A DNA stretch of 38,785 nt from Candidatus Saccharimonadota bacterium (GCA_017420185.1 JAFOJM010000041.1:1-38785), one strand, 5' to 3'; shown: positions 1 to 38,785, numbered from the stretch's first letter. The notes: generated by a model not told the origin, from the sequence alone. Translations and numbers: made by a program.

Positions 1-820
1 GTATTTTGATAGTGGGGCGATATACAAGTATGATAGAGTATTTGTGACCGATATGTGGCTCGAGGAGCCAATGCTTTCAAAGGTGGCTGATGATGCTCGG
101 CTGAATAATAAGTTCCTACTATTTGACCACCACGAGTCTGCTCTTGAAAGAGGTTTTAATAAGTATTCCTTTACAACTATCAGGATTTCCGATAAAAAAG
201 GGTTGTGTAGTGGCACAAGTTTGTTCTATGAATATTTGATTAAGAATGGTCTGATTGATGCAGGGGCCCAGGCGATTAGTGAGTTTGTAGAGTTAACCAG
301 AAGACATGATACCTGGGAGTGGAAGACGAAGTATCACGACGAATTGCCACACCGGCTAGCGCTTTTGTTCGACTCGGTAGGATGCGAAAACTACATACAG
401 TTGATGGTGAAGAAAGTCGGCGATAATAGCAGTGTTCATTTTGAATTTGACGAAAGTGAAAAAATGATGATTGATAATCGATTACGACTTGTTCGAGAAA
501 AGGTATCTGAGTATTCAAAGAAATTGATCTTTAAACAAATGTTTGGGTTAAAAGCGGGTGTATTTTTTATTGATTACGACTACCGGAATGATTTAGCTGA
601 GTATTTGAAGCAGCAAAAATTTGACATAGATTTCGTGATGATGATTGCACTGGATTATGGCTTGATTTCTTATCGGTGCGTGAATGAAAATGTGAATGTT
701 CGACTGATTGCAGAAAAAATGGGCGGTAGAGGGCATGACAAGGCGGCAAGCAGCCCAATCTCTGGTTCTGCAATGAAGAAAATTTTAGATACTTTGACTG
801 ACTCTGATTTACGAACTTAG
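1..820 (+). CDS. DHH/DHHA1-family phosphoesterase (NrnB/oligoribonuclease-like), 5'-truncated by the window edge
   Basis: Frame is open from base 2; motifs VTD, FDHH, CSGTSL, HDTWEW and C-terminal GGRGHDKAAS (DHHA1 GGGH-type). Confidence 0.8.
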   Translation, partial: YFDSGAIYKYDRVFVTDMWLEEPMLSKVADDARLNNKFLLFDHHESALERGFNKYSFTTIRISDKKGLCSGTSLFYEYLIKNGLIDAGAQAISEFVELTRRHDTWEWKTKYHDELPHRLALLFDSVGCENYIQLMVKKVGDNSSVHFEFDESEKMMIDNRLRLVREKVSEYSKKLIFKQMFGLKAGVFFIDYDYRNDLAEYLKQQKFDIDFVMMIALDYGLISYRCVNENVNVRLIAEKMGGRGHDKAASSPISGSAMKKILDTLTDSDLRT

Positions 821-1054
821 ATTGCATCACGCCGAGGCCAACTAAATACATTGTGTTACGATCTCTAAATGAGGCTGTTATTTTGTTGGTGCTATGAGAA
901 TTTAATTTTGAATTGTTTTTCGTCATCAAAAAAAAGTCGCGAACGACCAATGTTTGGTGGGGCTCGCTAAGCCAGGTTTTAACAGCTTATAAGGAAGATA
1001 TCTGCGAAAAGTGGCGACTTGCGTCTCATGATACAATAGTAGAAAGGAGAATGA

Positions 1055-1714
1055 ATGATAGATTCTAAAGCATGGAACTGGAATATGGTAAAAGGCAACC
1101 ACGAGAAATATTGGCAAGAGCCAGCGACGGAATCTTATTATCTTATAAACCGATGGCTATCTCAGGATAAGGGAGATTATCTCGATCTCGGTTGCGGGCT
1201 AGGAAGATACACTATTCAATTTGCCAAAGCAGGGTTTAATACTTCTGGGTTTGATTTAAGCGAAACATCGATCGAAAGAACAGAAGAGTACGCTGAGCAA
1301 GCAGGAGTAAAAGTCGATTTACGAGTTGGTGATATGCTGAACTTGCCGTACGGTGACGATAGTTTCGATTGTATTTATTGTCGCAACGTAATATCTCATA
1401 CTGATACAGCGGGAATGAGAAAAATTGTTTCGGAGCTAAAACGAGTTTTAAGAAAAGGCGGAGAGTGCTATTTGACTTTAGGCTCAAAGCAGGCCTGGGG
1501 CTTTCAGCAAGATTGGCCAGTAGTGGACGAGAACACAAAAATTAGAGTCGAGGATGGACCAGAGAATGGCATACCGCATTTTTATGCTGACTATGATCTA
1601 ATCGTAGATTTATTCAGGGACTTTGAAATCGTGAAAGTTTTTCAAGTTGAAGAGTTTATTACGAAAGAGCGAACCACTAGCTCATATCACTATCACGTAC
1701 TAATTAGAAAATAA
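1055..1714 (+). CDS. Class I SAM-dependent methyltransferase
   Basis: LDLGCGLGR motif I, GFDLS, GDMLNLPY..DSFD, RVLRKGG; SD GAAAGGAG upstream. Confidence 0.9.
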   Translation: MIDSKAWNWNMVKGNHEKYWQEPATESYYLINRWLSQDKGDYLDLGCGLGRYTIQFAKAGFNTSGFDLSETSIERTEEYAEQAGVKVDLRVGDMLNLPYGDDSFDCIYCRNVISHTDTAGMRKIVSELKRVLRKGGECYLTLGSKQAWGFQQDWPVVDENTKIRVEDGPENGIPHFYADYDLIVDLFRDFEIVKVFQVEEFITKERTTSSYHYHVLIRK

Positions 1715-1725
1715 CAACCTGATTG

Positions 1726-1887
1726 TTTAGGGTATTAGCAGACAAATATATAGGGTTAAAAATGCGTTTTCGGACACATTTTCGTGCAAAATTAGTACAA
1801 AATTGCATACTAGAACTTCAAAGGTACTTAACAGAATTTTACTACTAAAAAATCGGCCAAAATGCCGATTTATATACGGTTTGGTGG
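1726..1887. repeat. 162-bp diverged direct repeat, copy A; includes a minus-strand terminator and a tRNA-3'-like TGGTGG end
   Basis: Colinear with 2697-2858: TTTAGGGTATTA.CAGACA start, GGTACTTAACAGAA...TACTACTAAAAAATCGGC.AAAATGCCGA.TTATATA...TGGTGG end. Confidence 0.85.
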
Positions 1888-1969
1888 GGGCGAATTGGGC
1901 AGGCATTAACAATCTACAGAGAAGATATCCGTAAAAATTTGAAAAGTTTCATGATATAATATGCAATAT

Positions 1970-2701
1970 ATGAAACAGTATAAAATTCTAGTTTTTGATT
2001 TAGATGATACGTTAATAGATAATTATGAAAATGTAAAGCACGCTTTTAAAAGAATTACTAACGAGCAAGGTTTAGTCTATTCTGAAAAGGAATTCCTACG
2101 ATGGTATGAGATAGATAAAAATTTTTGGCGAGATTGGCAAGATGGCAAAATTAAACTTCCAGAAAAATACAAGAATGAAGTCGGAAAGAAAAGTAAGGGT
2201 TTCCTCGATTGGTTAAGAGCACAACGAGTGTTAAGATTCTTCGGAAGTCAATTGCCATTAGATGAAGCGGTGCGGATAAACAATGCATACATGGCGGCAC
2301 TAAAAGATAATGTAGTACCCATAGATGGAGCTAAAGAAGTGTTGACACAGCTATCACAGAAGTATCAAATCGTGGTAGCCACTAATGGGCCGAGCATTGC
2401 TACGCACGATAAGCTAGAGAAAATAGGCTGTCTACGGTATGTAAAGTATATACTCTCTGCGGATATGTATGGATATATGAAGCCACGAGTAGAATTCTTT
2501 GAAGGAATTCAAGGAACAATAAATAATCATAAAAATGAAGATTACCTCATAATTGGCAATTCGCTACAATCAGACGTGGCTTTTGCAATGAATTGTGGAA
2601 CGGACAGCTGCTGGTTTAATAAAGATAAAGAAAAGGTGCAGGGCGGCTATTCGCCGACTTATATTATCGAACATCTACGTGCTTTAGAAGATATACTTTA
2701 G
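1970..2701 (+). CDS. HAD-superfamily hydrolase (YjjG-like nucleotidase)
   Basis: FDLDDTL motif I, ATNG motif II, KP motif III, IIGNSLQSD motif IV; start set at 1970 because TGATATAAT ends at 1960. Confidence 0.9.
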   Translation: MKQYKILVFDLDDTLIDNYENVKHAFKRITNEQGLVYSEKEFLRWYEIDKNFWRDWQDGKIKLPEKYKNEVGKKSKGFLDWLRAQRVLRFFGSQLPLDEAVRINNAYMAALKDNVVPIDGAKEVLTQLSQKYQIVVATNGPSIATHDKLEKIGCLRYVKYILSADMYGYMKPRVEFFEGIQGTINNHKNEDYLIIGNSLQSDVAFAMNCGTDSCWFNKDKEKVQGGYSPTYIIEHLRALEDIL

Positions 2702-2858
2702 GGTATTAACAGACATTTTAACAGGGGCGAAAATCGTATTTATAGCAGTTTTTTGCCGTAAAAATGGTTTAAAATTACATACTATTGCTGCAGGGTACTT
2801 AACAGAAATCTACTACTAAAAAATCGGCGAAAATGCCGAGTTATATAAAATCTGGTGG
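2697..2858. repeat. 162-bp diverged direct repeat, copy B, abutting and overlapping the tRNA-Val 3' end
   Basis: See copy A; ends in the CCACCA of tRNA-Val. Confidence 0.85.
2818..2842 (-). terminator. Intrinsic terminator of tRNA-Val
   Basis: Minus strand AACTCGGC-ATTTTC-GCCGATTTTTT: hairpin plus U tract. Confidence 0.7.
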
Positions 2859-2929
2859 ATCCTACAGGGCTTGAACCTGTGACCTTACGAATGTGAATCG
2901 TACGCTCTAGCCAACTGAGCTAAGGATCC
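2853..2929 (-). tRNA. tRNA-Val(CAC)
   Basis: Reverse complement GGATCCTTAGCTCAGTTGGCTAGAGCGTACGATT-CAC-ATTCGTAAGGTCACAGGTTCAAGCCCTGTAGGATCCACCA; cloverleaf with encoded CCA. Confidence 0.97.
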
Positions 2930-2936
2930 AAAAATA

Positions 2937-2951
2937 TGCTATAATTATACC

Positions 2952-2952
<1 letters not shown>
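2937..2952. promoter_or_regulatory. Overlapping bidirectional extended -10 promoters for prfA (+) and tRNA-Val (-)
   Basis: TGCTATAAT on + (2937-2945) and TGGTATAAT on - (2952-2944) share the palindrome TATAATTATA. Confidence 0.7.
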
Positions 2953-3966
<1,014 letters not shown>

Positions 3967-3995
<29 letters not shown>

Positions 3996-4662
3996 TGCGC
4001 CTCAGGCTTACCTAGATGGCCACCAAGATTTTTACGGTCGAGACTATATAGTCACGCCCGACGTGCTCATTCCTCGTCCCGAAACAGAGCAAGTCATAGA
4101 TGCCGTACTAAATCTCGCCGGCAAGCCCTATCTTCCTGGCGTCAAGCCCGGCCCGCGCCGCCTACCACACAATCCTATCATATTAGACGTAGGTACCGGT
4201 TCTGGCTGCATAGCCATCACTCTCGCCAAAGAGCTCCCTGCCGCCACAGTCTATGCTACCGACATATCCACCGCAGCCCTCAAAATAGCTCAAAAAAACG
4301 CCGCAATACACAGCGCCCCTATACGTACCGTTATATCAGATTTGCTTGAAAAAGTCAATACTACAGACATGCCCACCCCAGATGTACTAGTCGCCAATCT
4401 CCCCTATGTAGATCCAGATTGGGAATGGCTAGACACAGCCGCCCTCTCCTACGAGCCAGACATCGCCCTATATGCAGATGATCACGGCCTTTCTCTCATC
4501 AAGAAACTCATCGACCAAGCCGCCGCACTACATATACACTATCTCGTCCTAGAGGCCGACCCTACTCAGCATAGGGCTATTATTAAATATGCATCAAAAA
4601 AGGGTCTCCAGCACCTAGAGACCCGTTGGTTTATCCTTACTTTTTGTACCCCTCAAGAGTAA
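3967..4662 (+). CDS. prmC: Release-factor glutamine methyltransferase PrmC/HemK lacking the N-terminal domain
   Basis: [37 protein letters not shown]; overlaps the prfA 3' end; start at ATG 3967 inferred. Confidence 0.9.
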
Positions 4663-5887
4663 CATTTATCGCTATCTCATTGCCCTCACGAATCACGGTT
4701 AGCTGCACGGTGTCACCAGGCTTATACTCCCCTATCAAATCTGCCAAAGTTCCCGCTGTCCCAACCTTCACACCATTTACCGCCGTAATAATATCTTTAT
4801 CCTTTAGCCCTGCTTTGGCCGCTGGACTATCCTTAGCAATAGCCGAATACGACGATGAGCTATACAAGTACGCCCCTGCATTCACTGGCAAATTATAGGC
4901 CTTGGCTATCTCTGGCGTAATCTCTGCAGTATACACACCAATATATGCCCTCTTGGCCGAGCCAGTCTCTTCTAGCTGTTTTAGCATGCCCTTCACCGAA
5001 GATATAGGTATAGCAAACCCCATATTTTCCGCCGTGCTCGATGTAGCAGTATTTATACCTATCACCTCACCAGCGGCATTTACTAGCGGCCCGCCAGAGT
5101 TACCAGAGTTAATCGCCGCATCCGTCTGAATCATATCGGTCAAAGTCTCCACATTGTAGCCAGACTCATCCGATGCAGTCACCGACCGCCCTAGTCCAGA
5201 CACTACACCTACCGTCACGGTATTTTGGTATTGCCCCAGGGCATTACCTATCGCCATTACTTGCTGCCCCACATTTATAGTTTTTGAATCCCCCAAAGTC
5301 GCCGGCGTCAAATTATCCACGTCTTTAATCTTCAGAAAAGCAACGTCATTCAGCGGGTCTACCGCAACTAACTCCACATCTTCATAAGTGGTGCCATCAT
5401 CTAGCACTACGGTTATGCTAGTAGCGCCATTTATCACGTGCTTGTTAGTCAGTACGTACCCATCTTTGGTCACTATTATACCTGTTCCAGCCGCAGCAGA
5501 TTCATAATCTTGCCCAAAATAATTCGTCGTCCTGGTGGATGTCACTATCGATACCACGCTAGCGGATACCTTGTCCGCTATCTCAGCAATAGAGCCTTCC
5601 ACAAAATTCGCCGAATTCCCATCCACACCACTATTCAAAAAAGTCAGCGGCGTAGAGGTTTTTTGATACGCCATCAGGCCAAATCCTAGCCCACAGCCAC
5701 CCAGCACCAATGCCAGCACAGATATCACTATAGCCGCATTATTGCTGCCAGTTTTCGGAGCATTGCTAGGCGCTTGCATTGCACTACCACCTCTATTATC
5801 CACGGCAGTAGCAGTTTCTGCTCCTGCTGCTTCTGTCTTTGCAGTCACCGCCGCATCGGTATTTAAATTTTTCTCTTTTTCATCCAT
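4637..5887 (-). CDS. htrA: HtrA/DegP-family serine protease with N-terminal TM segment and one PDZ domain
   Basis: TNKHV, IQTDAAINSGNSGGPL, C-terminal PDZ (SPAAKAGLKDKDII). Confidence 0.95.
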   Translation of the reverse strand: MDEKEKNLNTDAAVTAKTEAAGAETATAVDNRGGSAMQAPSNAPKTGSNNAAIVISVLALVLGGCGLGFGLMAYQKTSTPLTFLNSGVDGNSANFVEGSIAEIADKVSASVVSIVTSTRTTNYFGQDYESAAAGTGIIVTKDGYVLTNKHVINGATSITVVLDDGTTYEDVELVAVDPLNDVAFLKIKDVDNLTPATLGDSKTINVGQQVMAIGNALGQYQNTVTVGVVSGLGRSVTASDESGYNVETLTDMIQTDAAINSGNSGGPLVNAAGEVIGINTATSSTAENMGFAIPISSVKGMLKQLEETGSAKRAYIGVYTAEITPEIAKAYNLPVNAGAYLYSSSSYSAIAKDSPAAKAGLKDKDIITAVNGVKVGTAGTLADLIGEYKPGDTVQLTVIREGNEIAINVTLEGYKK

Positions 5888-5898
5888 TTTTACCTCCT

Positions 5899-6681
5899 TT
5901 ATATATTAAATATTGGATTACTAAACCACAGCACTATTACGCCCACTAGTATCGCACCAAACACCACCGGGCCCAAAATATGCTTAAACCTAAAATCATC
6001 CTGATACCGTATCATAGCCTGTCTTGCGTAATTATACACAAAAGCAAATATCGTGAGTATTATAGCCACTTGCGGCACCCGTATCCCGGTATTTCCAAAA
6101 GTATATATTATAGCCCAAGTCTGACACAACCACGCCACCTCAGCAAACACCAGCCCGCTCACCAGAGTAGTCAAAGTGTAATTTTTGTCACTACTTTGCA
6201 CCAGAACATGTCTACTGGCCGCATATCCTATCATAAATGCCAGCAGCACCATTACTATAGTATCAAGATTTGCCGCCATTATCGCAGCCGCGCTCATCCC
6301 CAAGAATACCGCTATCAAAGATTGCGCCAGAGTCGCCCTCTCCGAAGACATTGGCTTTATTACTATCAGCCATACACAGTAAAATACAGCCAGCAATACA
6401 TCCACCATCATAAATGTCCCTCCAGCAAAATACGTTAACAGTACCACACTCACGCCCACTATCGTATCTACCAAATTAGACTTGATGTTAAGCCAAATAT
6501 ATCGCCCACGCACCGCAAACACGCGCCACTTAGACACTAGTATCAACAGCAGCCCCAGCACCGGGCTAGCCGATAACACAGTTATAAGTACTGCCCCCAC
6601 TCCCAGCAAAATATTTAAGAATATGTGTACCATATTGCTAGCTATGTTTCTAGATTTTCTTACTAATACGTAATCTGCCAT
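5899..6681 (-). CDS. Multi-pass membrane protein of unknown function, likely co-transcribed with htrA
   Basis: About 8 hydrophobic segments; TGTTATAAT 8 nt upstream of ATG 6681. Confidence 0.85.
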   Translation of the reverse strand: MADYVLVRKSRNIASNMVHIFLNILLGVGAVLITVLSASPVLGLLLILVSKWRVFAVRGRYIWLNIKSNLVDTIVGVSVVLLTYFAGGTFMMVDVLLAVFYCVWLIVIKPMSSERATLAQSLIAVFLGMSAAAIMAANLDTIVMVLLAFMIGYAASRHVLVQSSDKNYTLTTLVSGLVFAEVAWLCQTWAIIYTFGNTGIRVPQVAIILTIFAFVYNYARQAMIRYQDDFRFKHILGPVVFGAILVGVIVLWFSNPIFNI

Positions 6682-6739
6682 ATACATATATTATAACAAA
6701 TAATTTAAATTAAGCTTAAATAATGTTATAATTATCTAC

Positions 6740-7405
6740 ATGGAACCAACATTTTTTCAGAAACATCCCCTAGTCAAAGATTTACTTAGTCTAGCCATCT
6801 TCGTCGGCGCTATCGTACTCGGTACTATGTTTCTCAATACTTACATTTACCGCTCATACAATGTCGTTGGCGGCAGCATGGAAAACACCCTCCACGGCGA
6901 CGACCGCGTCATAGTCAATCGCGCCGCCGTATCTTGGGCTCATTTTGTTGGCCAAGAGTACGTCCCCGAGCGCGGGCAAATCATCGTCTTTATGAACGAA
7001 GACGAGGCCAAAGTAGCCGAGTACAAAGCCGCAGGCGTAGAGCACCCCATGACTTGCAATCTTCCTGCCAATGTTAGCGATCAGTATATCATCAAGCGCG
7101 TCATTGCCTTCCCGGGCGAGCGCGTCACCGTTAAAAATGGCACTATGACCATCTACAACGACGAGCATCCAGACGGCTTCGTATATGATACTGAATGGCG
7201 CACCGATACTGACGGCCCCAAGGCTCACACCTCTGGCGAGGTAGATGCCACAGTCCCGGATGGCGAGCTTTTCGTCTCCGGTGACAACCGCGAGGGGTCT
7301 AATTCCTGGGATTCCCGCAACGGCCTCGGCACCATACCATACTGCCGCGTTATCGGCCCAGTAGTATTACGCCTCTTCCCGTTTGACAAAATGCGCACAT
7401 TCTAA
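6740..7405 (+). CDS. lepB: Signal peptidase I
   Basis: GGSMENTL (catalytic Ser), YIIKRVIAFPGE (Lys), GDNR..SWDSR. Confidence 0.95.
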   Translation: MEPTFFQKHPLVKDLLSLAIFVGAIVLGTMFLNTYIYRSYNVVGGSMENTLHGDDRVIVNRAAVSWAHFVGQEYVPERGQIIVFMNEDEAKVAEYKAAGVEHPMTCNLPANVSDQYIIKRVIAFPGERVTVKNGTMTIYNDEHPDGFVYDTEWRTDTDGPKAHTSGEVDATVPDGELFVSGDNREGSNSWDSRNGLGTIPYCRVIGPVVLRLFPFDKMRTF

Positions 7406-7498
7406 TATGCCTCATACGATAAAGTGCCATTGTATAATTCACTAGTATTGAGAAACATTAAGCTATGTGCAGTCAGGACCTGCGCAGTGAAGCGGTGT

Positions 7499-8620
7499 TT
7501 ATATTTCACCGATTAGTTTCACTGATTCACTTTCTGGCAATTCTTCTACATCCCTAAGCTTTCGTTCTATCTGCCGCGATGTAGTCTTGGCGCTTTCTAT
7601 CTTATTAGCGGATTCCTGTAGTTTTTTCTGTACACCCTCTAGCAAGTCGCCAAATTTGCCAAACTGCGTCTTCACTGCGCCAAGCGTCTGCCATACCTCA
7701 GCAGAGCGTTTTTCTATAGCCACAGTCTTAAAGCCCATCAATAGCCCATTCAGCGCCACCGGCAAAGTAGAGGGGCTAGTGATAGATACATGATATTTTT
7801 GCCGTATTTCATCTGACAGTCCCGGCACACGGAGTATCTCTGCATACAAGCTCTCTGTCGGCACAAACATTATTCCAAAATCCGTCGTCATTGGCGGGTC
7901 TAGATATTTGGTAGAAATCTTCTTTGCCTGCTCTTTCACATCCGCAGCTAACGCTTTGGAGTATTTATCTATTGCGGCTTTCCCACCAACTTCATATGCT
8001 GCTATTAGCCGAGAATAATTCTCCACTGGGAATTTACTATCCACCGGCAAATATACTACACTATCCGCATCTTTCCCGGGCATTTTTATGGCAAATTCCA
8101 CTCTATCACTACTTCCTTTCTTAGTGGCATAGTTTTCTACATACTGAGATTTATTTAATATGTCTTCGATGATGGCTCCTAGCTGCACCTCACCATATAT
8201 ACCACGTGTCTTTACGCCCTCCATCACCTTTTTCAGATCTCCTACGCCAGTAGCTAGGTTACGCATTTCCCCCAGTCCCTGGTACACTTGCGTTAGTTGC
8301 GTAGATATAGATCGGAAGCTTTCGTTAAATCTTTTCTCCACGCTAGCCTTCAGCTTCTCGTCCACAGTTTCGCGCATCTCCTCCAATTTACGTTCATTCC
8401 CTACCTGCAGCCGCTCCAGGTTTTCGGCGATCTCTTTGCGGTTTTCACGAAAATTATGGTCTATCGCCGGATTTATCTTAGCTAGCTCGCCCTCCATCCG
8501 GATCAATCTTTCCTCCAGCAGCTTATGGTTCCGCTCACCTTGTGGCCGACTCAGCCGAAATACCACCACACCTAGCAGTACTATTATCACTCCCCCCATT
8601 ATCATAAGCACTATATCCAT
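7499..8620 (-). CDS. rmuC: DNA recombination protein RmuC
   Basis: N-terminal TM, coiled coil, KTRGIYGEVQL, LPVDSKFP, FGIMFVPTESLYAE. Confidence 0.95.
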   Translation of the reverse strand: MDIVLMIMGGVIIVLLGVVVFRLSRPQGERNHKLLEERLIRMEGELAKINPAIDHNFRENRKEIAENLERLQVGNERKLEEMRETVDEKLKASVEKRFNESFRSISTQLTQVYQGLGEMRNLATGVGDLKKVMEGVKTRGIYGEVQLGAIIEDILNKSQYVENYATKKGSSDRVEFAIKMPGKDADSVVYLPVDSKFPVENYSRLIAAYEVGGKAAIDKYSKALAADVKEQAKKISTKYLDPPMTTDFGIMFVPTESLYAEILRVPGLSDEIRQKYHVSITSPSTLPVALNGLLMGFKTVAIEKRSAEVWQTLGAVKTQFGKFGDLLEGVQKKLQESANKIESAKTTSRQIERKLRDVEELPESESVKLIGEI

Positions 8621-8707
8621 AGCCCTATTATACCATATCTAGATTAGTCTAACACTAATTCCGACTACAACTTATAGCGCTCAAACGTACACTACAACAG
8701 CACTCAA

Positions 8708-8742
8708 AACACGCTGCAAACATTATTATCTGCAGCGTGTTT
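8708..8742. terminator. Long inverted repeat downstream of the FISUMP gene, probable terminator
   Basis: AAACACGCTGCA...TGCAGCGTGTTT arms. Confidence 0.65.
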
Positions 8743-8756
8743 GACTTTTAGGGTAG

Positions 8757-8824
8757 TACCCCGCACTTAGGTGTCCACTAAATGAGGCATACCCCGCAGA
8801 GCCGTGTCCACTTTATGGGGAGTA
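8757..8824. repeat. Two tandem ~33-bp imperfect hairpin units sharing the loop GTGTCCA
   Basis: TACCCCGCACTTAGGTGTCCACTAAATGAGGCA and TACCCCGCAGAGCCGTGTCCACTTTATGGGGAGTA. Confidence 0.75.
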
Positions 8825-8839
8825 ATTCAAACCGACCCG

Positions 8840-11104
8840 CTACTGCGATACTACACAGCGTACAGAGACCCCGCCGTACTTACCGTAGTAATTCGAGGGA
8901 AACACGTAGCTACTGCCGAAGTATAGGTTGTAAGCGAAGTTCGTATCGTACGCAGTAGACGACCAATAGTAGCCGTAGCGGCCACGACCGACCGCCGACG
9001 AACCGCCCCAGTAGCCGGAATAAACGAAGTTATTTGGGAAAGAGCGCCAGTTATTGGAGCCTGTAGCACCGGAGGCTGCACCCATTTGCTGGTTAAGGTA
9101 ATAGAATGAACCAGAAGTGTTATTGCTGCTACCTAGCGGCAAACTCCATCCAGTAGGACAGATATCACCAGCTACTTCACCAGAAGATTTGCTGTATGTA
9201 CCGTTAGCAGCTGTGGCAGAGTACCAGTTGTAGTAGTTGCCATAGGAGCTAATCTTGTCGTCTAAATTCGCATGACTACTACTGGTAAAGTCTTGATTGA
9301 ACACAGGTGAAGCGGTAGTAAGTGCGGTGTTGTTAGTATTTAAATAAGACTGGTCGTAACAAGCTGAATCGCTATTTGTACACCAGCTATCATTTGTAGG
9401 TGACAAATGAGCCGATGCGTTACCGTCGTTATTCTTTATGGCTACATTATTATCTACTGTTACTGGATTATTAGTATTAGTAGTAGATATAGTAGCTTCG
9501 TTATCTAATCTTAGGTTTTCCGTCATCCAGCAGTTACCGTCTGCTAGTCTGGCTACTGTGTAGATGTTGCCGTCACGATTATCTGTAAGTGCAGTGATAG
9601 TATTCTTACCTACGCTTAGTGTGCCTGTTTCTACGTCATATGTGGTAGCAGTTAGAGCAGAACAGCCTTGCCAGTCTTGTAGTGATATAGGGTTACCACT
9701 GTTGTCTGTTTCTGCTGGTGCCCAGACTGCGTAGAGTTTCATCCCATTGTTAGATAAGTTTCCTACTGTAATCATTTGGTTAGGACCATAGATAGTTGGG
9801 TTATTAGATTCTTCATCGTCTGTGAGGTCTTCCCATGCGTTTTGGTCTGTACTCCATCCCACAAAGCCGTGTCCTGATTTAGTGAAATTGGAAGCTAGGA
9901 GGTCTACTTGTTTCCCAACAGAGGAATCAGTAGTATATTGAGAGACATTATCCATGTTAGTTGTTGGGTCTGCATTGTTTCCTTTGTAACAAATAGTATT
10001 TACTGGACAAGCTTCTTCCCACTGTGCATAGAAAGTTACGTCTTTTGTTTCCCCTTCTACGGCAGTGTATTCAGCTTGGTTTGCATATGATTCACCTGGG
10101 TCTTGTTCTGTAGGCTCTGCTACTGTATTCCAGCCAGTGAAGTCGTAGCCATCTCTCGTATATGTGTTTTCTGGAAGGGTAATAGTATCTCCTGCTACTA
10201 GAGTCATACCTTCTATTGCTGTACCACCATCGCTACCATTACCATCAAAGGATAGGTTGGTGATGTAGTTTGGTTCTGCTTCGTAGTATATACTACTGCC
10301 TTCATAGGTACCATATGGAGTATCTGGAGTGATGTAGAAGCCGTAGTAGATGGTGGTCTTGTCGTTTGCTGGTGTTTCTGAGTAGTCGTCTATGGTTTTT
10401 AGTATGGTAGGGTTAGATTGGTCTGTAGATAGTGTTGTATATACTTCGTCTTCTTTATCTTCTGGTTTTACTAGGCTTAGGCCATAAGTATTGTCTTTTA
10501 GCGCTACTAGTTCACCTTCGTCTGCTGCTACCATAGGAATGATGTTGGTATTGTCTGTGGTGGAGACTAGGTTAGTGTCTTCTGTATATGCAGTGAGAGT
10601 GTAGCCAGCTGCAGTAGCTTCTTCTACTGTTAGTTCTACTGGAAGAACAGCAAAGACTGGTTCGTCTGCTAGTTCTATAGTGAATTCTTGGTCGCTTTCT
10701 TTTACCGTAAGAGTATCTTCTGTAGCTTCTGTAGCATTAGTATTGCTTTTACCAGCATTTACGAGTAGTGCTGCTAGTGTACCTAGTGATATTACTAGCG
10801 CTAGAGCTGCCAGTGGGATAGATACTTTCTTTTTAGTTTTTGCTATTGCTAGAGCATTAGCTAGTTTATTTGCTTTGTTAGCTTTATGCTCTTTATTATC
10901 TTTACTATGTTTCTTTTTATAGTAAAGTACGGCAGCAGCTACTATAGCTAGTATTGCTACTATACTTATTGTTATTATGGTAGCTTCAGGCCCACCAATG
11001 CCGTGTGTGAATAGACCAGTATTAGGAACTATTGGTTCCGTACTTGGATCTATTGGTGTAGGGCCACTTCCTGGCTCTACTATATTGAGCGTTATCTTGC
11101 TCAT
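8840..11104 (-). CDS. Membrane-anchored surface protein with InlB-B/Listeria-Bacteroides repeats and a C-terminal FISUMP (Fib_succ_major, CLec-fold) domain; probable DGR target
   Basis: Two N-terminal TMs; GYDFTGWNT..YAQW and GFVGWST..LYAVW repeats; DNRDGNIY..DGNCWMTENL, GNYYNWYSA, ICPTGWSLP, YWSST, SVRCV. Confidence 0.9.
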   Translation of the reverse strand: MSKITLNIVEPGSGPTPIDPSTEPIVPNTGLFTHGIGGPEATIITISIVAILAIVAAAVLYYKKKHSKDNKEHKANKANKLANALAIAKTKKKVSIPLAALALVISLGTLAALLVNAGKSNTNATEATEDTLTVKESDQEFTIELADEPVFAVLPVELTVEEATAAGYTLTAYTEDTNLVSTTDNTNIIPMVAADEGELVALKDNTYGLSLVKPEDKEDEVYTTLSTDQSNPTILKTIDDYSETPANDKTTIYYGFYITPDTPYGTYEGSSIYYEAEPNYITNLSFDGNGSDGGTAIEGMTLVAGDTITLPENTYTRDGYDFTGWNTVAEPTEQDPGESYANQAEYTAVEGETKDVTFYAQWEEACPVNTICYKGNNADPTTNMDNVSQYTTDSSVGKQVDLLASNFTKSGHGFVGWSTDQNAWEDLTDDEESNNPTIYGPNQMITVGNLSNNGMKLYAVWAPAETDNSGNPISLQDWQGCSALTATTYDVETGTLSVGKNTITALTDNRDGNIYTVARLADGNCWMTENLRLDNEATISTTNTNNPVTVDNNVAIKNNDGNASAHLSPTNDSWCTNSDSACYDQSYLNTNNTALTTASPVFNQDFTSSSHANLDDKISSYGNYYNWYSATAANGTYSKSSGEVAGDICPTGWSLPLGSSNNTSGSFYYLNQQMGAASGATGSNNWRSFPNNFVYSGYWGGSSAVGRGRYGYYWSSTAYDTNFAYNLYFGSSYVFPSNYYGKYGGVSVRCVVSQ

Positions 11105-11177
11105 AAGCTTACCTCCTTTATGCGGTTAAATTATTATTGAATACCGTATATAAACAGTATATATACTTATGTTTATA

Positions 11178-11205
11178 ATTCTACCCCCCCTCCGGCAAAA
11201 GTCAA
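11178..11205 (-). promoter_or_regulatory. Sigma70 promoter of the FISUMP gene with a G7 tract in the spacer
   Basis: TTGACT (11205-11200), 16-nt spacer containing GGGGGGG, TAGAAT (11183-11178). Confidence 0.6.
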
Positions 11206-11360
11206 GAGCATTTTGTGCCTCTGGTGGATGGGGGGGTGAGAAATGTTAAAAAACGCGCTATCTTACCACTAGCGCAGAGCCTGGACAAAAATACAATATA
11301 CTGTTTACCTCGTATTATACCGAAAATCGCAAACATTATGGATTAGGAGTAAAGGAGGCC

Positions 11361-11591
11361 TTGATAAGCACATACGGCAAATCTATCGGGGCTATCCTAA
11401 CATCAGCGTCGATACTAATAATAGTGACGGCGATAGTGGGGAACTTTACTTCGGCCATAGCAGGGAAAATATGTCAGTTTATCTCGCTAGGAACTTTGTG
11501 TGCGACACTGATAATATTATTGCTATTGCCAGCGCTGCTGGCTGTGCTTGACAGATTTATTGCTGGGCGACAGCTACCGGCTAAAAAATAA
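11361..11591 (+). pseudogene. Short hydrophobic ORF resembling the last two TM helices of an MMPL/RND transporter; probable gene fragment
   Basis: G.AILTSASIL...GTLCATLIILLLLPALLAVLDRFI resembles MMPL C-termini; only 76 aa. Confidence 0.5.
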
Positions 11592-11645
11592 TATAGACTG
11601 ATAGCAAAAACCACTGGCGGTGAGCCAATGGTTTAAGCTTGAGGA

Positions 11646-12629
11646 TTAATTGGAGAATACCTTGTAGGCACGCTCCACCTCGGGATTGTCGAACAAAAGG
11701 TCAATTGTGACCTTGTATTTCGTTTCTCGCTGGGTGATAGCGCCTACTACCCTCATGACCTTTGCTACGATGCGCAGATCTTTCGGGCGGAAGTCTTCGG
11801 CCTCGTCCGTATTGCGAAGCTCTTCGTAGAGGGCCTCGTGGCCAGTGTCGTCGAGATGAATCGTGTCCATCTCTTCAAGAAGCGCAATTTCGCCGCTGTT
11901 ATAAATACAGATGGCGATTTTGTTTCGCTCTGAGATTTGGGCACGAATAGCCTTCAAGGACTCCTCTTTACAGGCTCGCGCGGCCCAAATTCCTTCCATT
12001 TGGTCGGCGATATATGCGTCCTCCTTGGCCATACTTCTTATCTTTTCCCAGGCTTCGTCGCGAGCTTTACAAAGCTCCATGATCTGTTTCAAGATTTTCT
12101 GGGCTTCGATTTTGTTTGCATTGCGTGTTCTTTTAAACGCGTCGTACTTACGTTTCAAAGCTATAGCTTCGCTACTCAGGATTCTTTCTTTCTCCTCCAG
12201 TTCTGATATGGTAAGCTGCTGAAGCTGGTCGGAAGGCGCCTGCTCAGCACCATCGGACGCGACTTCGCTGCCTGACTCAGTCTCCGACTGAGGCGGAGCG
12301 TCGTACTTGACTTCATTCGGCTCTGCCACCGTAGCGGTCTCACAAGACTCAGCCTTTGACACTGCATCTGAAGCGGCGTTATCTGGCTCTTTGTTTGCCT
12401 GAAAGACAACATCCCTGGTCTGTTTGGATTTATGAATTTTAGCGTTGTTCTTGTCGTTAGCCTTCAAATCACGCCATACTCTCTGTGCAGCACCTCTAAC
12501 TGTAAAAAGCTGACCTATTCTGGCCCAGAGATCCTCTGGAGGACAACTGTACTTTTTGCAAAAGGCCTGTACGCCCATGCCGTTTTTGATGCCTGCCTTA
12601 ACTTTCTTTCCAGTGATTTCTTTTAACAT
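11646..12629 (-). CDS. Hypothetical coiled-coil protein with acidic linker and possible N-terminal HTH
   Basis: 327-aa ORF with SD GGAGG; heptad-rich middle; hairpin at 11607-11634 downstream. Confidence 0.75.
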   Translation of the reverse strand: MLKEITGKKVKAGIKNGMGVQAFCKKYSCPPEDLWARIGQLFTVRGAAQRVWRDLKANDKNNAKIHKSKQTRDVVFQANKEPDNAASDAVSKAESCETATVAEPNEVKYDAPPQSETESGSEVASDGAEQAPSDQLQQLTISELEEKERILSSEAIALKRKYDAFKRTRNANKIEAQKILKQIMELCKARDEAWEKIRSMAKEDAYIADQMEGIWAARACKEESLKAIRAQISERNKIAICIYNSGEIALLEEMDTIHLDDTGHEALYEELRNTDEAEDFRPKDLRIVAKVMRVVGAITQRETKYKVTIDLLFDNPEVERAYKVFSN

Positions 12630-12642
12630 AATTTGCCTCCAA

Positions 12643-12993
12643 TTATACGCTTTCTGGCATCTTGGGCCAGTTTTTCAGTATCTCTTCCGTTCCTTCGAGA
12701 ACCCTGCTCCATTCGGCGGCATCCGCGATGCGAATTTCTTCGAGTTTCGAATAATCCACATGCTTTGCTCGCCGTAATGTTCTGAGGCTTAATACGGCAG
12801 TGCGTGGGCTGTGTGGCTGCACCAGTAACGATTCGTATGTTACGCCTCGTTTTTTGGCTATATCACGAATTACTGGATACGCATGGCCAGTAGATATGCC
12901 ATAGTGCTCAGCAATTTCGCTGACGGACCAGCCTGCTTCGTGCAGTTCTACATAATTTTCCTCAAACTGTAAAGTGCTCTCGCATTTTTTCAA
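12643..12993 (-). CDS. Small helix-turn-helix DNA-binding protein
   Basis: LHEAGWSVSEIAEHYGISTGHAY HTH pattern; TTG start after GAAAGGGGG; promoter TTGACA-17-TATAAT at 13072-13044. Confidence 0.75.
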   Translation of the reverse strand: MKKCESTLQFEENYVELHEAGWSVSEIAEHYGISTGHAYPVIRDIAKKRGVTYESLLVQPHSPRTAVLSLRTLRRAKHVDYSKLEEIRIADAAEWSRVLEGTEEILKNWPKMPESV

Positions 12994-13254
12994 GCTAATC
13001 CCCCCTTTCAAAAATATTGTACTAGCTAGCGAGTACTCTGCTAATTATAGCATACTTTACTAATGATGTCAATAATTTATAGGGGTCATGGCGTTAGAAC
13101 ATAAGTTATGCGAGACTTGATTTTATTTTTATTGGGCACGTTCCTGGAGCGCCACCAAAGCTTATGGTTCTTAGGATAGAGATAGCGGCCTGCTTTTGAC
13201 AAATTACGCAAATACCGCATGGGGAGCATGCTTTGTGCTATAATGATAATTGTA

Positions 13255-14217
13255 ATGGCGAAACAGAAAAAAGAGTTTACAAAAAAAGAATTGGAAACAT
13301 TGTCGGCGGAAGAAATTATCAACAAGATGCAGCACGAGAATTACTCTTTGCTAAACTCTCTAGGCGCGGAAGATTTGCGGAAAGAAATGGTGCCCGTGGG
13401 TAAGGCATGTAATACGGCGATAAATTATTTTTTTCGTACTACTGGACCGAAAAATAATCCAGAAAAACACAACAAAGCCGCACGCAAAAAACTCGTAAAA
13501 ATATTATCAAAAATCACACCCGGCTCGTACACTGAGATGCCGAAGGACGCCCAAAACGGGCTAGTGATAGGATTTAATCATCCATCGCTAGGCGAGATAG
13601 CGCGAATCTTAACGATGAAAATAGATATTATGGGCGACAAACCAATGTATTTTCCGGTGAATTTGCCGTGGTATGAGGCCTTGGCGCCGAATTTCGACAG
13701 GATAAAGCGACTAGGGATAGTGATCACGCCTACGATTACGCCATCTACATGGAAAAAAATGGGGTTAAAAGAAGGCACAAAGCTTTATGAAGCGGGGAAT
13801 AGGCTAAAGCGCGAATTCCGCAATATTTACACCGACTTGTCACGTGAGGCTATGAAAAATGGCGGGGTGATATTTGTGGCGCCGTCGGCCACTAGGCAAA
13901 CTACCGTATTTAAGACAGAAAAAGTTTATAAAAAAGAAGAGCCCATCATCCCTACCATGTCGGTACTAGCCCTAAAGCTATACGCTGACCCAGAGATAAA
14001 ATGCGATTTTTTGCCGATGGCAGTGCTGCCGCCAAAAGGCTATAAGCGTGGGCTGAATTTCAATAAAAAATACAGGTTGATACCTGGCGAGATAATGACA
14101 GCGGCGCAAATTCGTAAAAAATATTTTAAGACTGAGGCGCCTGAAAAACTAGACAATTTTGACTGGGATTTTCATATGAAAATTGCTGAAAAATTGCCGA
14201 AAGAATTTTGGTATTAA
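13255..14217 (+). CDS. PlsC/LPLAT-like acyltransferase-fold protein (divergent)
   Basis: FNHPSLGE (variant of HxxxxD) and GGVIFVAPSATR (variant of FPEGTR). Confidence 0.6.
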   Translation: MAKQKKEFTKKELETLSAEEIINKMQHENYSLLNSLGAEDLRKEMVPVGKACNTAINYFFRTTGPKNNPEKHNKAARKKLVKILSKITPGSYTEMPKDAQNGLVIGFNHPSLGEIARILTMKIDIMGDKPMYFPVNLPWYEALAPNFDRIKRLGIVITPTITPSTWKKMGLKEGTKLYEAGNRLKREFRNIYTDLSREAMKNGGVIFVAPSATRQTTVFKTEKVYKKEEPIIPTMSVLALKLYADPEIKCDFLPMAVLPPKGYKRGLNFNKKYRLIPGEIMTAAQIRKKYFKTEAPEKLDNFDWDFHMKIAEKLPKEFWY

Positions 14218-14434
14218 ACATATTTGGCAAGGTGTTGTTGCATAAATCATACGATACCTGGTCACGCCTCTATTGGACACACTCTAGGACCGTTCGGCCG
14301 AGCCTATGGTCCCAATAATAGAGGTTGTGACTAAGATTCAGACTAATTATGCAACAATACCATTTGGTAATATAAAAATGGGCGTAAAAAATGCCTACTT
14401 TTTTAATATTTATGCTAAAATAAGTATAAGAATT

Positions 14435-16177
14435 ATGGAAGAAGAAAAGTTTTTTTATCACCCACTAGAGAATATCGAAGATGTAGACCCTTTTTATGAG
14501 GCGGTGGAGCGAAATCATCTTACCAAAGCCGTGTCACCAGGGCGGCCGTATACCTACTGGACTCTGGAGCTATACGACCAGAAAAATGGCATCCGTGGCG
14601 GTGGTGGCCTAGGAGTACTAGCGGCAGATACACGGCGTGTAGCCGAGAAAATGAGTGTGCCTTTTGCACTGATTACGCCTTTTTATCCGTACGAGACGCG
14701 CCAGCTGCTAAAGGACGGCATGGTATACGACGATCATGTCGCAGTAGACTATAAGGATTTTGGCTTTAAGTTTGTGGATACTGTGTATATACGGTATTGC
14801 GATACGCTTTGTAAGCTTGATGTAGTAGAAAAACGGTTTGGCTGCACCAGAATAGTAGGTATTACTGAGCCGAATTTTGGTGAGCTATATTCTGGTATGA
14901 GCGGGTCTGACCATAGACTATACCAAGAGGTGGCATTAGGATTTGGTGGCTATGCGGCGCTAAAGCTTTTGGGGCTAAAGCCTGCCATAATGCAGCTTAA
15001 TGAAGTAGCGACGTTTTTTGCGGCTCTGGCCAGACTAGATGAGCTTGCTTATAATGGTATGGATTTTTATGAGGCAGTAGTATACACACGCAAACACACC
15101 CTATACACAAACCACACACTAGTGCAGGCTGCCGAGGCTGAGTTTAATTACGACCAGTTCGAAAGGTTTGTTTTTCCTAATGTCAAATCTTTGGCAGTAA
15201 AAAAGTGGCTAAAGGATAAATTCACCGATGGCCGCTTGAAGCTTTCGTCGGTAACTATAGAGATAGCAGAACTTCGTAGTGGAGTGTCGAAACTCCATGC
15301 TAGAGTGGCGAATTATCACGATATTGCCGGAAATAAGGTAAAATTCCGTGCTATCACTAATGGTATAGATATGGATACCTGGGTGCTACCAGACACGATG
15401 AAATATTACCACGAGATAGGCGTACTGGATGACGACAATTTGCCTACGGTGGCCTATAAGGAGGCGCTCGAGGCAATGACGTCGGATGATATTCGTAAGC
15501 TCAAGGCTGTAGGGCGCAAAATTTTGAATGATACCTTGAAAGACCGGCCAAGTCATACTGGGGAGGTGCTGAAATTTAGTGAAGATGAGTTTGTGTTTGA
15601 TTTTAAGCGTAGATTTGTGGACTACAAGCGGCCGGAGCTACCTTTTCGTGACCCAGCGAGGCTGCGCAATATACTAGAGCCGCATGGTGCTCACTACATA
15701 ATAGCAGGCAGAGTACACTCTGGGGACAAGACTATGTCTGACAAGCTACGTTCACTACTAGACGCTGTGGCCGCGGACGAATATCTCAGTACCCACGTAC
15801 ACTATATTGCCGACTACGACGAGAAGTTAGCTTATGGGCTATCCGTAGGGAGCAATGCGGCGATAAATGTACCGATAGTAGGGCTAGAGGCTTGTGGCAC
15901 GTCATGGATGAAAGATGTGGCAAACTTAAATATCTTGATATCTACACATGATGGCGGGGTGGCAGACGCATCGGCTAATTCGTACCTCAATGTATCTGGT
16001 ACCAGTGAAGATGAAGAGCTAGATATGCTGTACCAGCGAATGGAGGAAGCGCTAATGGCCTATGATAATGATTTTGACTTGGAATACACATTGCGCCAGC
16101 AATTGATAGCGTATTTACCGGTGATATCAGGGACCAGAATGCTAAAAGATTATCTTGATTTCTTGTTCCCGAAGTGA
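14435..16177 (+). CDS. glgP: Alpha-glucan (glycogen/maltodextrin) phosphorylase, GT35
   Basis: GGGGLGVLAAD, RLYQE..LG.GG, NHT, VSKLH, ITNG, RRFVDYKR, EACGTSWMK (PLP lysine). Confidence 0.9.
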   Translation: MEEEKFFYHPLENIEDVDPFYEAVERNHLTKAVSPGRPYTYWTLELYDQKNGIRGGGGLGVLAADTRRVAEKMSVPFALITPFYPYETRQLLKDGMVYDDHVAVDYKDFGFKFVDTVYIRYCDTLCKLDVVEKRFGCTRIVGITEPNFGELYSGMSGSDHRLYQEVALGFGGYAALKLLGLKPAIMQLNEVATFFAALARLDELAYNGMDFYEAVVYTRKHTLYTNHTLVQAAEAEFNYDQFERFVFPNVKSLAVKKWLKDKFTDGRLKLSSVTIEIAELRSGVSKLHARVANYHDIAGNKVKFRAITNGIDMDTWVLPDTMKYYHEIGVLDDDNLPTVAYKEALEAMTSDDIRKLKAVGRKILNDTLKDRPSHTGEVLKFSEDEFVFDFKRRFVDYKRPELPFRDPARLRNILEPHGAHYIIAGRVHSGDKTMSDKLRSLLDAVAADEYLSTHVHYIADYDEKLAYGLSVGSNAAINVPIVGLEACGTSWMKDVANLNILISTHDGGVADASANSYLNVSGTSEDEELDMLYQRMEEALMAYDNDFDLEYTLRQQLIAYLPVISGTRMLKDYLDFLFPK

Positions 16178-16272
16178 TAATCTTGATGATGCTAGAGATA
16201 ATATCATTTTTACTTTAACAAGCCTTACATTGGAGCCCATGAAAAACCCGCCAGGCAGCTGGCGGGTAGTTA

Positions 16273-16848
16273 CTAGGAGTAGATAAGTTGGTTGAAGACC
16301 GCGGTGACCCGTTCGTTGAAGACCTCGTCGTTACCGGAGATCTTGGCCTTGCCAAAGACATCTGCCTCACCGTAAATTTTGGCTTCGCCGGAAACCTCCG
16401 CCCAATCGTAGATCATGGCATGACCTGATACTTCAGCATTACCGCTAACGCGCGCGCTGCAAAAGACATCTGCGTCGCCACAGACTTGTGCGTAGTCGTA
16501 GACCTCGGCGCTGCTAGAAACCACGGCGTTGCCAAAGACGCGAGCGTAGCCGTAGACCTTGGCTTCGTCACGGACCTCGGCGTTGCCAAAGACACTGGCA
16601 TTGTCGAAAACTTCAGCGTTTCCAGAGATCACAGCGTCATCGAAAATCTTGGCATTGCCATGAACTTTGGCCTCATTGCCAACCCAGCAGATCCCTCCGT
16701 GGGAAAGGTTTTCTTCTTTTTCGATCCAGCCGCCTCGGTCTCCTGCCTTGACAGAAGCTAGAGGAATATCAATGAGAGCCTGGATGCGGTATAGCGTCCT
16801 ACCGTCAGGCATAGTCATCGTTTCTTTGGTTAGACAATATTTTTTCAT
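16273..16848 (-). CDS. Hexapeptide-repeat left-handed beta-helix protein (phage-associated 'polymer-forming' type)
   Basis: N-terminal LYRIQAL...GDRGGWIEKEENLSH followed by about 20 [AV]xVxG[ND] hexads. Confidence 0.85.
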   Translation of the reverse strand: MKKYCLTKETMTMPDGRTLYRIQALIDIPLASVKAGDRGGWIEKEENLSHGGICWVGNEAKVHGNAKIFDDAVISGNAEVFDNASVFGNAEVRDEAKVYGYARVFGNAVVSSSAEVYDYAQVCGDADVFCSARVSGNAEVSGHAMIYDWAEVSGEAKIYGEADVFGKAKISGNDEVFNERVTAVFNQLIYS

Positions 16849-17083
16849 ACTAGCTTCTCCTCGCTTTCAAGATACAAAGGTTTTATCCTTATTTTGATAT
16901 TATAGCATAAATATGCTGAAAGTCAATATTCGTCTTATTATTTTATTAAACATGCAATAAGATCAAATTTTTATTCTTGCTTTTACATAAAGTATGAAGA
17001 AAGGATTGACTTTTTATTTCGTTTGTGCTATAATTAAGATGGGAGTACGTTGAAAGCATCTATTAAAGAAAGGGGGTGGCAGT

Positions 17084-17461
17084 GTGAAAAAACACGCTTC
17101 CATCAAATCGTTTATTTTTAACTCTCTGTTGTTGGATATGCTTCTCGCTGCGGCGTTAGTGTGGTCCGGCACGAAAAACTTGGAACCACACGGAGTGTAC
17201 GAAGGAATACGGATAGCGATCCCCTCTATGATAGCGATTATTTTGTGTTGGTTGATTAGGATAAATCTTTTCAAAAAACAACATTTAAATGATGGCACCC
17301 TGGCATTAACATATGTTTTTTTGCCTGTGATATTCTCCATTACGACAGTAGTCATATGTGGTGATTGGGGATTTTTCTTTACCGCGTTCCTATTTTCCTT
17401 CTTTTTTACATTCGTCGCTTATATATTATTCATAACATATAACTTAAAAAATGATGCTTGA
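17084..17461 (+). CDS. Small 4-TM membrane protein of unknown function
   Basis: Hydrophobic 125-aa ORF; promoter TTGACT-17-TATAAT at 17007-17034; terminator CCCCGAC-AACCA-GTCGGGG-CTTTTT at 17477-17500. Confidence 0.65.
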   Translation: MKKHASIKSFIFNSLLLDMLLAAALVWSGTKNLEPHGVYEGIRIAIPSMIAIILCWLIRINLFKKQHLNDGTLALTYVFLPVIFSITTVVICGDWGFFFTAFLFSFFFTFVAYILFITYNLKNDA

Positions 17462-17559
17462 CTCCCGAAAATTGTCCCCGACAACCAGTCGGGGCTTTTT
17501 GTTGGGTGAAATAGCTATTTTCATGCTTGTTTTATAGGGGTGGGCGTGGTATATTGAAG

Positions 17560-17741
17560 GGAGGTGGGGTTGCAAGATTAATAATTAGTTAACGATTAGA
17601 CGAAAGGAGACTTATGGATGTTCCTATTGAAGACGATAAAGTTACAATAAAACTAAAAATTGTTCCTGCCAAAAGCAAGAACAACTAAAATAAGCTAATT
17701 TGATTCTACCGCGCAACGATTAAAAAGTCAACCCCACCGCC
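17560..17741 (+). ncRNA. Candidate ~180-nt structured RNA whose ends pair, containing a 24-codon sORF (17614-17688)
   Basis: TGGTATATT -10 just upstream; GGTGGGGTTG pairs with CAACCCCACC; AATTAGTT pairs with AGCTAATT; internal hairpin TTGTTCCTGC/GCAAGAACAA. Confidence 0.4.
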
Positions 17742-17837
17742 TAAAATTTACTATTGACTATACGCCTCAGTCGTAGTATACTATTGACAAGTCTGGTATC
17801 AGACTTTTTTGATATCAAATAATCAATAAGGAGTAAG

Positions 17838-18221
17838 ATGGCAAAAATCACAAGAATAAAGGCAAGCGAATCTCCGTCTAAAAACGAGGCGGCAGACGAG
17901 CCGGCGATTACTCGTAAAAAAGTTGTCGTTAAAGACAAAAAAGTCGAAAAAAATAAGCGTAAAGACAAGAAAAATGCAGAAAAGAAGGTGACTACTAGCA
18001 AATCTGAGAAAAAGCCTTTTATCCTGATACGACCTTTTGTATCTCTAGGCAGATATATTCGTGACTCTTGGCGTGAGCTTCGCCAGGTACGATGGCCCAA
18101 CCGCAAGGCCACTTGGAAGATGGTGCTAGCGGTACTAGTGTATACAGCCATCTTTATGGTATTTATCTCACTTCTTGATTTGTTCTTTACTTGGTTATCA
18201 AATTTAATATTAAATAAATAG
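17838..18221 (+). CDS. secE: Preprotein translocase subunit SecE with Lys-rich N-terminal extension
   Basis: ELRQVRWPNRK followed by a single TM; directly upstream of nusG. Confidence 0.95.
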   Translation: MAKITRIKASESPSKNEAADEPAITRKKVVVKDKKVEKNKRKDKKNAEKKVTTSKSEKKPFILIRPFVSLGRYIRDSWRELRQVRWPNRKATWKMVLAVLVYTAIFMVFISLLDLFFTWLSNLILNK

Positions 18222-18233
18222 AAAGGAATATAT

Positions 18234-18782
18234 ATGGCAGTAAATAGATATGATAGCACTAGGGCGTGGTACGCCATATCCACCTATAATGGCTATGAGG
18301 ATAAAGTAGCTGATAGTATTAATCAGCGCACAAGCACAGTAGAAATGGCAAATAAAATTTTTGAGGCGATTGTCCCAAAAGAAAAGCAGATTGAAATCAA
18401 AAATGGCAAGCGAAAAATAGTAGATCGCAAGATACTGCAGGGCTATGTACTGGTAGACATGAAATTGTCAGATGAGACTTGGTATATCATACGAAATACG
18501 CCTGGTGTAACTGGGTTTATTGGCACTGGCACTCAGCCAACTCCTGTATCTGAGAAGGAAATTGCAAAAATCAAGAAACGCATGGGCGTGGAAGATCCGA
18601 AGTTCTCAGTGAAATACGAGGTAGGTGAGGTAGTATCTATTACCGACGGACCATTTAAGGGCTTTGATGGAGCTATTTCTGAGATAGATGCCGCTAAGGG
18701 CAAGCTCAAAGTAATGGTGAGTATGTTTGGCCGTGAAACACCCGTAGAGTTGGATGCTTTACAAGTAAAACAGCTGAATTAA
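18234..18782 (+). CDS. nusG: Transcription termination/antitermination factor NusG
   Basis: WYAI.TY.GYE.KV, GYVLV, RNTPGVTGF, KOW (GPFKGFDG), FGRETPVEL. Confidence 0.98.
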   Translation: MAVNRYDSTRAWYAISTYNGYEDKVADSINQRTSTVEMANKIFEAIVPKEKQIEIKNGKRKIVDRKILQGYVLVDMKLSDETWYIIRNTPGVTGFIGTGTQPTPVSEKEIAKIKKRMGVEDPKFSVKYEVGEVVSITDGPFKGFDGAISEIDAAKGKLKVMVSMFGRETPVELDALQVKQLN

Positions 18783-18795
18783 TAAAATTTGCGTG

Positions 18796-18822
18796 AAAAA
18801 GGCCGCCCTTAGGCGGCCTTTG
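18796..18822. terminator. Bidirectional intrinsic terminator after nusG
   Basis: AAAAAGGCCGCC-CTTA-GGCGGCCTTT. Confidence 0.8.
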
Positions 18823-18838
18823 GTTTTACCCATAGAAG

Positions 18839-19306
18839 CTAGCTGAAGCTAGCTTCTATTTCTTTTTGCGAGATGGCGACTCGGACTTCATGCCTTGTGC
18901 GTTCGTGCGGGATATCGAGGTCTTTGTCTACTTTGGACAGACACTCCTCGAGTCTGGCAATCTTAGCATTGAGGCCGCCGAGCTCGGAGGTTTCAATCTT
19001 GAGCTGCCTTTTGCGGAGCCGTATTATCTGTGCGACTCCTATCGCAACTAAGCAGGCCGATATGGTCACGATGCAGATAATGGAAATACCTGTCATCTCC
19101 GCTACGTAAGCTATGACCATTGCAACTAAACCACTCAGCCCGCACCAAAACGTGGTGTTGGCGGACATCTTTAGCAGGTCTCTTGGCCCAAATTTGCTAT
19201 TTGCCAAAGATGCGCGTGCAAGGGTGGCTGTTGCCATACTTTCTATCAGCAACTCCCTTAATTCGTTTAAGTCTCTAATGTTCGTACTATCCGTTGTGTT
19301 GTTCAT
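18839..19306 (-). CDS. Hypothetical 2-TM protein inserted between nusG and rplK
   Basis: 155 aa; two hydrophobic helices and a short coiled coil; own SD and promoter (TTGACA...TGATACAAT). Confidence 0.7.
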   Translation of the reverse strand: MNNTTDSTNIRDLNELRELLIESMATATLARASLANSKFGPRDLLKMSANTTFWCGLSGLVAMVIAYVAEMTGISIICIVTISACLVAIGVAQIIRLRKRQLKIETSELGGLNAKIARLEECLSKVDKDLDIPHERTRHEVRVAISQKEIEASFS

Positions 19307-19458
19307 TGTTATATCTCTCCCTTTCCACGGATACTATCTTTTTATTGTATCATACTTTTGCTTATTTGTCAAGATTTACTATTGACAAAAGCGGTGGATA
19401 GCGGTAAAATTATGAATGTTACGCAAAATGCTTCTATTGTAATTAAAAAGGAAAAATT

Positions 19459-19887
19459 ATGGCAGAAAAGAAAGTAATAGGCAATCTTAAACTACGCATC
19501 CCAGCGGGACGCGCTACGGCAGGACCTCCAGTAGGGTCTACATTGGGTCAGTGGGGACTAAATATGATGGATTTTATCAATCCATTTAACGAGAAGACCA
19601 AGGACCTAATGGGCAAAAATGTGATAGTACATATTCGTGTATTTGAAGACCGCACTTTTGACTGGAAGAGTTTGGGGCAGCCTGTAGACGACTTGATCCG
19701 TGAGGCCATCAAGATAGAGAAGGGTAGTGGTAAGCCAAATACCGACAAGGTGGGCAAGATCACTAGAGCCCAGCTCCAGGAAATCGCCGAGAAGAAGATG
19801 GATCAGCTCAATGCCGTCGATATAGAAGGTGCTATTAAGATAGTAGCTGGTACTGCTCGCTCGATGGGAGTAGAAGTCGTAGACTAA
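19459..19887 (+). CDS. rplK: 50S ribosomal protein L11
   Basis: PAGRATAGPPVGSTLGQ, GTARSMG. Confidence 0.98.
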   Translation: MAEKKVIGNLKLRIPAGRATAGPPVGSTLGQWGLNMMDFINPFNEKTKDLMGKNVIVHIRVFEDRTFDWKSLGQPVDDLIREAIKIEKGSGKPNTDKVGKITRAQLQEIAEKKMDQLNAVDIEGAIKIVAGTARSMGVEVVD

Positions 19888-19896
19888 TCTATACTT

Positions 19897-19957
19897 AAAA
19901 TCCACTCCAGAAGGGGTGGATTTTTGGTTTGCAAAAAAGGCCCCGAAAGGGGCCTTA
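19897..19957. terminator. Back-to-back terminators for rplK (+) and the convergent gene (-)
   Basis: AAAATCCACTCC-AGAA-GGGGTGGATTTTT and AAAAAAGGCCCC-GAAA-GGGGCCTT. Confidence 0.8.
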
Positions 19958-21124
19958 TGGCACATAAACATACTTAGCATATAGCATTGTGGCGATTTTG
20001 CGGTAACTGTCATCGTAGAATGGGCAGTCGCCATCCATTTCTGAGTAACTGCTAGTATCAAATAGCATCTTCCCTGTGACTCTTTGGAATCCTTTGTGTA
20101 AAAGCCTATATTGCAAGAGCGAGTTCTCGAGCCTTTCGATACACTGAGACCTGGCTGGACTATGCCGATAGGCGCTGGTGATGTTCGACATCTGAGAAAC
20201 GAATGTTTTCTTACTGATATTTTTGCCAGCCCACACTGAGCTGAAGTAAATGTGTACAGCATGAGGACTGCCAGGGCAAAGCTCGGAATCGGCTTTAAGC
20301 GCATCTAGCATGTAAATGTCCAGATCCGAATCAGCTACGCCGTAGCCCTTGAGGCGGGAACCGCCAATGAGAATTATCTCATCATCTTGCAAGTTGGCAA
20401 CCACTCTAGAGATATCTTTTCGCATAGTTTTGAAATTAGGTGAGAAGGGACCTTCTAAATGCGCATTTGGCGTGAGTAGGCGACCGGATAAATCTTGCTG
20501 ACGGTGAGCTAGCCACTTGAGGCGCGCGTCAGATATGTAGGTGGGCGGAAGCTTTCTCCGAGGCGGGACAATACCTATGGCTTCGTCAAGGCGACGAAGC
20601 TCAGTGCTAGGCAAAATCATTCTGTCCTGCATATAGTCTAGGGTATCTTTGAAACTCCTTAATAGTATTACATCATCATGATGTTCTTGGATGATTTTCA
20701 TCAGCTCATCTATGCTCAGGAAATTGTACTTGATAAGCCAAGGCGTAAGGTGGGCACATTTTACCACGCGCTCGACTTTGCCATTTGGCCTAGCATCCAC
20801 TTCAAAGACATCGCCTTCGAAGAAATTTTCTCGTACGTCGTAGACGCCAAGCAGCGAATACCATGCGGCCATATAGGTAGCCTTGAATTTCGCGGAGGCG
20901 CTTTGGAGTATTTCGAAAGGTAAGTACAACAGAATCCTACGATAATCTGAAGAAATCAGGAGAGATTGTACGGCGCTGTAAAGTTTTTTCCGGGCCGTAA
21001 ATGGATTTGTGATAACACTGGTTGGATCTAAGTAGTAACAGATTGTTTCGGTAGCTTTTCGCCTTTTGTCATCCATAATATGATCAGATGCGAAACGTTC
21101 GATAATCGGAATGGAATAATTCAT
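19955..21124 (-). CDS. Hypothetical protein with a C-terminal minimal nucleotidyltransferase (pol-beta superfamily) motif
   Basis: ILIGGSRLKGYGVADSDLDIY fits hG[GS]x9-13DxD; start at ATG 21124 after SD GAAAGGAG. Confidence 0.7.
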   Translation of the reverse strand: MNYSIPIIERFASDHIMDDKRRKATETICYYLDPTSVITNPFTARKKLYSAVQSLLISSDYRRILLYLPFEILQSASAKFKATYMAAWYSLLGVYDVRENFFEGDVFEVDARPNGKVERVVKCAHLTPWLIKYNFLSIDELMKIIQEHHDDVILLRSFKDTLDYMQDRMILPSTELRRLDEAIGIVPPRRKLPPTYISDARLKWLAHRQQDLSGRLLTPNAHLEGPFSPNFKTMRKDISRVVANLQDDEIILIGGSRLKGYGVADSDLDIYMLDALKADSELCPGSPHAVHIYFSSVWAGKNISKKTFVSQMSNITSAYRHSPARSQCIERLENSLLQYRLLHKGFQRVTGKMLFDTSSYSEMDGDCPFYDDSYRKIATMLYAKYVYVP

Positions 21125-21298
21125 CTTATTCTCCTTTCTGTATGTTAATGTGCTGAAAATATTATAACATAGACTGTGTATTTGTGTACTATAACAACAT
21201 AAGTATGTGATTTGGCTATGGTAAGAGATTGACTTTTTAGCCAAATATAGTACGATAATAATGTGAATTAGTATCTTAACAATCAAGGAGGAGTAGCG

Positions 21299-22501
21299 AT
21301 GGCAAAACCTGTAAAAGAAATTCGGGCTAATACTTACGCGGACGACATAAAAGAGATAAGAAAACCTCTAGCTTGGACGTCAACATTCGTTATCGTAGCG
21401 GCTTTGTTGGTTTGGATTACTCCCGCTCTTGACAGCCAAAAAGCGTACGATGCGTTTCCGAAGTATCAAGAGATTGCCATTATGGCAAACAGAGACCTTA
21501 ACACAGATCAGCGACAGATGCTAGTGGAGTGGGCGCCAAACTTAAGCACCGACGACCTAGATAAAGATGGATTCCTAAAGCCTCGTGAAATGCCAAAGAC
21601 TTTTATAGAGGCGTTTCTGAAGTATCTGCCTGATGCGGCTATGATACTGTTATTTATTTTTTCGGTACTTGTGGTTGCGTTTTATTGGCTTTACCGGCAA
21701 ACGTGTTTTTATTTTGCTAATCTACCGCTTAGGAGTTTCTGGGGATGGTTTGTCCTTATTGCTGGCTTTGTGGGCTGGCCGTATTTTATCGTGTCCAGAA
21801 TACTGCTTTGGCGCTTTAAAAAGCGTAGAGGTGACGAGGCAGAAATAATTACAGCTAGACTTCCTGACATCAAACCAAAGTGGCAGGAGAAGGATTTTAT
21901 CGAGTTTTACCATGATATGTTGCCTTTTCGTAAACGTTTGGCTCGCGCAAGGAAAAACCTAGCTGAATCCGAAAATGAGGTTAAGATCTTGGAGGAGAAG
22001 CTAAAAAACGATGTAGCCGCCCTTGAGAGTGCGCAATCTTATATGAGCCGTAATCTTGCTAAGCTAAATGCATTGAAGTCTATGGAGAATACGGATGTAT
22101 CAATCCAGCCATACTTGCAGCGGGCATTGCATGATTTTGCAGAAATAAAAGCAATGCGTGGTGTAAAACAGATTTACTTAGACGACAATAAAAATCTAAT
22201 AATCGTAGTTCGATGCGTATACGAGTACTCTGGCCTAGCATATGACGCTGGTGATTTTGAGATCCAAATAAGCGACGGTCGTGTCACAGCTCGCCAGACA
22301 AGAAGCGTAGGTGGCTTTTATAACTATGGCGAGAACTTTTGTTTTGGCAACAGTCGTGTGGTGATAAATGACTACGCCGCCGAAGGTCGCCTAGTGGAGG
22401 CAATAGCGCTGGCCGTCGAAAGTCTCAGCCATATCAACGAAGAGGATATACAGTCTTTCCTAAAGCACAGCAAAGTTGTTGCAAAGAAACTAATTGACTA
22501 A
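21299..22501 (+). CDS. Membrane-anchored coiled-coil protein with a C-terminal putative prokaryotic E2-like domain
   Basis: Three TM segments, coiled coil, then MRGVK..YDAGDFEI..NFCFGN..SLSHIN; paralogous to the next ORF; SD AAGGAGG. Confidence 0.6.
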   Translation: MAKPVKEIRANTYADDIKEIRKPLAWTSTFVIVAALLVWITPALDSQKAYDAFPKYQEIAIMANRDLNTDQRQMLVEWAPNLSTDDLDKDGFLKPREMPKTFIEAFLKYLPDAAMILLFIFSVLVVAFYWLYRQTCFYFANLPLRSFWGWFVLIAGFVGWPYFIVSRILLWRFKKRRGDEAEIITARLPDIKPKWQEKDFIEFYHDMLPFRKRLARARKNLAESENEVKILEEKLKNDVAALESAQSYMSRNLAKLNALKSMENTDVSIQPYLQRALHDFAEIKAMRGVKQIYLDDNKNLIIVVRCVYEYSGLAYDAGDFEIQISDGRVTARQTRSVGGFYNYGENFCFGNSRVVINDYAAEGRLVEAIALAVESLSHINEEDIQSFLKHSKVVAKKLID

Positions 22502-22563
22502 TTCACGCGCCCTAGCCGGATGGCTAGGGTATTTTTAAAGTCTCAATACATAATTCGCCGTAT

Positions 22564-22592
22564 TTGACAGGAGTGGTGTAATATGTTAGGAT
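22564..22592 (+). promoter_or_regulatory. Sigma70 promoter for the E2-like/JAB/Ubl operon
   Basis: TTGACA-17-TAGGAT with extended TG, following a terminator at 22510-22537. Confidence 0.65.
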
Positions 22593-22652
22593 AATATAAG
22601 GCGAAGATTTTGCTAATCTTTGTACTTTAAAAAGAAGAAAGGTTGTGAAGAA

Positions 22653-23489
22653 ATGGCTGAGTCTAAGAAGGCCATGCAAGACGATGAGTATCGCGATAGC
22701 TTAGAGAAAGTTGCACGATTTATCGCGGAGTATCGGACTGATGTAGCAAAAAGATCGATCCATACGATTGGAGCAATTATCGACTGCTATAGTTTCGACC
22801 CTCTTTTCTGCGCGGATGAAATTAATGCCCTGAGTGAGGCGAGAAACAAAATGGCGGTGGTGGCCGCCGATGAAGATGCTCGCTATGAGTGCCTGGTGGC
22901 AGAAGATGTTTTGGCACAGCTGTTGGCTATTCGCGGCGTAAAATCGGTGGGGGTTTCTATCGATGAAGCTGGCGAAAAGCTGCTTACCATCATGATTCAG
23001 GCTTATTATCTGCACAATGGCTACGTTTACGACGCTGGCCTTTGGGAATGGATGGTACCTACGGTAGGCAGGGCAACAGCGGGATATACGCTATATCCGG
23101 GTACGTACACGACCGAGGACGTATTGGAAGATGGAACTCCTTGCCTTATTGAGGCCGATTTTTTGGAGGGCATCTTTACCGACTCCACAGGAGCGAAAAA
23201 ATCCCATCCGTTTTACGGCGGCTGGAGCGGCTTTTGCTTCGGCTCAATGGACGCCGAGATTAAAAATTATCTCCTGACTGGGGATTTCGTATCGGCTTTC
23301 CAGCTGATATCGCTTTGCCTGCATCATATTAACCCCTCCGACAAGTGTCTCATCGTGCAGTATTTTGAAAGGGTAGACGATATGGATATCTGCGACATAG
23401 CGAGATACTTTGGTCTGAACACAAAAGAAACTGAGCTGGTGTCGGCTATGCGAAATACCCTCGAATGTCTAAACGATACTGAAGACTAG
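22653..23489 (+). CDS. Putative prokaryotic E2 (ubiquitin-conjugating-like) protein
   Basis: IRGVK..YDAGLWEW..SHPFYGGWSGFCFG (HP..C spacing resembling UBC folds), then a helix ending CLHHINP; adjacent to JAB and Ubl. Confidence 0.6.
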   Translation: MAESKKAMQDDEYRDSLEKVARFIAEYRTDVAKRSIHTIGAIIDCYSFDPLFCADEINALSEARNKMAVVAADEDARYECLVAEDVLAQLLAIRGVKSVGVSIDEAGEKLLTIMIQAYYLHNGYVYDAGLWEWMVPTVGRATAGYTLYPGTYTTEDVLEDGTPCLIEADFLEGIFTDSTGAKKSHPFYGGWSGFCFGSMDAEIKNYLLTGDFVSAFQLISLCLHHINPSDKCLIVQYFERVDDMDICDIARYFGLNTKETELVSAMRNTLECLNDTED

Positions 23490-23511
23490 CGTAAAGGAGG
23501 GCTTAAACCGT

Positions 23512-24123
23512 ATGTATAGTAATCTCTCGACTCCGGAGGTATCTCAGAGCTATCGGCTAATTATTGATATAGAGCTATATCAATATATAATGACGCTGGC
23601 ACAGGAATCTACGCCCAACGAAATAATCGGTATGGGCGCAATCGTGAAAGAATACCACAAGCATTATACGGATTTTATCCTGACGGATGTAATAGTACCA
23701 GAGCAATATGTTTCGCCGGGATACTGCGCTTTTAAGGAGGGCGCCCAAAACAAGATTATCAGAGACGTGATTGAAGGCGGTGGTAATCCAGAAGAACTGT
23801 GTTTTCGATGGCATTCACACGCCAATGGTCCGGTGTTTTTCTCGTTGCTAGACGAGGAGGATATCGCTAATTGCGATTCGCCTTATGTAGTAAATATGGT
23901 AATAAACGCCAAGCATGAGATGATAGCAAGGCTTGATGTGTTTGAGCCGGTGCATTTTCGCAATATACCAGTGAGCATCATAATCAAGCCTATACCCTAT
24001 GAGGGGCTCATCGTAGAATGTCAAGAAAATATCAGGTCATGCTGCGAAACAATTACTCGTAAGGATGGGCCCAAGGGGCGCATTACGAGAATTATGCCTA
24101 ACGGCAGAAAGGAGCGTTCGTGA
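23512..24123 (+). CDS. JAB/MPN+ (JAMM) zinc metalloprotease, deubiquitinase-like
   Basis: PNEIIG (catalytic Glu), VIVPEQ, WHSHANGPVFFSLLD = HxHx7SxxD. Confidence 0.9.
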   Translation: MYSNLSTPEVSQSYRLIIDIELYQYIMTLAQESTPNEIIGMGAIVKEYHKHYTDFILTDVIVPEQYVSPGYCAFKEGAQNKIIRDVIEGGGNPEELCFRWHSHANGPVFFSLLDEEDIANCDSPYVVNMVINAKHEMIARLDVFEPVHFRNIPVSIIIKPIPYEGLIVECQENIRSCCETITRKDGPKGRITRIMPNGRKERS

Positions 24124-24190
24124 TATAGCGATATCGTATATAATCAAACATCGTACTAAAGGATTATATTTAGACTAAGGAGGAACAAAT

Positions 24191-24472
24191 ATGTCTATGA
24201 TTAAAAGAACGTCAACAATCCAATCCACAACTCAGAATACCACCGAGACAATGGACAACACGAAGGTGCGCATCGCCAACGGCGCCGGCAGAAAGCCCAT
24301 TATAGTTGACTACATCCAGGGGGAGACCTTTGAAGGCCTGTTTGCTCGCACCGGCGTGCGACCGCACGTGGGACAGATCGTGACAAACGGCAAGAAGCAT
24401 GTGCGCGACTTTCACGATCTGGTTGAGCCCGGTACAACCATTGTCATAGCTAATCGGCCAAATAACGGCTGA
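24191..24472 (+). CDS. Ubiquitin-like (beta-grasp) small protein with C-terminal Gly
   Basis: KVRIANG..IIVDY..GETFEGLF..G..VTNG..LVEPGTTIVIANRPNNG*; ThiS/MoaD/Prok-Ub pattern; strong SD; terminator at 24491-24518. Confidence 0.75.
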   Translation: MSMIKRTSTIQSTTQNTTETMDNTKVRIANGAGRKPIIVDYIQGETFEGLFARTGVRPHVGQIVTNGKKHVRDFHDLVEPGTTIVIANRPNNG

Positions 24473-24533
24473 GCGGCGACCTTTCTTCTTAAATCCACCC
24501 TTAGCCGGGTGGATTTTTATAGGGGGTAGACAT

Positions 24534-24562
24534 TTGACATTTTACAGAAATTTTGATATAGT
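24534..24562 (+). promoter_or_regulatory. Sigma70 promoter for the pseudokinase-vWA-PurA-like operon
   Basis: TTGACA-17-TATAGT with extended TG. Confidence 0.7.
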
Positions 24563-24638
24563 TATAAGGATATCCCTTTGCATACAACAGGGGTATTGAT
24601 GTTTAAAAATATGTTTTACAGAAAGGAAGTGATGAAAA

Positions 24639-25442
24639 TTGAAAGTTCGAGACGTAAGGATAGACAATAGAATTGGCGAATCCGCCAAAGTTCACATCTA
24701 TCTAGGAACCGCAGAAGACGATTCACGCGTAATCGTGAAGGTATCAAAGACTTTTGAAGATGGCAATATTTTGGCTAAAGAAGCTATTCGGTTTGGCCTG
24801 ATGCATACTTTTTACCAGAAGGCGGTAGTACCAGCACTAGAAGCGCCCGACGTGAAGAACCCGCATTTCGATTGGCTATTTGCCAGGTTGTTATCTTCTT
24901 TTATGGATCCGTTCCAGGAAGATCGGCGTGTTAATATATTAACAGTGCCCGATACTAGCGTTGCCAAGCTAACGCCATTGGCGAAGCTGCGCGACAAGAC
25001 CGAAATAGACACTCGCACCAGTGTATGGATACTGGGGAGACTTTTTAAGTTTTACGGCTTTTTCGAGATAATGGCGATTGCCGATAATAGTTCTGCGGCG
25101 AGGTATCCTCTTTTTTCACCTGGGGATTATTTACTGGGACCAGAAAGACATCGTTTGATCTACTACAATTATTCGGGCGATATGACCGCTGTGATAGCTA
25201 ACGATTTTGTTAAAAAAGTCACTGGGTATATCAAAGACTGGACAGTAGGAGATGATAACGATGCGGACAAGCGATATCTTGAACTTATCAAAGACCTTTC
25301 GGAAAATGGACGTGAATCATTTGAACATGCGCATGGTGAGCTCTATCGACTAGCGAACGAGCTGTGGGGGATAAAATATCACCCATTTACTTATCGCGAC
25401 TGCGAGACTTACACATGGAAAACTATCAAGGAGGAAAACTAA
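24639..25442 (+). CDS. Ser/Thr protein-kinase-fold protein, probably a pseudokinase
   Basis: IGES..HIYLG (subdomain I), VIVKV (II), LAKEA (III), VWILGRLF, FSPGDYLLGPERHRLIYYNYS (degenerate VIb/VII). Confidence 0.65.
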   Translation: MKVRDVRIDNRIGESAKVHIYLGTAEDDSRVIVKVSKTFEDGNILAKEAIRFGLMHTFYQKAVVPALEAPDVKNPHFDWLFARLLSSFMDPFQEDRRVNILTVPDTSVAKLTPLAKLRDKTEIDTRTSVWILGRLFKFYGFFEIMAIADNSSAARYPLFSPGDYLLGPERHRLIYYNYSGDMTAVIANDFVKKVTGYIKDWTVGDDNDADKRYLELIKDLSENGRESFEHAHGELYRLANELWGIKYHPFTYRDCETYTWKTIKEEN

Positions 25443-26521
25443 TGGGAACAGGAACATTTTCGGTAGATAGTTATCGCGCTGCACGCCGCGAATACGGCGT
25501 GATGCACGACGTAGGAATAACCAAAGAAGCAGAGGAGCGAGCTCAGCAAACCGGTAAGCTCAGTGAGATTGTAGACCCGGCGATAGATCCGGTTCGCAGA
25601 TCACTGATTCGACTGGCTCCTCATCAAAAGAAGTGGATGGTTACCGTAGGGTGCCCGATGGATATCGAGGTAACTTGCGACACCACTGGCTCGATGGGTG
25701 GCGAGGTCGATACGGAAATGGCCGTGCTGCCAGAGCTATACGAAGCTGTGGCAAAAGTATTGCCCGGATACGACCCGCAGTTGTGTTTGGGTATATTTGG
25801 CGACGTGCTTGATGATTTCGTGCTGTGCCGTCCGCAATTTGAGATGGAAGCACCTAAAATTGTGCGTTACCTCAAAGAGATGGCCCCGCAACGTGGTGGG
25901 TACGACGAGCCGGAGGACCCACAATATGCGATGTTCGCGAGGGCATATTTAACCAGTACCTACGTCAACCGCATTGGTCTGAAGGGCTACCATTTCGTAG
26001 TGACAGATGCAACTTGCCATACGTGTATCGAACGAGAAGAAATTAAGCGTATTTTTGGAAAGGAGATTTTCGAAAATGAGCTCAAGGATATGACAAGCAT
26101 CCCTACGTTGCAAGAAGTGATCTCGAAATTAAAAGACAATACGCATCAGTTCGTACTGGCGCTCAATTCCTATGTCGCTTCTTTTTGGAGAGAATTATGC
26201 GGCGATAGGTCAGTAGTCAGAATCGACTCCACTCGTCAGCTGCCGGCAGTAATATCTGCTATTATCGGCTTGACCGAGGGAACAATGGATATCGCTGAGA
26301 TAGCCGAACATCTTGGAAGAAGTGCGTCCACGCGAGTGGTGGAAGATATTGCTTATATCGATATTGGCGCACAGGCTAGGTTGCGGCATAAATGGCGTAT
26401 CCCTGTACCGAAAAAAGGTGACATTTTTGCCCATAAGGGCGATCTCTCACCGATGCAGCCCGGAGATGCCGCGGAAGCGGATACAGAAGCAGAAGCCACA
26501 GATCAAATTAGATATCTGTAG
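25442..26521 (+). CDS. von Willebrand factor A (vWA) domain protein
   Basis: MIDAS DTTGSM, IFGD, GG..EPED, KGYHFVVTD; start overlaps the upstream stop (TAATG). Confidence 0.85.
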   Translation: MGTGTFSVDSYRAARREYGVMHDVGITKEAEERAQQTGKLSEIVDPAIDPVRRSLIRLAPHQKKWMVTVGCPMDIEVTCDTTGSMGGEVDTEMAVLPELYEAVAKVLPGYDPQLCLGIFGDVLDDFVLCRPQFEMEAPKIVRYLKEMAPQRGGYDEPEDPQYAMFARAYLTSTYVNRIGLKGYHFVVTDATCHTCIEREEIKRIFGKEIFENELKDMTSIPTLQEVISKLKDNTHQFVLALNSYVASFWRELCGDRSVVRIDSTRQLPAVISAIIGLTEGTMDIAEIAEHLGRSASTRVVEDIAYIDIGAQARLRHKWRIPVPKKGDIFAHKGDLSPMQPGDAAEADTEAEATDQIRYL

Positions 26522-26546
26522 ACAAAGCAATACGGAGGTGTTGGCC

Positions 26547-27860
26547 TTGCAAAGGATTTATGTCATAACAGACCTTGGCCCCGGCGACGGAGGCAAAGGC
26601 AACATTGTGCATAGTCTTGCACGAAAAATTGATGCCGATGTGATTATCAAGCGCGGTGGTGCACAGGGATCGCACGGCGTGCAAACTTCCTATGGCGAGA
26701 AATTTAATTTTTCCCAGTGGGGTTGCGGAACATTCGAAGGCATACCGACTTTTTTGTCAAGGCAGATGGTGATTTCACCTGTAGGGCTTTGGAACGAAGC
26801 GGGCGCATTGGAAAGGAACGGGATTTATAATCCTTTTATGCTCTTGTCGTGCGATAGATCGTGTATTGCGGCCACACCTTTCCACAGGATTGCTTCACAA
26901 GTAGAGGAGCTTCTACGCAGAGATAATCCGCGTGGGACGGTAGGAACCGGTGTCGGCCAGGCAAGCCGTATGTATTACGACACAGGTAAATGTATGACGG
27001 TACGAGCCTATGAACTGACGAGGCGAGAGGTGGTCCGCCTTAAACTGCAGCGACAAAGGGACCACTACAAAGAACTGTACGCTAGGATCTCAAGAAATGA
27101 TGTCTTGCCCGGCGACGCAGAGACTCTCACGAGGGCGCTCATGTTACTAGACGATGATGATTTCATGAACTACTGCGTAGATCTATTCGAGAAAGTCGGT
27201 AAAAAACTACATTTCGATGGTCTGGACGACGTGCTCAGACGCAACCGCTCTGCTATAGTGGAGTGCTCGCACGGCGTGCTTACGGATGCAGTCTCTGGAC
27301 TGCGGCCGCACGTAAGTGCCATTCGGACACTACCCGAGATAACCGAGCATATGCTGCGTTCGGCGGGATACAGAGGACAAATCATCCACTACGCTGTTCA
27401 TCGTGCCTATGAAATTCGGCACGGAGCTGGTCCTATGCCAACCTACGACCCAGAGTTCACGGCGCAGATGTTGCCTAATAGCCATAAAGATGAAAACCGT
27501 TGGCAGGGCAAGGTACGCGCCGGTGCACTGGATCTGAATCTGATGCGCTATGCGCTTAACGCCTGCAAAGAAACTAAATTTGATGGGCTTTGTCTGACTT
27601 GGTTTGACCAGATTTTGGCACATGGACGTAATTGGCAATTATGCGATAGTTATCTGTATGAGGCCGGCAAGACAGAATCGTACATTAACTACCTAAAGCG
27701 AGCTATGCCCATTGTTTCTGAGTACCACATTGATGAACCCATCAGTACGCGGGACCTTTTTTCATTCGTAGGAGAAGTAATTCAAAATTCCTTGGGTATT
27801 CCACTCAAAATACTTTCGGTGGGGCCAACGGAATTAGATCAAATTTACTATTTTGACTAA
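26547..27860 (+). CDS. Adenylosuccinate synthetase-like (PurA-family) protein, divergent accessory clade
   Basis: DLGPGDGGKG P-loop, GGAQGSHGV, RGTVGTGVG, ECSHGVL, RAYEIRHGAGPMPT, WQGKVRAG.LD, SVGPT; TTG start after GGAGGTG. Confidence 0.85.
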   Translation: MQRIYVITDLGPGDGGKGNIVHSLARKIDADVIIKRGGAQGSHGVQTSYGEKFNFSQWGCGTFEGIPTFLSRQMVISPVGLWNEAGALERNGIYNPFMLLSCDRSCIAATPFHRIASQVEELLRRDNPRGTVGTGVGQASRMYYDTGKCMTVRAYELTRREVVRLKLQRQRDHYKELYARISRNDVLPGDAETLTRALMLLDDDDFMNYCVDLFEKVGKKLHFDGLDDVLRRNRSAIVECSHGVLTDAVSGLRPHVSAIRTLPEITEHMLRSAGYRGQIIHYAVHRAYEIRHGAGPMPTYDPEFTAQMLPNSHKDENRWQGKVRAGALDLNLMRYALNACKETKFDGLCLTWFDQILAHGRNWQLCDSYLYEAGKTESYINYLKRAMPIVSEYHIDEPISTRDLFSFVGEVIQNSLGIPLKILSVGPTELDQIYYFD

Positions 27861-27870
27861 GGAGGACAAT

Positions 27871-29067
27871 ATGAGTAACGAAGCAAAAAACATCACCCCT
27901 GAAACTACCACAGCTACACCTATTACCGCAAGCGAGGTGCGTTCCAAGCTTGCGGAGTACGGCGCCAACAAGACTACTATCGATAAGATTGTAGACGAGC
28001 TCGGCGTCGAAGATGTCGATGACTTGGCTTCTTTGGAAGTCAATGATTTTACGAACGCGGGAATGAAACTGGCAAAAGCCAAAAGACTCGTGAAGGATCT
28101 GCAGTCTACTGCAAAGTCCGCCGCCGTCCAGGCTGTAGCCGCTGCGGAAACGCGCGCTATTCGGAGCCAGTTTGAGGGATTGCTACCCGTGGTGCCAAAC
28201 GACGAATCGTGGCTGGACGCATTGAAATCCGGCGGCGTCTTGAAGGTAGACGAGTCGTCTTACATCGCTGCTATCCGTGCAGCGTTAGCCGACAAGGCTG
28301 GCCTTTATGATGTTCCGGAAGCTCTCGCCAGAGCCATGGAGAAATACGCCGACGAGACTGAAGAGCAGGTCGACCCGACTTTTTATACTTTGCGCAAGTC
28401 TCTAACCCGGCGCGCGTATGGCGACATCTTTGCCGCCATCGACGGACTGGACGGGACTTTTATCACCGAAAAACGTCGCAGAGAGTTCCTCAGCCGCGTC
28501 CGCGATACTCTTTGGCCGGCTATTGCCGAAAGCTACAGTGTGCTGGATGGTTGGGATAAGGCCTGGAGAGGCAGCTTCTCGGATCCATCCATGCTGGTGG
28601 CCGCCATTAGTGGTGGGCTTAGCGGAAGCGCGGTTGCTGGGATGAGCATGATTGCCCCGCCCGACACTGGTCAGCTGCACGATGCTGGAGATACACTGAT
28701 TGATGCAATTAACAGCATTTTCCGTGGCACCGGCGTGCAAGTGGCTGCTGCTATGGCCTACGACGCAAATACTATCCGTAATACGTTGGAAGACCCGCGC
28801 TTGCCGGCTATGGTAGGCGTGAAGAATCGTGAGCTGATGCTGAAGAAAATCGGCGCCAGCGTATCCAGCAACTACGTTCGCCTGGAGCAGAATCTGGTGA
28901 AATATGTGCTAGGATTTGCCAAGCACGACGCGGTAACCTCCGACGTAGAAGTTAACTATTTTGAGGCGCTCTATCAGCTGGGCACCCAGATTAACTGGAA
29001 TGAGCTCGACGGAGCCCGTGGTAACTGTATTGGCGTGACCAGCCTGACCGGCGAGCATATTCTGTAA
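27871..29067 (+). CDS. Hypothetical helical protein with an N-terminal SAM-like domain
   Basis: DELGVEDVDDLASLEVNDFTNAGMKLAKAKRL resembles SAM helices; SD AAGGAGG; terminator GGCCCCT-ATAT-AGGGGCC-TTTTT at 29079-29101. Confidence 0.75.
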   Translation: MSNEAKNITPETTTATPITASEVRSKLAEYGANKTTIDKIVDELGVEDVDDLASLEVNDFTNAGMKLAKAKRLVKDLQSTAKSAAVQAVAAAETRAIRSQFEGLLPVVPNDESWLDALKSGGVLKVDESSYIAAIRAALADKAGLYDVPEALARAMEKYADETEEQVDPTFYTLRKSLTRRAYGDIFAAIDGLDGTFITEKRRREFLSRVRDTLWPAIAESYSVLDGWDKAWRGSFSDPSMLVAAISGGLSGSAVAGMSMIAPPDTGQLHDAGDTLIDAINSIFRGTGVQVAAAMAYDANTIRNTLEDPRLPAMVGVKNRELMLKKIGASVSSNYVRLEQNLVKYVLGFAKHDAVTSDVEVNYFEALYQLGTQINWNELDGARGNCIGVTSLTGEHIL

Positions 29068-29135
29068 AACATTTTTATGGCCCCTATATAGGGGCCTTTT
29101 TCTTGCATCTTGTTATCTATTGCCCCTGTTATATT

Positions 29136-29164
29136 TTGACATATTTAGCCAATAGTGCTATAAT
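29136..29164 (+). promoter_or_regulatory. Perfect-consensus sigma70 promoter with no long ORF directly downstream
   Basis: TTGACA-17-TATAAT with extended TG. Confidence 0.75.
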
Positions 29165-29244
29165 TAGGATTATGGGGATGGATTTCCGTGTCCAATAAGG
29201 TAAATAAATAATAGAGGGACATAGAGAAACTACGTCTCTTTTTC

Positions 29245-29273
29245 TTGCCAAGGAGTAAGAAATTTGGTATAAT
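29245..29273 (+). promoter_or_regulatory. rplA promoter
   Basis: TTGCCA-17-TATAAT with extended TG. Confidence 0.75.
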
Positions 29274-29293
29274 AATGGTAGATTAATTTAACC

Positions 29294-29321
29294 GTGGGAG
29301 GAGAGTATCCGATAGCACCAC
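29294..29321 (+). promoter_or_regulatory. L1-binding autoregulatory mRNA leader
   Basis: GTGGGAGGAGAGTATCCGATAGCACCAC mimics the 23S L1-binding site (GUGGGAG...ACCAC); immediately 5' of the rplA SD. Confidence 0.75.
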
Positions 29322-29335
29322 AGAAAGGAAACATT

Positions 29336-30253
29336 ATGACCGAAGAAGAGGTCAAAAATAACGAAAATATTGAAGCTACAGAGGTAGTCGAGGAAGTTAC
29401 AAATGTAGCTGAGCCAGAGACTTTTGCTAAGTCTGGCAAAAAATCTAAGAAACATATAGAAGAGGTAAAAGCTGAGGCAGAACGCCAGGCTCGCAAAGAA
29501 GACCGCAAGGCCGCCGAAATAGCAGAGAAGCCTAAGGGTGCTGCGCCGGTAACTCGCCCCAAGATAGAGCGTCGCGGAAAGAAATATCAGGAAGCTGCGA
29601 AGCTAGTAGAAAAAGGTAAGGCATACACACTAAATGACGCCATCGAACTAGCTATCAAATCTAGCCCAGTAAAGTTTGATGCCAGCGTAGAAATACACGC
29701 CAGGCTCGGTGTAGACCCTAGACAAGCCGATCAAAATATTCGCACAACTCTAGTGCTACCAAATGGTAACGGCAAGACTGTACGTGTAGCTGTGTTTGCA
29801 CCAGCTGATGTATGCAAGGCTGCCAAAGCCGCAGGCGCAGATATTGCCGAAGATGAAGAATTTTTAAAACAACTAGAAAAGGGCACAATAGACTTTGACG
29901 TACTAATTTCGACACCGCAATACATGCCAAAACTTGGTAAGTTTGCAAGGTTGCTTGGACCAAAAGGTTTAATGCCAAATCCAAAGGCTGGCACCGTGAC
30001 TATGGATGTGGAGAAGGCCGTAAAAGAAGCCAAGGCTGGTAAGGTGGAATACCGCGTAGATAAGCAAGCTATAGTACATATAGGCGTAGGCAAGGTATCT
30101 TTCGGAGCAGACAAGCTTATCGAAAATGCTAATACATTCTTTGAGAGCCTTAAATCTCAGAAGCCTGCATCGCTAAAAGGTAGCTATGTAAAGTCTGTAT
30201 TTATTACCACTACTATGGGTCCATCAATTGCTATAGAAAATCTCTATAATTAA
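29336..30253 (+). CDS. rplA: 50S ribosomal protein L1 with a charged N-terminal extension of about 75 aa
   Basis: KFDASVE, LGVDPRQADQNIR, LGPKGLMPNPKAGTVT, TTMGPS. Confidence 0.98.
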   Translation: MTEEEVKNNENIEATEVVEEVTNVAEPETFAKSGKKSKKHIEEVKAEAERQARKEDRKAAEIAEKPKGAAPVTRPKIERRGKKYQEAAKLVEKGKAYTLNDAIELAIKSSPVKFDASVEIHARLGVDPRQADQNIRTTLVLPNGNGKTVRVAVFAPADVCKAAKAAGADIAEDEEFLKQLEKGTIDFDVLISTPQYMPKLGKFARLLGPKGLMPNPKAGTVTMDVEKAVKEAKAGKVEYRVDKQAIVHIGVGKVSFGADKLIENANTFFESLKSQKPASLKGSYVKSVFITTTMGPSIAIENLYN

Positions 30254-30275
30254 TTTACTGGAGCTACGCAACATA

Positions 30276-30303
30276 AAGGCCCAGCTAAATGGCTGGGCCT
30301 TTT
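30276..30303. terminator. Bidirectional terminator after rplA
   Basis: AAAGGCCCAGC-TAAATG-GCTGGGCCTTTT. Confidence 0.8.
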
Positions 30304-30323
30304 GCGATGGATGCTCGGTGCTA

Positions 30324-31292
30324 TTAGTTTCCTATTGTATTACCGAGCCTTGGCGTCTTGACAGCGTTGAGTCCATTGTTGCTGCCAAGGGATCTTGAGG
30401 CGCCGTTTTTCTTCTGAGCCGTATTAAGAACTTCTGCGATATTGTCTATGTAATTAATACCGCTATCGCCAATATCTGTAATGACAGCCGTTTCAAAATA
30501 ATATAAATCTGCCGCACTCATTAAAACTGTAAGATTTGTACCTTCAATTGCTCCTATATCAAAGTAAATATAGTCTTTGCCATCTACAATTTCTGTTCCC
30601 ATAACCACGGAATCGCCATAGGTGGTTTTGAGACCGTCAACAATCTCATCAAGGCTGTTTACGAGGGTAGTATATGTATAGTCATTATAGTAGCATATAT
30701 CGGCAAGATAGACGTCGGGAAGGTCAGAGATGGCAAGACATTCTGTACCAGTCTCGTCTTCGTAGATTTCATACTCGTAACTAGCCGGGACACTAAACTC
30801 ATATCCTGCATATGATATTTTAGTATCATAGTTACTGGTAGTAGGCACATACGTACTCCCATTATTGTTAGATGAGCTCCCGTTGCTGGAAGGCGTAGCG
30901 GTGTTATTACTGCCACCGCTGCCATTATTGTTGTTATTGCTGTTGAGGGCCATCATTATACCCGTTACTCCAACCGCTAGACACACCACGCAGGCAGCCG
31001 CCATGGCTATTATTTTGCCATTGGACTGTTTTTGTGACGTATTGGCCAGGGGGGTCTGTGACGATATCGAGCCAAAAGGCTGCATAGGTGCTGGCTGGAC
31101 CGACATATTTGAGGCTCCTGTGGTAGAAGGGCCCGCAAACTGATTGATCGGCGCGGAGGGCGCTGACGGAATTGCGGTACCCGCTGTGGGGCCCACTGGC
31201 GACTGCGCCGTATTGGCGACGGCCGCTCCACAATTAGTACAGAAGGCTGTTCCTTCTATTATTTGGTGTCCACATTTCTCACATTGTTTCAT
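30324..31292 (-). CDS. Zinc-ribbon, single-TM protein with an extracellular domain
   Basis: CEKCG...FCTNCG, P/S/T-rich linker, TM, Asn/Ser low-complexity tract. Confidence 0.85.
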   Translation of the reverse strand: MKQCEKCGHQIIEGTAFCTNCGAAVANTAQSPVGPTAGTAIPSAPSAPINQFAGPSTTGASNMSVQPAPMQPFGSISSQTPLANTSQKQSNGKIIAMAAACVVCLAVGVTGIMMALNSNNNNNGSGGSNNTATPSSNGSSSNNNGSTYVPTTSNYDTKISYAGYEFSVPASYEYEIYEDETGTECLAISDLPDVYLADICYYNDYTYTTLVNSLDEIVDGLKTTYGDSVVMGTEIVDGKDYIYFDIGAIEGTNLTVLMSAADLYYFETAVITDIGDSGINYIDNIAEVLNTAQKKNGASRSLGSNNGLNAVKTPRLGNTIGN

Positions 31293-31310
31293 TTTACTCC
31301 TTTCATGTTA

Positions 31311-33416
31311 TTAATTAATATGAACCAAATTTAATTGATGCGAATCTCCTTGGGTATCGTATACGATGAATTCTGCGTAATAGTCTTTGGTATTTTTAAA
31401 TTTTCCATCGTAGATATCGCCAAAATCATAATCCAAATCTACTAGTTTTATTTTGTAGGTGTCGCCTTTTTCTATGCTGGCCTCAGAGCCGTATAATACT
31501 CCATGGCTTTCAAAGTTATAATCTAGCTCACCTGAATCGCTGAATAGCTTATATGTTCCAGTCATAAAATCGATGAATGCGATTTTGTCTGGGTCGAGAT
31601 TCATCTTGCTGGCTAGGCCAGTATCTGATTCTGACTGCACGCGAATATCTCTAACCTGCCCCTCGTTATTGCCGGGCAAAATCCTGATGTGAGTTTCGTG
31701 GTTTTTTAGGGAAAAGCCCAGGGGAGAATCATCGGTGTAACCGAGAAGTCCAAACGAGATATAGTCAGCATAGTTTGCCGTGCGCTCTTTTTCAAACATA
31801 GCCGACCAGCCGTATTCTATTGAACCGTCCGCCTTATATACTTCCACTACAAACTGCAGATCATACGAGGTAGCACGCAATTTATTGCCATCTAACTCAA
31901 CTTCGGAGCTACGATAGACAGGCATAAAAACATTGTCATCGAGCTTGCGGAATATTGCGATTTCTCCACTTTGGTAATTGTCTCTTAGCTCATCGGGGAG
32001 GTCGATTTCTATGGCATTATCAGCTGTTTTGTTTTCTGATAGATCACTATACGTCCTATTTGCAACTTTACGATCCCCCGTAACGAAACCTTTGTATTTG
32101 ACGAGAAAATCATAGTATTTATCAGAAAAGACAACATCTCTGTATTTTTCGAGCATTTCTTCGGCAAGGGCTTTGTTGAAATTTAGGAAATACACAGAAA
32201 GACCATTAGTGTTGTCTATGTTACTACGACTATACTGCACTACATCGTCAAAATCTTCCTTAATCTTATCCACCTCTGCGCCGTGAGTGTTGTTTAGGCT
32301 TTGACATAGGTCCATTAAATCCACTAAATCATACGATTCGCTGTCCCTACCAGTGTATCCGTAAACTTTTTCTCTGGTCATAGTACGTGAATATTGAGAA
32401 AAAGTCTGATTGGTGATTTCGTCTTTGACGGCAGTAAACAACGACTCTACCGACGTAATTAAGGAACTTATTTTTCTTAGATTTACTAAGGACATAGACA
32501 GGTCTGAGTCATACCAATAGTCGTCATATGACACAACGTAATGGTCAATAATGCTGCGCCCAAGGTCTTCGGTAGTGTTAATTTGACCGTCTCTACCGAG
32601 GTCATCTAGAAAAGCATAATCCCAGCCATTGCCAGGCTCTGTTTCTTCCGAGGCGACCATATAATCGCTATAGTTGCTCAGTATATTAGCGACTTCCATA
32701 CTGCCCATTAGACAAGCATCGAAGCCAATTAGGTCGAATTTTTTACCGCTAGTAATAATGTTTGTATTGGCTAGGGCGTCTGATAGTACTGAAAGCTTCA
32801 TGGTAGACCCAGAGAGTGAATTTTCATCCTTGCCATAACCAAAGATTGGACCGCCACCGTGGTCCCATAGTATCAGATCATAAAGGTCCGCCGGATAGTT
32901 GTCATACGCGTAATTAATAAAACTGGTAAGATTATCTGGGTTGGTCATTAGGCTTTTTTCGTAAGTCTGCAATTTAGTAATTTGACCATTGCTTACCTCA
33001 AAAATTGCATTTTCTTCTGCGTTAATTTCGTCGAGCGCCCATTTTTTGGTGCCTCCTGTATATATAAGCAATTTGGTGTGCTCCGGGTCAAAATTAGCGT
33101 TTTCCATTTCTGTAATGTCTAGGCTTGCCGCCGCCATTTGGCTTTCTAGATCAGAGCCAATCATATAGACCATAATGGTGCGATCTTTGCTTCCAATACT
33201 TAGGGCGAATGCAATAATAGCTATCGTTACGGCAACTCCCAGTACTGCAGGAATACCTATGCCAAGCCAGAGCTTTTTGCTGGATTTTTTGGGCCCAGCA
33301 GTGAGGCTGGTTGATGTCGGCATTGCTATCTGCAGAGATCCGCAGTTGCCACAAAATCTCTGCCCTACCTGAATATTGACTCCGCAACGTGGACAAAATT
33401 TATTTTGATAATCCAT
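31311..33416 (-). CDS. Clostripain-family (peptidase C11) cysteine protease with N-terminal zinc ribbon and TM anchor
   Basis: CPRCG..FCGNCG; TIMVYMIGSDLES, LWDHGGG (His), GFDACLMG (Cys), ASEETEPG.GWDY. Confidence 0.92.
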   Translation of the reverse strand: MDYQNKFCPRCGVNIQVGQRFCGNCGSLQIAMPTSTSLTAGPKKSSKKLWLGIGIPAVLGVAVTIAIIAFALSIGSKDRTIMVYMIGSDLESQMAAASLDITEMENANFDPEHTKLLIYTGGTKKWALDEINAEENAIFEVSNGQITKLQTYEKSLMTNPDNLTSFINYAYDNYPADLYDLILWDHGGGPIFGYGKDENSLSGSTMKLSVLSDALANTNIITSGKKFDLIGFDACLMGSMEVANILSNYSDYMVASEETEPGNGWDYAFLDDLGRDGQINTTEDLGRSIIDHYVVSYDDYWYDSDLSMSLVNLRKISSLITSVESLFTAVKDEITNQTFSQYSRTMTREKVYGYTGRDSESYDLVDLMDLCQSLNNTHGAEVDKIKEDFDDVVQYSRSNIDNTNGLSVYFLNFNKALAEEMLEKYRDVVFSDKYYDFLVKYKGFVTGDRKVANRTYSDLSENKTADNAIEIDLPDELRDNYQSGEIAIFRKLDDNVFMPVYRSSEVELDGNKLRATSYDLQFVVEVYKADGSIEYGWSAMFEKERTANYADYISFGLLGYTDDSPLGFSLKNHETHIRILPGNNEGQVRDIRVQSESDTGLASKMNLDPDKIAFIDFMTGTYKLFSDSGELDYNFESHGVLYGSEASIEKGDTYKIKLVDLDYDFGDIYDGKFKNTKDYYAEFIVYDTQGDSHQLNLVHIN

Positions 33417-33463
33417 TAAAGTGATTATAGCATAAGTTTTTTACTTTGTGATATAATTGCATT

Positions 33464-34030
33464 ATGAAATTAGATTTTGCGAGTTTTGGTACGCCGGAGA
33501 TGTTGATAATGACGGCTGCGGGGCTAGCTTTGATGTTTTTTGGTTACCGTATTAAGAAAGTAGCGTTTTTTATAATATGGTTTATCTTGGGGTACAATTT
33601 AATGGTTTTTTTGATGCCAACACTCAATAATATGGTACCTGATATGGCTACCAATAATTTATACCAGATTCTACTGCCTATTGCGGGAGGCCTACTTTTG
33701 GCGCTACTGGGTTTTTCTATAGAGAAATTATGCGTAGGTGGAATTTGCTTTGCCCTGGTAATGCTGATAACCGTGCAATATTTTGGCGCGGAAATACAGA
33801 CTTTGGCAATAGGTGGAATAATCGGCATTATTGCAGCCGGAGCTGCAGTGATGCTAATGAAACCAGCTACCATCATAGCCACTTCACTAGCAGGAGCATA
33901 CGCCTTGACGATAGCCATCTTGGCACTAGTGCCAGACATTAGTAAGGAAACATACTATTTTATAATCTTGGGCGGAGCTACCGCAGTAGGATCGTTATTC
34001 CAGTTCCTTACCACAAAAAGAGTCTCATAA
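33464..34030 (+). CDS. DUF4203/TMEM198-like multi-pass membrane protein
   Basis: FFGYRIKK, Gly-rich TM helices, IIATSLAGAY. Confidence 0.75.
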   Translation: MKLDFASFGTPEMLIMTAAGLALMFFGYRIKKVAFFIIWFILGYNLMVFLMPTLNNMVPDMATNNLYQILLPIAGGLLLALLGFSIEKLCVGGICFALVMLITVQYFGAEIQTLAIGGIIGIIAAGAAVMLMKPATIIATSLAGAYALTIAILALVPDISKETYYFIILGGATAVGSLFQFLTTKRVS

Positions 34031-34085
34031 CAAAATAGCCCCTATAAGGGGCGATTTTGTAACGAATTAGCCAACCTATACTAGA

Positions 34086-34460
34086 CTAAGCAAGCTCTAC
34101 AGTAGCACCAGCTTCTTCGAGAGCTTTCTTCATTGCTTCGGCATCTGCCTTGGCAACTTTTTCCTTTACGGTAGCAGGAGCACCGTCGACTATAGCCTTA
34201 GCTTCGCCAAGACCTAGCCCGGTAGCTTCCTTTACAGCCTTGATAACTGCAATCTTTTGTGAACCAGCGTCTTTCAAGATAACGTCGTATTCAGACTTGC
34301 CTTCATCGGCGCCAGCATCAGCACCACCAGCTGCTACAGCCGCTACGGCTGCCACTGGCTCGATGCCATACTCGTCTTTGAGTAGAGTTTTGAGTTCGCT
34401 AACCTCAAGCACGGTCATATTGACTAGCTCTTCAGCTAACTTTTTAATATCAGTAGCCAT
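34086..34460 (-). CDS. rplL: 50S ribosomal protein L7/L12
   Basis: [30 protein letters not shown]; SD AAGGA before ATG 34460. Confidence 0.98.
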
Positions 34461-34593
34461 AAAATTATCCTTTCTTAGATTGGAAAGAGGGATACATTTT
34501 CTTTCCAAGTTTCTTTTTGATTATGATTTTGAAACAGGAGTACATCCTGACATTCAGAATCGATTGATATTAATGATTGATTAGATTGATTGC

Positions 34594-35241
34594 TTATTCA
34601 GCCTTTGCTTCTTTGGTGTCATCGGCCGGAGTTTCTTCAGCCTGAGACTCTTCTTTGGCTGGCTCGGCTGGAGCTTCGTCGGCTTTAGGCTCTTCGGCCT
34701 TAGCATCTTCAGTAGGCTTTGCCTCAGCTTCCTCAGCTGGCTTAGCCTCTACGGTCTCGGGCTTGTTTTCAAGACCAGAAACGATACCGTTGATGCCAGA
34801 CAAAAGCGTATCCACCACCTGAGCGATAAGCTCGTTTTTGGTAGGTAGAGAACCGAGCGTGGTGACTTCTTCTTTGGAAAGAGCAGCACCCTCGCCATTG
34901 AAACCACCAACAAGCTCCATCTTGGCATGAGTTTTCGCGAATTTCGTGAGAACTTTTGCCGCGTCGAAATCTTCGTCTGTACCAAGCGCGTAAAGCAATT
35001 GTCCAGTTAGGCCTGAGGCATCAGTGTCTTTGTAGGCTGCAATTTCTTGCATAGCTACCTTGACAAGACGATTCTTGACGACCTTGATTTTGACGTTTGC
35101 TTCGCGAGCCATTTTACGAAGCTCTTGGAGCTCCGCTACGGTGAGGCCTTCATACTTGGCATAAACTACCATTTTGGAGTCCGAAAGAAGCTCGGTAAGA
35201 TCAGCAACCAATGTAGTCTTTTTATCTTTTGAAATTGCCAT
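34594..35241 (-). CDS. rplJ: 50S ribosomal protein L10 with acidic C-terminal extension
   Basis: GLTVAELQELRK, KVVKNRL, LPTKNELIAQ. Confidence 0.97.
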   Translation of the reverse strand: MAISKDKKTTLVADLTELLSDSKMVVYAKYEGLTVAELQELRKMAREANVKIKVVKNRLVKVAMQEIAAYKDTDASGLTGQLLYALGTDEDFDAAKVLTKFAKTHAKMELVGGFNGEGAALSKEEVTTLGSLPTKNELIAQVVDTLLSGINGIVSGLENKPETVEAKPAEEAEAKPTEDAKAEEPKADEAPAEPAKEESQAEETPADDTKEAKAE

Positions 35242-35319
35242 AAAAAGTTCCTTTGGTTAAATTAATATTTTGGTTAGCTAATTGTTAAACAGCGTCACCA
35301 AATAAATTTCGTAAGAAAA

Positions 35320-35376
35320 TTCCTCGGTGGCATGATTAAATACTTGGATAAGTATCGCCACTGTCTTTGGCAACTG
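35320..35376 (-). promoter_or_regulatory. L10 leader autoregulatory RNA
   Basis: Minus strand CCAAAGACAGTGGCG...TTTAATCATGCCACCGAGG matches the AGACAG..UUAA..CCGAGG core of L10 leaders. Confidence 0.8.
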
Positions 35377-35486
35377 GTTTAATAATAGCATACTTTTATC
35401 AAAAATTCAAGGTCTAAGAATAGCCAAATATAGGCATCTTCATTTAAATACCCCAGTCAAAGGCTGGGGTGTAGGGGGGGAGTGGT

Positions 35487-35768
35487 TTAGGCGAGAGCTT
35501 GGATGATGGCTATAATCCCGCCGATGAGTACGGCAGTGAGTGCCAGGATAAGTAATATATTGGCTGCACGTTCCTGAGACATAGTGTGCATGAGGGCTAC
35601 TATGATCAATAACGCAAATGCAACTACGAATATTGCATCTGGCAAAAGATCTAAGGTTGTTATCCCCATAATGGCACCTAGGAACATATTCCTAATGTGA
35701 TTACAGAACATGCCGCCAGCGATTGCAGCTATTATTACTAGATAGAAATTCTTGTATTTTTGGGTCAT
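35487..35768 (-). CDS. Small 3-TM membrane protein
   Basis: 93-aa hydrophobic ORF with SD GGAGGTG; hairpin at 35449-35471 downstream. Confidence 0.7.
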   Translation of the reverse strand: MTQKYKNFYLVIIAAIAGGMFCNHIRNMFLGAIMGITTLDLLPDAIFVVAFALLIIVALMHTMSQERAANILLILALTAVLIGGIIAIIQALA

Positions 35769-35807
35769 TAGATCACCTCCTCAATTGGGTATAGCCTCGA
35801 CACAAGA

Positions 35808-36029
35808 TCATTCCAACAATTTGATGTCCGCTATCACTACGTAGTCGACCATGAATTTCCTTTTACCTTCTGCTCTCGCAAGGTCAGAGATTTCTTTAAT
35901 TGTTTTTTTCGCATCCGCGAGTTCGCAGTCGCTGATTTTTTATCTGTATAATAAAAAAAATGAGCCGGTAAATTCACCTTCTCTACTACAACAACGATAA
36001 AGGTAAATTATAAGGTATGTATATGTCAT
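35808..36029 (-). pseudogene. 73-codon ORF interrupted by one in-frame TAA (35940-35942)
   Basis: SD GAAAGGGGG and promoter upstream; MTYTYLIIYLY...LLYR*KISDCELADAKKTIKEI...KLLE. Confidence 0.4.
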
Positions 36030-36153
36030 AAAGTACACCCCCTTTCTATTTTGATTATATCATATCTTGCCGAAAAATGCAAGATTAGGTTGGCACCTGT
36101 GGCATAATTATAGGGAGCTTATTGTGCGCATTTTACATTGGAGGTGAGACAGT

Positions 36154-36294
36154 ATGGGTGTGATGTTAGGGTGGACTGCCTTCGGGCTTGCAGTACTAAG
36201 ACTTATGTCTATAGTGATCCATGCGGTTTATAACGCAACAGCAAAAGACGACAACTTGACAAATTCAAGCAGTGACAACGCTTTACTGGAGTAA
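36154..36294 (+). CDS. 46-aa single-TM small protein (not in the ORF track)
   Basis: SD GGAGGTG; MGVMLGWTAFGLAVLRLMSIVIHAVYNATAKDDNLTNSSSDNALLE; TGGCATAAT upstream. Confidence 0.5.
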   Translation: MGVMLGWTAFGLAVLRLMSIVIHAVYNATAKDDNLTNSSSDNALLE

Positions 36295-36380
36295 ATTATA
36301 TTTATCGTTTTAGCGTACAAAAGCAATCGCTACGCCTCCATATATATATGGGGGCATTATTTTGTGATAAAATGTTTAAT

Positions 36381-37544
36381 ATGAATGATTTTGATTATCT
36401 TAGTGAGGGAGAAGTATATCTAGACGGAGCGTGCCAGAGCCTGAGGCCGCGGCCAGTGATAGACGCCATAAATAGCTATTATACCGAGCATAATTCTTGT
36501 GGTGAGCGCGTAAAATATAAATGGGGCGTGGCTACCGACGAAAAAGTTGAAGAAGCTAGGGAACTAGTTCTGAAATTTGTCAAATTGCCAGCACGAAAAT
36601 ACAATGTATCTTTTACGCTCAATACCACATATGGGATTAATTTGATTTTGAATCAACTTGAGGCTAAAAATTTTGACAAAGTGATAACAAGTGAGATAGA
36701 ACACAACTCGCCTTTTCTAGCTACTATGGCTTTTAGCGAACGTACAGGGTTGCCGCGCGAAGTAATGACGCGCAACGACGATGGGTCTATTGATATAGCT
36801 AATTATGATTTTACGCGGGCGATTGTAGTGATTAACTGTGTGAGTAATTTTGATGGGCGAAAATTGTTAAACATCAAAGAAATTGTAAAGGCAGTACATA
36901 AAGCCGGCGGGATGATTATTATCGACGCGGCACAGGCTATGGCGCACTCGGCAGATATTGTACGCGGCATAGAGGCAGATGTAATATGTTTTTCGGCGCA
37001 CAAGATGTACGCACCATCACTAGGGGTAATAGTGTGGAATAATGATTTACTGGAGAAATTGACCGATGGATTCCTAGGTGGCGGCATGGTGGACGATGTC
37101 CAAAAAGACAGTTACCTACTATCCGCCGAAGGAAAAGAGCACAGATATACTAGATTTGAGCCTGGGCTCCAGGCTTGGGGTGAAATAGTGGGGCTTGGTG
37201 CGGCTATCAAATGGCTAAACAAGGTACCAAAAGAAGCCTGGCGAAATTTAGAGAGCAATATGCAGGAACTATATGATTTTCTGAGCGGATCAAACAAAGT
37301 TCATATAGTGAATACTACTGCAACATCTACTATGAGTTTTTATGTGGAGGGGCTAGACTCACACTTGCTAGGTAATGCACTGAGTCGCGAAGATATAATG
37401 GCGCGTACCGGATACTTCTGCGTGCACTATTATTTGGACCATGTACTAGGATTACCACCGTTGATGCGATTTTCACTAGGGCTACACAACAGACCAGAAG
37501 ATATAGCAAAAGTTAAAAAGATAATGGAAAAAATCATTTATTAG
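36381..37544 (+). CDS. Class V PLP aminotransferase, SufS/CsdA-like cysteine desulfurase
   Basis: YLDGACQS, EHNS, DAAQ, SAHKM (PLP Lys), RFEPG, RTGYFCVH. Confidence 0.9.
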   Translation: MNDFDYLSEGEVYLDGACQSLRPRPVIDAINSYYTEHNSCGERVKYKWGVATDEKVEEARELVLKFVKLPARKYNVSFTLNTTYGINLILNQLEAKNFDKVITSEIEHNSPFLATMAFSERTGLPREVMTRNDDGSIDIANYDFTRAIVVINCVSNFDGRKLLNIKEIVKAVHKAGGMIIIDAAQAMAHSADIVRGIEADVICFSAHKMYAPSLGVIVWNNDLLEKLTDGFLGGGMVDDVQKDSYLLSAEGKEHRYTRFEPGLQAWGEIVGLGAAIKWLNKVPKEAWRNLESNMQELYDFLSGSNKVHIVNTTATSTMSFYVEGLDSHLLGNALSREDIMARTGYFCVHYYLDHVLGLPPLMRFSLGLHNRPEDIAKVKKIMEKIIY

Positions 37545-37562
37545 TGGTAAAATATATACATT

Positions 37563-38615
37563 ATGGTGTGTATAGCTGCATTTATTATATTAGCGCTGAT
37601 TGGTGTATTTGTTGCAATTATTTCTATTTTTAAGCCCAAAGTCGGTAAAGCTTACTGGAAGATGTTTAAGAAGGCCTGGGGGTGCTTATGGAAAAAAGTG
37701 CGTCTGCAGAAATGCGAAACTGGCTTCAAAGATGACATAAAAAATACTTTACTTAGCCGTGTAATTGTCAAACATCCCAAATGGGTAAAACCACTGTCCG
37801 TAATAATAGAAGTGATATCCGTAGTAGTGGTGGTGGTAGCTGTATGGGCAATACTTACAGCCGTAAAATCACTATTAGCGCTATGGGCACTGGGTAGTTG
37901 CAATGTGACTAAGCCGTCCGCATGCTCGCTAGGCGCGGAAATATGCTCGATAGACGAGAGCGAGCCTTCCAACGTATTAGAAGCTACTGGCAGATGGTTT
38001 GAGGAATGGGGTGAGATATTCGAGGCAATACCTGATAAATTTCATCATTATAATGCCGATGAATACGACTTTAGCTATATAGAGGTCGGCGAGCTTGTAG
38101 ATGGAAAGCCTACAGCCGTAGACATATTCGATCCTGGCTGTTCCGTATGTATGATATCGTATCGCAATCAAAAATCTAGCGGATTCTTCGACCAATATAA
38201 TGTACGATTGGTGCCTTTTGCGATACAGGACGCAGATGATGGCTACAAGTTTAAAAACTCAGAAATAGTGGTACGGTATATGTTTGCCGCAGAAGATGTG
38301 AGACCTGGCACGACCATATATATAATAGATCGTATCTTTACCGGTAAGAACAGCGAAGGGATATCTTACCAGAATAAATTAAATGATGATTACACACGCG
38401 AGCAAGCTACGAATAAGCTAGAGCAATGGCTAAAGGATGTCGGTATGACCGAAGACGAGATTGCGAAAGTTCGCGAAAAAGCATATTCGGGTGAAGTTGC
38501 CGATAAAATGGCCAGTAACCGCAGTGTAGTAGAAAACCAACTACGCATAAAAGGTATCCCTACTATTATATATGACGGCGGGAAACATACTGGACTATAC
38601 AAGGCTAGTGAATAG
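37563..38615 (+). CDS. Membrane-anchored thioredoxin/DsbA-fold protein
   Basis: Two N-terminal TMs, FDPGCSVC (CxxC), IKGIPT (cis-Pro loop). Confidence 0.75.
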   Translation: MVCIAAFIILALIGVFVAIISIFKPKVGKAYWKMFKKAWGCLWKKVRLQKCETGFKDDIKNTLLSRVIVKHPKWVKPLSVIIEVISVVVVVVAVWAILTAVKSLLALWALGSCNVTKPSACSLGAEICSIDESEPSNVLEATGRWFEEWGEIFEAIPDKFHHYNADEYDFSYIEVGELVDGKPTAVDIFDPGCSVCMISYRNQKSSGFFDQYNVRLVPFAIQDADDGYKFKNSEIVVRYMFAAEDVRPGTTIYIIDRIFTGKNSEGISYQNKLNDDYTREQATNKLEQWLKDVGMTEDEIAKVREKAYSGEVADKMASNRSVVENQLRIKGIPTIIYDGGKHTGLYKASE

Positions 38616-38785
38616 TATTTTATATGTATTTTTTACAACACTTTTGCAATGACCGGTGTTAGTTTGGTGGAAAACTTTTTATAAAAAATGCTTGACTTTA
38701 TGGCGTAAGTGATATATTATAATATTAATATTGTATAATATAGACAGGATGCGAGGATGTCTGAAATACCAGAAAAACAAATAAA

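Follow-up and report, generated by a model that had tools for sequence, protein, structure and literature searches.

Do the nine genes that separate rplK from rplA in this tiny, gut-dwelling bacterium form one multicomponent system? The first-pass annotation of the window, as we call the 38,785-nucleotide stretch of DNA analyzed here, proposed that they do. Our analysis points elsewhere. The reading that we consider probable is that two independently travelling modules came together at a permissive gap within a single small clade. One of these (module B) would carry out ubiquitin-like protein (Ubl) tagging with a membrane E2 and with its E1 encoded on another contig. The other (module A) would include a rebuilt PurA-like enzyme that makes a modified purine nucleotide. 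The interval between rplK (19459–19887, Pfam L11) and rplA (Pfam L1) contains nine ORFs, with the order and orientation given previously:

19955..21124, minus strand: g1, 389 amino acids, C-terminal minimal (Pol-beta/MNT-type) nucleotidyltransferase (NTase) motif, N-terminal region without known family (motif, profile)
21299..22501, plus strand: g2, membrane-anchored E2-like protein with three predicted TM helices, a coiled coil and a putative UBC-like domain with an FCFG cysteine (hydropathy)
22653..23489, plus strand: g3, putative soluble E2-like paralogue, HPFY...FCFG (tblastn to g2, E 2e-5)
23512..24123, plus strand: g4, JAB/JAMM metallopeptidase (Pfam Prok-JAB, E 1e-5, above cut-off)
24191..24472, plus strand: g5, putative single-domain ubiquitin-like protein ending NNG (weak profile matches)
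24639..25442, plus strand: g6, kinase-like protein without HRD and DFG motifs, predicted pseudokinase (alignment)
25442..26521, plus strand: g7, vWA-like protein with a MIDAS-like DTTGS motif (motif alignment)
26547..27860, plus strand: g8, adenylosuccinate-synthetase-like protein with intact GTP and catalytic motifs and a rebuilt aspartate loop (Pfam, E 1.6e-33)
27871..29067, plus strand: g9, SAM/HhH-like N-terminal domain and all-helical body with a Gly-rich hydrophobic loop (Pfam, AlphaFold)

Start codons were refined by using ribosome-binding sites and homologue alignments (g1 at 21124, not 21286; g3 at 22653; g7 at 25442; g8 at 26547; g9 at 27871). A contig from another sequencing run covers 22562–29700 with 18 differences, and a second covers 19855–22565. 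Because these independent contigs span the interval, the gene order is not an assembly chimera, and the nine accessory genes are real. A joint in run X7 that skips the island was not used, as one of its sides is only 22 nt. Searches of the island proteins with Pfam, PADLOC, NCBIfam and PHROGs put a name only to the JAB and PurA-like proteins and, weakly, to the SAM domain.

In 21 of 22 mapped relatives, the E2, JAB, E1 and Ubl genes of module B share a single locus, and in 18 their order is membrane E2–JAB–E1–Ubl. No fifth conserved gene was seen in these 22 maps, and no E3 was seen at the module B locus. The E1 gene is absent from the island, which had been missed in the first-pass annotation. 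At the position of the relatives' E1 there is instead a remnant, recognized by comparing spacers by eye, with no statistic:

24124..24190, plus strand: E1 scar, 67 bp

By the same visual comparison with the E1 genes of G194, G201, G229, G337 and contig C41, the scar retains an E1-like start (Tyr-Ser-Asp codons), the E1 stop and the Ubl ribosome-binding site. Contig C41 (3.9 kb, GC 0.458) supplies the E1 of the window genome; this gene is full length, carries a predicted terminator of its own and clusters with the E1s of the window's clade at 100% support. Placing C41 in this bin depends on the E1 tree and on composition, because the contig is short and the 695-kb assembly is 78% complete. Module B E1s are 215–245 amino acids long and consist of a single ThiF-type domain, in which one Cys is invariant and conserved Cys pairs are absent.

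Among the folds proposed at the outset, that of JAB is well supported, and its WHSH-x7-S-x2-D motif is kept in 22 of 22 sequences. Support for the E2, Ubl and NTase folds is weaker. The g5 protein may be a Ubl: its profile matched SAMP2 and PF1061 weakly (E 0.08–0.09), and the C-terminal NG is kept in every one of the 22 aligned rows, four of which have one extra residue. The g2 and g3 proteins are paralogues; the g3 type was seen only in the window's clade, with similar paralogues in G194, G201 and G337. The Cys of the E2-like proteins follows an HP/P-x-Y segment, and in the membrane type it is invariant in 26 of 26 aligned sequences and conserved at 90% or above in a wider alignment of 33. 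An AlphaFold model of g3 (pLDDT 75.9) gave weak but repeated alignments with UBC, UEV and RWD chains (Z 3.5–5.0, rmsd ∼3–8, UBC/UEV rows of ∼100–125 residues), and most rows other than coiled coils were of these three kinds. Foldseek with this model returned nothing at E ≤ 0.001, Pfam E2 families matched none of the 26 E2 members, and a search of the PDB with the E2 sequence profile gave coiled coils and no significant informative match. The structural alignments weakly suggest that g3 is an E2-like protein with a putative UBC fold.

Three groups of known conjugation systems invite comparison. In the relevant portions of two accounts of Bil (types I and II), E1 is a multidomain IAD-AAD-CYS protein with a zinc site, and the gene order is Ubl-E2-DUB-E1 (PMC10557695; PMC11601596). 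Measured against those portions, module B is like Bil in its separate Ubl, E2, JAB and E1, its Cys on E1 and E2, its Ubl glycine with an optional tail and its lack of an E3. It differs in its lone ThiF-type E1 domain, in the membrane helices and coiled coil on E2, and in the order E2-JAB-E1-Ubl. All four components are encoded in module B, yet the E1 of the window genome lies in trans. With PADLOC, there was no BilA–C match to module B and one partial BilD match among four E1s.

Bub systems, as the latter paper outlines them in part, have E1 and E2 proteins without Cys, oxyesters, fusions and BubE (6E/DUF6527) (PMC11601596). Module B likewise has a ThiF-like E1, an E2, a Ubl and a JAB protein, and its E1 profile matches BubCD at E 1e-6. 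However, compared with that outline, it carries an invariant Cys on both E1 and E2, and its genes are unfused. The 6d operons, within the sections of Iyer et al. that concern them, also encode Ubl, JAB, E1 and E2 (PMC1779556). Membrane-type E2s of module B resemble those E2s in lacking the classical His and in having a His after the Cys, although this His (consensus CLHxVN) is not invariant, whereas the 6d residue is given there as absolutely conserved. Relative to the same sections, module B has a membrane anchor and no helical accessory protein, and g4 lacks the extra N-terminal alpha+beta domain of 6d JAB proteins (its Prok-JAB match starts at residue 22 of 203). In contrast to type II CBASS, which combines a CD-NTase with a fused E1-E2 (Cap2), the E1 and E2 of module B are separate, and g1 has no PADLOC match and travels with module A. 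We take the 6d operons to be linked to PRTRC and Prok-E2_D; PRTRC_A and PRTRC_ThiF matched weakly (14.4 against a cut-off of 101.8, and 19.2 against 144.75), and a search of the Atlas gave as a lead a cluster with 39% Prok-E2_D.

Phages carry related genes. The E1 of G049 matches 88 phage records, and JAB-ThiF cassettes occur in Dulem virus 41 and in Flavobacterium, Bacteroides and Xanthomonas phages. In Dulem virus 41, JAB (E 9e-10) is immediately upstream of E1 (E 2e-33). Unlike module B, these cassettes gave no Ubl match, and no E2 relatives were found in viral contigs. The upstream gene of Dulem virus 41 carries a CLG motif, but its match to the E2 profile was not significant (probability 0.9%), and its homology to the E2 is not supported.

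As judged from sequence, module B is not a member of Bil, Bub or PRTRC. By analogy, it most likely works like Bil, from Cys-E1 to Cys-E2 with no E3. E1 would adenylate the Ubl and form a thioester, E2 would accept the Ubl and itself select the target at the inner membrane face, and JAB would trim or remove the Ubl. Phage proteins at entry or assembly would be the likeliest targets, and extra E2 paralogues would broaden the target range. A defence role for the island is plausible by analogy with known systems. Such a four-protein cascade, which totals ∼1000 residues and pairs a minimal E1 of the Cys type with a membrane-fixed E2, would rank among the simplest Ubl pathways known and, within the literature searched, would be the first described in Saccharibacteria. 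It could be reconstituted in E. coli, and the anchoring of E2 in the membrane leaves fewer places to look for targets. As the separate location of E1 illustrates, defence finders that rely on operon structure can overlook systems of this kind. A bolder proposal is that module B represents a novel kind of bacterial ubiquitination pathway, in which a membrane-tethered E2 with rapidly expanding paralogues tags episymbiont envelope proteins (phage entry machinery or host-contact apparatus) and is coupled in this clade to new module A purine chemistry via a shared divergent promoter; we regard this as a long shot.

The strongest competitor to phage defence, although one we consider unlikely, is that module B performs housekeeping or symbiosis tagging of membrane or pilus proteins made by the cell itself, or of host-contact proteins. 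Its membrane anchor is conserved, and most loci have no obvious defence-island neighbours (the flanking ORFs are unannotated). Moreover, the E1 and JAB trees largely track the rplA tree, a pattern suggestive of inheritance that has long been vertical. However, a core function would be expected in more than the 23 of 369 genus genomes that have strong E2 matches. Seven weak matches (G345, G388, G292, G299, G380, G178 and G293, partial membrane/coiled-coil) were dropped before this count, and five weak matches in the phylum sample were likewise set aside. The expansion of E2 paralogues (up to five copies in G194) and the JAB-E1 pairs of phages also speak against a housekeeping role.

Module A is a conserved five-gene unit comprising the pseudokinase, vWA, PurA-like and SAM/helical g9 genes and a convergent NTase gene. 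Among 22 PurA-like loci, vWA is upstream in all 22, the pseudokinase is present in 20 (two are truncated by contig ends), g9 in 20 and the convergent NTase in 21; E2, JAB or Ubl genes occur within up to 10 kb in none. The NTase belongs to module A, a point missed in the first-pass annotation. Its predicted GS...DxD motif did hold (G255-S256...D267-x-D269, invariant in 16 of 16).

These arrangements bear on the proposal that both halves form one integrated conflict system, in which the Ubl machinery tags or processes a module A protein, or a module A nucleotide activates conjugation in the manner of type II CBASS. Module A is found in 12 of the 22 other E2-bearing genomes versus 31 of the 346 remaining genomes (Fisher p 4e-7, uncorrected for kinship), so the strict statement that the modules never co-occur elsewhere fails. 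Adjacency is rare though, being seen in 3 of 23 E2-bearing genomes (G000, G194 and G201). Together with G229 and G337, these three make up a single rplA clade (93/96) in which all five carry both modules, but the modules sit on different contigs in G229 and G337, and JAB, E1 and Ubl are on a separate contig in G201. (Three module A genomes whose rplA was not obtained, and G391, which is split, were left out of this tree.) The divergent NTase-E2 junction is kept in G000, G194 and G201, whose NTases form a clade (96/99), and RNA-library contigs map onto genes from both halves. Against this, module A gave no match in 10 of the 22 E2 genomes, and a strong E2 match is missing from 31 of the 43 genomes with module A. 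A tree-aware co-occurrence test found no signal among seven independent pairs, although the sample was enriched for module-positive genomes and the test was thus biased against association. In a phylum sample of 400, two genomes had a convincing E2 and three had vWA-PurA, with no overlap. The gene trees are also incongruent: the E1 and JAB trees recover the window's clade (100 and 99), whereas AU tests on quick trees without a mixture model reject it for the PurA-like gene (p 1.6e-6), pseudokinase (3e-4), g9 (4e-4), NTase (1.5e-4) and vWA (0.03). The quick trees hinted that the window's g6–g9 block may be of foreign origin, but a more careful g9 tree is weakly supported. Each half is self-contained elsewhere, and we consider a single system improbable. 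The joined nine-gene island is a local arrangement that matters less than its two parts, both of which appear undescribed, as the first-pass annotation had surmised for the combination; no literature description of module B or of the Patescibacteria module A was found.

A comparably doubtful idea is that module B is decaying in this genome, with the operon E1 lost and the C41 copy either a bin contaminant or uncoupled. The scar, the incomplete assembly, the short contig and strain-level insertions seen between g2 and g3 would fit. Nevertheless, all catalytic residues are intact, the C41 E1 is complete and groups firmly with its clade, and in four other runs the island ORFs are open, with no frameshifting indel listed inside g3–g9.

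NTP_transf_2 (Pfam) was above cut-off for two of seven g1 homologues scanned, and the g1 profile matched HI0073 at E 0.0085, which weakly supports g1 as a candidate minimal nucleotidyltransferase. The third acidic residue typical of such enzymes could not be placed in g1. The g6 and g7 proteins align with Rhodococcus homologues (hhalign 97% and 98.9%), the former of which matches kinase models weakly. Residues D80, T81, T82 and S84 of g7 are invariant in 15 of 15; Pfam and the PDB gave no match to g7, and its vWA label presumes that the DTTGS motif is MIDAS-like. Neither the pseudokinase nor the vWA profile had a significant informative match in the PDB, and no vWA relatives were found in the phage record collection. 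SAM_TNK matches g9 at E 2.5e-4 and is above cut-off in two homologues. The g9 model (pLDDT 73.6) had no match at E ≤ 0.001 in the PDB or BFVD, and likewise none in the Atlas. The Gly-rich loop prompted us to consider a pore-former, which we do not claim (E ≥ 0.75, non-significant).

The g8 enzyme shares with PurA (PF00709) its fold family, the GTP-binding P-loop GD-x-GKG, the catalytic Asp and His and the guanine-binding Asp. G13, D14, G16, K17, G18 and H43 are invariant, as is the catalytic Asp, in an alignment that includes two canonical PurAs. In contrast to PurA, a different loop, four residues shorter, takes the place of the aspartate loop in 13 of 13 sequences, EGAQ becomes ECSH and KLD becomes WFD, and the vWA and pseudokinase partners are fixed. 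The g8 protein lacks the aspartate-binding Thr/Arg loop and falls far below the equivalog score (68–87 bits, against purA cut-offs of ∼400). Phage PurZ has Ser at the catalytic Asp position, whereas g8 keeps the Asp. A rebuilt substrate pocket makes this an enzyme family of interest, and g8 likely makes a modified purine nucleotide. It would use GTP to join an IMP-like nucleotide to a non-aspartate amine, with the vWA protein and pseudokinase serving as its scaffold and switch; a modifier/effector pair, formed by the nucleotidyltransferase and g9, would act in a nucleotide-stress or defence response. That g8 is merely a divergent adenylosuccinate synthetase for purine salvage is very improbable: the Pfam match, the failure to find a second PurA in this assembly and a purM-like ORF on C41 favor it, but the altered loop, the low scores, the invariably adjoining vWA gene where the flank is present and the coexistence of module A with a canonical PurA in G050 do not.

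The PurA-like family ranges across Patescibacteria, actinobacteria, proteobacteria and phage contigs. Operons of Rhodococcus, Tsukamurella, Allorhizobium, Variovorax and phage contigs have a homologous kinase-like, vWA and PurA-like core in the same order. Those Rhodococcus-type operons carry NUDIX-wHTH genes, which adjoin the core in three of four distant plasmid loci, whereas the Patescibacteria unit includes g9 plus the convergent NTase, without an adjoining NUDIX-wHTH gene. No publication on the NUDIX-wHTH-containing operons was found. TerY-P triads combine vWA, a PP2C phosphatase and an active kinase; by comparison, no phosphatase is among the five module A genes, and the kinase motifs are missing.

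Signals at the island's boundaries are as follows:

19898..19925, plus strand: hairpin and T-run after rplK, predicted rplK terminator (sequence; repeats D2/I24)
19939..19954, unstranded: GGCCCC-loop-GGGGCC hairpin closing the NTase gene, left copy of the shared module A terminator (pattern comparison)
24491..24562, plus strand: hairpin after Ubl, then module A promoter TTGACA-17-TATAGT with extended −10 (sequence)
29079..29096, plus strand: GGCCCC-loop-GGGGCC terminator 3′ of g9, right copy (sequence)
29136..29164, plus strand: perfect-consensus rplA promoter (12/12 match, extended −10)

The four transcription units proposed earlier fit the promoter and hairpin positions; g2, for example, has its own promoter and a terminator at 22509–22530. 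There are 26 promoter-like sites (16.3 ± 3.9 in shuffles) and 22 terminator-like sites (10.2 ± 2.6). The rplK hairpin type recurs 3′ of rplK in G194, G201 and G337, and the module A promoter and leader resemble those upstream of the pseudokinase in G194 and G201. A 17-nt inverted repeat (24607/29060) was rejected as a mobile-element end, as its arms are ordinary leader and the g9 stop region. The GGCCCC-loop-GGGGCC pattern has two copies in the assembly, one per island end, and relatives have a single such hairpin between g9 and the convergent NTase. The order in the window probably reflects duplication and reciprocal loss from an ancestral rplK-[A]-[B]-rplA array. The promoter at 29136 would make rplA independent of rplK. 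The rplK–rplA gap is a permissive site, and rplK abuts rplA in just 15 of 30 module-free relatives.

The nine genes between rplK and rplA constitute two modules. Module A comprises genes for a nucleotidyltransferase (NTase; g1), a pseudokinase (g6), a vWA protein (g7), a PurA-like enzyme (g8) and a SAM/helical protein (g9). Module B comprises genes for a membrane E2 (g2), its soluble paralogue (g3), a JAB protein (g4) and a ubiquitin-like protein (Ubl; g5), along with a ThiF-type E1 that is located on another contig (C41) of this genome. ORF and domain calls bear out the first-pass annotation of nine accessory ORFs separating rplK from rplA. Its estimate of about four transcription units with their own promoters and terminators also agrees with predicted sites, which fit g1 (reverse strand), g2, g3–g5 and g6–g9. 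The window holds 26 promoter-like sites versus 16.3 in shuffled sequences and 22 terminator-like sites versus 10.2, and rplA is predicted to have its own perfect-consensus promoter.

The GC content of the island per kilobase (0.40–0.55) is like that of the remainder of the window, whose assembly, 78% complete, totals 694,670 bases. Fourteen of the 24 sequencing runs listed contain half or more of the window words sampled, and four DNA runs were compared at the contig level. A single contig of run X4 spans 22562–29700 with 18 differences, and a second spans 19855–22565; a single contig of run X5 spans 22562–28286. Contigs from RNA libraries, which may reflect DNA carry-over (four runs from three studies, selected by this stretch), cover parts of genes in both halves of the island. 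The following features of the window were also observed:

22557–22565: additional DNA in other strains, between the g2 terminator and g3 promoter; 138 extra letters in run X7, loose ends at this position in runs X2, X4 and X5
23564–23591: promoter-like site within the JAB gene, with an 11/12 match
29336–29570: N-terminal extension of rplA, ∼80–100 charged residues ahead of the Pfam L1 domain; frames are similarly long in relatives
30324–33416, reverse strand: after rplA, two zinc-ribbon proteins, one a membrane protein and the other a clostripain-family peptidase (Peptidase_C11, E = 3e-47), also found in the close relative G229

Both halves of the island had been read as possibly one multi-component system for defence or host interaction. 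That they act together is not supported. The modules are adjacent in only three of the 23 genomes with the module B E2, namely the genome of the window (G000) and its relatives G194 and G201. These belong to a single rplA clade with G229 and G337, two genomes that carry the modules on different contigs. The five-genome clade is recovered by E1 and JAB trees, but every one of the five module A genes rejects it when quick trees are put to the AU test (p = 1.6e-6 to 0.03), which indicates that module A has been exchanged independently. What does favor a link between the modules is that module A is present in 12 of the other 22 E2 genomes versus 31 of 346 genomes without E2 (Fisher p = 4e-7, uncorrected for kinship), and that the divergent NTase–E2 junction is retained in G000, G194 and G201, whose NTases form one clade. 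The survey of co-occurrence revealed enrichment per genome, but no association in seven independent pairs, a weak test given that the 83-row sample is enriched for module-positive genomes.

Module A forms a unit of five genes, the NTase among them. A search with g8 gave 22 module A loci. The vWA gene is always upstream, and the pseudokinase gene is present in 20, the other two being truncated by contig ends; g9 lies downstream in 20. The NTase gene, described as divergent in the first-pass annotation, is present with its motif, but its unit is module A, where it is convergent after g9 in 21 of the loci. No E2, JAB or Ubl gene occurs near the g8-type gene at any of the 22 loci within the fetched flanks of up to 10 kb. 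At two loci (L041, 12528–14497; L107, 12095–13698), a second pseudokinase–vWA pair lies between g9 and the NTase gene, a hint that the pair serves as a variable specificity unit.

The vWA profile matches 44 of 369 genus genomes and 4 of 400 other phylum genomes, with three of these four adjoining a PurA-like gene; it also yielded 923 protein clusters out of 7999 candidates. Most of the nearest named g8 records come from Saccharibacteria, including several under the label Candidatus Nanosyncoccus, and many are of ruminant-gut origin. The core of kinase-like, vWA and PurA-like genes also occurs on plasmids of Tsukamurella, Rhodococcus, Allorhizobium and Variovorax, and adjoins a NUDIX-wHTH gene in all of these but Variovorax. 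Comparison with the Rhodococcus genes by hhalign gave 97% for the pseudokinase and 99% for the vWA protein. In all five viral loci found with module A genes, vWA is always followed by PurA-like, and a kinase-like gene is present in four. One viral locus carries the full five-gene set beside terminase-like genes, possibly at a prophage border.

The g8 protein retains the P-loop, catalytic Asp and His, and guanine-binding Asp. Alignment with two canonical PurAs shows that in 13/13 family members the aspartate-binding Thr/Arg loop of the canonical enzyme has given way to one that is shorter by four residues. The family scores 68–87 bits against cut-offs near 400, and one genome carries a canonical PurA as well as a g8-type enzyme. 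The g8-type enzyme might use GTP to ligate a new amine to an IMP-like nucleotide, a chemistry that we propose only tentatively. The one feature here that speaks for a link to NAD is the NUDIX-wHTH genes that adjoin the core outside Patescibacteria. Alignment of g6 reveals Lys and Glu at their N-lobe positions and an absence of the kinase motifs HRD and DFG. The DTTxS motif of g7 is invariant. In the predicted model of g9, a SAM/HhH-like head is joined to a body of helices; structure searches of PDB and BFVD with this model gave no match at E ≤ 0.001. The GS...DxD motif of g1 is invariant, with weak matches to minimal nucleotidyltransferases. The vWA protein and pseudokinase could serve as scaffold and switch for the PurA-like enzyme, and g1 and g9 could form a modifier–effector pair.

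For module B, an E2 profile matched 30 of 369 genus genomes, of which 23 were kept at E < 1e-50 and 7 partial matches were dropped. E2, JAB, E1 and Ubl genes share one locus in 21 of the 22 E2 genomes other than that of the window; the remaining contig stops after E2. The order membrane E2–JAB–E1–Ubl is seen in 18 of the 22. The same four genes are found in G049, from another family of the order, and E2 adjoins E1 in two phylum genomes. The window's clade also has soluble or additional E2 paralogues; E2-like ORFs number up to five in G194. A membrane E2 paralogue of G194 (L079, 7701–8594) has lost its cysteine motif and is possibly a non-catalytic adaptor. Lone membrane/coiled-coil proteins at L110, L111, L112 and L113 align with the E2 profile over its N-terminal half; these proteins are without the cysteine motif, and there are no JAB, E1 or Ubl genes close by.

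The gap between rplK and rplA is a permissive site. In 30 genomes with neither module, the two genes abut in 15, are 0.8–1.5 kb apart or inverted in 11, and are not within 1.5 kb in 4. Across the 85 genomes examined, 7 have rplK in the opposite orientation to rplA (L163, L164, L166, L181, L195, L204 and L206). The order in G194 and G201 is rplK, module A, NTase, E2 genes, rplA, whereas in the window the g6–g9 block is shifted to the island end. The whole assembly has just two copies of the module A terminator pattern, which mark the two ends of the island. The promoter ahead of g6 resembles its counterpart in G194 and G201. Given these features, the simplest explanation is that the window order arose by duplication with reciprocal loss.

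The E1 of module B has left the island in G000. The only ThiF gene of this genome is on C41, and its E1 clusters at 100% with its counterparts in the four nearest relatives. The 67-bp JAB–Ubl spacer, judged by eye, resembles an E1 start plus an E1 stop with a ribosome-binding site. The relocated E1 has as its neighbour an ORF with purM-like motifs (L043, 1842–2834, reverse strand). The GC content of this ORF is 0.54 versus ∼0.44 for the genome, and one would not expect such a gene in Saccharibacteria with a reduced genome.

The E1 consists of one ThiF-type domain, which carries GxGG and ATP-site residues; the Cys of its LxC(G/A)AR motif is invariant. The E2 Cys is invariant (26/26). The earlier JAB label is upheld by a JAMM motif in 22/22. 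The predicted model of g3 gives consistent, though weak, matches to UBC, UEV and RWD chains. The Ubl ends in NG, with one additional residue in 4/22, as expected if JAB trims Ubl. Module B probably operates as a thioester cascade without an E3 at the inner membrane face. By analogy to Bil, its likeliest targets would be phage proteins, a proposal to which we give an even chance.

Set against Bil as described (PMC10557695, PMC11601596), module B would work in the same manner but differs in E1 architecture and gene order. Cys-free chemistry characterizes Bub (PMC11601596), and module B does not share it. Module B also lacks those features of 6d operons (PMC1779556) that could be tested. We conclude that module B is a form of bacterial ubiquitin-like conjugation not previously described in the literature searched. 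The same holds for module A; the search covered few subscription journals, and supplements to comparative-genomics papers may list such operons. Phages encode E1 genes related to that of module B; of two such regions examined, one has JAB upstream. In Dulem virus 41 (L225, 2197–5627), three unannotated genes, the third encoding JAB, precede a ThiF-type E1 and may form a phage conjugation cassette.
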